Assembly: GCA_965232515.1 (NCBI GenBank)
Contig: CBDDPY010000002.1
Coordinates: 6,240,001 to 6,304,000 of the forward strand
Direction of reading: 5' to 3'
From: Alphaproteobacteria bacterium
GTDB taxonomy: Bacteria; Pseudomonadota; Alphaproteobacteria; GCA-2731375
Length of the DNA: 64,000 bases
Shown: piece by piece, positions 1 through 64,000 of the stretch
How positions within the stretch are numbered: position 1 is the first letter of the stretch
Layout of the letters: every line of letters starts with the position of its first letter
Notes under the pieces: generated by a model
What the model was told of the DNA's origin: nothing
Databases searched by the model: none
Seen by the model: only the letters and a program-made list of their open reading frames with translations
Program-made: the position numbers and the translations under genes

Positions 1-57
1 TGCAGGACAGCCTTGTGTCGATTGGTAATGGGCCGCCTCGGCCGAACGCTTAGGGCC

Positions 58-1050
58 TCACGACCTCCCCGGCTCGTCGACCAGTAGCACGACCTTGCCG
101 GTCGAGCGGCGCTCGGCGATCGCCTGCATGGCCTCGGGCGCCTGACGGAGCGGGAAGCGCATTGAGACGTGCGGGCGCAGCTGGCCGTCGGCGAGCCAGT
201 CGAGCAGCGTGGCCATATTGGTCCGGCTGGCGGCGGGATCGCGGTTGGCGAAGGTCTGGTAGGCGACGCCCACCAGGGCGACGCCCTTGAGCAGGGCGAG
301 GTTGGCCGGCACACGAGCGATACGGCCGCCGGCGAAGCCGATGATCAACAGCCGGCCCTGCCAATTGATGCAGCGCATGGCGGCATCCGTCATGTCGCCG
401 CCGACGGCGTCGAAGATCACATCGGCGCCGCGCCCGTCGGTCAGCGCCTTGACCTGATCGCGTAGCGGGCCCGCGGTGTAGTCGACGGTCTCATCGGCGC
501 CGTACTCGCGGCAGAGCGCCAGCTTGTCGGCGCTGCCGGCAGCGGCGATAACCCGCGCGCCCAGCAGCTTGCCGATCTCGACCGCGTTCAGACCGACGCC
601 GCCGGCGGCGCCGAGCACCAGCAGCGTCTCATCGGCGCGCAGCTCGCCGCGATCGATCAGCGCGTGATAGACCGTGCCGTAGGTCACGGGACAGGCAGCG
701 GCGATGGCGAAATCGATCCCATCCGGCAGCTTGAACGCGGTCGCGGCGGGCGCCACTACCTGTTCGGCGAAACAACCGTTCCAGGGATGCGCCGCCACCC
801 GATCGCCTGGCTTCAGATCGGTCACCCTGGCGCCGGTCTCAACGATCTCGCCGGCGCATTCCATGCCCGGCGAGAACGGAAACGGCGTCTTGAACTGGTA
901 CTTGCCCTGCACCACCAGGATGTCGGGAAAATTGACGCCGGCCGCGCGCACGGCGATGCGCACGTCGTCGGGGCCGATCTCGGGCGCCGGCAGCTCGCCG
1001 TATTCGAGGCTGTCCGGCTCGCCATAGGCCCGGCAGATCATGGCTTTCAT
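58..1050 (-). CDS. NADPH:quinone oxidoreductase (MDR/zeta-crystallin family)
   Basis: AAGVNFPD, PGMECAG, GAAGGVG and GKVVL motifs; start moved to MKAMICR at 1050. Confidence 0.9.
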   Translation of the reverse strand: MKAMICRAYGEPDSLEYGELPAPEIGPDDVRIAVRAAGVNFPDILVVQGKYQFKTPFPFSPGMECAGEIVETGARVTDLKPGDRVAAHPWNGCFAEQVVAPAATAFKLPDGIDFAIAAACPVTYGTVYHALIDRGELRADETLLVLGAAGGVGLNAVEIGKLLGARVIAAAGSADKLALCREYGADETVDYTAGPLRDQVKALTDGRGADVIFDAVGGDMTDAAMRCINWQGRLLIIGFAGGRIARVPANLALLKGVALVGVAYQTFANRDPAASRTNMATLLDWLADGQLRPHVSMRFPLRQAPEAMQAIAERRSTGKVVLLVDEPGRS

Positions 1051-1075
1051 GCACGCGCTCCCAACAACTCGGGGT

Positions 1076-1492
1076 TCAGGATTTCCCAAAAAACTCGATC
1101 TGATCCCAAGGCTCTATCCGCATGGCGGCAAGCCGGGTTCGCAGATCGCCGACATGGATTTCGAGCTTGTGGCCGTCCGGATCGCAGAAATAGAAGGAGT
1201 CGCCCTCCGACCGGTTCTCCGACCAAGTCTCGCACCTTTCGTGCCGCAGGGCCGCGACCAGCTTGTCGAAGTCCTGTCGGTCGCAGGAGAAGGCGACATG
1301 AGAATAGTCGGGCCGATGCATCGCCGAGGCGCCGTCGTCGACGACGAGCGCCAGCCAGGTTCCGCCGGCCGTCAGATAGGCGCCGGTCGACCAGCGGGCC
1401 ACGGGATCGCAGCCCAGAACGCGCACGTAGAAGTCAAAGGAGCGGTCAAGGTCGGCGACAGCGAAAGTCAGATGATTGATGCCGATGGCCAT
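1076..1492 (-). CDS. FosA-like glutathione transferase (VOC family)
   Basis: INHLTFAV, ARWSTGAYL, DYSHVAF and W.ENRSEGDSFYF.DPDGHKLEIH closely follow FosA. Confidence 0.8.
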   Translation of the reverse strand: MAIGINHLTFAVADLDRSFDFYVRVLGCDPVARWSTGAYLTAGGTWLALVVDDGASAMHRPDYSHVAFSCDRQDFDKLVAALRHERCETWSENRSEGDSFYFCDPDGHKLEIHVGDLRTRLAAMRIEPWDQIEFFGKS

Positions 1493-1515
1493 GACTGCCG
1501 CGCCCGCCGTGTCGC

Positions 1516-2823
1516 CTAGACCGGCAACCGCACCAGTGCCCGCAGTCCGCCGTCGGGCGAGGTGTCGAGCGTGACATCGCCGCCGTGGCTGCGGATGGTA
1601 TCGCGCGCGATGGCGAGACCCAGACCGATACCGCCGGTCTCGCGGTTGCGCGAGTCCTCGAGGCGGTAGAAGGGTCGGAACACGGCGCCGCGCTCGGCCG
1701 GCGGAATTCCGGGGCCGTCGTCGTCGACAGTGATCAGAATGGAGTCCGACAATCGCCGCGCCGTGACCCGCGTGCGCTGGGCATAGCGGCGGGCATTATC
1801 GACGAGATTGTTGACGCAGCGCTTCAGCGCCTGCCGTTTCACGGCCATGACCATGTCGCCGTCCGTGTCCAGCTCGACCGTGGCGCCGTTGCGCCGCGCC
1901 CGTTCGGCGATCTCGTTCAGCAGCGCGCCGACATCCGTGTCGACGGCGCTCTCGCCATCGGCGCCGCGGGCGAACGACAGGTAGCCGTCGACCATGCGCT
2001 CCATCTCTTCGACGTCGGCCTTCATGTCGGCGGCCTCGGGCCGGTCGCCAAGCATCTCCAGCGCCAGCTTCATGCGCGTGAGCGGCGTCCGCAGGTCATG
2101 ACTGACACCGGCCAGCATCTCCGTGCGCTGCCGGATCTGACGTTGGATGCGTTCGGCCATCTTGATGAAAGCAGCGGATGCCTGACGGACTTCGGCCGCG
2201 CCGGCGGGCTTGAAGTCATTAACCTCCTGGCCCTTGCCGAAACGGTCCGCCGCGTCTGCCAGGCGGTCGATTGGTCGGATCTGGTTGCGCAGGAACAGAA
2301 TGGCGATGGTCAGCAACAGCAGGGAGGTGCCGACCATCCAGAAGAAAAAGATGTGCGCCGTGCTGGTGGTAAAGCGATTCTGCGGCACCAGCACGACCAG
2401 AAGGCCATCGTCGACCTCGACGCGCAGACGGTAAGCCTCGAATTCCGGATGCGGCTCGACCACGAAGGGCTGCCTGATGCCGATCTCGAGGGTTCGGAAC
2501 AGCACCTTTTCCAACGGTGTCGCCGCCACCGACTCGACGTCGGTCGGCAACTTGGCGTCTGCAACGAGCGCGACGTTCATGTTCATGTAGCGGCGTGCGC
2601 TGTCGAGGAATTTGTCGCGCGCCTCGGCCCCCGGAAATTGCGCCATCGATGAAATCAGGAAACTGATATCGCCGGCGACGGCGCGGGACATGCGGCGCGC
2701 GACGGTTTCGAGATGACGGTCGTAGAAGACGATGGCGGAAACGACCTGCAGCAGGACGACCGGCGTAACGATAATGATCAGCGAGCGTCCGAACAGCGAG
2801 CTCGGCATCAGGTTTTTCAGCAT
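1516..2823 (-). CDS. EnvZ-like sensor histidine kinase
   Basis: Two TM segments, HAMP, H-box GVSHDLRTPL, N-box NLVDNA, DDDGPG, GLGLAI; start at MLKNLMP (2823). Confidence 0.9.
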   Translation of the reverse strand: MLKNLMPSSLFGRSLIIIVTPVVLLQVVSAIVFYDRHLETVARRMSRAVAGDISFLISSMAQFPGAEARDKFLDSARRYMNMNVALVADAKLPTDVESVAATPLEKVLFRTLEIGIRQPFVVEPHPEFEAYRLRVEVDDGLLVVLVPQNRFTTSTAHIFFFWMVGTSLLLLTIAILFLRNQIRPIDRLADAADRFGKGQEVNDFKPAGAAEVRQASAAFIKMAERIQRQIRQRTEMLAGVSHDLRTPLTRMKLALEMLGDRPEAADMKADVEEMERMVDGYLSFARGADGESAVDTDVGALLNEIAERARRNGATVELDTDGDMVMAVKRQALKRCVNNLVDNARRYAQRTRVTARRLSDSILITVDDDGPGIPPAERGAVFRPFYRLEDSRNRETGGIGLGLAIARDTIRSHGGDVTLDTSPDGGLRALVRLPV

Positions 2824-2852
2824 GATCTCAAATCGTTGTCCAGAAAGAGCGT

Positions 2853-3530
2853 CTAGTCGGGCCAAAGCACATAGCCTTGTCCCCAGACGGTTTGCAGATA
2901 GCGTGGCGCTTTCGGATCGGGTTCGATCTTGCGGCGCAGGCGCGTGATCTGAACATCGACCGCGCGACTGGTCGCGTCGCCCGATTGGGTCATCAGTTCG
3001 CTGCGACTGATGGTGTTGCCGGGATTGCGCGCGAAGGTGCGCAGCAGTTCGGCCTCGCTGGAGGTCAGCCGCACCATCTTGTTCTTGCGCCGCAACTCGC
3101 CGCGTTCGATGTCGAAATCGCAATCGCCGAGCTTGACCCGGGCCGGCGTTTCGCGGCGGTCGCGGCCGCGGCGCAGGATCGCCTCGATGCGCAGCACCAG
3201 TTCGCGCGGCTCGAACGGCTTGGCGAGGTAGTCGTCGGCGCCGGTCTCGAGGCCGGCAATGCGGTCCGCGGTCTCGCTCATCGCCGTCAGCAGCAGGATC
3301 GGAATGTCGCTGGTCGCGCGCAATCGGCGCGCCAGGTCCAGACCGCTCTCGCCCGGCATCATCACGTCGATCACCAGAAGGTCGAAGGTGAGGCCGGACA
3401 TGCGCGCCCAGGCATCCGCGGCATCCGCCGCCGTGCTGACCCGGAACCCGCACTTGGTCAGATACCGGCGCAGCAGATCCCGCAGACGGCTGTCATCGTC
3501 GACGACGAGAATGTGACTGCTGTCAATCAT
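2853..3530 (-). CDS. OmpR-family response regulator
   Basis: ILVVDDD, DVMMPG, DDYLAKPF and winged-helix C-terminus RAVDVQITRLRRKIE. Confidence 0.93.
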   Translation of the reverse strand: MIDSSHILVVDDDSRLRDLLRRYLTKCGFRVSTAADAADAWARMSGLTFDLLVIDVMMPGESGLDLARRLRATSDIPILLLTAMSETADRIAGLETGADDYLAKPFEPRELVLRIEAILRRGRDRRETPARVKLGDCDFDIERGELRRKNKMVRLTSSEAELLRTFARNPGNTISRSELMTQSGDATSRAVDVQITRLRRKIEPDPKAPRYLQTVWGQGYVLWPD

Positions 3531-3569
3531 GTTCCAGGCGCAGGGTTTAACGCGCGCCGGGCATCGTCG

Positions 3570-4073
3570 CTAGGGTTTTTCGATCGAGTCGAGGATGGTT
3601 TCTCGCTCCGCCTCGTTGATCAGCCCTGCCAGCACCTTGCGATAGGCCGCGACTGCTTCGGCGCCGGCCTCGCGGTAGGCCCGCGCGACGCGCGCGCGTT
3701 GCGGCTTCGACAGTTTCTGCTCGAGATCGATACCCTTGTCGGTGAGGTAGAGCAGACGCTGCCGCCGGTCGCGCACGCCTTTCTCCTGCCGCACGAATCC
3801 CTGCTCGACAAGCTGGCTGAGCACCCGGCTCAGGCTCTGCTTGGTAATGCGCAGAATGCCGAGTAGCTGTGCGACCGAGATGCCCGGGTTGCGGCCGACA
3901 AAATGCACGACGCGATGATGTGCGCGGCCGAAATTGTATTCCTTCAGGATGGTGTCGGGATCGCTGGTGAAGTCCCGGTAGGCATAGAACAGCAGTTCGA
4001 TGCCTTTGCGCAGTTCCTCGTCGCGCAGAAAGAGCGGGTTCGGTCCGGCCGACAGGTCCGACATGGCGGCCAT
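3570..4073 (-). CDS. MarR-family transcriptional regulator (PetP-like)
   Basis: FGRAHHRV, ITKQSLSRVL and DRRQRLLYLT; sits upstream of the OmpR/EnvZ pair and divergent from ilvE. Confidence 0.88.
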   Translation of the reverse strand: MAAMSDLSAGPNPLFLRDEELRKGIELLFYAYRDFTSDPDTILKEYNFGRAHHRVVHFVGRNPGISVAQLLGILRITKQSLSRVLSQLVEQGFVRQEKGVRDRRQRLLYLTDKGIDLEQKLSKPQRARVARAYREAGAEAVAAYRKVLAGLINEAERETILDSIEKP

Positions 4074-4112
4074 GCTACACCGAGTGCGTCAGCTTTGCTG
4101 TCATATTTTTGG

Positions 4113-4151
4113 GTCAGTAGTGTTGACATATTTTCGACGGAATGTTACGTA
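4113..4151 (+). promoter_or_regulatory. sigma70-like ilvE promoter overlapped by a GTCA-N7-TGAC palindrome
   Basis: TTGACA (4123-4128), 17 nt spacer, TACGTA (4146-4151); GTCAgtagtgtTGAC at 4113-4127. Confidence 0.5.
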
Positions 4152-4194
4152 AGGATCAGTTTCCGCGACACAAAAGAACCAGGGAAGCGCGATC

Positions 4195-5079
4195 ATGGCA
4201 ATAATCCCTTACGACGAGCTTGAGGGCTCGATCTGGTACAACGGCGCATTGACGCCGTGGAAGGACACCAAGGTCCATGTCCTGACGCACGGGCTGCACT
4301 ACGCCAGCTGCGTGTTCGAAGGCCAGCGGGTCTATGACGGTCAGATCTTCAAGCTGGAAGAGCATACCGATCGCCTGATCAATTCGGCCAGGATCCTCGA
4401 TTTCGAGATTCCGTACACGGCCGAGCAGATCAATCAAGCCAATCGCGAAGTCGTGGCAGCGAACCGCATCGTCGACGGCTACGTGCGACCGGTGGCCTGG
4501 CGCGGCTCGGAAATGATGGGCGTGTCGGCGCAGGCCAATACCATTCACCTCGCCATCGCCGCCTGGCAGTGGCCGTCCTACTTCTCGCCGGAAGCCCGGC
4601 TGAAGGGTATCCGCATGACGATTTCGCCCTGGCGGCGGCCGGCGCCCGATACGGCGCCGGTGCATTCCAAGGCGGCCGGCCTCTACATGATCTGCACCAT
4701 GTCGAAGCACGCGGCCGAGGCCAAGGGTTACGAGGACGCGCTGATGCTGGATTGGCGTGGCCAGGTCGCGGAAGCCACGGGCGCCAATATCTTCCTGGCG
4801 ATCGACGGCGTGCTGCACACGCCGACGCCGGACTGCTTCCTGGACGGCATCACCCGCCGCACGGTGATCGACATGGCCCGCGCCCGCGGTATCGAGGTGG
4901 TCGAGCGGACGATCATGCCGGAGGAGCTGACCAAGGCCGACGAGGTCTTCCTGACCGGCACGGCGGCCGAGGTGACGCCGGTGTCGGAGATCGACGACTA
5001 TCGTTTCACGGTGGGACCGATCGCGCGGCAGATGATCGAGGATTACGACGCGGCGGTGCGCCTGCGCAAGGCGGCGTAA
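4195..5079 (+). CDS. ilvE: branched-chain amino acid aminotransferase
   Basis: LHYASCVFEG, KAAGLY, EATGANIF, LDGITR, FLTGTAAEVTPV (class IV PLP enzyme). Confidence 0.95.
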   Translation: MAIIPYDELEGSIWYNGALTPWKDTKVHVLTHGLHYASCVFEGQRVYDGQIFKLEEHTDRLINSARILDFEIPYTAEQINQANREVVAANRIVDGYVRPVAWRGSEMMGVSAQANTIHLAIAAWQWPSYFSPEARLKGIRMTISPWRRPAPDTAPVHSKAAGLYMICTMSKHAAEAKGYEDALMLDWRGQVAEATGANIFLAIDGVLHTPTPDCFLDGITRRTVIDMARARGIEVVERTIMPEELTKADEVFLTGTAAEVTPVSEIDDYRFTVGPIARQMIEDYDAAVRLRKAA

Positions 5080-5104
5080 GCACCTCGGTCACCAAGAACA
5101 ATAG

Positions 5105-5144
5105 ACGGCGTGGCCATGGAGAATTGGCCGCGCCGTTCTTTTTT
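5105..5144 (+). terminator. intrinsic terminator after ilvE
   Basis: acggcgtggcca / tggccgcgccgt stem followed by tctttttt. Confidence 0.75.
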
Positions 5145-5164
5145 GCCGGTGCGCCGGCACGTGC

Positions 5165-5941
5165 TCAAAACTTGTTGTAGCCGCCGTCGATCAGGAAGGT
5201 ATCGCCGGAGTGGTAGGCGCTGGCGTCCGACATGAGGTAGACGGCAATGCCGCCGAAATCATCGGGTTGGCCCCAGCGGCGGGCCGGGATCCGCGGAATG
5301 ACGGCATCGGAGAATTTCTGCCAGTTGACCAGGCGTTCGGTCATGGCGGTCTCGATCCAGCCGGGCAGGATGACGTTCGCGGTGACGCGGTAGCGGGCCA
5401 TTTCGACGGCGAGCGCATAGATCATTGAGACCATGCCGCCCTTGGTGGCGGCATAGTGCTGGCCGCGCGCCTGACCCGACAGCGCGGCGAGGCTGGCGGT
5501 GCCGACCAGGCGGCCGCCATCGCCACGCTCGGCCATGTGCCGGCAGGCCGCGCGCAGGGTGAAGAAGGCGCCGTCCAGATTGACGCCGGTCACGCGCCGC
5601 CATTCATCCGTCGTCATCTCCATGAACGACGGCGCGTTGCCGCCGCCGCTGACGCCGGCATTGGCGAAGCAGCCGTCGACCCGGCCGAACTGCGACAGGG
5701 TGTCGGAAAACGCGTGCTCGACGGCGGCCTCGTCGGCGACATTGCATTGGATGGCCGCGACCTTGCCGCCGTGCCCCTCCAGTTTGGCAAGCGCGGCGGC
5801 GTTGTTTTCGGCGCTGCTGCCCCAGATGCACACGTCGCCACCGGCGCGCGCGATGGCCTCGGCCATGCCGAGCCCGATGCCGCGATTGCCGCCGGTGATC
5901 AATGCCACCTTGCCACTCAGATCGAAGGGGTTGTCGGCCAT
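5165..5941 (-). CDS. SDR-family oxidoreductase
   Basis: TGGNRGIG, ANAG, YAATK, PGWIET. Confidence 0.92.
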   Translation of the reverse strand: MADNPFDLSGKVALITGGNRGIGLGMAEAIARAGGDVCIWGSSAENNAAALAKLEGHGGKVAAIQCNVADEAAVEHAFSDTLSQFGRVDGCFANAGVSGGGNAPSFMEMTTDEWRRVTGVNLDGAFFTLRAACRHMAERGDGGRLVGTASLAALSGQARGQHYAATKGGMVSMIYALAVEMARYRVTANVILPGWIETAMTERLVNWQKFSDAVIPRIPARRWGQPDDFGGIAVYLMSDASAYHSGDTFLIDGGYNKF

Positions 5942-5960
5942 ATCGGTGTTTTTCTCCCGT

Positions 5961-6413
5961 TCAGTTTTTCGCCCATTTTTCCGCCGCCGCGTCGTCGCTC
6001 GCCCGGGCTTCGACCCAGGCCGCGCCCGTGTCGGTGTCCTCCAGCTTCCAGAACGGCGCCTTGGTCTTCAGCCAGTCGACCAGGAACATGCAAGATTCGA
6101 AAGCGGCCTGACGGTGGGCCGAGGCCGTGGCGCAGAGCACGATCCGGTCACCCGGCCGCAGCTCGCCATACCGGTGGACGATGAGCACGGCGTCGAGCGG
6201 CCAGCGGCCGCGGGCCTCCGCCTCGATCTCGGCCAGCATCTTTTCGGTCATGCCGGGGTAGTGCTCCAGCGTCATGGCGGAGACGCCGACCCCGTCATTC
6301 ATGTCGCGGACCAGGCCGACGAACGACGCCACGCCGCCGATGTCGGTGCGGCCGTCGCTCAATGCCGCGAGCTCGGCGCCGACATCGAAATCCTCACGCT
6401 GGACCCGGATCAT
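5961..6413 (-). CDS. moaE: molybdopterin synthase catalytic subunit
   Basis: FVGLVR, LEHYPGM, HR..AF, LKTKAPFWKLE; start MIRVQREDF. Confidence 0.93.
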   Translation of the reverse strand: MIRVQREDFDVGAELAALSDGRTDIGGVASFVGLVRDMNDGVGVSAMTLEHYPGMTEKMLAEIEAEARGRWPLDAVLIVHRYGELRPGDRIVLCATASAHRQAAFESCMFLVDWLKTKAPFWKLEDTDTGAAWVEARASDDAAAEKWAKN

Positions 6414-6417
6414 AGGC

Positions 6418-6669
6418 TCAGCCACCCGTGACCGGTGGGAAGAAGGCGATCTCGTCGCCTGGCGCCACCGCCGCGTCGGCCTGCGCGAAGTCCTGGTTGA
6501 CGGCGCAGCGCACGGCGCCGAGATCGGCAAACGCCTCGGCATGGCCGTCGGAGCGCTGCGTCAGCCAGTCGATCAGACCGCCGACGGTGGTCACGTCAGC
6601 CGGAGGCTCGACCGTCTCTTCGGCCAGTCCCACCTTGGTCTTCAGCCAGGCAAAGTAAAGAATCTTCAC
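6418..6669 (-). CDS. moaD: molybdopterin synthase sulfur carrier
   Basis: ILYFAW start and C-terminal FFPPVTGG. Confidence 0.95.
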   Translation of the reverse strand: MKILYFAWLKTKVGLAEETVEPPADVTTVGGLIDWLTQRSDGHAEAFADLGAVRCAVNQDFAQADAAVAPGDEIAFFPPVTGG

Positions 6670-6738
6670 GCCGCATCCCTATCGCGTGGTGGCTACCGGC
6701 AGAATATCAGACAAAACCATCAGACGACGTGCAAATGG

Positions 6739-7995
6739 TCAGCCGACGACCTCATTGAACGGCAGAAAGTCGACCGGGCTGCCGGGATCGAGCTGGGTCA
6801 GCTCTTCCGGCAGCTCAACCAGCCCGTCGGAATCGACCATCGAGGTCAGAACCCCGGAACCCTGGCGATCGAACTTGCGGGCGACCAGCACGCCATCGCC
6901 GCCGCGCACCAGCCGCGCGCGGACCCATTCGCGGCGGTCGCGTTTCTTCCGGTGCGCGAAGTCAGCCGGCACCCGAAACAGCGTCGGTTCGACATCGGTC
7001 GCGCCGGCGAGCCGCAGGATCAGCGGCCGGGCGAAGCGCAGAAAGCAGATCATCGCGGCGACCGGATTGCCCGGCAACCCGACGATCGGCGTGCGCCCCA
7101 CCTGGCCCAGCGCCAGAGGGCGGCCGGGCTTGATGGCCAGCCGCCAGAAATGCAGGTTGCCCAGCGCCTCGACCGCCGCCTTAACATGGTCCTCGTCGCC
7201 GGTCGACATGCCGCCCGAGGTGATCAGCAGATCATGGCCGTCCGTGGCGGCGGCAAGCGCGTGGCGCACATCGTCGGCGTCGTCGGCGAGGATGCCGAGG
7301 TCGTCGACCTCGCAGCCGAGGTTCTGCAGCAAAGCGACCAGAACCCGCCGGTTGCTGTCGAAGACGCCGCCCGGCCGGAGTGGCTGTCCCGGCTCCTGAA
7401 GCTCGTCGCCGGTCGAAAACGCCGCCACCCGCAGACGCCGGTAGAGGTGCAACCGATCGCGGCCGATTGCCGCCAGTACGCCCAGATCCTGCGGCCGGAG
7501 ACGATGTCCGCGGCGCAGCACGATATCGCCGCGGGCGATGTCCTCGCCGGCCTTACGCCGGTTGGCGCCGGTCTTCAGGCCGGGCGGGACCAGCACGTCG
7601 TCGCCGTCCCGCGCCACATCTTCCTGCATGACCACGGTGTCGGTGCCGGCCGGCATCACCGCGCCGGTGAAGATCCTGGCGGCCTCGGCCTTGCCGATGG
7701 CGGTCTTTGCGGGGTGACCGGCCGCGGCCCGGGCGCGGACGGCGAGCCTGGTCTCGGCGTCGGGGCATAGATCGGCGAAGCGCAGGGCGAAACCATCGAC
7801 GGCGGCATTGTCGTGCTGCGGCACGTCGACCGCGGATACAATATCTTCGGCCAGCACGCGTCCGCGGGCATCTGCCAACGCAACGTCGTCGATCTCGGCC
7901 ACCGGCACGACGCGCTGGTTCAGCACGGCCAGCGCATCCGCCATGGTCATCAGATTGCCGCCGAATGCAAAGCAGTCGTCGGTCAGTTGCGTCAT
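6739..7995 (-). CDS. moeA: molybdopterin molybdotransferase
   Basis: AVDGFA, IFTGA, STGDEL, DSN, KPGRP, LPGNP motifs. Confidence 0.93.
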   Translation of the reverse strand: MTQLTDDCFAFGGNLMTMADALAVLNQRVVPVAEIDDVALADARGRVLAEDIVSAVDVPQHDNAAVDGFALRFADLCPDAETRLAVRARAAAGHPAKTAIGKAEAARIFTGAVMPAGTDTVVMQEDVARDGDDVLVPPGLKTGANRRKAGEDIARGDIVLRRGHRLRPQDLGVLAAIGRDRLHLYRRLRVAAFSTGDELQEPGQPLRPGGVFDSNRRVLVALLQNLGCEVDDLGILADDADDVRHALAAATDGHDLLITSGGMSTGDEDHVKAAVEALGNLHFWRLAIKPGRPLALGQVGRTPIVGLPGNPVAAMICFLRFARPLILRLAGATDVEPTLFRVPADFAHRKKRDRREWVRARLVRGGDGVLVARKFDRQGSGVLTSMVDSDGLVELPEELTQLDPGSPVDFLPFNEVVG

Positions 7996-8501
7996 GCCGC
8001 CGCATCCTCGAAACCGCAAGCCCTCATTACGATGTCGGCAATTGCCGCCACATCGTCAAGAACGACAACGGGCACCGGCGCGTTCGGCAGTGGGATATCG
8101 GACGCGATCGCCTTGATGTACGGGTCATCCGCGGCGAGCAGCGGCTTGCCGACGGCGGCGCGATAAACTTCAAGCTTGTCGTGCGCTTCGTGTTTGAAGC
8201 CCTCGACCAGGACCAGATCGACCGGCGACATGTGGGCCAGCAATTCGCCGAGATCGGCCTCCGGCATGTCCCGGTTTTCATGCATCAGCGCCCAGCGTTT
8301 GCCGGACGAGACCATGACCTCGCGGGCCCCGGCCTCGCGGTGCCGGTACGAATCCTTGCCTGGTTTGTCGACATCGAACGCGTGATGCGCATGCTTGACC
8401 GTCGACACCGTCAGACCGCGGGCAATCAGCTCCGGCAGGAGCCGGATCATCAATGTCGTCTTGCCGCTGCCGCTCCAACCCGCGAGCCCGAAAACTTTCA
8501 T
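7992..8501 (-). CDS. mobB: molybdopterin-guanine dinucleotide biosynthesis protein B
   Basis: GWSGSGKTT, KHAHH.FD.D.PGKDS, VEGFK; start at 8501. Confidence 0.93.
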   Translation of the reverse strand: MKVFGLAGWSGSGKTTLMIRLLPELIARGLTVSTVKHAHHAFDVDKPGKDSYRHREAGAREVMVSSGKRWALMHENRDMPEADLGELLAHMSPVDLVLVEGFKHEAHDKLEVYRAAVGKPLLAADDPYIKAIASDIPLPNAPVPVVVLDDVAAIADIVMRACGFEDAAA

Positions 8502-9139
8502 GTATCGTCGGTTCCGGTGCGCCGCACGTGGGCCAATTCGGTATCTGGGTGCGTGTCCTGATCGGGGGCGGGCGCCGGCGGCGCCGGCTCCGTCATGTGC
8601 CGCAGACCCAGGCGCAGATAGTCGTAGCCCGTGAAGACGGTCAACGTCGCCGCCAGCCAAAGTCCGGCCACGCCGATTTCGATGACCGGAATTACGTGCC
8701 AGCCGGCGTCACCGACGATCAGAAAGCCGATGGCCAGCATCTGTACGCCGGTCTTCCACTTCGCCAGCCGGCTGACCGGCATGCCGACGCGCAGCTCGGC
8801 GAGATACTCGCGCAGGCCCGAGACCATGATTTCGCGGCAGAGGATCAGGACCGCCGGCAGAATGGTCCAGTCGTCGATCCGGCCGACATGCACCAGCATC
8901 AACAGCGTCGCCGCGACCAGCAGCTTGTCGGCGACCGGATCCAGGAACCGGCCGAGGCCCGAGACCTCGTTGCGGCTGCGGGCCAGATGGCCGTCCAGCC
9001 AGTCGGTCACGCCGGCTGCGGCGAACAGCGCCAGCGCCACCCAGTTGCCCAGCGGCGACGAGAGGTAAAAAGACGCGATCAGCGCCGGGATCACGAGGAT
9101 CCGCGACACCGTCAGCAAATTGGGCAAGCTGGTGATCAT
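8498..9139 (-). CDS. pgsA: CDP-diacylglycerol--glycerol-3-phosphate 3-phosphatidyltransferase
   Basis: PNLLT..R, TDWLDG.LAR...G.FLDPVADK; follows uvrC. Confidence 0.95.
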   Translation of the reverse strand: MITSLPNLLTVSRILVIPALIASFYLSSPLGNWVALALFAAAGVTDWLDGHLARSRNEVSGLGRFLDPVADKLLVAATLLMLVHVGRIDDWTILPAVLILCREIMVSGLREYLAELRVGMPVSRLAKWKTGVQMLAIGFLIVGDAGWHVIPVIEIGVAGLWLAATLTVFTGYDYLRLGLRHMTEPAPPAPAPDQDTHPDTELAHVRRTGTDDT

Positions 9140-9241
9140 GCCGTCGGTTCCCCGCGGTCGTTGGGCGCCATCCTAACGCAACAATCTTGGTCGGGCGAGG
9201 GGCGGACAACGTACCGGACCCCGCGGCCGCCGGTATAAAAC

Positions 9242-11212
9242 TTACCCGTCAGGGTGAAAAAAATCATAAACGCGTCGCGCCACGGTTTTGCTGATTCCAG
9301 CGACACCTTCAAGGTCCACGAGCGCCGCCCGCTCGACCCCCTTGGCCGAGCCGAAATGGTTGAGCAGCGCCCGCTTGCGGCCGGGTCCGATGCCGTCGAT
9401 CTCGTCAAGGGCCGACTTGCCGACCGATTTGCCGCGACGGGCGCGGTGCGTGCCGATGGCGAAGCGGTGCGCTTCGTCGCGAAGGCGTTGCAGGTAGTAG
9501 AGCACCGGACTTCGGGGGTCCAGGCTAAAGGCCGGTTTGTCGGGCAGAAACAGCCGCTCGCGGCCGGCATTGCGGTCGGGGCCCTTGGCGATCGCCGCCA
9601 CGGCGATGCCGGTGATACCGAGATCGGCGAAGACATCCAGGGCCGCGTTCAGCTGGCCCGCGCCCCCGTCGATCAGCACCAGATCGGGTCGTTCGCCGGC
9701 GACGCGGCGATTTGCCGCAATGGCCTTGTCGTCTTCATCGTCGCTGGCGTTCTCGGCCTTCAGCAAACGGGCGAAGCGGCGTTGCAGCACTTCGCGCATC
9801 ATGGCGTAGTCGTCGCCGGGGGTCAGGCTGTCGCTGCGGATATTGAACTTGCGGTAGGCGTTCTTCAGCATGCCTTCGGGGCCGGCCACGATCATGCCGC
9901 CAATGGCGGCGGTGCCCTGAATGTGGCTGTTGTCGTAGACCTCGATGCGTGCGATCGGCCCGTCCAGACCGAAGACCTCGGCGACGCCGTCCAACAACCT
10001 GCGCTGCGCGCTGCTCTCGGCCAGACGCCGGCCCAGCGCCTCCCGGGCATTCACCGCGGCGTGGCGAACGAGTTCGCGCTTGGCGCCGCGCTGCGGCCGC
10101 AGCAGCCGCACCTTGTGGCCCGCCTTGATGGTCAGCGCCTCTTCGATGAGGTCGGCGGCGTCGATCCTTTCGTCGATCAGGATTTCGCGCGGAGGCGGCT
10201 TGTCGTCGTAGAACTGGCCCACGAACGCGGCCACGACCTCGGCAGCGCTCTGCTCGCGGCCGTGGCTTGGGAAATAGGCCCGATTGCCCCAGTTCTGTCC
10301 GGCCCGGAAAAAGAACACCTGAATGCAGGTTTGTCCGGCCTCCTGGTGCGCGGCGATGACGTCGGCTTCGTCGACGCTGGCGACGTTGATGCCCTGGTGG
10401 GACTGGATATGCGCAAGCGCCCGCACGCGGTCCCGATAGTGCGCCGCGGTCTCGAAGTCGAGCGCGTCGCTGGCCGCCGTCATCCGCTGAGACAGGTCGC
10501 GTTGCACCTCCTGGCTGCGGCCCGACAGAAAGTCCGTGGCCTGGTGCACCAGGTCGATATAGTCCGACTGCGAGATCCGGCCGACGCAGGGCGCGGTGCA
10601 GCGCTTGATCTGATACTGCAGGCAGGGCCGGGTGCGGGAATAGAAAATGCTGTCCGAGCAGGAGCGCAGCGGAAACGCCTTTTGCAGCGTGTTCAACGTC
10701 TTGTTGACCGCGCCGGCGGAGGCAAACGGCCCGAAATAGCGGCCCCTGCGGCTGCGCGCGCCCCGGTGCTTCAGCAGTTGCGGCCATTCGTGGTCGCCGG
10801 TCAGCAGTATGAACGGATAGGACTTGTCGTCGCGCAGCAGGATGTTGAAACGCGGCCGCAGGCGCTTGATCAGGTTGGATTCAAGCAGCAGCGCCTCGAC
10901 CTCGGTATGGGTGGTCACCACCTCCATGGCGTGGGTCAGGCTGACCATGCGCAGGATGCGGGTCGACAGACCGGCCGGGTTCACATAGCTCTGCACCCGG
11001 TTCTTGAGGTTTTTCGCCTTGCCGACATACAGGACCTCGCCGTCGGCGCCGATCATACGATAGACGCCGGGGCTGTTTGGGATGGTCTTCAGGGCGTTGC
11101 CGATGGCGGCGCGCCCACGGTCGAGCGCGGCCATGCCGGTTTCGGCCTCGGCCGGCGCGGCGTCGCCCGGCAGATTGGCCGGCGCGTCCTCAGGTTTTCG
11201 GGCTTTCGACAT
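9242..11212 (-). CDS. uvrC: excinuclease ABC subunit C
   Basis: GIY-YIG domain (PGVY...YVGKAKNL), [23 protein letters not shown], HhH. Confidence 0.97.
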
Positions 11213-11311
11213 CCTGATCCATTCTGGCTCGAACCCGGATCACGTCAATCTCGGGGACGTTGCCACACGGATTGCCAGGCACGCGACGCGACCGTTTTTC
11301 AGATTCGGCGG

Positions 11312-11346
11312 CTATCCACCGAAGCTGTGGATAACTTTGTGGCAAA
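11312..11346. promoter_or_regulatory. cluster of three DnaA-box-like 9-mers (DARS-like core)
   Basis: CTATCCACC-5nt-TGTGGATAA (perfect box)-3nt-TGTGGCAAA. Confidence 0.7.
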
Positions 11347-11496
11347 CCAACCCTCCGTTGCGACTCCCCCGCAGGAATCCGGCTTTTTCTAAGCGTTGCC
11401 GAAAAATTAGGCAATCAGGCAAGTCTTTGAAATCATTGAATTAATGTGGTGTTTTATGCGCGCAATCAGGGTGTCGGCGGAAAGGTAAATAGCCGT

Positions 11497-11512
11497 TTAA
11501 CAAAAACTTAAC
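11497..11512 (+). promoter_or_regulatory. CtrA binding site
   Basis: Exact TTAA-N7-TTAAC: TTAAcaaaaacTTAAC. Confidence 0.65.
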
Positions 11513-11716
11513 CGAGAATCCCGCCTGTGCACAAATTACCGATATTGACATGATGATAGCTCGATGACGTCAAATTGCGCCCCTAGACCTGGACCGTTGG
11601 CTGCTCGATGACCGTTTATGGTTAATGGAAGTTAACTTAACAATTAGCCGAATGAATTCTTGGAGGCCAAAACAAAAGCGGTTTCCGATACCGATCAGGT
11701 CTTCCGCGAATCAGCG

Positions 11717-12487
11717 TCACTCGATCGAATTGTCCGAATCGGCCGGTTTCCAAGCCAAATGTTGGCCACCATCGAGGGCGATCATCTGTCCGGTCATCGA
11801 CGGCATATCCAGAATAAAGCGGACCGCGGCGCAGATTTCCGTCGGCGTGGCGCCGCGGCCAAGCGGTGTTGCCCGGCACTGGGCTTCGAACTGGGCATCC
11901 GACTGGCGTGTCGACGGCAAGGTCGGACCGGGACCGATGGCGTTGACGCGAATTCGCGGGGCCAAGCCCATCGCCGTGGTTCGCGTCAGGGCCCAGAGCC
12001 CTGACTTCGCGGCGGTATAGGACAGGAAGTAGGGCGTCAGCCGCCATACGCGCTGATCCAGGATGTTAATTACGTTGCCTTCGACACCGGCCGGCAGTTG
12101 CGCCGAGAAGGCCTGAGTCAGCAGCGCCGGCGCGCGCAGGTTGATGTCGAGATGAGCGTGCCAGGATTCCGGCGTCACGGTCTCGACCGTATCCATCTCG
12201 AACAGCGAGGCGTTGTTGATCAGGCAGGTGAGGGGGCCGATGGCGTCGACCGCGCGCACGATCAGCGACTTGGTGTCGTCGAGACTGGCCAGATCGGCTT
12301 GAATTGCACTGGCCGTACCGCCGGCATCGGTGATTTCCCGGACGACGGCATCGGCATCTTCCGAGGACGACAGGTAGTGCACGCCCACCGTCCAGCCGTG
12401 CGCCGCCAGATCCAGGGCGATCGCGCGGCCGAGCCGTCGGCCCGCGCCCGTTACCAATACGGCCCTTTGGTCTTTCGCCGCCGACAT
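11717..12487 (-). CDS. SDR oxidoreductase (pteridine-reductase-like)
   Basis: TGAGRRLG, NNAS.F, YTAAK, VNAIGPG. Confidence 0.88.
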   Translation of the reverse strand: MSAAKDQRAVLVTGAGRRLGRAIALDLAAHGWTVGVHYLSSSEDADAVVREITDAGGTASAIQADLASLDDTKSLIVRAVDAIGPLTCLINNASLFEMDTVETVTPESWHAHLDINLRAPALLTQAFSAQLPAGVEGNVINILDQRVWRLTPYFLSYTAAKSGLWALTRTTAMGLAPRIRVNAIGPGPTLPSTRQSDAQFEAQCRATPLGRGATPTEICAAVRFILDMPSMTGQMIALDGGQHLAWKPADSDNSIE

Positions 12488-12491
12488 CGCC

Positions 12492-13475
12492 TCAGCCGGT
12501 CATGCCGGCGTGATCGGCCATCGCCGAAACGCCATGGAACAAGGCCCAGAGATAAATCGCATAGCCAACGGCCAGAACGGTTCCCGCCATCCGATTGATC
12601 GACGCGCCGCGCAGCACGAACAGCAAAAGCACGACCGACGACGCCAGCATAAGCCAGAGATCGAAGGTCAGGAACTGGTCCGGCACAGGGATTGGCCGGA
12701 CCATGGCGGTGACGCCCATGATGCCGAGAATGTTGAACAGGTTGGAGCCGACGACATTGCCGACCGCGACATCGCCGTGGCGGCGGATGGCGGCCACGAC
12801 CGAGGTCGCCAACTCCGGCAGCGACGTGCCGATCGCGACCAGCGTCAGGCCGATCACCTCTTCCGGGATGCCGGCCGCGCGGGCGAGGCCGGTGGCGCCG
12901 TCGACCAGCAAGCTGGAGCCGGCGACGAGACCGACCAGTCCGACGAGGACCAGAACCGACGAAACGAACATCGAATGCGGCCGCACGGCGATGCCTTCGA
13001 TCTCGTCGACGATGGCCTCGACGGTCTGATCGCCGTTGCGCGACGACAGGTAGGACCGAACCAGGAACCCGATCAGGAGCGCCAGCATGATGGCGCCCTG
13101 CCAGAACTGGATCAGGCCGGTCCAGCACAGCGCCACGAACAAGACGCTGACACCGACCATGATGGCGCTGTCGCGGCGAACGCTTTCCGCATTGCAGGCG
13201 ATCGGAAAGATCACCGCCGGCAAGCCCAGCACCAGCAGAATGTTGGCGATATTGCTGCCGACGACGTTGCCAATGGCGATTTCGGGAACGCCGGCGATCG
13301 CCGACTTGACGCAGACCACCAGCTCGGGCGACGAGGTTCCGAACGCCACCACCGTCAGCCCGATGACCAATGGCGGCACGCCGAGGCGTTGGGCCAGGGC
13401 GACCGCGCCGCGCACCAGAACGTCGCCGCCGACCAGCAGAATGACCAGCCCGCCGGCGACCATCAGATACATCAT
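12492..13475 (-). CDS. calcium/sodium antiporter (YrbG-like)
   Basis: Two alpha repeats GTSSPE/GTSLPE and GNVVGSN. Confidence 0.92.
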   Translation of the reverse strand: MMYLMVAGGLVILLVGGDVLVRGAVALAQRLGVPPLVIGLTVVAFGTSSPELVVCVKSAIAGVPEIAIGNVVGSNIANILLVLGLPAVIFPIACNAESVRRDSAIMVGVSVLFVALCWTGLIQFWQGAIMLALLIGFLVRSYLSSRNGDQTVEAIVDEIEGIAVRPHSMFVSSVLVLVGLVGLVAGSSLLVDGATGLARAAGIPEEVIGLTLVAIGTSLPELATSVVAAIRRHGDVAVGNVVGSNLFNILGIMGVTAMVRPIPVPDQFLTFDLWLMLASSVVLLLFVLRGASINRMAGTVLAVGYAIYLWALFHGVSAMADHAGMTG

Positions 13476-13588
13476 ACGAGCGCCACTCGGCGGTTACGAT
13501 CCCGCGGCGACGGTCTTCCCCAGAGATCCGAACGCCGACGCCGACTTATAAAGGTGGTGCACACGTCAGGTAAAGGCGGCGACGCGGT

Positions 13589-14011
13589 TTACGACGCGGT
13601 TGCGTCGTGCGGCGGTCCCTTAAGCTCGACCGTGTTGCCCTCGGGATCCTTCAGGTACAGGGACGGTCCGTCGCCCTCGGCGCCATAGCGGGTGCCCGCT
13701 TCGCCGATGTCGACGTCGTGAGCTGTCAGGTAGGCGGTCAGCGCGTCGAGATCGAAGGTGGCGATCCGCAGGGCGACGTGATCCATGTTGTGGCCCTCGG
13801 AACCCGGCGCGGCGCCGCCCGCGCGGCCAAGCTGGCCGTCGACCGGGACCAGGTCGATCAGCGACGCGCCGGCGCGCAGTTGCACGAGCCCAAGCTTGTC
13901 GACCCGTCGTTCCTCTCGGCAGCCCAGGACGTCGCTATAGAAAGCCAGCATTCGTGGCAGATCCCTGACACGCAGCACGACGTGATCGATGCCCTTGATG
14001 TCAATTGCCAT
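13589..14011 (-). CDS. VOC/glyoxalase family protein
   Basis: IDHVVLRV, DHVAL, YLKDPEGNTVELK. Confidence 0.88.
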   Translation of the reverse strand: MAIDIKGIDHVVLRVRDLPRMLAFYSDVLGCREERRVDKLGLVQLRAGASLIDLVPVDGQLGRAGGAAPGSEGHNMDHVALRIATFDLDALTAYLTAHDVDIGEAGTRYGAEGDGPSLYLKDPEGNTVELKGPPHDATAS

Positions 14012-14030
14012 GGCTGCCCGATCCGTTCTG

Positions 14031-16331
14031 TTAGCGGCCCCGGCCGCGTCCGCCGCGACGGCGCCCCCGCGCGCCGTCCAGCATGTCCGGTGTCAATACA
14101 ACGGCGGCATCGGAGTCCGGTTGGGGCGCGTCATCGCGCCGTTTTGCAGTCTTGCGCCGCGATCCGCCGGCCGGCTTCGGCGCCGCGCCCTTGCCGCGCC
14201 GTCGCGGCCGCGCCTTGCCGTCGCCTTCCAGGGTTTCCAGCTCCAGTTGCTCGAGGCGCTGAATCTCGTCGCGCAGCCGCGCCGCTTCCTCGAATTCCAG
14301 CTCGGCCGCCGCGGTCCGCATCTGTTTCTCCAGGTCCTCGATATAGGCCCGGAGGTTGTGGCCGATCAGATGCGGCGTGTCGGCGTCGCCGGTGTCGACG
14401 GTCACGTGATCCGCCTCGTAGACGCTCTGCATTACGTCGGAGATGTTCTTGCGGACCGTTTCCGGCGTGATGCCGTTCTCTTTGTTGAAGGCTTCCTGCT
14501 TGGCGCGCCGGCGATCGGTCTCTTCAAGCGCCCGCGTCAGGCTGTCGGTCATCCGGTCGGCATAGAGCACGACACGGCCGTCGACGTTCCGCGCGGCGCG
14601 GCCGATGGTCTGGACCAGCGAGGTTTCCGAGCGCAGATAGCCTTCCTTATCGGCGTCCAGAATCGCGACCAGCGCGCATTCCGGGATATCGAGGCCCTCG
14701 CGCAGCAGGTTGATGCCGACCAGGATGTCGAACACGCCCAGCCGCAGGTCGCGGATGATCTCGATGCGCTCCAGCGTGTCGACGTCGGAGTGCATGTAAC
14801 GGACCTTGAAACCGGCCTCGTGCAGATAGTCGGTCAGGTCCTCGGCCATGCGTTTGGTCAGAGTCGTCACCAGGGCGCGATAGCCCATGGAGATGATCTC
14901 GCGGCACTCGGCCATCAGGTCGTCGACCTGGCTTTCGACCGGCCGCACCTCGCAGGGCGGGTCGGTCAGGCCGGTCGGCCGGATCACCTGCTCCACGAAC
15001 ACGCCGCCGGTGCGCTCCAGTTCCCACTTGCCGGGCGTCGCCGAGACGAACACGGATTGCGGCCGCATGGTGTCCCATTCGTCGAACTTCAGCGGCCGGT
15101 TGTCGACGCAGGACGGCAGCCGGAAGCCGAACTCGGACAGGGTCCATTTGCGGCGATAGTCGCCCCGGAACATGCCGCCGACCTGCGGCACGGTGATATG
15201 GCTCTCGTCGACGATCAGCAGCGCGTCGTCGGGCAGATATTCGAACAGCGTCGGCGGCGGCTCGCCCGGGTTGCGGCCGGTCAGGTAGCGTGAGTAGTTC
15301 TCGATGCCGGGGCAGGAGCCGGTGGCCTCGATCATCTCCATATCGAGCATGGTGCGCTGCTCGATACGCTCGGCCTCCAGCAGCAGCCCGCGGTCGCGGA
15401 ACCGGTCGAGCGTGATGACGAGTTCTTCCTTGATCGACTTGATCGCCTGCTGAAGGGTCGGCCGTGGCGTCACGTAGTGGCTGTTGGCGTAGACCTTGAC
15501 CTTGTCCAGCGTGTCGGTCTTCTGACCGGTCAGCGGGTCGAACTCGACGATGCCGACCAGTTCGTCACCGAACAGATCGAAGCGCCAGCCGCGGTCCTCG
15601 AGGTGGGCCGGCCACAGCTCGACAGTGTCGCCGCGCACGCGGAAACTGCCGCGACCGAAGCCGACATCGTTACGCTTGTATTGCAGGTAGACGAACTGCC
15701 GCAACAGCTCCTGCCGGTCGATGCGCTGGCCGACCGACAGACTGACAGTCATCTCGCTGTAGGTTTCGACCGAGCCGATACCGTAGATGCAGGAGACCGA
15801 GGCGACGATGACGACGTCGTCGCGCTCCAGCACGGCGCGCGTGGCGGCGTGCCGCATGCGGTCGATCTGCGCGTTGATCGACGATTCCTTCTCGACATAG
15901 GTGTCGGTGCGCGGCACGTAGGCTTCCGGCTGGTAGTAGTCGTAATAGGAAACGAAATACTCGACCGCGTTGTTCGGAAAGAATCCCTTCATCTCGCCGT
16001 AAAGCTGGGCCGCCAAGATTTTGTTCGGCGCCAGGATCAAGGCCGGCCGCTGCACGTTCTGAATAACGTGCGCCATGGTGAAGGTCTTGCCCGAGCCGGT
16101 CACGCCCAGCAGCACCTGATCCTTCTCGCCCTGGTTCATGCCATCGGTCAGCTCGACGATGGCCTGCGGCTGGTCGCCCGACGGCCGATAGTCCGATTGC
16201 AGCTCGAAGCGGCGGCCGCCGTCGCTCTTCTCCGGGCGCTCCGGACGTACCGGTACCCAGGTGACCTTTTCGGCCTGGGCCAGGGCGTATTCGAACTGGC
16301 GCTGGGTCTCTTGCAGCGAGGTGTGAGCCAT
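14031..16331 (-). CDS. uvrB: excinuclease ABC subunit B
   Basis: [36 protein letters not shown]-terminal UVR domain. Confidence 0.97.
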
Positions 16332-16401
16332 GACCTAGTTATATCGGCACGCGTGCGCGGAACGCCAGGGGGGCATTGCCAACACGTGGGAATCTATGAC
16401 G

Positions 16402-16932
16402 TCATGCCGACGACGCAAGCAGGCCTTTCAGAACGGCCGTTAGTTCGGCTTGGGTAACGTGGGTCTTGCGGGCGCCGGGGGCATGCCGAAAACGCCAGGC
16501 CTGCCGGCCTTGACGGTCGAAAACGACGACCGTGGGAATGCGGTCGACATCGCCGAAGGCCTTCTTGGCCCGGTCGTCGCCCCTGACCAGCGGAAACGCC
16601 GGCTGGGTCCGATCGATGAACCGGTCCAGTTTCGCGGGGCTCGACAAACCGCCGAAGTCCTCGAAAAGGTTAATCCCGACGATCGCCAGATCCGCTTCGT
16701 CGAAGCCGGCTCGAATGGCGTTCAGATGCTTGAACTCGGCATAGCAGGGCGGGCACCAGCTGGCGAAAAAGGTGACGACTACCAGTCGATTCGACAGGGA
16801 TTCGGCCGTCACGGGCCCGCCCCACAGGGGCGCCAGCCCTGGCAGCAGAGAGAGTGGCGACCCGTGCGCCCGCGCAATCAGTGGCAGCGCGGTCAAACCA
16901 CAGGCGATCTGCAGGAACGTGCGACGTAGCAT
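16402..16932 (-). CDS. TlpA-like exported thiol:disulfide oxidoreductase
   Basis: RRTFL Tat-like leader, FFASWCPPC, IPT cis-Pro motif; start uncertain. Confidence 0.8.
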   Translation of the reverse strand: MLRRTFLQIACGLTALPLIARAHGSPLSLLPGLAPLWGGPVTAESLSNRLVVVTFFASWCPPCYAEFKHLNAIRAGFDEADLAIVGINLFEDFGGLSSPAKLDRFIDRTQPAFPLVRGDDRAKKAFGDVDRIPTVVVFDRQGRQAWRFRHAPGARKTHVTQAELTAVLKGLLASSA

Positions 16933-17048
16933 GGAAGACAATGAAGCATCCATCTGCCGGTTGCGGCAAATCACGTGTGGTTCAACGCCAATCGCCTTGC
17001 GCGCGATCAAAGCCAGCCGATGCGCGAACGCAATAGGATCCCGGAATC

Positions 17049-17840
17049 ATGCCCGACAGCCAAGGTTACGATGCCTATACGCCGGCCGAGATGGCGCGTC
17101 GCGTCGAGACAGTCGGCGTCGCCAAGGCGGATCTGCCGCTGCTGCCGCTGACGACGCTCGCTGTGCTGGCTGGCGCATTTATCGCTTTCGGGGCGCTTTT
17201 CTATACGGTGACCGTCACCGGCTCGACCTTCGGCTACGGCCCGACGCGGCTGCTGGGTGGCATGGCGTTTTCACTCGGTCTGATCCTGGTCGTGGTCGGC
17301 GGCGCCGAACTGTTTACCGGCAATGCGTTGATCGTCATGGCCTGGGCCGACGGTAAGGCGACCCTGGTGGAGCTGCTGCGGAACTGGGGTGTCGCCTATA
17401 TCGGGAACTTCGTCGGCGCGATCGCGACGGCGGTCGCGGTCTGGCAGTCGGGCGTGCTGGCGGCTGCGGGCGGCGAGATCGCCGGCACCGCAATCGCCAT
17501 CGCCGAAGGGAAGGCGGCCTTGCCGTTCGCCGAGGCCTTCGTCAGGGGCGTGCTCTGCAACGTACTGGTCTGTCTCGCCGTCTGGCTGACGTTCGCGGCC
17601 CGCCGGGTCGCCGGCAAGGTATTGGCGATCATCTTCCCGATCACCGCCTTCGTGGCGCTGGGCTTCGAACACTCCATCGCCAACATGTATCTGATGCCGA
17701 TCGGCATGCTGCTTGGCGCCGATGTCGGCCTGACCGACTTTGCCGCGAACCTGTTGCCGGTCACGCTCGGCAACATCGTCGGCGGCGGCGTATTCGTCGG
17801 GCTGGTCTACTACGTGGTCTATGTGCGGCCGGCCAAATAG
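17049..17840 (+). CDS. formate/nitrite transporter (FNT) family
   Basis: LAGAFIAFG, GAELFTGN, LCNVLVCLA, GFEHSIANM, GNIVGG. Confidence 0.93.
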   Translation: MPDSQGYDAYTPAEMARRVETVGVAKADLPLLPLTTLAVLAGAFIAFGALFYTVTVTGSTFGYGPTRLLGGMAFSLGLILVVVGGAELFTGNALIVMAWADGKATLVELLRNWGVAYIGNFVGAIATAVAVWQSGVLAAAGGEIAGTAIAIAEGKAALPFAEAFVRGVLCNVLVCLAVWLTFAARRVAGKVLAIIFPITAFVALGFEHSIANMYLMPIGMLLGADVGLTDFAANLLPVTLGNIVGGGVFVGLVYYVVYVRPAK

Positions 17841-17897
17841 CTGCGTTATAGTCGGCGCCTGATTTCGCACGAGAGTCGACAACCGGGAGGGTAAACG

Positions 17898-18713
17898 ATG
17901 TCCGAGACCGACGCCTACGACGTCAGCGCCGAGAACCTGAAGAAATTGGCCGACAAGCTGGTCCAGCTGCTGCGGATCCGCACGCTGCCGATCGGCATGA
18001 AGCTGTTCGAGGACGCCGACGAGATGTTGCAGATCCCGGGTATTCGGACGCCCAACGCGAGCTTCAAGTTCACCACCTGTCAGCTTGTGACGCAGTCGCG
18101 GATGGCCGGTTTCACGCTTGGCGTCGTGCACGACAACGTACGGCCGAACAGCAATTGCGGCGGCATTATCGGCCTGAACGTGCCGGGCGACGACTATCTC
18201 TCGGGTCAGCAGATGGACGGCGTCTGGTTCGCCGACAAGGCGACCGCCAAGCAGCACCAGGACGAAATGGTCCGGGTGACGCCGGGTCGCTACAACGGAC
18301 TCTGCGCCTCGCCGCTGCGCTCGGGCCGTCTCGATCCGCCCGATATCGTCCTGTTCTACGGCACTCCCGCCCAGACCATCCTGTTCGTCAACGGCCTGCA
18401 GTGGAAGCGCTATCGCCGCTACGACATGACCATCACCGGCGAAAGCGCCTGTTCGGATTCCTGGGGCCGGGCCCTGGAGACGGGTGAGACCAGCATCTCG
18501 ATCCCGTGTTATGCCGAGCGGCGCTATGGCGGCGTCGCCGACGACGAGATGCTGCTGGCCATGCCGCCCGACGAGTTCGCCCGCGGCATCGAGGGGCTGG
18601 AGGCGCTGTCGAAGAACGGCCTGCGCTACCCGATCCCACCTTATGGGGCGCAGATGGATCCGGCGTTGGGCATGGCCCGCAGCTATCCCTCGGGCAAGTC
18701 GGCCGCGGAGTAG
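17898..18713 (+). CDS. DUF169-like protein
   Basis: TTCQLV..SR, PDIVLFYGTPAQ, SACSD, PCYAERRYG; RBS gggagg. Confidence 0.7.
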   Translation: MSETDAYDVSAENLKKLADKLVQLLRIRTLPIGMKLFEDADEMLQIPGIRTPNASFKFTTCQLVTQSRMAGFTLGVVHDNVRPNSNCGGIIGLNVPGDDYLSGQQMDGVWFADKATAKQHQDEMVRVTPGRYNGLCASPLRSGRLDPPDIVLFYGTPAQTILFVNGLQWKRYRRYDMTITGESACSDSWGRALETGETSISIPCYAERRYGGVADDEMLLAMPPDEFARGIEGLEALSKNGLRYPIPPYGAQMDPALGMARSYPSGKSAAE

Positions 18714-19354
18714 CCCGCGACATCAGCGACCGGTTCCGCGAGCACCAGATAGCGTAACGGCCCGTTCGGATCGACGGCGTCGAACGGCCAGCAGGTCACC
18801 AGCAGCAGCCGGTGCCGGTCGCCGTCGAGCCGGATGCGCGCGTCGTTTTCGTTCACAACATCGGTCGCGGTGACCCGGTAGCCGTGTAGGCGGCCCGTGG
18901 CGTCCTGCAGGCGGACGGCGTCGCCGATATGGATATCGCGCAGGGCGCGGAAGTGCGTGTCGCGATGGCCGGCGATAACGGTCGTGCCCGGCGCTCCCGG
19001 TTTGGCACTGCCAGCCATCAGGCCCGGCCCGAAGGCGAGCGCCTCGCCACTGGCGCCGGCGAGGACAATCTGGGTCGCGTCGGCGATTTGCAGGCGGGCG
19101 ACCGGCCAGGTATCGGCCCAGGGCCAGGCTTGCACGGCGGTCGCGCCGTCCAAGGTGCGGAGCCAGGCCCGGTCCAGCAGCACCTGCGCCAGCGCCGCCT
19201 TGGCGTGGATCCAGGTGCCGTTCACGACCAAGCCGAGCCCGAGCACGAGCAGCAGCCCGACGATCCAGGGTGAAGATCGCCGGGCTGCCCCCGTGATACG
19301 CCGCCCGCGTCGGGCGCCGGACGTGTGGCAGCCGGGGGAGGGATGCACCGTCAC
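18683..19354 (-). CDS. proteobacterial (class GN) sortase
   Basis: N-terminal TM, HAKA.LAQ.LL..AW, PWADTWP, GHRDTHF, LVTCWPF, conserved R; GTG start overlaps the upstream stop. Confidence 0.9.
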   Translation of the reverse strand: MTVHPSPGCHTSGARRGRRITGAARRSSPWIVGLLLVLGLGLVVNGTWIHAKAALAQVLLDRAWLRTLDGATAVQAWPWADTWPVARLQIADATQIVLAGASGEALAFGPGLMAGSAKPGAPGTTVIAGHRDTHFRALRDIHIGDAVRLQDATGRLHGYRVTATDVVNENDARIRLDGDRHRLLLVTCWPFDAVDPNGPLRYLVLAEPVADVAGYSAADLPEG

Positions 19355-21654
19355 GTCCGAACCCAACGCCGCCGGGCGACGTAGCTCATCAACCAGGCCA
19401 ACATCAGCAGCGCGAGGCCCGTGAGCAGCATGAGGCTGGCCGGCGTCGCGGTCTGCGGGATCGCGGCGAAACGCGCGGACCGGTCCTGCAGGGCGACCGC
19501 GCCGGCATCGGCCGACGGCGCCGCCGCCAGGTTCTGTAACGCCGCAAGTTTGGGCGCGGCCGAGGCGGTCATGGCCTGGCGGAACTGCTCCTGCATGGCC
19601 TTGCGGATCTCGGGGCTGGGCGCCGGACCGCTCTCGCCGAACACCTTGTCGAATTCCCAGCCCTTCGGCAGATTCGTCGGCACCGGCCGGGTGGTGACTT
19701 CCTCGGTGTCCGGCCGGCTCGGCGTCACTTCGACCGCGACCAGGCTGGTGAGGCGGCTGACCAGATGGAAATCCAGCGCCGTTTGCAGGATCGCCACGTC
19801 GGTCTCCGCGCGATCCTCGCCTTCGAGCCAGGCGTCCTCCAGCGCCGCGATGCGGTTGCGGGCCCACAGCTTGGCGATGCCGCTGGCCGCGTTGCCGCCG
19901 TCCAGCGTCACGGTCTGCCGCCAACGGGCGTCGCCGACGCGGCCGTCGAGCACGACGCGTTCTGCGTCCGCGCTGAGCGCGACGGCGAACACCACCGGTT
20001 CGCCGGCATAGAGGTCGGGGATCGGGTCGGGCGCGATCTCGGCCGCCGCGGCGCCGGGGAAGTAGGCCCGGATGTCGGTCAGAACCGGCTTCGAGAGCTT
20101 ATCGAACAGCTCCTGCATGCGGGTCGCGACCTGATCGATCTGACCGATATGGGTGAAGGTGCCGCGGCCGTGCCGGGCCGCGCCGCGCATGAAGTGGCTG
20201 TTCGGCGCCGAGCCGATGCCGACCGTGAACAGCCGGCTGTTGCCGAGCCGCGTGCGGATCGTATCGAACAGCGCTGTTTCGTTGCCGACCGCGCCGTCGG
20301 TCATGAACACAATCTGCCGCAGGCGGCCGGTGTCGCGGCTGCCGGCAAGGGACAGTTCCAGGGCCGGCGCCATGACCGTGCCGCCGTTGCCCTCGAGCGC
20401 GGCGATGTAGGCCCGGGCCGTGCGCAGGCTGCCGGCGTCGACCGGCTGGGCGCTGCCGAACAGCGCCGAGGTCTGCGAATTGAACTGAATGATGTTGAAG
20501 CTGTCGCCGGGCCGCAGTTGGTCGAGCGCGACCTGCAGAGCTGCTTTCGCCTGGCGGATCGACTCGCCGGCCATCGAGCCCGATGTGTCGACCACGAAGA
20601 TCAGCTCGCGGGCGCCGGTCGTTGTCGGCGTTTCGCCCCCGACATCCGGCGGCATCACCATGACCAGCAGATAGCGTTTGCCGTCCACCGTCTCGCTGAA
20701 CAGGCCGGCCGCCGGCGCATCGCCGACCGCGGGCCGCCACGTCAGCTCGAAATCGCTGTCGGCCGGGACCGTGCCGTCCTTGAGGGCGATCAGGCGAACA
20801 TGACCGGTGCCGCCCGCCTCCGACTCCTCAGACACGGTCACGGCGTGATGGTGGCTCTTGACCTCGGCCAGGGGAAAGCCGGCGTCCAGGCGCACGGCCA
20901 GCTTGACGGGATTGATCGGTCCGTCCTCAGGGCGCACGACCGGTGGGGTGATGCGGGCCGCGTCCGGCACCTGGTCGGTGCCGACGGCCCAGCCGGTGCC
21001 GCCGAAGTTCGCCACCTGGACACCGCCGGGAATGAAGCGAGGTCCCACGACCATCGGAAAGCGCAGGCTGAACTGCCCGTCATCGAGAACGATCGTCTCC
21101 TGATATTGGATCTCGACCACGATGGCTTCGTCCGGCCCGATATTGGCGACCGACGCCGTGAAGATGTTCGGCCGCTCCTGCTCGAGCAGCGCGGCCTTCT
21201 TGCCCTCGGCCCGGGCCTGCTCGTAGGTCGCCTTGGCCCTCTGCTTCTCTTCTATCTTGCCCTCGATGAAGCGCTCACCGATGCGCATGCGCAGGCGGTC
21301 GACGGCGGCGCGTTCTGGCAGGGGAAATACGTAAACGCCTTCCAGCCACTGGTCGGTCGGGTTGTGAAAACGCTGCCGAACGGTGGCGCGGGCCACCATG
21401 CCGTTGATGTCGATTTCGACATCGGTTTCGAGCTCCGGCGCGGGCAGATAGAGATCGGCCTCCTCGGTCCGGAACAGCAGCCCGCCCCGCCCGACATCGT
21501 CGAGCTTGACCGGCAGCGCCGCAGGCGCGGCGGTGTTTGCCGGCGCACTTCGGGGGAAGGCCGTCATGAAAAGCGCCGCGAGCGTGACGCTCAGCAGCAG
21601 GGTCAGGCGGGCGGCGAGGCTGGAATGTTGGCGTACGGACGACGGGTTCGGCAT
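19351..21654 (-). CDS. sortase target protein with VIT and vWA domains
   Basis: Signal peptide, VIT (EGVYVFPLP), MIDAS DTSGSM, TDG, C-terminal IPQTA + TM + RRR. Confidence 0.9.
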   Translation of the reverse strand: MPNPSSVRQHSSLAARLTLLLSVTLAALFMTAFPRSAPANTAAPAALPVKLDDVGRGGLLFRTEEADLYLPAPELETDVEIDINGMVARATVRQRFHNPTDQWLEGVYVFPLPERAAVDRLRMRIGERFIEGKIEEKQRAKATYEQARAEGKKAALLEQERPNIFTASVANIGPDEAIVVEIQYQETIVLDDGQFSLRFPMVVGPRFIPGGVQVANFGGTGWAVGTDQVPDAARITPPVVRPEDGPINPVKLAVRLDAGFPLAEVKSHHHAVTVSEESEAGGTGHVRLIALKDGTVPADSDFELTWRPAVGDAPAAGLFSETVDGKRYLLVMVMPPDVGGETPTTTGARELIFVVDTSGSMAGESIRQAKAALQVALDQLRPGDSFNIIQFNSQTSALFGSAQPVDAGSLRTARAYIAALEGNGGTVMAPALELSLAGSRDTGRLRQIVFMTDGAVGNETALFDTIRTRLGNSRLFTVGIGSAPNSHFMRGAARHGRGTFTHIGQIDQVATRMQELFDKLSKPVLTDIRAYFPGAAAAEIAPDPIPDLYAGEPVVFAVALSADAERVVLDGRVGDARWRQTVTLDGGNAASGIAKLWARNRIAALEDAWLEGEDRAETDVAILQTALDFHLVSRLTSLVAVEVTPSRPDTEEVTTRPVPTNLPKGWEFDKVFGESGPAPSPEIRKAMQEQFRQAMTASAAPKLAALQNLAAAPSADAGAVALQDRSARFAAIPQTATPASLMLLTGLALLMLAWLMSYVARRRWVRT

Positions 21655-21812
21655 GGAAGTCCCCCTTCTTGTGGACGGGGGGATTGCAGCCGGCCCGTGG
21701 GGCGGCCGTTAGACCGAACGATGTCGATTAGAAGATTGTTTGTGGCAAAACAGCGGCACGACGACCGCTACCGCAAGGCGGCAATTTGCCCGTTTGACGG
21801 CTTGAAAGCGGC

Positions 21813-22094
21813 TCAGATGCGGTTCGGCACCTGGTAGCGTTCGATCACGCAACGCAGCACGTCGCCAGGCCAGCGCGGCGCCGGCGCGTCGCAGATGACA
21901 TTCTTGCTGGGCGTATCGAACGGTCCGTAAGCGATCACCTTCTGCGTCCAGTGCGATACGCCGAACGCGTTTCCGGTCGCCATCGCGACAAGGATCCAGG
22001 CCACCAACAGGCCGGACAGCACGAGCTTGAACAGGAAATCATCGGAACCGGTCGCGTCGACGGGCGATTTCGGAAGGTAGCGGGAGTTCAGCAC
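21813..22094 (-). CDS. small single-TM hypothetical protein
   Basis: aaaggggg RBS before GTG; hydrophobic helix; two Cys in the C-terminal part. Confidence 0.55.
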   Translation of the reverse strand: MLNSRYLPKSPVDATGSDDFLFKLVLSGLLVAWILVAMATGNAFGVSHWTQKVIAYGPFDTPSKNVICDAPAPRWPGDVLRCVIERYQVPNRI

Positions 22095-22221
22095 GATTGG
22101 CCCCCTTTACTCACGACATGCAATAACCGTTCACCATACGTGGGTAATCGCTAGCACGGTTCCAATATGACGGCCTGAGATAATTCGGCGGTCGCTCTGT
22201 GACAAAAATGGGACAGAATCG

Positions 22222-22836
22222 TCAGCCGAACGCCGACTGCGTGATCAAGATATGGTCCGGTTGATCGGCCACGCGGTCGATCCAGGCCCGGATGGCCGGA
22301 TAGGCGGCGAGATCGAAGCCCCCTTCCTCGGCGACATGGGTATAGGCATAGAGCGAGATATCGGCGATCGAATAGCGGCCGCCGACGAAGAAATCGCCCT
22401 TCTCCAGGTGCTTGTCCATGACGCCGAGCGCGTGGTCGCCTTTCGGCTTGAGCTCCGCCATTCGTTCGGCGCGATCCGGTCTGTCGGGCGGGTGCTTGGT
22501 CCAGAAACGCGCCACGCCGAGATAAGGCTCCAGGCTGTACTGCTCGAAGCACATCCACTGCATGACCAGCGCCTGCTCGAACGGATCTTCCGGAAAGTAC
22601 GGCGTGTTCTGCGCAAAGAAGTAGAGGATGGCGTTGGATTCCGACAGCGTCCGGCCGTCGTCGAAGACCAGCACCGGGATCTTGCCGTTGGGATTGATGG
22701 CCAGGAAGTCGGGCGTCCGGGTCTGGCCCTCGTGGACATGGAGCTCGCGGTATTGAAAGGGGATACCGAGCTGCGTCAGCAATAGCCGTATTTTGTAGCC
22801 GTTGCCGGATGCCAGATCGTCGTAAAGGGTCAGCAT
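22222..22836 (-). CDS. glutathione S-transferase
   Basis: SGNGYK, NPNGKIPVL, ESNAIL, SIADI.LY. Confidence 0.93.
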   Translation of the reverse strand: MLTLYDDLASGNGYKIRLLLTQLGIPFQYRELHVHEGQTRTPDFLAINPNGKIPVLVFDDGRTLSESNAILYFFAQNTPYFPEDPFEQALVMQWMCFEQYSLEPYLGVARFWTKHPPDRPDRAERMAELKPKGDHALGVMDKHLEKGDFFVGGRYSIADISLYAYTHVAEEGGFDLAAYPAIRAWIDRVADQPDHILITQSAFG

Positions 22837-22964
22837 CGCCGGTTCTCCTGGTGGCGTCTCGACAGGACCGTTGGATAACGTGACCCGCCGACGGCGACAA
22901 ACCGGTTTTGCTTATGCTCGGATAAGAACGGCTCATGAGATGGGGGCGGAATGGAGTGGGAACC

Positions 22965-23909
22965 ATGTCGGAGATGACGCGCAACATTGGTTTTATCGGA
23001 CTGGGCGCCATGGGGGCCGGCATGGCGCGAAACCTGGTGCGCCGTCAATTCGAGGTGCGTGGCTTCGACGTCAGCCCGGCGGCGCTGACGCAGCTCGAAG
23101 CGGACGGCGGCGCCGCGACGACGAGTCCGGCCGAGGCCGCAGCCGGCGCCGACCTGCTGATGCTGGTGGTGGCGACGGCCGCCCAGATCGAAGCAGTGCT
23201 GTTCAGCGAGGATGGCGCGATCGCGCACTTGCCGGCCGGCGCCACCGTATCCGTGCATAGCACTGTGCCGCCCGATTTCGTTCGCGAGCTCGCGGATCGT
23301 CTGGCAGATAGCAGCCATTTCCTGCTCGATGCGCCGATCAGCGGTGGTGCCGCCCGGGCCGGCAGCGGCGAGCTGACGGTCATGGCATCCGGCAGTGCCG
23401 AAGCCTTCGCGGCCGCGGATCCGGCACTCGAGGCGGTTTCGGCGCAGGTCTACCGCTTGGGCACGGCGCCCGGACTGGGCTCGACCGTCAAGATGATCAA
23501 TCAACATCTGGCCGGCGTGCACATCGCCGCCGCGGCCGAAGCGGTTGCGCTGGGCACAAGGGCAGGCGCCGACCCGCGCGTACTGTACGAGATCATCGCC
23601 AACAGCGCCGGTAGCTCCTGGATGTTCGTCAACCGGGTGCCGCATATGCTCGACGACGACTTCACGCCGCTGAGCGCGGTAGACATCTTCGTCAAGGACC
23701 TCGGCATCGTGCTGGACAGCGGCCGTGGCCTGCGCTTTCCGTTGCCGCTGGCGGCCGCCGCCCACCAGCAGTTCCTGGCTGCCGCCGCGGCCGGCCATGG
23801 ACGCCTGGACGATGCGGCCGTCGTGAAGGTCTACGAGCAGCTTGCTGGGATTTCGGTGGCAGGGACAGCGGGCGGCGATGAGCCTGTCAACACGCCCAAA
23901 TCGGACTAA
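22965..23909 (+). CDS. ltnD: L-threonate dehydrogenase (beta-hydroxyacid dehydrogenase family)
   Basis: GFIGLGAMG, DAPISGG, KMINQHLAGVH, SAVDIFVKDL; context with otnK/otnC. Confidence 0.82.
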   Translation: MSEMTRNIGFIGLGAMGAGMARNLVRRQFEVRGFDVSPAALTQLEADGGAATTSPAEAAAGADLLMLVVATAAQIEAVLFSEDGAIAHLPAGATVSVHSTVPPDFVRELADRLADSSHFLLDAPISGGAARAGSGELTVMASGSAEAFAAADPALEAVSAQVYRLGTAPGLGSTVKMINQHLAGVHIAAAAEAVALGTRAGADPRVLYEIIANSAGSSWMFVNRVPHMLDDDFTPLSAVDIFVKDLGIVLDSGRGLRFPLPLAAAAHQQFLAAAAAGHGRLDDAAVVKVYEQLAGISVAGTAGGDEPVNTPKSD

Positions 23910-23948
23910 ACTGCGCCACATCCGAATGGGCGTGAACGGGAGCCATTC

Positions 23949-25217
23949 ATGAGTCTGCTGCTCGGCTGCGTGGCCGACGATTTCACCGGCGCCACCGATC
24001 TGGCGAACACGCTGGTGCGCCAGGGCATGCGTACCGTGCAGCTGTTCGATGCGCCAACGGCCGATACGGCCGTTCCCGACGCCGACGCGATCGTCGTGGC
24101 CCTGAAATCCCGAACGATCGCGCCGGAAGAAGCAATTGCCCAATCGCTGGCGGCACTCGACTGGCTGCAGCGCGCGGGCGCGCGGCAATTCTTCTTCAAG
24201 TACTGCTCGACCTTCGATTCGACGCCGGAGGGCAATATCGGCCCGGTCGCCGAAGCTATGCTGGAGGCGCTGGACGCGGATTTCACGATCCATTGTCCGG
24301 CCTTTCCCGAGAACGGCCGGACGATCTGTTACGGCTATCTGTTCGTCGGAGACGTGTTGTTGTCGGAATCGGGCATGCGCGACCATCCGCTGACGCCGAT
24401 GACCGATCCCAGCCTGGTTCGGGTGCTGGCGGCGCAGTCGGAACACGATGTGGGCCTGGTGCCCTACACGATTGTCGAACGGGGGGCGGCTGCCATTCGC
24501 GATGCCTGCGACCGCCTGAAGCAGGCGGGCAAGCGGCACGCCATCGTCGACGCCCTGAGCGATGCCCATCTGTTCGACATCGGCGCCGCGGCGTCCGAGC
24601 TGGCGCTGATCAGCGGCGGTTCCGGCGTCGCCATGGGGTTGCCCGAGAACTTCCGACGCGCCGGTCTGCTGACCGTGGGGCAGGCGGCCGATGCCCTGCC
24701 GCCGGTCGACGGCTTCGCCGCCGTGCTGTCGGGAAGCTGCAGTCAGGCGACGCAGGCCCAGGTGGCCGAGATGCGAGCGACGCGTCCGTCGTTTCGCATC
24801 GATCCGACGCGCCTCGCCGCGGGCGACGATCTGGCCGTCGAGGCGCTGGACTGGGCGAGGCCGCAATTGGCCGATGGGCCGGTGCTGGTCTACGCGACCG
24901 CGCCGCCGGACGAGGTCGCGAAGACGCAAGCCCAGCTCGGGCGCGAGGCGGCTGGCGAGCTGGTCGAAGGCACCATGGCCAAGATCGCCCGCGGCCTGGT
25001 GGACGCCGGCGTGCGACGGCTGGTCGTCGCCGGCGGCGAGACCTCTGGCGCGGTGGTGCAGGGCCTCGGCATTGCCGGCATCCGCATCGGTCCGCAGATC
25101 GATCCCGGCGTGCCCTGGACATTGAGCGTTGGCGACCCGCCGCTGGCCTTGGCCCTGAAATCGGGCAATTTCGGCACCACGGACTTCTTCCTTAAAGCCT
25201 TCGAGCGACTGGCATGA
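23949..25217 (+). CDS. otnK: 3-oxo-tetronate kinase
   Basis: GCVADDFTGATD, KYCSTFDST..GNIG, GGETSG, LKSGNFG. Confidence 0.9.
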   Translation: MSLLLGCVADDFTGATDLANTLVRQGMRTVQLFDAPTADTAVPDADAIVVALKSRTIAPEEAIAQSLAALDWLQRAGARQFFFKYCSTFDSTPEGNIGPVAEAMLEALDADFTIHCPAFPENGRTICYGYLFVGDVLLSESGMRDHPLTPMTDPSLVRVLAAQSEHDVGLVPYTIVERGAAAIRDACDRLKQAGKRHAIVDALSDAHLFDIGAAASELALISGGSGVAMGLPENFRRAGLLTVGQAADALPPVDGFAAVLSGSCSQATQAQVAEMRATRPSFRIDPTRLAAGDDLAVEALDWARPQLADGPVLVYATAPPDEVAKTQAQLGREAAGELVEGTMAKIARGLVDAGVRRLVVAGGETSGAVVQGLGIAGIRIGPQIDPGVPWTLSVGDPPLALALKSGNFGTTDFFLKAFERLA

Positions 25218-25849
25218 CCGAGACCATCTTGCGAGAGCAGATCTGCGCCTTTGGCAAGTCGATGTTCGATCGCGGCCTGACCCACGGCGCCACGGGCAAC
25301 ATCAGCGTGCGGTTGGAGGACGGCTGGCTGATGACGCCGACCGGCTCGCGGCTCGGCGCCCTCGACCCGGCCCGGCTGTCGCGCCTCGACGCCCAGGGCA
25401 ACCATACCGACGGCGACAAGCCGACCAAGGAATCCTTTCTGCACCTGGCGGTCTATGAGGAACGACCGCATGCGCAAGCCGTCGTGCATCTGCATTCGAC
25501 GCACTCCGTGGCGGTTTCCTGTCTCGCCGATATCGACGCCGACGATGTGCTGCCGCCGATCACCGCCTATTACGTCATGCGCGTCGGCCGTTTGCCGTTG
25601 GTGCCGTTCTATCCGCCGGGCGATCCGGCGCTGGCCGACGCGGTGCGAGGGCTCGCCGGCGCGCATCAAGCGGTTCTGCTGGCAAACCACGGCCCGGTCG
25701 TCGCCGGCAGCTCGTTGGCCGCAGCCGTCGACGCGACCGAGGAGCTGGAGGAGACGGCCAAGCTCCACCTGCTGCTGCAGGGACACCGCACCCGGCCGCT
25801 GACCCCTGAACAGGTCGCCGAGTTGCGCCGGGCCTTTCCGCAGGCCTGA
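25214..25849 (+). CDS. otnC: 3-oxo-tetronate 4-phosphate decarboxylase (class II aldolase)
   Basis: GNISVR, PTKE..LH, VHLHSTH, LLANHG. Confidence 0.88.
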   Translation: MTETILREQICAFGKSMFDRGLTHGATGNISVRLEDGWLMTPTGSRLGALDPARLSRLDAQGNHTDGDKPTKESFLHLAVYEERPHAQAVVHLHSTHSVAVSCLADIDADDVLPPITAYYVMRVGRLPLVPFYPPGDPALADAVRGLAGAHQAVLLANHGPVVAGSSLAAAVDATEELEETAKLHLLLQGHRTRPLTPEQVAELRRAFPQA

Positions 25850-25857
25850 CGAACGCC

Positions 25858-26844
25858 TCAGAGCGCCGCGACGTCGACGATCACGTTGCCCATCGAGCCG
25901 GATTCGACCGTCTGATGCGCGGTCGCGATCTGGTCCAGCGGAAAGTGCGGGCCGATATGGTGCCTGAGGTCGCCGGCGGCCGACCAGCGCGCGATGTCGG
26001 CGATGGCATCGGCCTTCGCCGCCTCAGGCATGTTGAAGACCAGCACGTGGCGGACCGTGATGTTCTTATAGACCAGCTCATAGAACGGCACCGCCGGCTC
26101 GCGCGCCGCGTCTGACGCATAGGCGGCGATGACACCGTTCACCTTCAGGGCGGCGATGCTGGTCTTCAGATTGCCGCCGAACTCGACCTCGACGATCCGG
26201 TCGACCCCGGCGCCGTCTGTCAGGTCCATGATCCGCGCGGTCACGTCCTCGTCGCGATAGTTGATGGTATGCGCGGCGCCAAAGTTCCGCGCCAACTCGG
26301 CCTTCTCGTCGTTGCTCACGGTCGAGATCACGGTGGCGCCCGCCAGCTTTGCGAACTGCACGGCATAGCTGCCGACCGAACCGGCCCCGCCGGTCACCAG
26401 CACGGTCTGGCCGCTGACCCGGCCGTCGGCGAAGACGCTGCGATGCGCGGTCAGTGCCGGGATGCCCATGCAGGCGCCGGCGGCGAAATCCATGTTGGCC
26501 GGCAACGGCACGGCTCGTTCAGCCGGTATCGTCGTGAATTCGGCAGCGCTGCCCCGCGCCTGACCCCAGTTCGCCTCGTAGATCCAGACCCGCTCCCCGA
26601 CCCGGGTCGCGGGCACGCCGTCGCCGACGGCGGTGATTATGCCGGCGCCGTCGAAGTGCGGCACAACCCGCGCCGCCGGCATGTCGCCACGACCGCCGCC
26701 GCGCCGTTTCACGTCGACAGGGTTCACGCCCGACGCGGCAACCCGCACCTGGACTTGGCCGGCCGCCGGTTCCGGCACATCGAGCTGGCCGGTCTTCAGG
26801 ACTTCCGAGGCGGGTCCGAAACCCTCGTACCATGCCGCCTGCAT
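25858..26844 (-). CDS. NADPH:quinone reductase (zeta-crystallin family)
   Basis: SGVNPVD, PHFDGAG, TGGAGSVG. Confidence 0.9.
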   Translation of the reverse strand: MQAAWYEGFGPASEVLKTGQLDVPEPAAGQVQVRVAASGVNPVDVKRRGGGRGDMPAARVVPHFDGAGIITAVGDGVPATRVGERVWIYEANWGQARGSAAEFTTIPAERAVPLPANMDFAAGACMGIPALTAHRSVFADGRVSGQTVLVTGGAGSVGSYAVQFAKLAGATVISTVSNDEKAELARNFGAAHTINYRDEDVTARIMDLTDGAGVDRIVEVEFGGNLKTSIAALKVNGVIAAYASDAAREPAVPFYELVYKNITVRHVLVFNMPEAAKADAIADIARWSAAGDLRHHIGPHFPLDQIATAHQTVESGSMGNVIVDVAAL

Positions 26845-26906
26845 ATCGTCGTCTCCCTGTCTGCTTGTCGATCGTGACGCTACTGCTTTTTGCGGCGCCC
26901 GTTAAG

Positions 26907-26944
26907 CGACAGGGCCGGACCGCGGTTGCGGTCCGGCCCTGTCG
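26907..26944. terminator. perfect 17-bp hairpin (terminator or stabiliser)
   Basis: cgacagggccggaccgc-ggtt-gcggtccggccctgtcg, just downstream of the small minus-strand ORF; no clear U-tract. Confidence 0.6.
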
Positions 26945-26968
26945 GCTTCAGGCTCGATGGCGGCGAGC

Positions 26969-27166
26969 TTAATGCTGTGCGACGGTCTCGTGTTTGCTGC
27001 CAAACAGTCCGCGGACCTTCGCCACAAGCCCGTTGGTCAACCGTCCGATTTCGCGCGATTGTTCGCGCCGGCCTTGCGCCATCATCTCGTGCACATCCAG
27101 CTCGGAGATGTCGCCCAGCTCGCTATAGCCGGCGTACTTCGCCATGAATTTGTGCCCCTGATACAT
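26969..27166 (-). CDS. small protein (65 aa) divergent from the GcvA-like regulator
   Basis: Strong RBS gaggag before ATG 27166; downstream hairpin. Confidence 0.7.
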   Translation of the reverse strand: MYQGHKFMAKYAGYSELGDISELDVHEMMAQGRREQSREIGRLTNGLVAKVRGLFGSKHETVAQH

Positions 27167-27325
27167 CCTGATACTCCTCAATGTGCATCAACTTCGTGTT
27201 AGCTTTTCTCGTCTCTCGCGAGCCTCGGGCGTTTCCGTCGCTGTTCGGCGCTGATTGCTGTGTTGTTGGAGTGTTATTTGGGCGCCGGCGGTTGATCCGA
27301 CAAACGACTAATTCTATATGTCGTG

Positions 27326-27338
27326 TTAGATAAACTAA
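27326..27338. promoter_or_regulatory. LysR recognition box (T-N11-A)
   Basis: TTAGataaaCTAA palindrome in an AT-rich divergent promoter. Confidence 0.65.
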
Positions 27339-27376
27339 TTTGTCTTAACCTCTCGTAAAGGCGCGAGAATTTTTCC

Positions 27377-28321
27377 ATGACCCGCAGCCTTCCGCCCCTG
27401 AACGCGATCCGCGCCTTCGAGGCCGCCGCCCGTCATCTGAGCTTCAGCAAGGCGGCCGAGGAGCTTCATGTGACGCCGGCCGCGATCAGCCAGCAGATCA
27501 AGTCGCTGGAGCAACATCTGGGCGCGCCACTGTTCCACCGCCTCAACCGGGCGCTGACGCTCACCGAGGCCGGTAGTTCGCTGCTGCCGGGGGCCTCCGA
27601 CGGCTTGGATATCCTGGCCGTCTCCTGGCGCCGCGTGCGGCAGCAGGAGGCCGGCAGCCTCGACGTCAACACCTCGCCCGGCTTCGCGGCGAAATGGCTG
27701 ATCCCGCGCCTCGACCGCTTCCACACCATTCATCCCGACGTCGAGGTCCGTATCACGGCCAGCATGGAGCTGGTCGATTTCGACCGCGACGAGGTCGATG
27801 TCGGCATCCGGTTCGGCGCCGGCGGCTATGAGGGTTTGGAGGAAGAGCTGCTGATGGCCGAGGAAGTGATCCCGGTCTGCAGCCCGAAGCTGCTGGAGGG
27901 CGAGCATCCGCTGCGCACGCCGGAGGACCTGAAATACCACCAGTTCCTGCACGACGGCTCGCACCGGCCGGGCGTGATGACGCCGGACTGGCACATGTGG
28001 CTGGCGGCGATGGGTATCGAGGGCATCGAGGCGAACTACGGCATGACCTTCACGCCGTGGACGATGGTGATGCAGGCGGCGATCGAGGGGCAGGGCGTCG
28101 CGCTGGGCCGGCAAACACTGTGCGCCGCCGATCTGGAAGCCGGGCGGCTGGTGAACCCGTTCGACCTCAGCCTGCCGATCAGCTTCGCTCACCGGCTGGT
28201 CTATCTGCCGGGCGCGTTGGCGCGTCCGAAGGTCAAGGCGTTTCGCGACTGGATCGTCGACGAAACGGCGGAGATGCGCGAGGCCCTGAGATCGCTTGCG
28301 CCGGTTCAGGCCGCGGTCTAG
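27377..28321 (+). CDS. GcvA-like LysR regulator
   Basis: LPPLNAIRAFEAAARHLSF.KAAEELHVT, WLIPRL..F, GQGVAL. Confidence 0.9.
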   Translation: MTRSLPPLNAIRAFEAAARHLSFSKAAEELHVTPAAISQQIKSLEQHLGAPLFHRLNRALTLTEAGSSLLPGASDGLDILAVSWRRVRQQEAGSLDVNTSPGFAAKWLIPRLDRFHTIHPDVEVRITASMELVDFDRDEVDVGIRFGAGGYEGLEEELLMAEEVIPVCSPKLLEGEHPLRTPEDLKYHQFLHDGSHRPGVMTPDWHMWLAAMGIEGIEANYGMTFTPWTMVMQAAIEGQGVALGRQTLCAADLEAGRLVNPFDLSLPISFAHRLVYLPGALARPKVKAFRDWIVDETAEMREALRSLAPVQAAV

Positions 28322-28355
28322 TTTTCCGCCGAGCCGAAAACCAAAAAGCGGGTGA

Positions 28356-29564
<1,209 letters not shown>

Positions 29565-29574
29565 GGCCGGACCC

Positions 29575-30516
29575 ATGAAAATCGCCGTCATGGGGACTGG
29601 CGGTGTCGGCGGCTATTTCGGCGGCCGGCTGGCCGCCGCCGGCGCCGAGGTCAGCTTCATCGCCCGTGGCGCGCACCTGGCGGCGATCCGCGAATCCGGC
29701 CTCAGGATCGAGAGCCCGCTCGGCGACGCGCATCTGACGGACATCACCGCGACCGACGATCCGGCCGAGATCGGGCCGGTCGACCTGGTGGTGTTCGCCA
29801 CCAAGCTCTATGACGTCGAGAGCGCCGGCAATCTGTGCAAGCCGCTGATCGGCGACGGCACGCTGGTGGTCTCGTTCCTGAACGGGGTCGACTCCGAAGA
29901 GGCGCTGGCGTCGATCCTGGGCGAGCAGCATGTCGCCGGTGGCGTTGCCTACATCTCGGCCGAGATCGGCGAGCCCGGCTTGATCCGGCACCATTCGCAG
30001 TTCGCCCGCCTGGTATTCGGGACCATGGACGGCAGCGCCAGCCCGCTCCTGGAGCAGTTCCTGCAGCTTTGCCAGAAGGCCGGGATCGACGCCGCGCTGG
30101 AAGCGGATATCGCGGTGCCGATCTGGCGCAAGTTCGCCCTGTTGGCGAGCCTCGCGGCGATCACCTGTCTGACCCGGCTGCCGATCGGGCCGATCCGCGA
30201 CGATCCCGATTCCTGGCGCATGGCCCAGGACGCGATCCGCGAAGTGGTCGCCGTGGCGGAGGCCGTGGGCGTCGATATCGGCGCTGACGCGGTCGATGCC
30301 ACGATCAAGACCATGAGCGGACTGCCCGACGGCATGAAGGCCTCGATGCTGTTCGATCTGGAGCGCGGCAACCGGCTGGAGGTCGACTGGCTCTCCGGCA
30401 CCGTGTTCCGGCTTGCCCGGGCGCACGATCTCGACGTGCCCGTGCACCGGGTCGCCTATGCCGCGCTCAGGCCCTACGTGGACGGCGATAAGGTAAATTC
30501 TCCGACCAAAAGCTAG
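29575..30516 (+). CDS. panE: 2-dehydropantoate 2-reductase
   Basis: GTGGVGG, NG motif, W.K, SM..D, E.D. Confidence 0.85.
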   Translation: MKIAVMGTGGVGGYFGGRLAAAGAEVSFIARGAHLAAIRESGLRIESPLGDAHLTDITATDDPAEIGPVDLVVFATKLYDVESAGNLCKPLIGDGTLVVSFLNGVDSEEALASILGEQHVAGGVAYISAEIGEPGLIRHHSQFARLVFGTMDGSASPLLEQFLQLCQKAGIDAALEADIAVPIWRKFALLASLAAITCLTRLPIGPIRDDPDSWRMAQDAIREVVAVAEAVGVDIGADAVDATIKTMSGLPDGMKASMLFDLERGNRLEVDWLSGTVFRLARAHDLDVPVHRVAYAALRPYVDGDKVNSPTKS

Positions 30517-30647
30517 CGGAATCGGGATTTCCGGCCGTTCACCCCGATTCTTCTTGCGCCCCCTTCGGGAAGTTTGAAAACATGACAGTCCCGTGTCGCC
30601 ACGGGACAGGGAAGGACACGTCAACGATACGAAGGAAGGGCGCACCC

Positions 30648-32675
30648 ATGAGCGTTTCGAAGCCCTCCGGTCCCCGCAGCGTGGCCCTGATCGGGCCCTA
30701 CATGAGCGGCAAAACGACGTTGCTCGAAAGCATCTTGTGGGTGACTGGCGCGACCAGCCGGAAAGGGTCGGTGACCGACGGCAATACCGTCGGCGACAGC
30801 GCACAGGAAGCGCGCGACCGCCAGATGAGCACCGAAGTGAATGTCGCGACGACGACGTTCCTGGACGACCGTTTCACGTTTCTCGATTGCCCCGGCTCGG
30901 TCGAGTTGCTGCAGGAGACGCTCAACGTGCTGCCTGGGGTCGATGCCGCGGTCCTCGTCTGCGAGCCCGACCGGGACAAGTTCCTGGGCCTGATGCCGTT
31001 GATGAAGGCGTTGGAGGATGCCGGCATTCCGCGCATGGTCTTCGTCAACAAGATCGACAAGGCGACCGGACACGTCGCCGCCCTGCTGGATTCCCTGCAA
31101 CCGGTCTCGTCGCATCCGCTGGTGCTGCGGCAGTTGCCGATCCGCGAAGGCGAGAGCATCACCGGTTACATCGATCTCGCCTCCGAACGGACGTTTGTCT
31201 ACAAGCCGAACCAGCCGTCGGAGATCGTCGAGACGCCCGATTCCATGAATGACAGCGTCGGTGAAGCCCGCTACCAGATGCTGGAGACGCTGGCCGACTT
31301 CAACGACGAGCTGATGGAGAAGGTGCTGGAGGACGTCGAGCCCGAGAAGGACGAGGTCTATCAGAACCTGACCAGCGACTATCAGAACGGCCTGATCGTG
31401 CCGGTGATCTTCGGCGCCGCCGAGATGGACCACGGTGTCCGTCGCCTGCTGAAGGCCCTGCGCCACGAGGTGCCTTCGGCGGCGAAGGCGGCCGAGCGCG
31501 TCGGCGTCAGCGGCGATGAGCCGAAGGCCCAAGTGTTAAAGACCTATCACACGCAGCACGGCGGCAAGCTGTCGATCGCCCGGATCTGGTCCGGCGGCAT
31601 CAAGGACGGCATGACACTGAACGACGAGCGGGTTTCCGGCCTGTTCCTGATGTCCGGCCACAACACCGAAAAGATTTCCGATGCGGGACCCGGCGACGTG
31701 GTCGGTCTCGGCCGGCTCGAAAGCATCGTAACCGGCGACACGTTGGGCGCGGCGAAGGAGGTCGAAGGGCTGCCGAAAGCCGAGATCCTGCAGCCGGTTT
31801 TCGCCCAGGCAATCTCGACCGATAAGCGCGAGGACGAGGTCAAGCTGTCCGGCGCGTTGCAGAAGGTCGGCGAGGAAGACCCGTCGATCATTTACGGGCA
31901 CGAAGAAGACACCCACGAGTTCGTGCTGCGTGGTCAGGGCGACATTCACCTGAAAATCGCCTGCGACCGTCTGCTGAACAAATACGGCCTGTCGGTGTCG
32001 ACGCGGCAGCCGAAGGTTCCCTACAAGGAGGCGATCCGCAAACCGATCAAGCAGCACGGCCGGTTCAAGCGGCAGTCCGGCGGCCATGGCCAGTTCGGCG
32101 ACGTGCACCTCGAGATCAAGCCGCTGCCGCGCGGCACCGGCTTCCAGTTCGACGAGAAGATCGTCGGCGGCTCGGTGCCGAAGCAATTCATTCCGGGCGT
32201 CGAGGCCGGCGTGAAGGAATATCTGAGCCAGGGTCCGTTGGGGTTCCCGGTGGTCGACGTCTCGGTGACGTTGTTCGACGGCCAGTACCACAGCGTGGAC
32301 AGCTCGGAGATCGCCTTCCGCACGGCGGCGCGGATCGCCATGCAGGAAGGCATGCCGCAGTGCGGCCCCGTGCTGCTGGAACCGATCATGGCGGTGGAGA
32401 TCGCCGTGCCGTCGGACTATACGCCGAAGGCCAATACCATCGTCAGCTCGCGGCGGGGCCAGATATTGGGCTTCGATGCCCGGCCCGGCTGGTCCGGCTG
32501 GGACGTCGTGTCGGCGCACATGCCGCAATCGGAGTTGCATGACCTGATCGTCGAATTGCGGTCGGTGACGCAGGGCGTCGGCGGCTATACCGCGACGTTC
32601 GATCATCTGCAGGAGCTGACGGGCCGTCTGGCCGATCAAGTGATCTCGGAACATCAGGCCGACGCGGCCGCCTAA
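30648..32675 (+). CDS. elongation factor G paralog (EF-G-like)
   Basis: GPYMSGKTT, DCPG, NKID, EEDP, GDIHL, QSGGHGQFG, YHSVDSS, LLEPI; RBS gaaggaagg. Confidence 0.92.
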   Translation: MSVSKPSGPRSVALIGPYMSGKTTLLESILWVTGATSRKGSVTDGNTVGDSAQEARDRQMSTEVNVATTTFLDDRFTFLDCPGSVELLQETLNVLPGVDAAVLVCEPDRDKFLGLMPLMKALEDAGIPRMVFVNKIDKATGHVAALLDSLQPVSSHPLVLRQLPIREGESITGYIDLASERTFVYKPNQPSEIVETPDSMNDSVGEARYQMLETLADFNDELMEKVLEDVEPEKDEVYQNLTSDYQNGLIVPVIFGAAEMDHGVRRLLKALRHEVPSAAKAAERVGVSGDEPKAQVLKTYHTQHGGKLSIARIWSGGIKDGMTLNDERVSGLFLMSGHNTEKISDAGPGDVVGLGRLESIVTGDTLGAAKEVEGLPKAEILQPVFAQAISTDKREDEVKLSGALQKVGEEDPSIIYGHEEDTHEFVLRGQGDIHLKIACDRLLNKYGLSVSTRQPKVPYKEAIRKPIKQHGRFKRQSGGHGQFGDVHLEIKPLPRGTGFQFDEKIVGGSVPKQFIPGVEAGVKEYLSQGPLGFPVVDVSVTLFDGQYHSVDSSEIAFRTAARIAMQEGMPQCGPVLLEPIMAVEIAVPSDYTPKANTIVSSRRGQILGFDARPGWSGWDVVSAHMPQSELHDLIVELRSVTQGVGGYTATFDHLQELTGRLADQVISEHQADAAA

Positions 32676-32693
32676 CACTGGGGGAGTATTTGC

Positions 32694-33494
32694 ATGCTGG
32701 ATACGGCGGCGGCCGCCCGCGCGGCCGCGATGCTGAATGACGTGCGGACGGGCGGCACGCTGATTGACGCGTTGCCCACGGAGTTGCGGCCGGCGGACGC
32801 GGATGACGCCTACCGGATTCAGGAAGCCGGCGTCGCCGGCGTGCTCGACGCGGCCGGTGGCGGTGTGTCGGTGGGGCGCAAGGTCGGCGCCACCAATCCG
32901 ACGGCGCAGGAGATGCTGGGCGTGTCGGAGCCGTTCCAGGCCCAGCTGCTGTCGCCGTTCGTGCTCGACAGCCCGGCGGAGATTCCGGGCGACGACATGT
33001 TCATGCGGGTGATGGAAGTCGAGTTCGCCTTCCGCATGGGTGGAGACACGACGACGGACAGCGCGCCCTACGATGCGGACAGCATTCGTCCATTGATTGC
33101 TGCCGTGGTGCCGGCCATCGAGATTGTCGATTCCCGGTTCACAGACTGGACGAGCGTCGGCGGCCTGAGCGTCATCGCCGATCAGGGCGGCGGCGGCCGT
33201 TGGGTCAAGGGCGCCGAGATCACCGACTTCGCGGCATTGGATTTCGCCGGCTATCCCGTCAGCATCAGCATCAATGGCGAGTTGCGGGAGAGCGGCTCAG
33301 GGGCGGCCGTGCTGGGCAGCCCGCTGAACTCGCTTGCCTGGCTGGCCAATCACCTGGCCGCGCGGGGCGAGACCCTGAAGGCCGGTGAATATGTCACCAC
33401 CGGGTCCTGCACCAAGCCGTTTCCGGCCGCGAAGGGCGAGACGGCGGTGGCCGATTTCGGCGATCTTGGTCAGGTCAGCGTCCGGTTCACATGA
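32694..33494 (+). CDS. 2-keto-4-pentenoate hydratase / FAH family
   Basis: AYRIQ, GRKVG.T, EVEFAF, EIVDSR, LAWLAN, TTGS. Confidence 0.85.
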   Translation: MLDTAAAARAAAMLNDVRTGGTLIDALPTELRPADADDAYRIQEAGVAGVLDAAGGGVSVGRKVGATNPTAQEMLGVSEPFQAQLLSPFVLDSPAEIPGDDMFMRVMEVEFAFRMGGDTTTDSAPYDADSIRPLIAAVVPAIEIVDSRFTDWTSVGGLSVIADQGGGGRWVKGAEITDFAALDFAGYPVSISINGELRESGSGAAVLGSPLNSLAWLANHLAARGETLKAGEYVTTGSCTKPFPAAKGETAVADFGDLGQVSVRFT

Positions 33495-33519
33495 GGGATC
33501 GTCGGCCGGCCCAATTTAG

Positions 33520-33536
33520 TTTAGAATAATTCTAAA
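33520..33536. promoter_or_regulatory. Irr box (iron control element)
   Basis: Exact TTTAGAA-N3-TTCTAAA, about 100 bp upstream of dps. Confidence 0.75.
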
Positions 33537-33638
33537 AAATACTGGAAACTGCTATCGGAGCGCTTATATCTAATTCGTGATGGTTGCGGCACTGCCGTCG
33601 CCGAAAGTTAATCAGGCGAATGCGAGAGGGTTAGCAGG

Positions 33639-34106
33639 ATGGAAATCGATATCGGAATCGCCGAGGGTCAACGGAAGGACATCGCCGACGGTTTGTCGCG
33701 GCTGTTGGCGGACACCTACACGCTGTACCTGAAGACGCACAACTATCACTGGAACGTCACCGGTCCGATGTTCCAGACGCTGCACACCATGTTCGAGACG
33801 CAGTACAACGAGCTGGCGCTGGCTGTCGACGAGATCGCCGAGCGCATCCGCGCGCTGGGCATGCCGGCGCCGGGCAGCTACAAGGCCTATGCCGAGCTTT
33901 CCTCGATCGCCGAGGAGGACGGCGTGCCGGCCGCGACCGACATGATCGCCAACCTGGTGAAGGGTCATGAGGCCGTCGCCCGAACCGCGCGCTCGGTGTT
34001 CCCGGCGGCGGATGAGGCGAACGACGAGCCGACGGCCGATCTGCTGACCCAGCGCATGCAGGTCAGCGAGAAGGCGGCCTGGATGCTCCGCAGCCTGCTC
34101 GACTGA
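33639..34106 (+). CDS. dps: Dps ferritin-like protein
   Basis: [30 protein letters not shown]. Confidence 0.95.
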
Positions 34107-34168
34107 GCGACCAACAAATAGACCTGGGATGGATGCGGCCCGGCGCGATGGAGCGCCGGGCCGTTCCG

Positions 34169-34678
<510 letters not shown>

Positions 34679-34732
34679 TCAGGGCGTACGAAACAGCGAG
34701 GCGGCCGCGCGCAGGCGGCCGAAATCGCTCCT

Positions 34733-34898
34733 CCGTTCTCTTCCATCCGGACTATCACCGTCGGCCTCGGAATCGCACCGAGTCTGCTGACCCTTCCAGA
34801 CGGGCAATTGAACTGGCCGCTGAAAGGCGCTCGCGGGCTTGAGCGCTGGGCGCTCACACCGCCGGTGGGGACTTCCACCCCGCCCCGAGAACGTGCCG
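34733..34898 (-). ncRNA. FMN riboswitch
   Basis: Minus strand ttctcggggcggggtggaagtccccaccggcggt...agcccgcgagcg...gtcagcagactcggtg...ccgacggt.atagtccggatggaagagaa, upstream of ribH. Confidence 0.95.
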
Positions 34899-35058
34899 CG
34901 CGGATCGGCGCGACCGGGGAACTGTAGCGGCGGTTGTCGGGATTGTCGACAGCCCAGTAAACAAACGGCCGTTCTTAAAGATACTCCCGCTGGGCACGAA
35001 GCGACGTCCCGCGGTTGCCAGCGCTATTCACGTCGAGCGACCGATCGGTCGGGTCGAT

Positions 35059-35526
35059 CTATTCGCAGCGATAACCGGTCGGCGTCGCGCCGCAGGAGAT
35101 CTCGATGTCCTTGGGCAGGTCTATGGCGTTCAGGCCGCTCTTGGTAAGCAGCAGCCGACCGTTGTCGCCGAACGCACCCGCGGCCGCCATGCGCCGCTCG
35201 CCGCCGCGCTTTTGAATCAATTCGTAAAGCCGCATTTTGATTGCTAAATCGGCAAGACGGGCATTCACGTCGCTCACCTCGCCTTCATTGCGCCGCTGCC
35301 AGACGGCCTCCAGATAGGCGAACGTGAGTTCGATCAGGTCGCCGTGGACGTCGACGCGACTCAGGTCATGCACTTCGGCAGCCTGACGGCGACAGCGAAA
35401 ATCGGCCGCCTTGTCGACTACATTGTCGGACCTGCAATCGGCAACGATGCGCTCCAGCAGTGGCTTCTCCGGGCCGGCGCAGGCGGCCAGGGAGCAGACC
35501 AGCGAGATGAGCAGCAGACAGCGCAT
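35059..35526 (-). CDS. hypothetical lipoprotein
   Basis: Lipobox SLAAC after a short hydrophobic leader. Confidence 0.65.
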   Translation of the reverse strand: MRCLLLISLVCSLAACAGPEKPLLERIVADCRSDNVVDKAADFRCRRQAAEVHDLSRVDVHGDLIELTFAYLEAVWQRRNEGEVSDVNARLADLAIKMRLYELIQKRGGERRMAAAGAFGDNGRLLLTKSGLNAIDLPKDIEISCGATPTGYRCE

Positions 35527-35676
35527 AACATTCTGATTTTACTGGAGAAACATTGGCATCGCTAGGGCGACGTTCAGATCCGGCCGCGACGATCGACGCC
35601 GGCCGGTCGCGGCTTGTTTGCGTGTGCGTTGCCGATGGCTTTGCGCCGGCGGCCGTTTTGATCGATCTTCAGCACC

Positions 35677-37005
35677 ATGACCAATGACGACAGCCGACGC
35701 ATGGCACGGCTGACCCGGGCGGAACAGGACGGGCTCCGGCTCGCCATTCTGTGCCGGACGCTGGCGCTCGCCGTCATGCTGGCCTGGTTCGTGTTCGCGA
35801 CGCTCGCGGTCGGCAATACGCCCCGGCCCTGGGGCATGATGGCGCTCGGCCTCTTCGTCGCCATTGGCGCGGCTTACTATTTCATCATCGGCACGCATCT
35901 CGACCGTCCCTGGGTCAAGTATCTGATCTACGCCGTCGATATGTTGGGTTTGTGCGCGCTGTTCGTGCTGATCCCCGTGAGCCGCGCCGGCGAAGTGCCG
36001 CAGATCATCGCCTTCCGGGCTTACGGCATCTACTACCTGTTGCCGCCGATCGCGCTCGCCTGCCTGTCGTTGTCCTGGGGGCTTGTCGCCTGGACCGGCA
36101 TCATCGCCTGCATCGGCTGGTGGGCCGCGTTCGCGATCGTGGTTGCGGGCATGGACCGCACCCTGTCCTGGGGTGACGTGCCGCAGAACGCGACGCGCGC
36201 CGACTACGAGACCGTGTTCCTGTCCATCGACTTCGTTGGCGTCGGCAATCGTGTTGAGGAAACGGGCTTCCTGCTGATCGCGGCGCTCGTGCTGTCGCTC
36301 GCGGTCTACCGCGCCCGGCGGGTCTTTCTGGCCCAGGTCGCCGCCGAAGCCGAGCGCGAGCGCGAGCGGGAAGGCCGGGAGCGGACGACCCGGATCCTGG
36401 GGCGCTACGTGCCCGAAACGATCGCGCAGCGGCTGGTGGCAAACGAGGCCGGGCTGGAGCCGCAGGTGCGGCAGGGCGCGGCGCTCGTACTCGATATCGA
36501 GGGCTTCTCCGGCTATGCGGCCGGGCGCGATCCCAAGACCGTGATCGAGACCCTGAACCGCTTTCTGGCCGATTGCGCCGACGCGGTCAGCCGCTGCGAC
36601 GGCGTCGTCATCACCTATCTCGGCGACGGTCTGCTGGCGACATTCAACACGCCAATCGATGTCGAACGTCCGGGCCACCGCGCGCTTGAGGCCGCCCGCG
36701 ATCTTCTGGCGTTATCGCGCGAACGGCGTTACGACGGAGAGCATTTTCGTATCCGTATCGGCATCGCCTCGGGCGCTATTGCTTCTGGCAGTGTCGGCTC
36801 GTCTGCGCGCCAGGCCTTCACGGTCTATGGCGACACGGTCAACCGCGCCGCGCGCCTGGAGCAACTCAACAAGACCACCGGCACGCAGCTGCTAGTCGAC
36901 CCCGAAACCGCGAATGCGCTGGGTACCGACGTGCCATTGCAAAGCCAGGGCCGGCACACGCTACGCGGCCAGGACGCGCCCGTGGAGGTCTGGTCCTCGT
37001 CTTGA
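35677..37005 (+). CDS. membrane-bound class III nucleotide cyclase
   Basis: About six TM helices, then LDIEGFS, YLGDG, RIGIASG, GDTVN.AARLE. Confidence 0.9.
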   Translation: MTNDDSRRMARLTRAEQDGLRLAILCRTLALAVMLAWFVFATLAVGNTPRPWGMMALGLFVAIGAAYYFIIGTHLDRPWVKYLIYAVDMLGLCALFVLIPVSRAGEVPQIIAFRAYGIYYLLPPIALACLSLSWGLVAWTGIIACIGWWAAFAIVVAGMDRTLSWGDVPQNATRADYETVFLSIDFVGVGNRVEETGFLLIAALVLSLAVYRARRVFLAQVAAEAEREREREGRERTTRILGRYVPETIAQRLVANEAGLEPQVRQGAALVLDIEGFSGYAAGRDPKTVIETLNRFLADCADAVSRCDGVVITYLGDGLLATFNTPIDVERPGHRALEAARDLLALSRERRYDGEHFRIRIGIASGAIASGSVGSSARQAFTVYGDTVNRAARLEQLNKTTGTQLLVDPETANALGTDVPLQSQGRHTLRGQDAPVEVWSSS

Positions 37006-37088
37006 GCGATGGTCGCGAAATTGCGCAAGATTCGTCAAATCGACCTGTGGTTAGGTGCCGATGAGTGGACGGGACGACGCGGACGGAA

Positions 37089-37955
37089 ATGGACATGAGC
37101 AACGCGCCCAACTTGGTTAACTATGAAGACCGCCTGAACCGGGTGACGGCTTACATCTACGATCACCTGGACGACGAGATCGATCTGAACAGGCTGGCCG
37201 ACGTTGCCTGCCTGTCGCCCTATCACTGGCACCGGGTCTATCGGGCCGTCACCGGCGAGACGATCGCCGCGACCGTGAAGCGCCTGCGTCTGCATCGGGC
37301 GGCTGGCTATCTCGCGCATACCAGCATGCCGGTCGCCGAGATTGCCGTGCGGTCGGGCTATACGAATCTGCAGTCCTTCACGCGCATTTTCAGCGCCGCC
37401 TACGGCATGCCGCCGGGCGAGTACCGGAAGAACGGCAGTCACATGCGCTTCCAGTCGCCGAATGAAACGCACAGGCCGGATCTGCATGAGGTCGAGATCA
37501 GGGAACTGCCGGATATGACGGCGGGCATGGTGGAGCACGTTGGTTCCTACATGAACATCGGCAAGGCCTTCGAGACAGCCTTTGGCTGGCTTGGGGCGCG
37601 GGGCCTGATCCGGCCCGGGCTGCGGTCGGTGGCGGTCTACTACGACGATCCCGACGCCGTTGCCGAGGAAGCGCTCTGTTCGGCGGCCGGCGTACTGATC
37701 GACGAGGATGTCGCGATCGAAGCGCCGTTGACCCGCAAGCGTGTCGCCGGCGGTCCCTATGCGGTCCTGCGCTACAAGGGGCCGTACGCGGACATGAAGG
37801 GCGCCTATCAGTGGCTCTACGGCGAGTGGCTGGTGAAATCGGGGCGTGAAGCCGCGAATGTGCCGGTGTTCGAGGAATATCTGAACAATCCGCGCGATAC
37901 GGCCCCGGCCGATCTGCTGACCGATATCTGTCTGCCGCTGGCGCGGCAAGCTTAG
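37089..37955 (+). CDS. AraC-family regulator with C-terminal GyrI-like domain
   Basis: LSPYHWHR, GY....F.R.F...YG.PP; GyrI-like HVGSY, YKGPY, FEEYLNNP. Confidence 0.9.
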   Translation: MDMSNAPNLVNYEDRLNRVTAYIYDHLDDEIDLNRLADVACLSPYHWHRVYRAVTGETIAATVKRLRLHRAAGYLAHTSMPVAEIAVRSGYTNLQSFTRIFSAAYGMPPGEYRKNGSHMRFQSPNETHRPDLHEVEIRELPDMTAGMVEHVGSYMNIGKAFETAFGWLGARGLIRPGLRSVAVYYDDPDAVAEEALCSAAGVLIDEDVAIEAPLTRKRVAGGPYAVLRYKGPYADMKGAYQWLYGEWLVKSGREAANVPVFEEYLNNPRDTAPADLLTDICLPLARQA

Positions 37956-37970
37956 ACGCGGGAGAGCGCT

Positions 37971-38393
37971 ATGGCCCGAAAGAAAACCTGGACCGAAAAG
38001 CTGAACAACAAAACACCGCACAAGGTGAAGCCAGTCCCGAAAGACATGGCCGGCATGAAGGCGGGCGAGATCATGCTGGTGCCGTCCGCGCGCATTGTCG
38101 ACGATTTCATCCGATCGATCCCGGACCGCATCGAGATGGATGTGAAGACCCTACGCAAGAAGCTCGCCGAGCAATATGGCGCCGAGGTCACCTGCCCGAT
38201 TACGGCCGGTATTCACGTGCGCATCGTGGCCGAGGCGGCCTGCGAAGCGCTCGCGGCCGGCGCTTCGCTCGCCGAGATAACGCCGTTCTGGCGGGTGCTG
38301 GACGTCGACACGCCGATCGCGAAGAAGCTGTCCTGCGGCGTCGGTTTCGTGGCCGACCGGCGCGCCAGCGAGGGGTTGCCGACGCGCCAGTAA
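37971..38393 (+). CDS. MGMT/ATL-like DNA-binding protein (putative)
   Basis: IP.....LR..LA, TCPITAG, TPFWRV resembling the PCHRV/PWHRV motif. Confidence 0.55.
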   Translation: MARKKTWTEKLNNKTPHKVKPVPKDMAGMKAGEIMLVPSARIVDDFIRSIPDRIEMDVKTLRKKLAEQYGAEVTCPITAGIHVRIVAEAACEALAAGASLAEITPFWRVLDVDTPIAKKLSCGVGFVADRRASEGLPTRQ

Positions 38394-38400
38394 TCTGCCG

Positions 38401-39951
38401 CTAAAGCTTTGCCTTCTCTACCCGCAATCCCTTGAAGACGCTGAAGCACATCAGCAGCAGCACGAGCGCGAACGGAAAGCCTGTGGCGATGGCGGCTGCC
38501 TGCAACGAGCCCAGTCCGCCGCCCAGCAACAGCGCGATGGCGACCAGGCCCTCGAAGATGCACCAGAAGATGCGCTGCGCCACCGGCGCGTCGATCTTGC
38601 CGCCGGCGGTGATGGTGTCGATCACCAGCGAGCCGGAGTCGGACGAGGTGACGAAGAAAACGATCACCAGCGTGATGCCGATAAACGACAGCACGCCCGA
38701 CATCGGCAGCGGTTCCAGCATCTTGAACAGCGAGAGTTCGGGCGCCCAGGTCTCGATGGTCTGCGTGACGCCGGTATAGCCGTCGTTGACGAATTGGCTG
38801 ATGGCCGAACCGCCGAAGGCGTTCATCCACAGGATCGAAACGACGGTCGGGATAATCAGCACGCAGAAGATAAACTCGCGCACGCTGCGCCCCTTCGACA
38901 CCCGCGCGATGAACATGCCGACGAACGGCGACCAGGAAATCCACCAGGCCCAGTAGAACGTGGTCCAGCCGTGCATGAAGTCGGTGTCCTCGCGGCCGAT
39001 CCAGTTGCTGAGCGGCACCAGGTTCACCGCGTAGGCGACGGCGCCCGTGAAGAAGCCCTGCACGATATCGAGCGTCGGTCCAACGGCGATCACGAAAACC
39101 AGCAGCAGGAAGGCCAACACCATGTTGATCTCGCTGAGCCGTTTCACGCCAGCGTCGAGGCCGGCGAGCACGGAGACCAGCGCCACGGCCGTAATGCCGA
39201 GGATCAGGAGAACCTTGGTGACATCGGTGACGGGAATGCCGAACAGATAGTCCAGGCCGGCGCTGGCCTGCTCGGCACCGAAGCCAAGCGACGTGGCAAG
39301 GCCGAACAGCGTCGCGAACACGGCCAGCGTGTCAATGACATGGCCGAACCAACCCCAGACCGCGTTACCGAACACCGGATAGAACGCGGACCGGATACTC
39401 AGCGGCAGGCCGTAGTTGTAGCAGACGAGCGCCAGCGCCAGGGCGACGACGGCATAGATCGCCCAGGGATGCAGGCCCCAGTGGAAGATCGTCGCCGCCA
39501 TGCCGAGCGAGCGGGCGGCGGCCGGATCGTCGCCGCTCATGCCGAGCGGCGGGTTCTGGAAGTGGAAGACCGGTTCCAGGACGCCGAAGAACATCAAGCC
39601 GATCCCCATGCCGGCGGCGAACAGCATGGCGAACCAGCCGGGATAGGAATAGTCAGGCTTGGCGTCGGGACCGCCGATCCGGACCTTGCCGAGCGGCGAG
39701 ACGATCAGGACCAGGCAGAACAGCACGAAGATGTTGCCGGCGATCATGAACACCCAGTCGAACGTCGACGTCAACCAGGGCCGCAGCGCGCCGAAGAACG
39801 CCGCCGATCCCTCCTGGAACATCAGAACGAAGATCACGAAGGCGACAATGATCACGCCCGAAATCAGAAAGACGGGGTTGTGGATGTCGAGGCCCAGTAT
39901 CCGGATATTGTCCTGACCGACCTCATAGTCGGTGGCGTCGATGCTGCTCAT
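38401..39951 (-). CDS. BCCT-family (betaine/carnitine/choline) transporter
   Basis: WFAMLFAAGMGIGL, HWGLH.W, WTTFYWAWWISWSPFVG.FIARVS.GR, TSSDS; start at 39951. Confidence 0.95.
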   Translation of the reverse strand: MSSIDATDYEVGQDNIRILGLDIHNPVFLISGVIIVAFVIFVLMFQEGSAAFFGALRPWLTSTFDWVFMIAGNIFVLFCLVLIVSPLGKVRIGGPDAKPDYSYPGWFAMLFAAGMGIGLMFFGVLEPVFHFQNPPLGMSGDDPAAARSLGMAATIFHWGLHPWAIYAVVALALALVCYNYGLPLSIRSAFYPVFGNAVWGWFGHVIDTLAVFATLFGLATSLGFGAEQASAGLDYLFGIPVTDVTKVLLILGITAVALVSVLAGLDAGVKRLSEINMVLAFLLLVFVIAVGPTLDIVQGFFTGAVAYAVNLVPLSNWIGREDTDFMHGWTTFYWAWWISWSPFVGMFIARVSKGRSVREFIFCVLIIPTVVSILWMNAFGGSAISQFVNDGYTGVTQTIETWAPELSLFKMLEPLPMSGVLSFIGITLVIVFFVTSSDSGSLVIDTITAGGKIDAPVAQRIFWCIFEGLVAIALLLGGGLGSLQAAAIATGFPFALVLLLMCFSVFKGLRVEKAKL

Positions 39952-40218
39952 GCTTCCGTCCCTCCGCAGGTGTGGGGGCGGCGAGCAAGATTCGCTCTTA
40001 TGCGAACGGCCGCCTCCAACTTCTTTGTTATTTTCGACCAGAGACGCCTGTGCGCTCCGACGCGGTCGTCGAATTGGTACTGCGTGACAGTGAACGATGT
40101 TATGTCGCGCGCGCTGACGCAAGTCGTTCAAAAAACGACGAAGATTGTCTATTCGCGAAGTCGAACCGAACCTGTGACCGTTGCGTGATCGCTGCACGCG
40201 AGACGACGGCCTCTTCGT

Positions 40219-41034
40219 TTACGCGAGAGGCGTTTCGCTGCTGATGTTGGAAAGATCGCCAAGTTGGCGTTCGTCGAGGTTGTAGAGCACATCGATCAGG
40301 CGTACCCGCAGGCTGCCCGGTCCCGCCGCCTCGGTTGCCGCCAATTGTCCGGCAACGCCCATGATGGCGAGACCGTCGACGGTAGCCGCCAGGGGAGCCG
40401 CGTTTACGGCGCAACAAGCGCCGATCAGGCAGGTGAGCGCGCAACCGAGCGCCGTGACCTTGGTCATCATGGGATCGCCGCCGCCGACGGCGATCACGTC
40501 GCGTCCGTCGGTCACATAGTCGATAGCGCCGGTCACCGCGACCACGGCGCCCGTGCTGGCGGCAAGCGCGCGTGCCGCGTCGACGGCTTCCTTCGAGGCG
40601 TGCGCGGAATCGACGCCCGAGGCCCGGGCAACCGCGTCGTCGCTCAATGTCATGATCTCGGAGCCGTTGCCGCGGATGACCGTCGGCCGCAGCGCGCAGA
40701 GCCGGCCGGCAAGCTCGCGCCGAAAACGGGTGCCGCCGACGCCGACCGGATCGAGCACCCAGGGTTTGCCGTTGTTCACCGCCGCAGTCGCCGCGGCCTG
40801 CATGGCCTCGGCCCGGTCCGCCGACAACGTGCCGATATTGACGGTGAGCGCGTCGGCCTTGGCGACGAACTCCTCGACTTCCTCGATGGCCTGCACCATG
40901 GCCGGCGAGGCGCCGACCGCCAGCATGACGTTGGCCGCCAGGTCCATGGCGACGAAGTTGGTGATGTTGTGGACCAGCGGCGTTCGCTGGCGGATTGCCT
41001 GTAGTGTCTGCCAGGGACTTGCGTCTGATGTCAC
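40219..41034 (-). CDS. thiM: hydroxyethylthiazole kinase
   Basis: PLVHNITNFV, GASPAM, NIGTL, VLDPVG, IRGN.SEI, GVDS, TALGC; GTG start. Confidence 0.93.
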   Translation of the reverse strand: MTSDASPWQTLQAIRQRTPLVHNITNFVAMDLAANVMLAVGASPAMVQAIEEVEEFVAKADALTVNIGTLSADRAEAMQAAATAAVNNGKPWVLDPVGVGGTRFRRELAGRLCALRPTVIRGNGSEIMTLSDDAVARASGVDSAHASKEAVDAARALAASTGAVVAVTGAIDYVTDGRDVIAVGGGDPMMTKVTALGCALTCLIGACCAVNAAPLAATVDGLAIMGVAGQLAATEAAGPGSLRVRLIDVLYNLDERQLGDLSNISSETPLA

Positions 41035-41050
41035 GGCTTTCGCCCCCGGT

Positions 41051-42163
41051 TCACCCGGCGGATCGCAATTGGGCATCCAGCACGGCATGCCGCGCGACCC
41101 GACCCCAGGCGACCGAGCGACGGCGCGCTGACATGTAGGATTCGTAGATCTGCCGCGTCGCTGCGTCACCGGCGGCGGCCTCGGCCAAGACCTCATCGGC
41201 GGCGGCGCGGGCGGCGGCCAGAACGTCGTTCCCGAAGCGCACCAGTGTGATGCCGTATTTCTCTTCGATGCCGTCCAGCGCCAGAGCATTCATCCAATCG
41301 GCCTCGGCCATGCCGCGGGCGTTCTCGGCTTCGCAGACGGCGCTGACAATTTCACGCAGGTCGGCGGGCAGCGCCTCGTAGGCCGCGCGATTGACCAGGC
41401 ATTCGGCCGAGCCGTTCGGCTCGTGAAAGCCCGGCCAGTGATAGAACTTGGCGGCCTTGGCGAGGCCCAATCCGATATCGCTCCAGGGGCCGAGGAATTC
41501 GGCGCCGTCGATCACGCCGGTTTGCAGCGCCGGCAGAATCTCGCCCGGCGGCAGGCTGACCGCCGTGGCGCCGAGCCGGCGCATGACCTCGCCGCCGAGA
41601 CCGGGCATGCGGTACTTCAGGCCCTTGAGGTCGTCGAGGCTGCGGATCGCCCTGATGCACCAGCCGCCCATCTGCATGCCGGAATTGCCAGCCAGAAACG
41701 GTTTCACGCCAAACGGCGCGTAAAGCGCGTCCCAGAGTTCCTGGCCGCCGCCCTGATAGATCCAGGCATTGTGTCCGTCCGGCGTCAGACCGAACGGCAC
41801 CGCGGTGAAGAACGGGCTTGCCTTGACCTTGCCGGCCCAGAAGAACGAGGCGCTGTGGCCCATCTGGGCGACGCCGCGGCGGACCGCGTCGAACACTTCG
41901 AAGGCGGGCACCAGCTCGCCGGCGGCATAGAGCTTGACCGTCAGCCGGCCGCCGCTCATCAGCGTAATGCGCTCGGCGATGCGGCGCGCCGTGGTGCCGG
42001 GACCCGGCGCGTTCTTCGGCCAGGACGTCACCAGGTTCCAGGCGTAGCGGTCCTGGGCGACGGCCGGCGTGGCGGCAATGGCCGCGGCGCCGGCCGCGCC
42101 TGCGCCGAGCAGTGCGCGGCGATCTATCGGGGGGAATGACGGCGGAAGGCGTCGGCGCGACAT
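41051..42163 (-). CDS. TRAP transporter substrate-binding protein (DctP/TakP-like), Tat-exported
   Basis: DRRALL leader, TSWPK, VPFGL, GNSGMQMGGW, GLKYRMPG, IDGAEF.GP, PGFHEP. Confidence 0.9.
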   Translation of the reverse strand: MSRRRLPPSFPPIDRRALLGAGAAGAAAIAATPAVAQDRYAWNLVTSWPKNAPGPGTTARRIAERITLMSGGRLTVKLYAAGELVPAFEVFDAVRRGVAQMGHSASFFWAGKVKASPFFTAVPFGLTPDGHNAWIYQGGGQELWDALYAPFGVKPFLAGNSGMQMGGWCIRAIRSLDDLKGLKYRMPGLGGEVMRRLGATAVSLPPGEILPALQTGVIDGAEFLGPWSDIGLGLAKAAKFYHWPGFHEPNGSAECLVNRAAYEALPADLREIVSAVCEAENARGMAEADWMNALALDGIEEKYGITLVRFGNDVLAAARAAADEVLAEAAAGDAATRQIYESYMSARRRSVAWGRVARHAVLDAQLRSAG

Positions 42164-42221
42164 GGTTAAGGTCTCCCTAATGGGGGAGCCGGCCATCGCA
42201 GAAGCTTTTCGGTCTTTTGCG

Positions 42222-42302
42222 GCCGCTCCCTGCGCTGGCATGACCCAGATCAGGTTCGATGGGTGTGTTCTCAGCCCCCGTACGAGGGGCACCCCAGCCA
42301 TT
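42222..42302 (-). ncRNA. TPP riboswitch
   Basis: Minus strand ggggtgccc...ggctgagaacacaccc.tcgaacctgatctgggtcatgccagcgcaggga. Confidence 0.95.
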
Positions 42303-42531
42303 GACGATGCAAAAATGACAGCTCGCCCCGGTGCTGTCAAAGCAAGAGAATTGCTGGCCTGGATTGAACGCGGCGGAGGCTGTTTCCCGCGGTTTTCCTG
42401 TCCTGGGGGGTCACGGTTTCTTGAACGGCGGTTGTTTTGATCTTCGGGCAGGTTAGTCTCACTTCAACGACGCGCGGCGTCCAACGGGCGCCGGAAAATG
42501 TCGTGCGTGTCGAGCAGGAGATAGGGCTGCC

Positions 42532-43509
42532 ATGCTGATCAAACGTCCACGCGGCTGGGAGATGCCGGAATCGGAAGCGACGCCGGAATCGGTGTTTCTG
42601 AACAGACGTCGCTTTATCAAGGGCGCCGGGCTGGGCGCGGGCGCGATTGCCGTCGGTACGCCGCTGCTGATGTCGTCGGGCAGTTCCGATGCCGCCGATG
42701 CAGATCCGTCTGCCGAGCTTTATCCGGTGATGCGCAACCCGGCCTACAAGCTCGATCGCGACATCACCGACGAGATGGTCGCCAGCACCTACAACAACTT
42801 CTACGAATTCGGCTCGCACAAGCGGATCGCGCGGGCGGCGCAGAAGCTGAAGATCCGGCCCTGGACGGTGGAACTGGCCGGCATGGTCGAGACCGAGCAG
42901 ACCATCGACATCGACGCGCTGTTGCGCAAGATGCCGCTGGAGGAACGGCTTTACCGGCATCGCTGCGTCGAGGCATGGGCCATGGCCGTGCCCTGGTCCG
43001 GCTTCCCGATGAAGGCGCTGGTCGATCTGGCGCAGCCGCTGTCGGGGGCCAAATACGTCGTCATGCAGACTTTCCTCGATGCCGACATGGCACCGGGCCA
43101 GAAGCAGTTCTGGTATCCCTGGCCCTATGTCGAGGGCCTGACCATCGAGGAAGCGACGAACGAGCTCGCCTTCCTGGTGACGGGGATCTACGGCAAGCCG
43201 CTGCCGAAGCAGTTCGGCGCGCCGCTTCGCCTGGCGGTGCCGTGGAAGTACGGCTTCAAGTCGATCAAGTCGATCGTGCGCTTCGAGTTCACTGACCAAC
43301 GGCCGGTCAGCTTCTGGGAAGAGATCCAGGGCAAGGAATACGGGTTCTGGGCGAACGTGAACCCCGAGGTGGCGCACCCGCGCTGGAGCCAGGCGACAGA
43401 GGAACTGATCGGTACTGGCAAACGCGTGCCGACGAAGCTGTTCAACGGCTACGGCGAGTTCGTCGCCGATCTCTACAAGGGCAAGGAAGACGAGCGCCTC
43501 TGGGCCTGA
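42532..43509 (+). CDS. msrP: periplasmic methionine sulfoxide reductase catalytic subunit
   Basis: Tat NRRRF, YNNFYEFG, RCVEAW, GAPLRL..PWKYGFKSIKSI, ANVNP...HPRWSQ. Confidence 0.95.
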   Translation: MLIKRPRGWEMPESEATPESVFLNRRRFIKGAGLGAGAIAVGTPLLMSSGSSDAADADPSAELYPVMRNPAYKLDRDITDEMVASTYNNFYEFGSHKRIARAAQKLKIRPWTVELAGMVETEQTIDIDALLRKMPLEERLYRHRCVEAWAMAVPWSGFPMKALVDLAQPLSGAKYVVMQTFLDADMAPGQKQFWYPWPYVEGLTIEEATNELAFLVTGIYGKPLPKQFGAPLRLAVPWKYGFKSIKSIVRFEFTDQRPVSFWEEIQGKEYGFWANVNPEVAHPRWSQATEELIGTGKRVPTKLFNGYGEFVADLYKGKEDERLWA

Positions 43510-43566
43510 CTCCGGCTGGACAAATACCGTTTGGCGAGCGTCGGGTAGCCTGCTAAGCAGCAGGCC

Positions 43567-44217
43567 ATGGGGCCTGATCTGATCATTTTCGACTGCGACG
43601 GGGTGCTGGTCGACAGCGAGCCGCTGTCGAACCGGGTGCTGACCGATTGTCTCAACGAAGCCGGCTTCGACCTGTCGTTCGAGGAGGTGGCGAAGAACTT
43701 TATCGGCCTGACGCTGAACCGGTGCTTTGCCATGCTGGAAGAGCGGTTTGGCCGCCCGATGCCGCCAGACTTCGAAGTGGCGCTGCAGGAACGAACCTAC
43801 GCCCGCTTCCGTACCGATCTGGAAGCCGTGCCGGGCGTGATCGACGTACTCAATTCGCTCGATGAAGACGGGCAAGCGACCTGCGTCGCATCGTCCGGCA
43901 CGATGGAAAAGATGCAGGTTTCGCTCGGCATCACCGGTCTGTGGGACCGCTTCGACGGACGCATCTTCAACAGCGCCATGGTAACCCGCGGCAAGCCCTG
44001 GCCGGACCTGTTCCTGCATGCTGCCGAACGTATGGGCGTGGCGCCGGAGAACTCTGTCGTCATCGAGGACAGCCTGCCGGGCGTGCAGGCGGCGCGGGCC
44101 GCCGGGATGACGGTGTTCGGCTATGTCGGCGGCAGTCTCGCACGTCCGCTGGCGGCCGAGGGCGCCATCGAGTTCGACGACATGGCGCGGCTGCCCGAGT
44201 TAATCAGGACGCTCTAG
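43567..44217 (+). CDS. HAD-superfamily hydrolase
   Basis: FDCDGVLVDSE, GKP.PD, IEDS..G. Confidence 0.92.
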   Translation: MGPDLIIFDCDGVLVDSEPLSNRVLTDCLNEAGFDLSFEEVAKNFIGLTLNRCFAMLEERFGRPMPPDFEVALQERTYARFRTDLEAVPGVIDVLNSLDEDGQATCVASSGTMEKMQVSLGITGLWDRFDGRIFNSAMVTRGKPWPDLFLHAAERMGVAPENSVVIEDSLPGVQAARAAGMTVFGYVGGSLARPLAAEGAIEFDDMARLPELIRTL

Positions 44218-44830
44218 CGGCCTCGACGCGGCGCTTGATGTCATCCGGGTTGACGCCGGTTTCGCGCATGCGGGTCTCGGCCTGTGCTTTCACCGCGTCG
44301 CAGAACGCCGTAAGGAACGGATCGAAGGCGCAGGGCCCGTCCATCTTGGTGTAGACGAGGTCGTATTCGACCGGCTCCCAGCTCGCCATGTCGGCGAGAT
44401 TGTGCTGAACCTGAACTTCCAGCTTGTCGAGGGCGCCCGCAAACTTGGCTTCGTTGCTCTGCTTGGCCTCGTATTCCTGCCAAAGCGCCTGGATTTCCTC
44501 GCCGACGGCATCCGGCAGCTGTTTGCGGATGCTCCGCATGGCCGCGTCCTCGCGCGCGGCCTTCTGCTCCATGGCCTCGCCGGTCGCGAACGACGGCACG
44601 TCGCCGGCCTCGACCTCGACCAGGTCGTGCACCACGATCATCTTCAGGGTCTTTTCCAGATCGATCTCGACGTCAAGGTGCCGATGCATCAGCAGGGCCA
44701 TCAACGCCATCTGCCAGCTGTGTTCGGCGACGCTTTCGTGCCGGCCATTTGACAGCCAGCTGTGCCGCAACTCCAGCTTCAGGCGCTCGGACAGCTTCAG
44801 GAAGTCCAGAATTCTCCGCACCTCGTCCAA
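44204..44830 (-). CDS. HD-domain phosphohydrolase (HDDC2/YfbR-like)
   Basis: ESVAEHSW, HDLVE...GD, DKLE; TTG start with RBS gaagga. Confidence 0.85.
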   Translation of the reverse strand: MDEVRRILDFLKLSERLKLELRHSWLSNGRHESVAEHSWQMALMALLMHRHLDVEIDLEKTLKMIVVHDLVEVEAGDVPSFATGEAMEQKAAREDAAMRSIRKQLPDAVGEEIQALWQEYEAKQSNEAKFAGALDKLEVQVQHNLADMASWEPVEYDLVYTKMDGPCAFDPFLTAFCDAVKAQAETRMRETGVNPDDIKRRVEAARAS

Positions 44831-44989
44831 TTTGTATTCCTTCCGTCATGGACCGCGTGAACTGGAGGCTACGCGTCGCAATTGAAGTTCGGCAAGATAA
44901 ACGGCTAGCATGGCGCAAGAAACGGGGGACGCGACCGGTCGACGATCAGGCGCGGTCAAAGCCCGACAACAGGGAGCAGTGAAGCAACG

Positions 44990-45985
44990 ATGAAACAGGG
45001 TATTGCGATTTTCGGGCTTGCCATGCTGGTGGGCGCCGGCGCGGCCTCGGCGGCGGACCTGAAGCCGGCCGTGGTCTTCGACATGGGCGGCAAATTCGAC
45101 AAGTCCTTCAACGAAGGCGTCTACAACGGTGTCGAGAAGTTCCGCGAAGAGACCGGCATCAAATACCGGGAATTCGAGGTCAAGAACCCGACGCAGCGTG
45201 AACAGGCGGTCCGCAAGATGGCCGAGCGCGGCGCGGATCCGGTGCTCGGCGTCGGCTTCGCCCAGGCCCCGGCGATCGAGGCCGTGGCCAAGGACTTCCC
45301 CGACACGCGCTTCACCATCATTGACATGGTCGTCGACCTGCCGAACGTGCAGTCCGTGGTGTTCAAGGAGCACGAGGGTTCGTTCCTGGTCGGCGTGCTG
45401 GCTGCCGCGGCGTCGAAGTCCGCCAAGGTCGGTTTCGTCGGCGGCATGGACATTCCGCTGATCCGGCGCTTCGCTTGCGGCTACGAGCAGGGCGTCAAAT
45501 ACGCCAGCCCCGATGCCGACGTCTATCTCAACATGACCGGCACCACGCCGGCGGCCTGGAACGACCCGACGAAAGGCTCGGAGCTGGCCAAGAGCCAGTT
45601 CGACCGTGGCGCCGACGTCGTGTTCGCCGCGGCCGGTGGCACCGGTATCGGCGTGTACCAGGCGGCGAAGGACAACGGCAAATACGCCATCGGCGTCGAT
45701 TCCAACCAGAACCACCTGCACCCCGGGACCATGCTGACGTCCATGCTGAAGCGCGTCGACGTCGCTGCCTACAACACCTTCCGCGGCGCCAACGATGGCG
45801 AATGGAAGCCCGGCATTCAGGTGCTCGGCTTGGCCGAGGGCGGCGTCGACTGGGCGCTCGACGAGCACAATGAAGGCTTGATCACGCCAGAGATGAAGGC
45901 GCAGGTGGAAGCCGCCAAACAGGACATCATTGACGGCAAGATCGTGGTGCATGACTACATGGCCGACAGCAAATGCACCTATTGA
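44990..45985 (+). CDS. BMP-family nucleoside ABC transporter substrate-binding protein
   Basis: DKSFN, FKEHEGSFLVG, AAGGTG, IGVDSNQ, SMLKRVD. Confidence 0.92.
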   Translation: MKQGIAIFGLAMLVGAGAASAADLKPAVVFDMGGKFDKSFNEGVYNGVEKFREETGIKYREFEVKNPTQREQAVRKMAERGADPVLGVGFAQAPAIEAVAKDFPDTRFTIIDMVVDLPNVQSVVFKEHEGSFLVGVLAAAASKSAKVGFVGGMDIPLIRRFACGYEQGVKYASPDADVYLNMTGTTPAAWNDPTKGSELAKSQFDRGADVVFAAAGGTGIGVYQAAKDNGKYAIGVDSNQNHLHPGTMLTSMLKRVDVAAYNTFRGANDGEWKPGIQVLGLAEGGVDWALDEHNEGLITPEMKAQVEAAKQDIIDGKIVVHDYMADSKCTY

Positions 45986-46072
45986 TGGGCACGCCCCGCT
46001 GAGGCCGGCCGCCACGGTCATCCTGACCATGCGACCGACGGGGGTTCGTCCAATGCGAAACGGCGGGCGGCC

Positions 46073-47629
46073 ATGACCGGCGGCCCGCCGCCCGCCATCG
46101 AACTCCGTGGGATCAACAAGCGGTTCGGTCCCGTCCACGCCAACAAGGACGTCTCGCTGCTGGTGCCGGCCGGCACCATCCACGGCATCGTGGGCGAGAA
46201 CGGCGCCGGCAAGTCGACGCTGATGAGCATCCTTTACGGCTTCTATCAGGCCGACAGCGGCGACATCGCCATCTTCGGCGAAACCATGAAGATCCACGGC
46301 AGCGAGGACGCCATCGCCGCCGGCATCGGCATGGTGCATCAGCACTTCATGCTGGTCGACGTGTTCACCGTGCTGGAAAACATCCTGCTCGGCGCCGAGG
46401 GCGGCGCGCTCCTGGCCGAGGGCATGGCGGCGGCGCGGCGCGAGATCACGCGGCTGGAGGAGGAATACGGCTTGCAGGTCGATCCCGACGCGCTGGTCGG
46501 CGACCTGCCGGTCGGCCTGCGGCAGCGCGTGGAGATCCTGAAGGCGCTGTTCCGTGGCGCCAAGATCCTGATCCTGGACGAGCCGACCGGTGTGCTGACG
46601 CCGCAGGAGACCGATCAATTGTTCCGCGTGCTCGACACTCTGCGCCAGCAGGGCGTCACCATCGTGCTGATCACCCACAAGCTGCGCGAGATCATGGCCA
46701 TCACCGACAATGTCTCGGTGATGCGTGCGGGCGAGGTGGTGGCCAACCGGCCGACGGCCGAGACCACGCGGGAAGAACTCGCCGAGCTCATGGTCGGGCG
46801 CAAGGTGCTGCTGGAGGTCGGCAAACAGCCGGCGCAGCCGCGCCAGCCCGCACTTGAGGTCGATCATCTGACGGTCATCGACGAAAAGGGACTGCGCTGC
46901 GTGAACGATGTCAGCTTCACCGTTCGCGGCGGCGAGATCGTCGGCATCGCCGGCGTCTCCGGTAACGGCCAGAGCGAGCTGATGGAGGCGCTGGCCGGCA
47001 TCCGCGCCATCGACAGCGGCGAGGTCCGCGTCAACGGCAAGCACGTCACGCCGTCTCAGCCGACGGACGCCAAACTTATGCGGCAGGCGAGCCTGGCGCA
47101 CGTGCCGGAAGACAGGCACCGCATGGGCCTGGTGATGCCGTTCGAAGCCAACGAGTCGGCGATCCTCGGCTACCACGACGATCCGAAGTATTCGGGCATG
47201 GTGTTCATGAACAGCCGCGCCATCGTCGAGGACACGGCCGACAAGATGTCGCGCTTCGACGTCCGGCCGCAGGATCCTTTCCTGAAGACGGCGAATTTCT
47301 CGGGCGGCAATCAGCAGAAGATTGTCCTGGCGCGGGAAATGGAGCGCCATCCGGATATATTGCTTGTCGGTCAGCCCACTCGCGGCGTGGATATCGGCGC
47401 CATCGAATTCATCCACAAGCGCATCGTCGAGATGCGCGACGCCGGCTGCGCCGTCCTGCTGGTCTCGGTCGAACTTGACGAAATCATGTCGTTGAGCGAC
47501 CGCATCCTGGTGATGTTCGAGGGCGGCGTCGTCGGTGAGGTCGCCGCCGAGGACGCGGATTCCCGCACGCTGGGCCTGATGATGGCGAACATCGTGCCCG
47601 ATCAGGACGCGGAGGCCGGCCATGGCTAA
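46073..47629 (+). CDS. nucleoside ABC transporter ATPase (two NBDs)
   Basis: [31 protein letters not shown]. Confidence 0.95.
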
Positions 47630-48740
47630 CGGCAGCGGCCAGTTGCCGAAATGGGCCGACATCGTCGTGCTGCCGCTGATCAACGTGGCGATGGCGTTCA
47701 TCGTCTCCGGCATCATCATCGCCGCCATCGGCCAGAATCCGTTCGAGGCGACCAAGATCCTGGTGCTGGGCGCGTTCAGCTATGACGGCGCGCTCGGCTA
47801 TACGCTCTACTACACGACGAATTTCGTCTTTACCGGACTGGCGGTCGCCGTGGCGTTTCATGCCGGCCTGTTCAACATCGGCGGCGAGGGCCAGGCTTAT
47901 ATCGGCGGCCTCGGCGTCGGCCTTGCCGCCCTCGCGCTCGACAGCAGCCTGCCGTTCATCCTGCTGCTGCCGATTTCGATTGCGGGGGCTGCGCTGTTCG
48001 GGGCCGGCTGGGCCTTCATCCCGGGCTATCTGCAGGCGAAGCGGGGCAGCCATATCGTCATCACGACGATCATGTTCAACTTCATCGCCGCCTCGCTGAT
48101 GGTCTACCTGATGACCCAGGTGCTGATCCGGCCGGGGCAGATGTCGCCGGAAAGCCGCGTGCTGGCGGAGCATGCCTGGCTGCCATTCATGCACGAGGCA
48201 CTGGGCTGGTTCGGCGTCGAGGCCGCCCGCTCGCCGCTCAACCTGTCGCTGCTCTGGGCTCTGGCCTGCTGCGTGCTGGTCTGGCTGCTGATCTGGCACA
48301 CCAAGCTCGGACACGAGATCCGCACGGTCGGCAGCAACCAGACGGCCGCCGTCTATGCCGGCATCAAGCCGGACCGGATCATCATTATCGCCATGTGCAT
48401 TTCCGGCGGTCTCGCCGGCTTCGTTGGCGTCAACGAGATCCTCGGCGTGCAGCACCGGCTGCTGCTGGACTTCTCGGCGGGCTACGGCTTCACCGGCATC
48501 GCTGTCGCCCTGATGGGCCGCAACCATCCCGTCGGCATCGTGCTGGCGAGCCTGCTGTTCGGCGCGCTCTATCAGGGCGGCGCCGAACTGGCGTTCGAGA
48601 ATTCCGCCTTCACGCCGGATCTGATCGTGGTCATTCAAGGCCTGGTGGTGCTGTTCTCGGGCGCGCTCGGCTTCATGTTCCGGCCCTATCTGGAACGGCT
48701 GTTCGTACGCGGGCCCGCGCCGGCGTTGGCGGAGGGCTAG
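47622..48740 (+). CDS. nucleoside ABC transporter permease
   Basis: GLFNIGGEGQ, TIMFN, GFTGIAVAL.GRN.P. Confidence 0.93.
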   Translation: MANGSGQLPKWADIVVLPLINVAMAFIVSGIIIAAIGQNPFEATKILVLGAFSYDGALGYTLYYTTNFVFTGLAVAVAFHAGLFNIGGEGQAYIGGLGVGLAALALDSSLPFILLLPISIAGAALFGAGWAFIPGYLQAKRGSHIVITTIMFNFIAASLMVYLMTQVLIRPGQMSPESRVLAEHAWLPFMHEALGWFGVEAARSPLNLSLLWALACCVLVWLLIWHTKLGHEIRTVGSNQTAAVYAGIKPDRIIIIAMCISGGLAGFVGVNEILGVQHRLLLDFSAGYGFTGIAVALMGRNHPVGIVLASLLFGALYQGGAELAFENSAFTPDLIVVIQGLVVLFSGALGFMFRPYLERLFVRGPAPALAEG

Positions 48741-49724
48741 ATGGCGGACGTCGGCGAGTTCCTGTTTCTCCTCGTCCTGACGCTGGACGCCACCGTGCGC
48801 GTGGCGACGCCGCTGGTTCTGGCGGCGCTGGCCGGCCTGATCGTCGAACGCTCCGGCGTCATCGATATCGGCCTCGAGGGCAAGATGCTGGGCGCGGCAT
48901 TCGCCGCGGCCACGGTCGCGGCGGTCACCGGGTCGGCCTGGCTCGGTCTGCTGATGGCGCTCGTCGTGTCGGTGCTGCTGGCGCTGCTGCACGGCTTTGC
49001 CTGCATTACGCACAAGGGCAACCAGATCGTCAGCGGCGTCGCCATCAACATCATGGTTTCCGGCCTGACGGCGTTGTTGGGCGTTGCGTGGTTCGCGCGT
49101 GGCGGCCAGACGCCGCCGCTGTCCGACGACGCGCGTTTCGGCGCCGTGACCTTCCCGGGCGCCGAGGCGCTGGCCGACGTGCCCCTGATCGGCGCGATCT
49201 ATTCCGAGCTGCTGAGCGGCCACAATGTCTTGGTCTACGTCGCGTTCCTGACCGTGCCGTTCGTCTGGTGGCTGGTCTATCGCACACGCTTCGGTCTGCG
49301 CCTCAGAGCCACCGGCGAGAATCCGGCGGCGGTCGACACGGCCGGCATTTCCGTCGAGCGCATGCGCTTTCTGGCGCTGATCTGCTGCGGCATCCTCTGC
49401 GGTCTGGCGGGCGCCTATCTCTCGACCGGCCACAGCGCCTCGTTCATCCGCGACATGACGGCTGGCAAGGGCTATATCGCGCTGGCGGCGATGATTTTCG
49501 GCAAGTGGCGGCCGGTGCCGGTGCTGTTGGCCTGCCTGCTGTTCGGCTTCCTCGACGCCGTGGCCGTGCGCCTGCAGGGCGTGGCCCTGCCGATGGTCGG
49601 CGAGATCCCGGTGCAGTTCGTCCAGGCGCTGCCCTATATCCTGACCGTCGTGCTGCTGGCCGGCTTCATCGGCCAGGCGATCGCGCCGCGGGCGAGCGGC
49701 ATTCCCTACGTCAAGGAACGATGA
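48741..49724 (+). CDS. nucleoside ABC transporter permease
   Basis: ERSGV..IGLEG, GENP, G.GYIALAA.IFGKW.P, LPY. Confidence 0.93.
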   Translation: MADVGEFLFLLVLTLDATVRVATPLVLAALAGLIVERSGVIDIGLEGKMLGAAFAAATVAAVTGSAWLGLLMALVVSVLLALLHGFACITHKGNQIVSGVAINIMVSGLTALLGVAWFARGGQTPPLSDDARFGAVTFPGAEALADVPLIGAIYSELLSGHNVLVYVAFLTVPFVWWLVYRTRFGLRLRATGENPAAVDTAGISVERMRFLALICCGILCGLAGAYLSTGHSASFIRDMTAGKGYIALAAMIFGKWRPVPVLLACLLFGFLDAVAVRLQGVALPMVGEIPVQFVQALPYILTVVLLAGFIGQAIAPRASGIPYVKER

Positions 49725-50116
49725 CGGCGGTCGACGACATGCTGGCGGCGGCGCGGGCTGCCATGGCGAACGCCTACGCGCCCTATTCGAAGTTTCATGT
49801 CGGGGCGGCCGTCCGCACCGATCAGGGCAATATCTACGCCGGCTGCAACGTCGAGAACGCTGCTTATCCCCAGGGCACCTGCGCCGAAACGGCGGCAATC
49901 GCCGCCATGGTGACCGCCGGCGAGAGACGCATCGTCGAGGTGCTGGTGATCGGCGGCGGCCCTGAGCTGATCACGCCTTGCGGCGGTTGCCGGCAGCGCC
50001 TGCGCGAATTCGCGGCCGATGACGTACCCGTCCACCTCTGCAATGCCGATGGCCCGCAGCGCCGTGAGACGTTGGGCGCCTTGCTGCCGCGGTCGTTCGG
50101 ACCGGAGCATCTCTAG
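49721..50116 (+). CDS. cdd: cytidine deaminase
   Basis: AYAPYSKF.VGAA, NVEN, CAE, PCGGCRQ. Confidence 0.95.
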   Translation: MTAVDDMLAAARAAMANAYAPYSKFHVGAAVRTDQGNIYAGCNVENAAYPQGTCAETAAIAAMVTAGERRIVEVLVIGGGPELITPCGGCRQRLREFAADDVPVHLCNADGPQRRETLGALLPRSFGPEHL

Positions 50117-50934
50117 TGCCGACCGACGACGCGGCGGCGGTTGACGTAATCCGATCGCGGGCCGGCGCGCTGTCGCCGCGTGTCGCCATTGTGCTGGGCT
50201 CCGGTCTGGGGCCTGTCGCCGACGCGGTGGAGGCACCGACGGTCATTCCCTATGCCGATCTGCCAGGGTTCCCGAAACCGGGCGTGCATGGCCATCAAGG
50301 CCAGTTATTGCTCGGCCGATTGGGCGGTGTGCCGGTCGCGATGATGCAGGGCCGCGCGCACTACTACGAAAGCGGGCGGGCGGATGGCATGGCCGTGGCC
50401 GTGCAAGCCTTGGCGGACGTCGGCTGTCAGACGCTCTTGCTGACCAACGCTGCCGGCAGCCTGCGGCCCGAGATGCCGGCCGGCAGCCTGATGCTGATCA
50501 GCGATCACATCAACTTCAGCGGTCTCAATCCGTTGGTAGGCCGGGATGACGAGAACCGCTTCGTCGATCTGGTCGACGCCTACGATCCCGATCTGCGGCA
50601 GGGCATGCTGAAGGCTGCCGCAAAGTTGAAGTTTCCGCTGCAGGAGGGCGTGTACGCCTGGTTCTCCGGACCGAGCTTCGAAACGCCGGCGGAAATCCGC
50701 GCCGCCGGCATTCTGGGCGCGGACGCCGTCGGCATGTCCACGGTGCCGGAGGCGATCCTGGCCCGGCACCGCGGCCTCAAGGTCGTGGCGCTGTCGCTGA
50801 TCGCCAACCTGGCGGCCGGCATGACGACCGAGCCGCTCACGCATCAGCAGACCATCGACGTGGTCGGCGCGGCGGCGGATAATGTCCGCCGATTGCTGAT
50901 CGCTTTTCTCGAGGGCCTCGAACATGACGGATGA
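50116..50934 (+). CDS. purine-nucleoside phosphorylase (trimeric type)
   Basis: LGSGLG, GRAHYYE, TNAAG, GPSFETPAE, GMSTVPE. Confidence 0.95.
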   Translation: MPTDDAAAVDVIRSRAGALSPRVAIVLGSGLGPVADAVEAPTVIPYADLPGFPKPGVHGHQGQLLLGRLGGVPVAMMQGRAHYYESGRADGMAVAVQALADVGCQTLLLTNAAGSLRPEMPAGSLMLISDHINFSGLNPLVGRDDENRFVDLVDAYDPDLRQGMLKAAAKLKFPLQEGVYAWFSGPSFETPAEIRAAGILGADAVGMSTVPEAILARHRGLKVVALSLIANLAAGMTTEPLTHQQTIDVVGAAADNVRRLLIAFLEGLEHDG

Positions 50935-51685
50935 CGCCGTCGCCCGGCGCGCGCTCGCGCATCTCGATCTCACGAGCCTGAACGATGACGACGACGATGC
51001 GGCCGTGACCGCGGTCTGCCGTCGGGCGCTGGGCCCGGCCGGCCGGCCCGCGGCGGTCTGCGTCTGGCCCCGCTTCGTGCCGCTGTGTCGTGACCTGCTG
51101 GCCGACAGCGGCGTGCGCATCGCCTGCGTGACGAACTTTCCGGCCGGTGCGCCGGATGTCGCGGCGGCGGCCGACGAGACCCGTCAGGCTGTTGCGCTGG
51201 GCACGGGCGAGATCGATGTGGTGTTGCCGTACACGGCATGGCTGGCCGGCGACCGGCAGCTTGCCGTCGATCTGGTCGCCGCCTGTCGGGAGGCCTGTGG
51301 CGATACGGTGCGGCTGAAGGTGATCCTGGAGACCGGACGGCTGGGGACGTCGGATAACATCCGGGCGGCGAGCGAGGACGCCATCGCCGGCGGCGCTGAC
51401 TTCATCAAGACCTCGACGGGCAAGATCGATATCGCGGCGACGCCCGAAGCGGCGGAAGCGATGCTGCAGGTGATCAAATCGTCGGATCGTCCGGTCGGCC
51501 TGAAGGTTGCCGGTGGCATTCGTTCGGTGACGGACGCGGGTGCCTATATGGCGCAGGCGGACGCCATCATGGGTTCTGACTGGGTTTCGCCGTCGACGTT
51601 CCGGATCGGCGCCAGCGGGCTGCTGAACGATATTGCCGCGACGCTGGGCGTGGACGTAGACGCGCCCGCCGCCTCGGCCTACTGA
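50924..51685 (+). CDS. deoC: deoxyribose-phosphate aldolase
   Basis: DLTSL, NFP.G, EIDVV, KVILETG, FIKTSTGK, K.AGG, RIGAS. Confidence 0.95.
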   Translation: MTDDAVARRALAHLDLTSLNDDDDDAAVTAVCRRALGPAGRPAAVCVWPRFVPLCRDLLADSGVRIACVTNFPAGAPDVAAAADETRQAVALGTGEIDVVLPYTAWLAGDRQLAVDLVAACREACGDTVRLKVILETGRLGTSDNIRAASEDAIAGGADFIKTSTGKIDIAATPEAAEAMLQVIKSSDRPVGLKVAGGIRSVTDAGAYMAQADAIMGSDWVSPSTFRIGASGLLNDIAATLGVDVDAPAASAY

Positions 51686-51686
51686 C

Positions 51687-53012
51687 GTGCTGGCGCAGGA
51701 GGTCATACGCCGCAAGCGCGACCGCGAGACCCTGAACGACGACGAGATCGGGTTCATGGTCCGCGGCATCAGCGACGGTTCGGTCAGTGAAAGCCAGGTC
51801 GCGGCCTTCGGCATGGCGGTGTACCTGAACGGCATGACGCGGGCCGAATGCGTGGCGCTGACCGACGCCATGGCCCATTCGGGCCTGGTCCTGGACTGGC
51901 GTGACGTCGATCTGCGCGGACCGCTGCTGGACAAACACTCGACCGGCGGCATCGGCGACAAGGTCAGCCTGGTGCTGGCGCCGATGATCGCGGCCTGCGG
52001 CGCGCATGTGCCGATGATCTCCGGCCGTGGTCTTGGCCATACCGGCGGCACACTCGACAAGCTGGAGGCCATTCCGGGGTACAGCGTAACGCCGGATCTC
52101 GAACGGTTTCGCCGCGTCGTGCGCGATGTCGGCTGTGCCATTGTCGGCCAAACCGACGAGATGGCGCCGGCCGACAGGCGGTTCTATGCGGTTCGCGACG
52201 TCACCGCGACGGTCGAGTCGATCCCGCTGATCACCGCGTCGATCCTGTCGAAAAAGCGCGCCGCCGGGGTACAGGCGCTGGTCATGGACGTGAAGACCGG
52301 CAGCGGCGCCTTCGCCGGCGAGCTGGCCGACGCCCAGGCGCTGGCGACCAGCATTGCCGACGTGGCGAACGGCGCCGGCTTGCCGACGACGGCGCTGATC
52401 ACGGACATGAACCAGGTCTTGGGATCGACGGCCGGAAACGCCGTCGAAGTCCGGGAAGCGGTGGCCTTCCTCACCGGCGGCGATCGAGACCAGCGACTGC
52501 ACGATGTGGTTCTGGCGCTCGGCGAAGAGATGCTGCGCCTCGGCGGCATGACGGACGACGCCGACGCCGCACGCGGCACGCTGTCGGCGGTGCTGGACGA
52601 CGGGCGGGCGGCAGAGAGGTTCAGCGCCATGGTGGCGGCGCTGGGCGGGCCGGCCGACTTCATTGAGAAGGCCGACGGCTGTCTCCCGCATGCGCCCGTG
52701 GTGAAACCCATCTACGCCGATCGGGTCGGCTATATCGGCGCACTGGACGTACGCGCCATCGGCATGGCGATTGTCGAGCTCGGCGGCGGCAGACGGTTGC
52801 CCGGCGATGCGATCGATCACGCCGTCGGCCTGACCGAGATGGGGGGGCTCGGCGAAGCGGTGGGCTCCGACCAGCCGATCGCCGTCCTGCACGCGGGCGA
52901 CGACGATGCCTGGAATGCGGCGGCAGGCAAGGTGAGGGCGGCGGTTTCCGTTACCGAACGGCCGGCGGATTCCGCTGCGGCATTGATCTACGGGCGCTAT
53001 GGCGCGGGCTGA
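51687..53012 (+). CDS. deoA: thymidine phosphorylase
   Basis: DKHSTGGIGD, SGRGLGHTGGTLDKLE, SILSKK, DVKTG.GAF. Confidence 0.95.
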   Translation: MLAQEVIRRKRDRETLNDDEIGFMVRGISDGSVSESQVAAFGMAVYLNGMTRAECVALTDAMAHSGLVLDWRDVDLRGPLLDKHSTGGIGDKVSLVLAPMIAACGAHVPMISGRGLGHTGGTLDKLEAIPGYSVTPDLERFRRVVRDVGCAIVGQTDEMAPADRRFYAVRDVTATVESIPLITASILSKKRAAGVQALVMDVKTGSGAFAGELADAQALATSIADVANGAGLPTTALITDMNQVLGSTAGNAVEVREAVAFLTGGDRDQRLHDVVLALGEEMLRLGGMTDDADAARGTLSAVLDDGRAAERFSAMVAALGGPADFIEKADGCLPHAPVVKPIYADRVGYIGALDVRAIGMAIVELGGGRRLPGDAIDHAVGLTEMGGLGEAVGSDQPIAVLHAGDDDAWNAAAGKVRAAVSVTERPADSAAALIYGRYGAG

Positions 53013-53859
53013 TCGACAGGGACCGGCGGCCGATCGGCGCTCGGCCTTCGAGCGCGATGGCTTTTTGGTCATCAAGGAATTCGTTCCGACGGCCGATCGC
53101 GCCGGGCTGAGGAAACGCGCCGGCGAACTGGTTGACGGTTTCCAACCGCAAGCGGACGCGACGGTGTTCTCGACCCGGTCGCAGTCGCACGCGGCCGATG
53201 ACTACTTCCAAACCTCCGGCGACAAGATCCGGTTCTTCTTCGAGGAGGACGCCTTCGACGCCGATGGCGCGTTGACCCGACCAAAGGCGTTGGCCATCAA
53301 CAAGATCGGCCATGCCCTGCACGATCTCGACCCCGTGTTCAGCCGTTTCTCTCGCGCCCCGCAATTGGCCGATCTGGCCCGGGAACTTGGTTTCGTCACG
53401 CCGCTGCTGCTGCAGTCCATGTACATCTTCAAGCAGCCCGAGGTGGGCGGTGAGGTCACCTGGCATCAGGACGCGACGTTTCTCCATACCGACCCCATAA
53501 GCGTCGTTGGTTTCTGGTTCGCGCTCGAGGACGCGACGGTCGAGAACGGTTGCCTGTGGGCCCTGCCGGGCCAGCACAAATCAGGTCTGAAATCGCGTTT
53601 CCGGCGCACAGGCACCGGCCTGGAGATTGAGGTGCTGGACGATACCGTGTGGCCGACGGACGCCGCGCAGCCGCTGGAGGTGCCGGCGGGGACGCTGGTC
53701 GTGCTGCATGGCTTGCTGCCGCACTACAGCAGCGCCAACCGGACCACGTCCTCGCGGCATGCCTATGCGTTGCATGTGATCGACGGGCATACCCGCTACG
53801 CCGACGACAATTGGCTGCAGCGTGGGCCCGACATGCCCTTGCGCGGCTTCGAGACATGA
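52999..53859 (+). CDS. PhyH/PHYHD1-like Fe(II)/2-oxoglutarate dioxygenase
   Basis: NKIGHALH, QSMYIFKQP..GGEV..HQD.TFL, W.ALEDAT.ENGCLW, H.S..N...SR. Confidence 0.9.
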   Translation: MARADRQGPAADRRSAFERDGFLVIKEFVPTADRAGLRKRAGELVDGFQPQADATVFSTRSQSHAADDYFQTSGDKIRFFFEEDAFDADGALTRPKALAINKIGHALHDLDPVFSRFSRAPQLADLARELGFVTPLLLQSMYIFKQPEVGGEVTWHQDATFLHTDPISVVGFWFALEDATVENGCLWALPGQHKSGLKSRFRRTGTGLEIEVLDDTVWPTDAAQPLEVPAGTLVVLHGLLPHYSSANRTTSSRHAYALHVIDGHTRYADDNWLQRGPDMPLRGFET

Positions 53860-54839
53860 TCCCGCTGACCGAACTGCACTGCCATCTCGAAGGCGCGGCC
53901 GGGCCGGCCCTGGTCCGCCGTCTGGCGGCCCGCAATGGCGTGGCCCTGCCGGAGACGATCTTTGCCGACGGCGAGCGGTTCGCGTTCACCGACTTCGTCG
54001 ACTTTCTGCGGGTTTATGACGTCGCGGCCGGCTGCATCCGCACGCCGGATGACTATTACGATGTGACATCGGAATATCTGGCGGCCTGCGCGCGGGAAGG
54101 GGCGATTTATGTCGAAGTGATGTCGTCTCCGGATCATGCGGCGGCGGCGGGCATGACCTATGCCGATCACCTGGAAGGCATTGTGGCGGCGATCGCCGAC
54201 GCCAAACGGGATCATGACATCGAGGGTCGCATCATCGTCACCTGCGTGCGGCATTTTGGGCCCGAGCGGGCCATCGAAGTCGCGCGCCAAGTCGTTGCCG
54301 ACCCCCATCCGCTCGTCGTCGGCTTCGGCATGGGTGGCGATGAATCGGCCTATGCCGCCGCCGACTTCGCGCCGGCTTTCCGGCTCGCGCACGATTCCGG
54401 GTTGCCGTGCACGGTTCACGCCGGCGAATTCGGCGGTCCGGAAAGCGTTCGCGCGGCACTGGCCGCGCTGCCGGTTTCGCGCCTTGGTCATGGCGTACGC
54501 GCTATCGAGGACGCGGATCTCGTTCGTGAACTCGCCGACCGGGGCGTGACCCTCGAGGTCTGTCCGACCAGCAACGTCGCCACCGGGGTCTATGACGGCT
54601 ATGACGCGCATCCATTGTGCGAATTGCGTGATGCCGGTTGCCGGATAACGCTGAACTCCGACGATCCGCCGTATTTCGGCACGTCCGTGGGCCGCGAATA
54701 CCGCGTGGCCGCCGACGAATTTGGCTTTTCGGACATGGATCTTGTCGGGGTGACGCGCACTGCCGTCGAGGCCAGCTTTGCCGACGATGCGACCAAAGCG
54801 AACTTGTTGCGCCGGGTGGACGCCTGGAACCAAGCCTGA
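53856..54839 (+). CDS. add: adenosine deaminase
   Basis: ELHCHLEG, HAGE, RLGHG, CPTSN, NSDDP; start at 53856. Confidence 0.92.
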   Translation: MIPLTELHCHLEGAAGPALVRRLAARNGVALPETIFADGERFAFTDFVDFLRVYDVAAGCIRTPDDYYDVTSEYLAACAREGAIYVEVMSSPDHAAAAGMTYADHLEGIVAAIADAKRDHDIEGRIIVTCVRHFGPERAIEVARQVVADPHPLVVGFGMGGDESAYAAADFAPAFRLAHDSGLPCTVHAGEFGGPESVRAALAALPVSRLGHGVRAIEDADLVRELADRGVTLEVCPTSNVATGVYDGYDAHPLCELRDAGCRITLNSDDPPYFGTSVGREYRVAADEFGFSDMDLVGVTRTAVEASFADDATKANLLRRVDAWNQA

Positions 54840-54845
54840 AAAAGC

Positions 54846-54881
54846 AAAAAAATGCCCGGAAATCCAAAGGATTTCCGGGCA
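54846..54881 (-). terminator. intrinsic terminator
   Basis: 13-bp stem tgcccggaaatcc/ggatttccgggca followed by a T7 tract on the minus strand. Confidence 0.85.
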
Positions 54882-55010
54882 AGTCTAACAGGGAGGCTTC
54901 ACGTCTGGGAGACGTAGAAGTTTGGGCCATCTCGCAACATGGGGGGTCGTGCGATGACCCAGTCCCGGACCCGGAGGCCCGGGCGGATGGTGCAATGCAA
55001 CATCCGTCGA
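54846..55010 (-). ncRNA. candidate trans-acting sRNA with C-rich anti-SD loops (AbcR-like position)
   Basis: Four hairpins plus terminator; CCUCC, CCCCCC, CUCCC and CCUCCCU motifs; putative promoter TGGCAA-17-TAAATA. Confidence 0.55.
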
Positions 55011-55098
55011 AACAATATTTAGTGGTTGATGTGCCCTCTTGCCACCCACATGGTCGCATTGGTGATATGCGCGTTCCGCATACCTTTGGAAATGGCCG

Positions 55099-55989
55099 TC
55101 AGAACGTCCAATCCTGGACCTTGCTGATCAGGAAATCGCGGAAAACGCCAATGCGTTTGGTGTTCCGCAGTTCCTCGGGATAGACGAAGTAGGTGTCGAA
55201 GCTCGGTCCTTCGATGTCCGGCAGCACCCGAATCAGCGAGTTGTTTCCGTGCACCATGTAGTCCGGCAGGGCGGCGATGCCCAACCCGGACTCGACCGCC
55301 AGCACCAGGCCGTAGATATTGTTGACCTGCAGTACCGGTCGGCGCCGGGTATGCGGCTTGGCCCCGAAATTCAGCAGCCAGTTGACGTTACGAAGCGACG
55401 GCGGCGCTTCGCTGCCGTAGACGACGATGGCGTGCTTGTCGAGGTCCTCGACTTTCTCGGGCTCGCCGTGGCGCTCGATGTATTCGCGCGTGGCGTAGAT
55501 GTGGTTGTGCACCGTCAGCAGCCGGCGCTTCACCAAGTCGGGCTGCGTCGGTGCGCTGAGGCGGATGGCCACATCGGCCTCGCGCATCGCCAGGTCCAGT
55601 TCCCGGTCCTCGCAGATCAGGCTGAGCGAGATATCCGGATAAAGTTCCAGAAACTCGCGGATTCGCGGGGTCAGCCAGGTCGAGCCGAAGCCGACGGTCG
55701 TCGTGACCCGCAGATCGCCGGAGGGCTTGGCCTTGCTGTCGGCCAGCATTGCCTTTGCGATCGCCAGCTTGCCGAACACGTCATGCGCGGTGCTGTAGAG
55801 CAGTTCGCCCTGCTCGGTCAGGATCAAACCGCGCGCGTGACGGTGGAACAGCGAGACGCCGAGTTCGTCCTCGAGCGAGCTGACCTGCCGGCTGACCGCG
55901 GACTGGCTCAGCGCCAGTTCCTCGCCGGCATGCGTGAAGCTGCCTGCCTGTGCGACAGCGTGGAATATCCTGAGCTTGTCCCAGTCCAT
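55099..55989 (-). CDS. LysR regulator, LsrB/VtlR-like
   Basis: MDWDKLRIFHAVA.AGSFTHAG, FHRHARGL, DL.MREADVAIR; downstream of trxB. Confidence 0.88.
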   Translation of the reverse strand: MDWDKLRIFHAVAQAGSFTHAGEELALSQSAVSRQVSSLEDELGVSLFHRHARGLILTEQGELLYSTAHDVFGKLAIAKAMLADSKAKPSGDLRVTTTVGFGSTWLTPRIREFLELYPDISLSLICEDRELDLAMREADVAIRLSAPTQPDLVKRRLLTVHNHIYATREYIERHGEPEKVEDLDKHAIVVYGSEAPPSLRNVNWLLNFGAKPHTRRRPVLQVNNIYGLVLAVESGLGIAALPDYMVHGNNSLIRVLPDIEGPSFDTYFVYPEELRNTKRIGVFRDFLISKVQDWTF

Positions 55990-56056
55990 GACGCCAACCT
56001 GTGTGCGCGGGCTTATTGCGCCCGCGACCTCCCCGTTTTATCGCATGCTGATTTTC

Positions 56057-57025
56057 TTATTCGGCGGCCTGAGCAGCGCCGGCATCGAGCATGGCAAGAT
56101 ATTTTTCGGCCTCGAGCGCGGCCATGCAGCCTGTGCCGGCCGCCGTTACCGCCTGACGATAGACCTTGTCCTGTACGTCGCCGGCTGCATAGACGCCGGG
56201 AATCTCGGTGGCCGTACTGTCGGCGGCCGTGAACAGATAGCCTTCGTCATCCATCTGCAACTGACCGCGGAACAGGTCGGTTTGCGGCTTGTGGCCGATG
56301 GCGATGAAGACGCCGTCGAGGGCGATCTCACGGGTTTCGCCGCTCGCGACCTGGCGCAGTCGGACGCCGGTGACGCCTGGCGGATCGGTCTCGCCGAGGA
56401 TCTCGTCCAGGACGTGGTTCCAGACAACCTCGACCTTATCATTCGCAAACAGCCTGTCCTGCAGGATCTTTTCCGCCCGCAACTGATCCCGACGGTGGAT
56501 CAGATAGACCTTGTCGGCAAAGTTCGTCAGGAACAGGGCCTCCTCGACCGCCGTATTGCCGCCACCGACGACACAGACCTGACGGCCCCGATAGAAGAAC
56601 CCGTCGCAGGTGGCGCAGGCCGAAACGCCGAAGCCCTGAAAGCGTTGCTCGCTCTCCAGACCCAGCCACTTCGCCTGGGCGCCGGTGCTGATGATCAGCG
56701 TGTCGGCCGTGTAAACGTCCCCGGAATCGCCGACGCAGCGGATCGGACGCGACTTGAGGTCAACCTGGACGATCATGTCGCTAATGCGTTCGGTGCCGAC
56801 ATTCGCCGCCTGCTGCTCCATCTGCTCCATCAGCCAGGGGCCCTGAATGACGTCGGCGAAGCCGGGATAGTTCTCGACGTCGGTGGTAATGGTCATCTGT
56901 CCGCCAGGCTGCATACCGTGCACGATCGCCGGCTTCAGACCCGCGCGTGCGGCGTAGATGGCTGCCGTCAGGCCGGCTGGCCCCGATCCCAGGATAAGCA
57001 CGCGAAAATGGCGGGTCTCGGACAT
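56057..57025 (-). CDS. trxB: thioredoxin reductase
   Basis: GSGPAG, CATCDG, GGGNTA, HRR, YRQAVTAAG; start MSETRH. Confidence 0.96.
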   Translation of the reverse strand: MSETRHFRVLILGSGPAGLTAAIYAARAGLKPAIVHGMQPGGQMTITTDVENYPGFADVIQGPWLMEQMEQQAANVGTERISDMIVQVDLKSRPIRCVGDSGDVYTADTLIISTGAQAKWLGLESEQRFQGFGVSACATCDGFFYRGRQVCVVGGGNTAVEEALFLTNFADKVYLIHRRDQLRAEKILQDRLFANDKVEVVWNHVLDEILGETDPPGVTGVRLRQVASGETREIALDGVFIAIGHKPQTDLFRGQLQMDDEGYLFTAADSTATEIPGVYAAGDVQDKVYRQAVTAAGTGCMAALEAEKYLAMLDAGAAQAAE

Positions 57026-57272
57026 AGCTCTCTCCTTACGCGCGCAGTCCGGCAGCAACGCCTGCCCGCACCGCGCGTCAACAGATCCGTTATGTAAATC
57101 GCCGCCTAAGCCCTCGCAAGGCGGACAGACAATTGTCAGAACAAACGTCGACAGCCGGACCGTCAAACGCCACCCGGCAACCGGTTTCGACGTCAGCGTC
57201 CCCGATTCCAATCATTTTAGCCGAAGCGGGGGCCGACCGCATCCCGAACCTGAAATGGCGGCAAACCGGGAT

Positions 57273-58238
57273 TCAGGCGCTGGCGTGCCGCGCGAGCCGG
57301 GCAAGAACTTCTTTGGCGACCTCACCGGTTTCGTCCAGCGCCGGATAGGTCCAGCTTTCGAGACCGCCTTCGAAGCGGCGTGTATAACCTGCCTGGCGCA
57401 GGCCGGCGTGGAAATCGTTGAATTTCCTGCTGCCGCCCTCGAGATCGACCACGTAGACCGGTTTTCCGGTGGCGCAAGCCTCCGAAACCATGGTGGCCGA
57501 GTCGCAGGTGACGACAATGGTATCGGCGATCCCGAGGTAGCCGAAATAGGGATTCGGGCCCTCGAAGTCCCAGATTTCGGCGCCGGTCTTTGCCAACCGA
57601 TCGTGCAGCACGGCAATGTTTTCCGCACCCGTTCGCCGCGACGGGGTGACGGCGAGCCCGGCATCGAGCGCGGTGAGCCTGTCGCAGAGGCCTGCCGTGA
57701 TCTCCGGCGTCAGGCGATAGGCCGAACTGTTGCCGCCGATAAGGACGGCCACGAGTGGCCGGGGCAAATGCGCGAGCTTTGGCGCGATCCGCTCGGCCTC
57801 GGCGGCGAGGCGTTCCGGCGTAACCCTGTGCAGGGCGCCCATCGTTTCGATGACGTTCGGGCCGGACAACCGGTCATGCCGTGGCGGCACCACCAGATCG
57901 AAGCGCCGAGGCGCCGTTTTCGGATCCTGGATATGCACCGTGTAGGTGCGGCCTCCGCTTGCCCGGCGGATGAACAGTGAAAACGGCACGCTGCGTCGGC
58001 CGCAGGTGATGAGCAGGTCGGGCCAGGGTGGCGTTATGGGCTCGTGGTCGACCGGGAGAGAGGCGAGCGGCGCCGGCCACCAGCCCGCCGGCAGCCAGAT
58101 CCAAGGCCGTCGCGGCTTTACGCGTTTGATCTCGAACGGCAGGCCGATCCGCTCCGCCAGGCCGACGGCCTGGTTTTCCATGCCGGCATGTCCGGGCGTC
58201 AGCACCCAGCACGATGGATTGTCGGACGATTCGGTCAT
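57273..58238 (-). CDS. ELM1-family (putative nucleoside-diphosphate-sugar epimerase-like) protein
   Basis: G..NQ..GLA, PDLLITCGR, VP.HD, LIGG, SRRT, NPY, VTCDS..M.SEA..TGKP. Confidence 0.85.
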   Translation of the reverse strand: MTESSDNPSCWVLTPGHAGMENQAVGLAERIGLPFEIKRVKPRRPWIWLPAGWWPAPLASLPVDHEPITPPWPDLLITCGRRSVPFSLFIRRASGGRTYTVHIQDPKTAPRRFDLVVPPRHDRLSGPNVIETMGALHRVTPERLAAEAERIAPKLAHLPRPLVAVLIGGNSSAYRLTPEITAGLCDRLTALDAGLAVTPSRRTGAENIAVLHDRLAKTGAEIWDFEGPNPYFGYLGIADTIVVTCDSATMVSEACATGKPVYVVDLEGGSRKFNDFHAGLRQAGYTRRFEGGLESWTYPALDETGEVAKEVLARLARHASA

Positions 58239-58369
58239 GTCCCGTCTATTGCTCAAGCCGAGGCAGCGGTTCGGACCACAAGAAACAGAGCGGATTGTGC
58301 GGGCATCCTTTGCGGTTCGACTGCATTGCGTAATATTATTGCGCGATCAGGCAGGCCAGGGTTCAAAAC

Positions 58370-58861
58370 ATGCAGCGCGTAAAGCTCGACAAAATCGACC
58401 GGCAGATCCTCGAAGAACTGCGGACCAACGGTCGGATCACCAACGTCGAGCTGGCCCGGCGGGTCGGCATCTCCGCGCCGCCCTGCCTGCGCCGGGTGCG
58501 GGCGCTCGAAGAAGCCGGCTTTATCGGCGGCTACCATGCCGAACTGAACGCCGAGGCGTTGGGCTATGGCCTGACGGTGTTCGCGATGGTCGGCCTGCAC
58601 AGTCAGGCGGAAGCGGATCTTGAGGCATTCGAAGGCATGGTGCGGTCGTGGCCGATGGTCCGGGAATGCCACATGCTGACGGGTGAAGCGGACTTTATTC
58701 TCAAGGTTGTCGCCCGCGATTGGGATAGTTGGCAGACGTTCCTGACGACCGAACTGACGCCTGCGCCAAACGTCGCCAGCGTCAAAACCTCGCCGGTGCT
58801 CCGACGTTCGAAATCCGATCCGGGCGTGCCGCTGGATGCAGCGCTGATCAGCGACGCCTGA
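58370..58861 (+). CDS. Lrp/AsnC-family regulator
   Basis: LDKIDRQIL, GRITNVELA..VG.S.PPCLRRVR, GEADF. Confidence 0.93.
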   Translation: MQRVKLDKIDRQILEELRTNGRITNVELARRVGISAPPCLRRVRALEEAGFIGGYHAELNAEALGYGLTVFAMVGLHSQAEADLEAFEGMVRSWPMVRECHMLTGEADFILKVVARDWDSWQTFLTTELTPAPNVASVKTSPVLRRSKSDPGVPLDAALISDA

Positions 58862-58874
58862 ATGGCGCCACGCG

Positions 58875-59348
58875 CTACTTGTATTTGACCTTGACCAGTT
58901 CGTAATACTTGCCGCCGCTCGGCGTCGTCACCTCGACCTCGTCGCCGACCTGTTTGCCAATCAGTGCGCGGGCCAGCGGCGAGCCGATGGACAGCCGTTT
59001 CGACTTCACGTCGGCTTCGTCTTCACCGACGATCTGAAAATAGATCTCCTCGTCGATGTCTTCATCGATCAGCGTCACGGTGGCGCCGAACTTCACCGTC
59101 TTGCCGGACAGTGACGATGTATCGATGACCTGTGCCCGGCTGATCTTATTTTCCAGCTCGGCCACCCGGCTTTCGATGAACGCCTGCCGCTCCTTCGCCG
59201 CGTGATATTCGGCGTTCTCCGACAGATCGCCGTGCGCGCGCGCCTCTTCGAGCTGCCGGATTACGGCCGGTCGTTCGACGGACTTCAGTCGCTTCAATTC
59301 GTCTTCCAGGGCGGAAAAGCCCTGCAGGGTCATAGGATGACGTTCCAT
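58875..59348 (-). CDS. greA: transcription elongation factor GreA
   Basis: [32 protein letters not shown]. Confidence 0.96.
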
Positions 59349-59442
59349 AGCTAACTCAGTATGCAGCAAGAATCAGTCAAGTGTTGCAGAAACTGACGAC
59401 GGGTGCATGCTTTTGCGCATCTCGGCGGAAACCCCCGAATGG

Positions 59443-62668
<3,226 letters not shown>

Positions 62669-62676
<8 letters not shown>

Positions 62677-63841
62677 TCTTGGCCATCAAATCGACGAAGC
62701 GTTGGAAGAGATAGTGACTGTCCTGTGGGCCGGGTGAGGCTTCGGGGTGGTATTGCACCGCGAAGATCGGCTTATCGTCGACAGCGAAGCCCTCGAGGCT
62801 GCCATCGAACAGCGAAATATGCGTCGGCGTGACGCCCGCCGGCAGCGAGTCCCGGACCACGACAAAGCCGTGGTTCTGGCTCGTGATCTCGACCTTGCCG
62901 GTGGTCAGATCCTTGACCGGCTGGTTCGCGCCGCGATGGCCCATATGCATCTTTTCGGTCCGGGCGCCCAACGCCAGCGCCAGCATCTGATGTCCGAGGC
63001 AGATGCCGAACAGGGGTTTGCCGGACGCCATGACGCCGCGAATCGCCGGTACGGCGTATTCGCCGGTCGCGGCCGGATCGCCCGGGCCGTTCGACAGGAA
63101 CACGCCGTCCGGATCGTGGCGCAAGATATCCTCCGCGGTCGAATCGGCCGGCACGACCGTGACCCGGCAACCCGCCGACGCCAGGCAGCGCAGGATGTTG
63201 CGCTTGACGCCGTAGTCGACGGCGACGACGTGATGGCGGGGATCCTGGAGCTGGCCGTAGCCGTCCGCCAGCGACCAGCGGGTTTCCTCCCAGGCATAGC
63301 TCTGCCGGCAACTGACGTCGATGGCGAGATCCATGCCCTCCAGGCCGGGCCAGTCGTTCGCCTCGGCCTGCAGCGCCGCGACGTCGAACTGTCCGTCGGG
63401 ATCGTGGCGCAGCACGCCGCGCGGCGCGCCGAGATCGCGGATGCGCCGGGTCAGGCGCCGGGTATCGATACCGGCGATCGCCGGCAGGTCGAAGCGCGAC
63501 AGCCAGGCATCGAAGCCCCGGGCGGCGCGCCAGTTCGATGGCTCGGTAATGTCCATGCGCAGCACGCAGGCGCGCGCCGCCGGCGTCGTCGTCTCGTGGT
63601 CTTCGTCGTTCGCGCCGACGTTGCCGATATGCGGAAAGGTGAAGTTGATGATCTGACCGGCATAGGAGGGATCGGTCATGATCTCCTGGTAGCCGGTCAT
63701 CGACGTGTTGAAGCAGACTTCGCCGACCGCCTGACCGATGGCGCCCAGGCCATGCCCCCAGAACACCGTTCCGTCGTCGAGCACCAACGCGGCCGTCGCG
63801 CGTGAGGGCGGCGCGGCGGGATCGCTGCTGTTGGTTGTCAT
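62669..63841 (-). CDS. carA: carbamoyl-phosphate synthase small subunit
   Basis: [37 protein letters not shown]; start MTTNSS. Confidence 0.97.
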
Positions 63842-64000
63842 CCGAGGGGTTCCGAGCCGGTCGCGCGGCCGCGACGATTCGCCTTGCCGCACTCAAAAAA
63901 GCGCCGGGACATTAAGCAAAAGCCCGGCCGTCGTCAAGCCTGTCTATTTGTTAGAAAATCTATATATTTCAATATCTTAGTTCCGCGTCGACGGTTTGCG

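Follow-up and report, generated by a model that had tools for sequence, protein, structure and literature searches.

Introduction

The described elements that most closely resemble the locus reported here are the DnaA-reactivating sequences DARS1 and DARS2 of E. coli and the DnaA-box cluster datA. DARS1 promotes the release of ADP from DnaA, as stated in passages of PMC6868365. Passages of the same paper and of PMC11724364 describe its workings: boxes I and II are opposed with 5 bp between them, box II of DARS1 has the full consensus, box III is essential, and ADP leaves ADP-DnaA bound head-to-head on boxes I and II in a reaction that needs the DnaA residue Gln208 and to which Leu290 contributes. 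In the E. coli chromosome (NC_000913.3) DARS1 occupies the bioD-uvrB spacer and reads TTATCCACT-attcc-TGTGGATAA-cca-TGTGTATTA. DARS2, near mutH, is activated by IHF and Fis, and a fixed spacing has been reported to be important for it. We find an 8-of-9 IHF match in DARS2 beside a PciI site, and passages of PMC11724364 describe this PciI site as overlapping IBS1-2. DatA is likewise a non-coding cluster of DnaA boxes that works with IHF; passages of PMC11724364 describe its boxes 2, 3, 7 and 4 around one IHF site, a description without a tight head-to-head trio.

Fujimitsu predicted in 2009 that many proteobacterial species have sequences which resemble DARS1 and DARS2 and in which the spacing is conserved (according to passages of PMC10380432 and PMC6868365), and V. 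cholerae is mentioned in this connection in a passage of PMC6090056. In the literature searched, which did not extend to the Fujimitsu 2009 candidate list, we found no described or tested DARS from an alphaproteobacterium. The remark in a preliminary description of the present locus that no alphaproteobacterial example has been characterised therefore stands for that literature, with the qualification that DARS-like proteobacterial candidates were already predicted in 2009.

Results

A DnaA-box trio with the geometry of DARS1

The DNA analysed, hereafter the window, is a stretch of 64,000 nucleotides (G000:C2:6240001-6304000) from an alphaproteobacterial chromosome of 7.33 Mb with 65.5% GC. 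At 11312-11346 the window holds three DnaA boxes, CTATCCACC-gaagc-TGTGGATAA-ctt-TGTGGCAAA, in a 9-5-9-3-9 layout. Box I (11312..11320, plus strand), on the uvrC side, has two mismatches to TTATCCACA and is placed and oriented as box I of DARS1. Across the 5-bp spacer gaagc (11321-11325) lies box II (11326..11334, minus strand), which reads TGTGGATAA on the plus strand. Read from the minus strand it matches TTATCCACA perfectly, and it is inverted relative to box I. The 3-bp spacer ctt (11335-11337) separates it from box III (11338..11346, minus strand; TGTGGCAAA on the plus strand, TTTGCCACA on the minus), which is oriented as box II and has two mismatches. These are the boxes, the 5/3 spacers and the perfect inverted box II that the preliminary description had picked out; it had called the third box degenerate, and box I has as many mismatches.

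A 20-letter pattern of the trio fits DARS1 with no mismatches and the DARS2 core with two, which bears out the likeness to both E. coli cores that had been proposed for alignment. The features of DARS1 that had been given alongside also hold: its position upstream of uvrB, the same orientation and the 5/3 spacing can be read in NC_000913 and agree with passages of PMC6868365, as does the release of ADP from DnaA. Both elements have three boxes in the 9-5-9-3-9 layout with box I inverted and box II perfect, and both are non-coding, away from oriC and adjoining an excision-repair gene. They differ in the gene concerned. DARS1 lies in the spacer upstream of uvrB, with uvrB beyond box III, whereas the trio lies upstream of uvrC, which is on the box I side and reads away from it.

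Single DnaA-box words are not enriched in the window (five against 3.34 expected at no more than one mismatch, 57 against 59.45 at no more than two), so it is the arrangement of the boxes that matters rather than their number. Box II is one of nine perfect DnaA boxes on the 7.33-Mb chromosome. A scan of the 7.39-Mb genome (four contigs, both strands) for the 9-5-9-3-9 layout, allowing up to seven summed mismatches and at most two in box II, returned the trio as its one site, with four mismatches. When 96 spacer pairs (0-11 by 0-7) were tried on the chromosome at no more than five summed mismatches, a match was obtained for 5/3 only.

Elsewhere in the window, at 47386-47417, two opposed DnaA-box-like words, ATATCCACG (minus strand) and TCATCCACA (plus strand), lie 14 bp apart.

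Gene setting of the spacer

The uvrC gene (9242..11212, minus strand) reads away from box I and is a 656-aa ORF whose domains are GIY-YIG, UVR, two of the UvrC RNase H-like type and HhH. There are 99 bases between its ATG and box I, close to the 100 bp originally given. To its left are pgsA, mobB and moeA. The trio stands in a 504-bp intergenic spacer (11213..11716) that runs from the 3' end of a short-chain dehydrogenase (SDR) gene to the start of uvrC, and the 250 bp that follow the trio have a GC fraction of 0.48, compared with 0.655 for the chromosome. The SDR gene (11717..12487, minus strand) is the usual right-hand neighbour in the class, and to its right a Na/Ca exchanger gene (minus strand) is found; uvrB (14031..16331, minus strand) lies 2.7 kb to the right of the trio and reads towards it.

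A weakly predicted sigma-70-like promoter (TTGACG-16-CAGAAT; 11221..11248, minus strand) lies between the trio and uvrC and does not overlap the trio. It is the sole such match, one found against 0.5 expected in shuffled sequence. No terminator was predicted between 11100 and 11800, no known RNA was found in the spacer by Rfam at gathering thresholds, and the small open frames at 11190-11414 (minus strand) and 11625-12020 (plus strand) matched no Pfam family. Elsewhere in the window, Rfam places an FMN riboswitch at 34731-34896 (minus strand, 107.9 bits) and a TPP riboswitch at 42210-42306 (minus strand, 66.3 bits). RNA-library contigs from related strains cover 11299-12089 (X4), 11260-11666 (X6) and 11590-12016 (X7) at a depth of 3-6; as such libraries may include DNA and the contigs show no ends, they say nothing firm about transcripts. 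The raw-read run X21 gave no coverage of the spacer region. The contigs carry G>A at 11393, just before the palindrome described below, and T>C at 11424, among the unspecified central positions of the IHF-type site; within the trio none is listed.

The trio is conserved in a family and in about half of the sampled class

In the one other genome of the same genus (G001) the spacer is 76% identical over 563 bases. There, 33 of the 35 trio bases are kept and the 55 bases to the left of the trio are scrambled. BLAST with the spacer against 41 genomes, G000 included, gave any match in six, mostly at the uvrC start, and recovered the spacer over its full length in one of the 40 relatives, so that pattern searches were needed. 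With up to three mismatches among the 20 specified letters, the trio is present in 33/33 genomes and 8/8 genera of the family, and a backwards control pattern in none. Across the class it is found in 215 of 401 sampled genomes at no more than two mismatches (181/337 among those of good quality), compared with three genomes for the backwards control, and most carriers have a single copy. The remaining 186 genomes have no match at this threshold, and the element is therefore not universal. These class tallies include the unpublished genomes G262 and G063, the former contributing one uvrC-linked locus (L020), and no claim is made on them alone.

Freeing the gaps (2-11 and 0-8, exact letters) gave matches in 56/401 genomes, with 63 rows representing 57 distinct sites. 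By hand count, 51 of the 57 have the first gap of DARS, at least 47 have both DARS gaps, and six have other first gaps. The spacing, whose loss in relatives had been named at the outset as a ground for abandoning the DARS interpretation, is thus kept in the family and the class and preferred when the gaps are free.

The module is usually, and separably, linked to uvrC

Neighbouring genes were sought by tblastn with the UvrC, UvrB, SDR, exchanger and PgsA proteins of the window. Within the family, uvrC reads away from box I at 29 of 30 loci; the thirtieth is a second, weak match in a genome whose other match was not among the loci taken. Thirty loci sampled from the class comprise 19 with divergent uvrC, one with convergent uvrC and ten with no uvrC within 1.5 kb. 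A Pfam search of the longest flanking ORFs found uvrC at 15 of 32 loci, an undercount caused by spurious long ORFs. The suggestion that such an element is again tied to a uvr gene therefore extends from one genome to the class.

A named sequence collection searched with the exact pattern gave at least 117 stretches, and 80 loci were examined among the matches listed. Of these 80, 27 have divergent uvrC on the box I side, with titles naming Stellaceae, Inquilinus, Pelagibius, Paracoccus, Rhizobiaceae, Rickettsiales, Sneathiella, Kordiimonas, Magnetovibrio and unclassified Alpha- or Proteobacteria. Put differently, uvrC is there at 27 of the 28 listed loci marked as alphaproteobacterial by title or UvrC match; the other, titled Hyphomicrobiales, has no uvrC nearby. 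A further 13 of the 80 listed loci are gammaproteobacterial (Citrobacter, Pantoea, Enterobacter, Erwinia, Providencia, Vibrio, Oceanisphaera, Glaciecola, Paraglaciecola and Colwellia) and have uvrB on the plus strand beyond box III, which is the DARS1 layout. The last 40, again among the matches listed, have neither uvrB nor uvrC and include Pseudomonas, Comamonas, other Burkholderiales, Oxalobacter, Thioalkalivibrio and the Hyphomicrobiales locus.

The module is separable from uvrC. We followed five genomes in which the sampled locus lacks the gene: three have uvrC elsewhere, on another contig or 936 kb away, and two have a uvrC-linked copy plus extra copies of the module. Where the linkage exists, the distance from box I to uvrC varies between 44 and 465 bp (measured to the start of the tblastn alignment), with internal spacings that stay fixed. 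The order uvrB, SDR gene, module and uvrC within about 2.5 kb is seen in several other alphaproteobacteria (Stellaceae, Inquilinus and others). The gammaproteobacterial link to uvrB and the alphaproteobacterial link to uvrC may therefore share one old locus.

A palindrome and an IHF-type site follow the trio at fixed distances

The module consists, in order, of the trio, 49 bp, a 19-bp palindrome, 5 bp and an IHF-consensus site. The palindrome (11396..11414; TTGCCGAAAAATTAGGCAA) has an A-tract centre, and its consensus among loci is TTGCCnAAwwwTTnGGCAA. Its inner 15-mer (11398-11412) agrees with five of the six specified positions of the Fis consensus; a 15-mer was used because passages of PMC4245941 speak of 15-mer Fis sites, whereas those of PMC11724364 print 14 letters. 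The candidate IHF site (11420..11432, plus strand; CAAGTCTTTGAAA) matches eight of the nine specified positions of YAAnnnnTTGATW, the consensus given in passages of PMC11724364.

Among 43 uvrC-linked loci, the best palindrome match in the 225 bases searched begins 48-50 bp after box III in 41, and 36 of those 41 score at least 13 of 17. An IHF match of at least 8 of 9 follows 3-7 bp after the palindrome in 34 of the 43, a count that includes some selection since the match taken is the best within a 45-base span. Of the 30 family loci, 29 place the palindrome at +49 or +50 and have the IHF-like site between +72 and +74. The spacer between trio and palindrome is poorly kept in sequence and kept in length. 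Complete modules, with a palindrome at +48 to +50 scoring at least 13, also occur at six loci without uvrC.

Elements that look similar accompany the core in other classes. Among the matches listed, 18 of the 53 printed named loci not linked to uvrC have a 9-of-9 IHF consensus 85-86 bp after box III in the other orientation, and many of them have, by eye, a TGCC...GGCA-type or GGGCATTTTTTGCCC-type element near +50. Relative to the IHF sites of DARS2 and of these beta- and gammaproteobacterial loci, the IHF-like site of the window points the other way. On this comparison, the architecture of the module looks common across classes, with an orientation that differs by lineage. The comparison with DARS2 is close in distance, as the IHF match begins 75 nt after box III there and 74 nt after it in the window, and both have an element fitting the Fis consensus. 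It is less close in order, orientation and strength: in the window the palindrome precedes an inverted IHF site, and box II is perfect where that of DARS2 is weaker. DARS1, for its part, needs no protein activators according to passages of PMC11724364, whereas the module of the window has the fixed palindrome and the IHF-type site.

Motifs of the alphaproteobacterial cell cycle are also present. GACTC (11362-11366) and GAATC (11375-11379) in the 49-bp spacer, and GATTC at 11302-11306, are GANTC sites and possible targets of CcrM methylation. A GANTC site falls within the spacer between boxes I and II in 13 of the 43 loci and at +27 to +29 in ten. We infer that CcrM could act through these sites. 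A CtrA-type motif, TTAA-N7-TTAAC (11497..11512, plus strand), lies 150 bp after box III; the consensus TTAA-N7-TTAA is taken from passages of PMC1914354. The same sequence at the same offset (+150) is found in G000, G001 and G002 only, and on this distribution the motif is a lineage-specific addition. As related genomes are not independent, the GANTC and CtrA-motif counts are descriptive.

Several candidates around the module were rejected. TTAA-N7-TTAA occurs near the module in seven of the 43 loci and at a shared offset in three, so that a class-wide CtrA box was discarded. A conserved promoter at the palindrome was not retained, the column profile showing no conserved -10 by eye on either strand, and a GGAAT...CGTT stretch that resembles a stress sigma-factor promoter is not kept in G001. 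The same-genus genome has almost the same sequence at further blocks of the spacer (11526-11534, 11555-11570 and 11607-11630). These contain a TTAA-N6-TTAAC stretch and two DnaA-box-like words, TTGTGCACA and TTAACCATA on the minus strand.

Proteins that would act on the module

The genome encodes DnaA (dnaA at C2:4.585 Mb) and both IHF subunits (ihfA, 133.1 bits against a cut-off of 111; ihfB, 148 against 119.95; NCBIfam). Thus, as in DARS2, a candidate IHF site, by consensus match, stands at a fixed distance from the boxes in a genome with IHF genes. The DnaA protein is 47% identical to that of E. coli and, in the alignment, keeps K178, V211, F239, K243, D269, R285 and L290. Gln208 of E. coli DnaA aligns with Tyr, with Gln one residue later, which speaks against the head-to-head contact being identical; the authors of PMC6868365 allow for head-to-head dimers with other structures.

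The genome differs from that of E. coli in having no fis gene for a Fis-activated element such as DARS2. Among its 11 HTH_8 matches, in open frames of 192-666 aa, there is no small Fis: nine lie in frames of 457-666 aa, the 192-aa frame holds a 191-aa RegA-type response regulator, and the match in the 300-aa frame is below the cut-off. Consistent with this, Fis is described in passages of PMC4245941 as specific to gammaproteobacteria related to E. coli. For all its 5/6 fit to the Fis consensus, the palindrome would either be read by a dimeric protein other than Fis or act through its A-tract as an intrinsic bend.

Discussion

The geometry of the trio, its uniqueness in the genome, its conservation and the fixed spacings of the module are direct observations, and together they bring the locus close to DARS: the box geometry, a high-affinity box II, a spacing kept in relatives and a non-coding site away from oriC are all those of a DARS core. 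We are confident that, irrespective of the direction in which it acts, the locus is a homologue of the DARS core and a conserved control module that binds DnaA. The more specific reading, that it is a chromosomal DARS-type control module which probably releases ADP from DnaA, has in our judgement about an even chance of being correct. The original proposal of a DARS-type element in an alphaproteobacterium is upheld to that extent by the geometry, the perfect box II and the conservation, and is weakened by the replacement of Gln208 with Tyr.

If the module does release ADP, it might operate as follows. DnaA would bind first to the perfect box II and bring in two more DnaA molecules, one on the inverted box I, 5 bp off and head-to-head, the other on box III, 3 bp off and head-to-tail. 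IHF would bend the DNA some 74 bp away, and the A-tract palindrome, bent by itself or bound by a dimeric factor, would help the module to fold. The resulting complex would loosen ADP from DnaA, as in the DARS of E. coli, whereupon ATP could be rebound and the origin could fire again. The GANTC sites, together with the CtrA-type box in the lineage of the window, may couple this activity to the cell cycle. Two further points speak against ADP recharging. The linkage to uvrC is strong and its orientation fixed, which would also fit a control of uvrC, and passages of the 2019 Caulobacter review (PMC6393856) derive DnaA-ATP from new synthesis, the words DARS, 'nucleotide exchange' and 'reactivat' being absent from the review.

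The explanation that competes best with ADP release is a site of the opposite sign: a DnaA sink, or an inactivating site, at which titration or a datA-like hydrolysis of ATP helped by IHF would lower the initiation potential. A high-affinity box, two helper boxes and an IHF site are also the outline of datA, with its boxes 2, 3, 7 and 4 and one IHF site as given in passages of PMC11724364; Gln208 is not conserved, and sequence alone does not give the sign of an effect. The head-to-head 5-bp and head-to-tail 3-bp geometry is nevertheless that of the DARS core and is selected over other spacings, and three boxes make a poor sink in a 7-Mb genome. We therefore hold such a site to be unlikely, at perhaps half the plausibility of DARS-type ADP release.

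It is less probable still that the trio serves uvrC as an operator under DnaA control, tying excision repair to the cycle of replication, with the palindrome and IHF site as upstream promoter architecture. The position of the module upstream of uvrC with box I proximal (29/30 loci in the family, 19/30 in the class sample and 27/80 named loci among the matches listed) and the weak promoter match between trio and uvrC both suit an operator. Against it, the trio and the predicted promoter do not overlap, complete modules exist away from uvrC, and the same core lies beside unrelated genes in other classes. The variable distance from box I to uvrC (44-465 bp to tblastn alignment starts), set against the fixed internal spacings, weakens this explanation further.

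A chromosomal origin, or a second or cryptic one, would have to be reconciled with the skew of the chromosome. The AT-richer 504-bp spacer with its DnaA boxes and IHF-type, GANTC and CtrA-type motifs does combine the ingredients that passages of PMC6393856 and PMC1914354 give for Caulobacter Cori, and it shares them with other alphaproteobacterial origins. Cumulative GC skew, however, is lowest at 5.81 Mb, with a local minimum near 4.25 Mb, and highest at 1.38 Mb. Between 5.80 and 6.50 Mb all 50-kb bins have positive skew, so that there is no switch at the trio (6.251 Mb). The boundary genes of the Caulobacter and Rickettsia origins, hemE and duf299/COG1806 according to passages of the same two papers, are absent at the trio. 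The genome has its own hemE-duf299 locus 1.86 Mb away. There a 411-bp spacer lies between hemE (C2:4388606-4389628, minus strand) and a duf299 (Kinase-PPPase) gene that runs divergently from it, and this spacer is the better origin candidate. Furthermore, the module stands at varied places on the long contigs of relatives. That the trio might simply be oriC, a concern raised when it was first described, is therefore set aside, and we consider an origin of any kind at this site highly improbable.

A chance cluster of DnaA-box-like words, for which it can be said that boxes I and III singly are as common as chance allows, is refuted by the uniqueness of site and spacing in the genome and by the occurrence of the trio in 33/33 family and 215/401 class genomes against three for the control.

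Returning to the module as a DARS-type element, a wider proposal can be made, tentatively and at somewhat less than an even chance. The DARS core may be part of an ancient module of Alpha-, Beta- and Gammaproteobacteria, in which a Fis-consensus palindrome stands about 50 bp from the core and is followed by an IHF site. The alphaproteobacterial form of this module would be anchored at uvrC, would work without Fis through another factor or intrinsic bending, and would provide the missing step by which DnaA-ADP is recharged to DnaA-ATP in the cell cycle, possibly timed by CcrM methylation and CtrA.

What is new in the present locus is the anchoring at uvrC, the fixed architecture of palindrome and IHF-type site in bacteria without Fis, and the breadth of occurrence, which takes in all genomes of one family and roughly half of those sampled from the class. 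The known controls on DnaA in alphaproteobacteria comprise its inactivation and proteolysis, via HdaA (RIDA) and the proteases Lon and ClpAP, and its new synthesis. A DnaA recharging site is not named in the passages available of the 2019 Caulobacter review (PMC6393856). As the module is conserved, single-copy in most carriers and of a geometry that matches DARS, it presents a defined 120-bp target with which DNA-based nucleotide exchange can be addressed as a general proteobacterial mechanism. It also raises the questions of what reads a Fis-type site in bacteria without Fis, and why such elements adjoin uvr genes in two different classes.

DnaA boxes were also noted at two places on the chromosome outside the window. 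The hemE-duf299 spacer (G000:C2:4389674-4390084; L161 2569-2979), which marks the classical origin locus of alphaproteobacteria, contains an AT-rich stretch and several weak DnaA boxes, and lies near the local GC-skew minimum, 1.4 Mb from the global one at 5.81 Mb. At G000:C2:5965522-5965553 (L199 2023-2054), three DnaA boxes follow one another in tandem and in one orientation, the final one being perfect; they stand between two 2-hydroxyacid dehydrogenase genes, directly ahead of a possible 52-codon ORF and about 150 kb from the global GC-skew minimum.

Follow-up and report, generated by a model that had tools for sequence, protein, structure and literature searches.

In the window analysed here, a stretch of 64,000 nucleotides from an alphaproteobacterial contig, a TPP riboswitch, a gene for a DctP-family TRAP solute-binding protein (SBP) and thiM lie in succession, and the riboswitch-controlled SBP and ThiM together look like an unrecognised uptake and salvage route for the thiazole half of thiamine. 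It is somewhat more probable than even, in our judgement, that the SBP is an offshoot of the TakP-type 2-oxo-acid TRAP SBPs which was recruited into a thiamine-salvage regulon as the receptor of a thiazole precursor (carboxythiazole, cHET), and which borrows its DctQM membrane subunits. According to this scheme, a low cellular TPP level would allow the riboswitch to permit expression, probably at translation, and the SBP would be exported via the Tat pathway. In the periplasm it would capture an anionic thiazole precursor, most likely cHET (5-(2-hydroxyethyl)-4-methylthiazole-2-carboxylate), whose ring N=C-COO- group would mimic the O=C-COO- group bound in TakP by Arg177 and a chelated Na+. 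The loaded SBP would dock on the DctQM of a related general TakP-like system (here C2:902205-904346), ThiM would phosphorylate the imported thiazole and ThiE would couple the product to HMP-PP. What we infer from the evidence presented below is the identity of the ligand and of the membrane partner, and how the riboswitch acts.

All features of the locus are on the minus strand of the window. The riboswitch aptamer (THI element, 42210-42306) was matched in its entirety by the RF00059 covariance model (model positions 1-105 of 105; 66.3 bits against a gathering score of 54.3; E 8.1e-11), in keeping with the canonical TPP riboswitch of the preliminary description. The leader and expression platform (42164-42209), as read from the sequence, comprise a C-rich stretch at approximately 42182-42188 and the Shine-Dalgarno sequence GGGAGA at 42172-42177, followed by the SBP start codon (ATG at 42163). 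The riboswitch is therefore located upstream of the SBP gene, as had been described, but the distance from the end of the aptamer to the ATG is 46 nt and not about 60 nt. An in-frame ATG further upstream, at 42196, is not conserved in G001, a second genome of this genus. The SBP gene (41051-42163) encodes a 370 aa protein (P0001) with a putative Tat signal and a predicted mature part of about residues 37-370, and a spacer of 16 nt (41035-41050) separates its stop codon from thiM (40219-41034), which has a GTG start and encodes a 271 aa hydroxyethylthiazole kinase. PF03480 (DctP) was the sole Pfam family matched by the SBP (150.6 bits against a cut-off of 23.4; E 7.7e-44); it also exceeded the cut-off of NF037995 (TRAP_S1; 62.1 bits against 50), while TIGR00787 gave 52.8 bits, below its cut-off of 175. 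ThiM was identified by NF006830 (303.3 bits against 180), TIGR00694 (260.2 against 256.4) and PF02110 (259.2 bits). With these models above their cut-offs and an N-terminus (IDRRALLGAG...AVAQD) that reads as a twin-arginine signal, the earlier account of a Tat-exported DctP/TakP-like gene with thiM 16 bp further on holds. Since riboswitch, SBP and thiM all score above curated cut-offs and other genomes show the same arrangement, chance was set aside, and the arrangement is confirmed as real.

On the genome map no dctQ or dctM gene was found within 5 kb of the SBP gene, and a profile scan of the neighbouring ORFs identified no dctQM, thiD or thiE, as had also been reported at first. On the 3' side of thiM, a gene for a BCCT-family transporter is located on the same strand (true ATG at 39951), and no terminator-like site was found between the two. 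This transporter was considered as a membrane partner or operon member and rejected as a part of the conserved module, as its position next to thiM is limited to this genus (G001) and it is located far from the SBP gene in G062, G425, G438 and G451.

Control of the SBP by the riboswitch is predicted to operate at the level of translation. No terminator-like hairpin was found between the aptamer and the SBP start codon. Alignment of 12 leaders (this genome, G000; G001; and ten genomes of family f39) showed an invariant aptamer core, and RNAalifold predicted that P1 pairs by its 3' strand (GCCG) with an invariant CGGC further downstream (11-12 of the 12 sequences), and by its 5' strand with the Shine-Dalgarno-proximal GGAGCC (10/12). 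The MFE fold of the single-strand leader was not better than that of shuffled sequence (z 0.67), a value that does not settle the switching mechanism. In three RNA libraries, contigs of a relative (95-99% identical) span the junction of SBP and thiM, the spacer between thiM and the BCCT gene, and the leader together with the 5' end of the SBP gene; neither strand nor level can be read from such contigs, and DNA carry-over is possible. These contigs weakly support expression of the locus and do not allow a single transcript to be deduced. One polyA raw-read run contained no reads on the locus.

The linkage of this SBP to thi genes is found well beyond the genome under study. SBP matches were selected solely by similarity to P0001 (E <= 1e-118); a contig pattern scan with P0001 yielded two loci, and most of the clade came from a wider genome search. 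The resulting 32 carrier genomes, from three families, represent 28 newly fetched loci (in the families of G062 and G418) together with G000, G001, G062 and G418; because the carriers are close relatives within these families, counts among them are not counts of independent events. In all 28 newly fetched loci thi genes adjoin the SBP gene, and dctQ or dctM was found within 1.5 kb of it in none. Across the carriers, the SBP gene is part of a thiamine-salvage operon with thiM in cis in 31/32, the exception being G001, where a contig break falls between SBP and thiM. The operon is headed by a TPP riboswitch in 30/32, three of these riboswitches being below the gathering cut-off (51.8-54.0 bits, E <= 5e-9); in the remaining two genomes (G429 and G430, of one genus) no riboswitch was detectable upstream of the SBP gene. 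The preliminary description had named a linkage confined to this one genome as a refuting result, and such a confinement is thus false. The gene order is riboswitch-SBP-thiM-thiE in family f39 and riboswitch-thiM-(thiE)-thiD-SBP in family f127. Homologues with 57-67% identity include proteins of Roseibium, Stappia, Breoghania, Tistlia and Algihabitans. As a control, the ten loci of the best homologues in relatives (44-50% identical) were searched, and no riboswitch was found in any of them.

Thi-linked SBP genes were also present on three metagenome contigs (L073, L075 and L080). Among the 80 metagenome loci listed, which belong mostly to the general clade and served as a control set, thiM or thiD adjoins the SBP gene in these three, dctQ or dctM in 28, and both in none; the three are within the six listed loci whose SBP is nearer to P0001 than to its paralogue; a paralogue encoded in this genome is 51% identical to P0001. 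In a quick-search tree, all 34 thi-linked SBPs group in one clade (SH-aLRT 100) within the TakP-like, QM-linked 2-oxo-acid SBPs, and they are thus of single origin.

By sequence search, the solved structure nearest to the SBP is 7UG8, a 'Ketoacid-binding protein' (E 3.6e-80), followed by the TRAP DctP subunits 5CM6 (E 7.5e-73) and 4PET (E 4.8e-71) and by TakP (SmoM) of Rhodobacter sphaeroides (2HZK/2HZL, E 3.8e-65). With the latter the SBP has in common the DctP fold class (by sequence), a Tat-type signal, the Arg and the Na+ ligands; unlike TakP, the thi-linked SBP lacks an adjacent dctQM, is under a TPP riboswitch and is predicted to be co-transcribed with thiM. TakP binds the O=C-COO- group via Arg177 and a chelated Na+, and pocket sites were mapped by alignment onto this binding site (PMC1839085). 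R185, situated in GLKYRMPG (residues 181-188), aligns with TakP Arg177 and is kept in 34/34 thi-linked sequences and 120/120 database homologues, so that the Arg of the K.R.P motif is indeed retained, as first noticed. The Na+ ligands Gln156, Glu214 and Glu240 of TakP are present in P0001 as Q164, E222 and E248: E222 is kept in 34/34 and 120/120, Q164 in 33/34 thi-linked sequences and 93/120 homologues (not Gln in 27), and position 248 is Glu in 21/34 and Lys in 13/34 thi-linked sequences.

The lining of the pocket differs from that of TakP. Tyr100 of TakP is replaced by Phe in 28/34 thi-linked sequences and is Tyr in 24/24 of the general clade; Trp215 is replaced by Phe in 34/34 and is Trp in 23/24 of the general clade; Gly242-Pro243 is Asn-Gly in 34/34; Val245 is Ala or Gly in the thi-linked clade and Leu in 20/24 of the general clade; and Ile47 is Pro in 29/34. 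The corresponding residues of P0001 are F107, F108, F223, A253, G251 and P55 (that is, Phe for Tyr99, Tyr100 and Trp215, Asn-Gly for Gly242-Pro243, Ala for Val245 and Pro for Ile47), and neither the Tyr100 that hydrogen-bonds the carboxylate, nor the Trp215 contact, nor the small hydrophobic pocket of TakP (Y99, V245, P243 and I47) is found. The motifs SYYY/SYYW and EPG/EPA of the general-clade pocket, seen in 7UG8, 5CM6 and 4PET, are SFFW and EPNG in the SBP. A residue signature of P55, F108, H131, R185, E222, F223, N250, G251 and E254 can be given for the SBP, in which N250, E254 and H131 are each present in 34/34 thi-linked sequences. Judged from the alignment, the carboxylate-binding Arg and most of the TakP cation site are kept, while the predicted ligand pocket is remodelled.

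These substitutions bear on the idea that the SBP is still a generic binder of 2-oxo acids and owes its place in a thi operon to metabolic coupling, such as pyruvate handling when TPP enzymes stall. Its closest solved relatives, 7UG8 and TakP, are keto-acid binders, and its Arg and the greater part of its Na+ site persist; however, six ligand-contact positions of TakP are changed clade-wide, whereas they are retained in the QM-linked sister clade (Y, W, Y and L at the pocket in 20-24 of 24 sequences). Moreover, the clade is seen only in thiM/thiD/thiE operons, in the 28 fetched loci and in the metagenome matches listed, and an increased import of 2-oxo acids under TPP scarcity would make little metabolic sense. 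We therefore regard a generic 2-oxo-acid binder as very improbable.

A receptor for cHET would instead have its 2-oxo-acid site retuned, with the thiazole N=C-COO- replacing O=C-COO- at the Arg/Na+ site, and cHET is predicted as the most likely thiazole-precursor ligand. PDB 4YIC may contain picolinic acid, a pyridine-2-carboxylate with the same chelating motif as cHET, but was not counted as evidence; no mention of picolinic acid in 4YIC was found in the available parts of PMC11668362 and PMC11452294. The pocket would also bear on whether the ligand is neutral HET, or a thiazole acid different from cHET (for example thiazole-acetic acid). ThiM takes its name from HET, the TakP residue that hydrogen-bonds the carboxylate of pyruvate, a Tyr, is Phe in 28/34 thi-linked sequences, and the pocket, with its invariant N250, E254 and H131, appears larger and more polar. 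Against this, R185 and E222 are kept throughout the 120 homologues, the conserved Arg is reported to confer carboxylate specificity on TRAP SBPs (PMC4646407), and a thiazole acid without the hydroxyethyl group could not, from the kinase reaction, be a substrate of ThiM; HET or another acid as the ligand is thus considered unlikely. For cHET itself, use at picomolar or lower levels has been reported, with ThiM-dependent support of growth in O. tauri and support of an E. coli ΔthiG mutant at sub-picomolar levels (PMC5899164).

The SBP gene has no membrane genes beside it, and a candidate partner is encoded elsewhere in the genome. A dctQM pair without a nearby SBP gene is located at G000:C2:902205-904346, 5.4 Mb from the SBP locus, and its DctM and DctQ are 61% and 52-55% identical, respectively, to those encoded next to TakP-like SBPs in G033 and G036, while the next-best copies of this genome reach 33-39% (DctM) and 31-33% (DctQ). 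The orphan dctQM that the preliminary description had envisaged thus exists, as a relative of the TakP-type QM, and DctM of the TakP-like type is present in 32/32 carriers. The SBP probably uses the DctQM of this sister TRAP system, an assignment based on relatedness and co-occurrence only; as the TakP-type DctQM already has its own SBP in other families, its presence does not discriminate between the models. The arrangement would amount to one membrane unit with two receptors in two regulons. Orphan SBPs are also known from the TTT family (Bug proteins and AdpC); their genes likewise have no membrane genes nearby, and a small number of shared membrane units is presumed to serve them (PMC5812351). 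They are not DctP-type TRAP proteins, however, and for the SBP of the window one particular sister DctQM can be pointed to.

Alternatively, the SBP may operate without DctQM, either by passing its ligand, as a second SBP from another family, to the ThiXZ ABC permease encoded next to it in f127, or as a periplasmic sensor or store. The absence of dctQM beside any thi-linked SBP gene examined (including the metagenome matches as listed) is in line with this, as is the position in f127 of genes for an ABC ATPase and a permease immediately downstream of the SBP gene. On the other hand, no SBP of the DctP family is known to us to work with an ABC importer, the SBP gene is not adjacent to ABC genes in this genome or in f39, and a closely related DctQM is encoded in 32/32 carriers. 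Such a role is accordingly deemed highly unlikely, and borrowing of DctQM by a thiazole-precursor receptor is retained as the preferred reading.

The thiamine pathway of the carriers was examined as well. This genome has a ThiS-ThiG ORF and is thus not obviously a thiazole auxotroph; ThiC was not found in it (completeness 96.25%). Among the 32 carriers, ThiG gave no match in 21 and an intact match in ten, and one carrier has a ThiG frame with two stop codons; the thiG loss contemplated at the outset is therefore not seen in this genome but does apply to those 21 carriers. Thi4 was found in none of five ThiG-less carriers tested, and ThiC is missing in 28/32. ThiXYZ, whose SBP ThiY is NMT1/THI5-like, also mediates precursor uptake under TPP riboswitches in the same genomes: a ThiY orthologue was found in 22/22 carriers searched, and in 15/16 f127 carriers ThiY is encoded directly downstream of the SBP in the same operon, while this genome has separate riboswitches for thiXYZ and for thiD. 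As an ABC system, ThiXYZ comprises a permease and an ATPase in addition to its PF09084 SBP, in contrast to the PF03480 TRAP SBP without membrane genes of its own, and would be the pyrimidine-side counterpart of the proposed thiazole uptake. Four f127 genomes have thiMED-thiXYZ operons without the SBP; the notion, derived from these, that the SBP displaces ThiXYZ was discarded, as carriers have both systems. With ThiXYZ present in the carriers, ThiM is therefore the sole salvage enzyme left without a transporter. ThiW is a predicted HET transporter; its profile (PF09512) matched none of the 32 carriers, nor any of 14 control genomes, so that its absence from the carriers carries no weight.

The proximity to ThiXYZ could also mean that the ligand of the SBP is thiamine or TMP, or comes from the pyrimidine half (HMP, AmMP, FAMP or an acidic product of pyrimidine breakdown), and that the SBP widens the range of ThiXYZ rather than supplying ThiM. 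In f127 the SBP gene is positioned directly between thiD and the thiXYZ-type ABC genes, a position that by itself fits either ligand equally; in 12 f127 carriers the TPP riboswitch of the SBP operon is the only one in the genome, and the widespread lack of ThiC would likewise suit a pyrimidine ligand. Conversely, this genome and 14/14 f39 carriers group the SBP with thiM, and in some cases thiE, rather than with thiD, ThiY already provides a dedicated pyrimidine SBP in every carrier searched, and the invariant Arg suggests a ligand with a carboxylate, a group absent from HMP, AmMP, FAMP and thiamine. Furthermore, the complete genome G425 has ThiC but no ThiG match, and carries riboswitch-SBP-thiM-thiE. 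We consider a pyrimidine or thiamine ligand quite unlikely. An acidic thiazole fits, given that the Arg is kept, the pocket is remodelled, ThiXYZ exists alongside the SBP and ThiG is mostly absent. The initial proposal of TRAP uptake of an acidic thiazole with borrowed membrane subunits is in this way supported by the linkage, by the Arg and pocket pattern and by the SBP-less dctQM.

The SBP is outside the known families of transporters for thiamine and its precursors (ABC ThiBPQ/ThiXYZ, ECF ThiT, SSS ThiV, NCS1 CytX, PnuT and ThiW). ThiBPQ, ThiT, ThiV, CytX, YkoF/YkoEDC, ThiPerm, Omr1 and ThiW are, as here, encoded behind TPP riboswitches beside salvage enzymes, but none of the recognised thiamine-related transporters is a TRAP component. 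This agrees with the preliminary description. The B1 gene table of a 2024 field study (thiB, thiT, thiY, thiV, cytX, ykoF, thiPerm and omr1) includes no transporter for thiazole or cHET (PMC10881298). A literature search covering article text found no paper tying TRAP or DctP proteins to thiamine, thiM, HET or cHET. It is conceivable, though on balance we would hold it slightly doubtful, that the clade represents the first dedicated bacterial cHET receptor and the first TRAP system for a vitamin precursor, working under riboswitch control as a second SBP on a DctQM that otherwise serves a general keto-acid SBP.

Many aquatic and host-associated microbes are unable to make thiamine and live on precursors. 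If the proposed function is correct, the SBP clade with its simple residue signature would be a marker for thiazole-precursor uptake in genomes, metagenomes and metatranscriptomes, and would provide a purifiable protein with which the affinity for cHET could be measured. For TRAP biology, it would add a new class of ligand, a riboswitch-controlled member and a tractable case of two SBPs that share one DctQM, and it would indicate that a few changes in the pocket can move a keto-acid receptor into vitamin salvage.

The locus lies on the minus strand of the window and opens with a complete TPP riboswitch aptamer (42210-42306; Rfam, 66.3 bits against a gathering cut-off of 54.3, E 8.1e-11), followed by the gene for P0001, a 370-aa DctP-family TRAP substrate-binding protein (SBP; ATG at 42163, extending to 41051; PF03480, E 7.7e-44; NF037995, 62.1 bits against a cut-off of 50), and by thiM (40219-41034, GTG start; NF006830, 303.3 bits against 180; TIGR00694, 260.2 against 256.4). 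P0001 bears an N-terminal twin-arginine signal (IDRRALLGAG...AVAQD) and the motif GLKYRMPG at residues 181-188. The arrangement of riboswitch, Tat-signal DctP gene and thiM proposed in the preliminary description was thus borne out, as were the 16-nt spacing between the SBP stop and the thiM GTG and the absence of dctQ, dctM, thiD and thiE from the ORFs neighbouring SBP-thiM in the window. The riboswitch does precede the SBP gene, although 46 nt, rather than the roughly 60 nt suggested, separate the aptamer from the ATG, which follows a GGGAGA Shine-Dalgarno (SD) sequence. A further in-frame ATG is located 33 nt upstream of the assigned start, within the riboswitch leader (42194-42196, minus strand); the downstream ATG with its SD was taken as the start because the upstream position reads ACG in G001, a genome of the same genus. 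The strand of thiM also bears, 267 nt beyond that gene, a BCCT-family transporter gene (38401-39951, minus strand, ATG at 39951; PF02028, 603.8 bits); no terminator-like site was seen between the two, and such a gene is distant from the SBP in G062, G425, G438 and G451. Another vitamin riboswitch is found in the window at a distance of 7 kb from the TPP one: an FMN riboswitch (RF00050, 107.9 bits; 34731-34896, minus strand) upstream of a 6,7-dimethyl-8-ribityllumazine synthase gene (PF00885; 34169-34648, minus strand).

Recurrence of this linkage was assessed in 41 related genomes, in 400 genomes sampled evenly from the class and searched at E <= 1e-118, and then in the whole families of G062 and G418 (f39 and f127, respectively). 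Among the 41 relatives, a close P0001 orthologue was found in G001 only (92% identity); it also has the riboswitch, while its contig stops 57 nt past the SBP gene and thiM, again followed by the BCCT gene, is on a separate contig. The best matches in other relatives were 36-50% identical to P0001, and a riboswitch was present at none of ten such loci. The protein database contains many homologues at 55-79% identity, from named sources comprising Rhodospirillales, Kiloniellales, Tistlia, Algihabitans, Rhodovibrionaceae, Roseibium, Stappia, Breoghania, Rhodobacterales and one Competibacteraceae MAG. The class sample yielded four matches (G300, G216, G062 and G418). G300 and G216 were rejected as thi-linked members and assigned to the general-type SBPs, being nearer to the 51%-identical paralogue of P0001 in its own genome (G000) and displaying the general residue pattern, with dctQM adjoining the G300 copy. 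The remaining two are ordered riboswitch (52.5 bits, E 6.6e-8)-SBP-thiM in G062 and riboswitch (62.5 bits)-thiM-thiD-SBP in G418.

The SBP is carried by 14 of the 23 f39 genomes, in the order SBP-thiM-thiE, and by 16 of the 26 f127 genomes, in the order thiM-(thiE)-thiD-SBP; thiamine genes adjoin the SBP at each of the 28 newly fetched loci. Across the 32 carriers (both families, G000 and G001), thiM is in cis with the SBP in 31, as judged from coordinates, the exception being G001, and 30 have a TPP riboswitch at the head of the operon, three of these scoring slightly below the gathering cut-off. No TPP riboswitch was detected upstream of the SBP in G429 and G430, which belong to one genus, even at a permissive threshold; plus-strand genes lie between their SBP and the thiG operon. 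As a control, a pattern scan of metagenomes was performed, and among the 80 loci listed thiM or thiD adjoins the SBP in three: L073 (riboswitch, 71.3 bits, followed by thiM-thiE-thiD-SBP), L080 (thiM-thiE-thiD-SBP) and L075 (thiD-SBP). Neighbouring dctQ or dctM was found in 28 of these 80 loci, and neighbours of both kinds in none. Six of the 80 encode an SBP nearer to P0001 than to the paralogue, including all three thi-linked loci, the others being two short contigs and one tie. The possibility that the linkage is unique to G000 is thus contradicted by the carrier counts and by the metagenome contigs.

A quick maximum-likelihood tree was built from 34 thi-linked SBPs, 24 SBPs adjoining dctQM (QM-linked) and one distant outgroup. 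A single branch (SH-aLRT 100, length 0.44) sets all thi-linked proteins apart, and their group is nested among the QM-linked SBPs; its sister group includes the 51% paralogue and the SBPs of G033 and G036. The thi-linked SBPs would therefore represent one clade derived from QM-linked SBPs resembling TakP, a 2-oxo-acid TRAP SBP, with a rooting that is provisional owing to the quick search and the long outgroup branch. The paralogue (C2:1685915-1686946, locus L053) is likewise an orphan SBP; its neighbours encode a biopterin-dependent aromatic amino-acid hydroxylase and a glyoxalase/dioxygenase-type protein, which suggests an aromatic 2-oxo acid as its ligand.

The nearest solved structures to P0001 are 7UG8, a 'Ketoacid-binding protein' (E 3.6e-80), 5CM6, 4PET and TakP (2HZK/2HZL, E 3.8e-65). 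In TakP, pyruvate is described as salt-bridged to Arg177 and hydrogen-bonded by Tyr100, and as binding a Na+ ion coordinated by Gln156, Glu214, Glu240 and the Trp215 carbonyl, in a pocket lined by Y99, F40, V97, V245, A212, A213, P243, T153 and I47 (PMC1839085). Using the constant offset of 8 from TakP to P0001 numbering (HMMER alignment), the 34 thi-linked SBPs were compared with the 24 QM-linked ones. Arg185 (TakP Arg177) and Glu222 (Glu214) are invariant in both groups (34/34 and 24/24), and Gln164 (Gln156) occurs in 33/34 and 24/24, respectively. At position 248 (Glu240) the thi-linked proteins have Glu (21) or Lys (13) against Glu in 24/24; at 108 (Tyr100), Phe (28) or Tyr (6) against Tyr in 24/24; at 107 (Tyr99), Leu, Phe, Val or Ala against Tyr in 24/24; and at 223 (Trp215), Phe in 34/34 against Trp in 23/24. 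Furthermore, positions 250-251 (Gly242-Pro243) read Asn-Gly in 34/34 against Gly (22) or Ala (2) followed by Thr, Ser, Ala or Pro; position 253 (Val245) is Ala (20) or Gly (14) against Leu in 20/24; position 55 (Ile47) is Pro in 29/34 against Leu in 22/24; and position 131 (Ile123) is His in 34/34 against mostly Met, Leu or Ile. Among the best 120 database homologues, R185, E222, F108 and E254 are each present in 120, N250 and G251 each in 119, and the signature H131-R185-F223-N250-G251 in 108. The anion-binding core has therefore been kept, while the part of the pocket reading the rest of the ligand has been rebuilt. The 13 Lys248 proteins, six of which have Tyr108, represent one sub-clade and are from part of f127 and from L075, L080 and L159; the Lys248 side-chain ammonium may substitute for the cation. 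The carboxylate specificity of TRAP SBPs is reported to come from the conserved Arg (PMC4646407). Within the DctP family, P0001 counts as a derived relative of TakP whose pocket does not match, and on these residues it would not be classed as a 2-oxo-acid binder.

G000, in which the window corresponds to C2:6240001-6304000, contains three TPP riboswitches, including that of the window. Downstream of the second lie genes for an ABC ATPase, a permease and an NMT1/THI5-like SBP, i.e. a thiXYZ-type pyrimidine uptake system, and the third heads a 431-aa ThiD-NUDIX fusion (Phos_pyr_kin and NUDIX domains; C2:6798319-6801441, L003/L005). Riboswitch control thus extends to both a transporter and a kinase of the pyrimidine branch, and in the thiazole branch a kinase, ThiM, is paired with the P0001 SBP. 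ThiE-family genes occur at two sites, and ThiC was not found in this genome (completeness 96.25%). The loss of thiG hinted at previously does not apply to G000, where ThiS and ThiG domains share a single 353-aa ORF (C2:1753675-1754409, L006) with neither a TPP riboswitch nor thiO or thiE alongside; it does apply to the 21 of 32 carriers in which a ThiG match is absent. Thi4 was found in none of five ThiG-less carriers tested, and ThiC is absent in 28 of the 32. The complete genome G425 has ThiC and riboswitch-SBP-thiM-thiE and lacks ThiG. The G439 ThiG match (C12:2888-3625) contains two in-frame TGA codons and scores 166 bits against about 330, so that this thiG looks to be decaying in a genome retaining riboswitch-SBP-thiM-thiE.

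Four SBP-less f127 genomes (G463, G303, G448 and G457; four of six regions fetched) have thiM with an ABC ATPase, a permease and an NMT1/THI5 SBP, thiE and thiD being confirmed between thiM and the ABC genes in G463, G303 and G457, and no DctP gene in the scanned regions. This suggested that the TRAP SBP displaces the pyrimidine importer, an explanation ruled out because all 22 carriers searched have an orthologue of ThiY, the SBP of the HMP importer. In 15 of the 16 f127 carriers this orthologue shares the strand of the TRAP SBP and is located 1.5-2.7 kb further downstream (the order thiM-(thiE)-thiD-DctP-ATPase-permease-ThiY was confirmed by Pfam scans in two operons), and in the f39 genomes G062 and G425 the ABC parts are behind separate riboswitches, as in G000. 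The TRAP SBP therefore adds to the pyrimidine importer and is no substitute for it; ThiM is the sole salvage enzyme of these operons without a transporter. The ThiG, Thi4 and ThiC counts of the carriers accord with a thiazole ligand, with the intact ThiG matches of ten carriers as counter-evidence. We infer that carboxythiazole (cHET) would fit the residue pattern better than other thiamine-related compounds, because it offers a carboxylate, places a ring nitrogen where pyruvate has its 2-oxo oxygen and retains the hydroxyethyl group for phosphorylation by ThiM.

The TRAP complement of G000 is very large (53 DctM, 43 DctP and 41 DctQ matches). Nine DctM loci, one of them split in two so that the matches number ten, are without a PF03480 or PF04290 gene in their vicinity; most occupy long open frames (648-872 aa) and may represent fused or TAXI-type systems. 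Three DctP genes lack a DctM within 5 kb, namely those of P0001, the 51% paralogue and a 35% relative. Orphan dctQM genes of the kind anticipated earlier were found: three DctQ+DctM pairs lack a DctP within 5 kb, and the pair at C2:902205-904346 is the candidate partner. In G033 and G036, TakP-like SBPs 46-48% identical to P0001 adjoin a DctQ of the 180-aa class and a DctM of roughly 530 aa, to which this pair is 61% (M) and 52-55% (Q) identical, against 33-39% (M) and 31-33% (Q) for the next-best G000 copies. An arginyl-transferase gene and parC flank the pair, as they do the general SBP of G216. All 32 carriers have a DctM of this type (29 at E <= 1e-120, three at about 1e-119), and in f127 and the f39 genomes checked a general-clade SBP of the genome's own adjoins the TakP-type DctM. 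The f127 copies (e.g. L201, L203-L208) are in open frames of 605-650 aa, and their match to the 532-aa DctM of G000 falls into two blocks, one at about 70-75% and the other at about 56-65% identity, with extra sequence between. Relatedness and co-occurrence favour, with moderate confidence, the simplest model, in which the thi-clade SBP would serve as a second receptor for this type of DctQM.

No terminator-like hairpin was seen between the aptamer and the SBP start codon. The aptamer core is invariant across 12 aligned leaders, in which, according to RNAalifold, P1 pairs through its 3' strand with a CGGC that is invariant and lies downstream (11-12 of 12) and through its 5' strand with an SD-proximal GGAGCC (10 of 12); a C-rich stretch directly upstream of the SD is also capable of pairing with it. 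The riboswitch is likely to act by translational control. Additionally, in a 95-99% identical relative, three RNA libraries yielded contigs that span the leader and SBP 5' end, the junction of the SBP gene with thiM, and the spacer between thiM and the BCCT gene, which is compatible with, without proving, transcription of the unit.

Full-text searches, with supplementary tables outside their scope, found no literature linking TRAP or DctP proteins to thiamine, thiM, hydroxyethylthiazole or cHET. Thiamine is not mentioned in a 2018 TRAP/TTT review, nor is a thiazole transporter listed in a 2024 B1 gene table (PMC10881298); the main text of a 2013 riboswitch-regulon survey mentions no TRAP transporter, while its tables and those of the OarX paper might list one undiscussed. 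P0001 works like the precursor-salvage SBP ThiY but belongs to a different transporter class. P0001-type proteins are very probably thiamine-salvage SBPs; their ligand is probably a thiazole-type precursor, and its identification as cHET is tentative. An intact ThiG match is present in ten carriers, including G000, and in these the system would provide salvage rather than a necessity. P0001 is a real and conserved TPP-regulon member that seems not to have been described before, and the ligand predicted for it is specific and open to testing.
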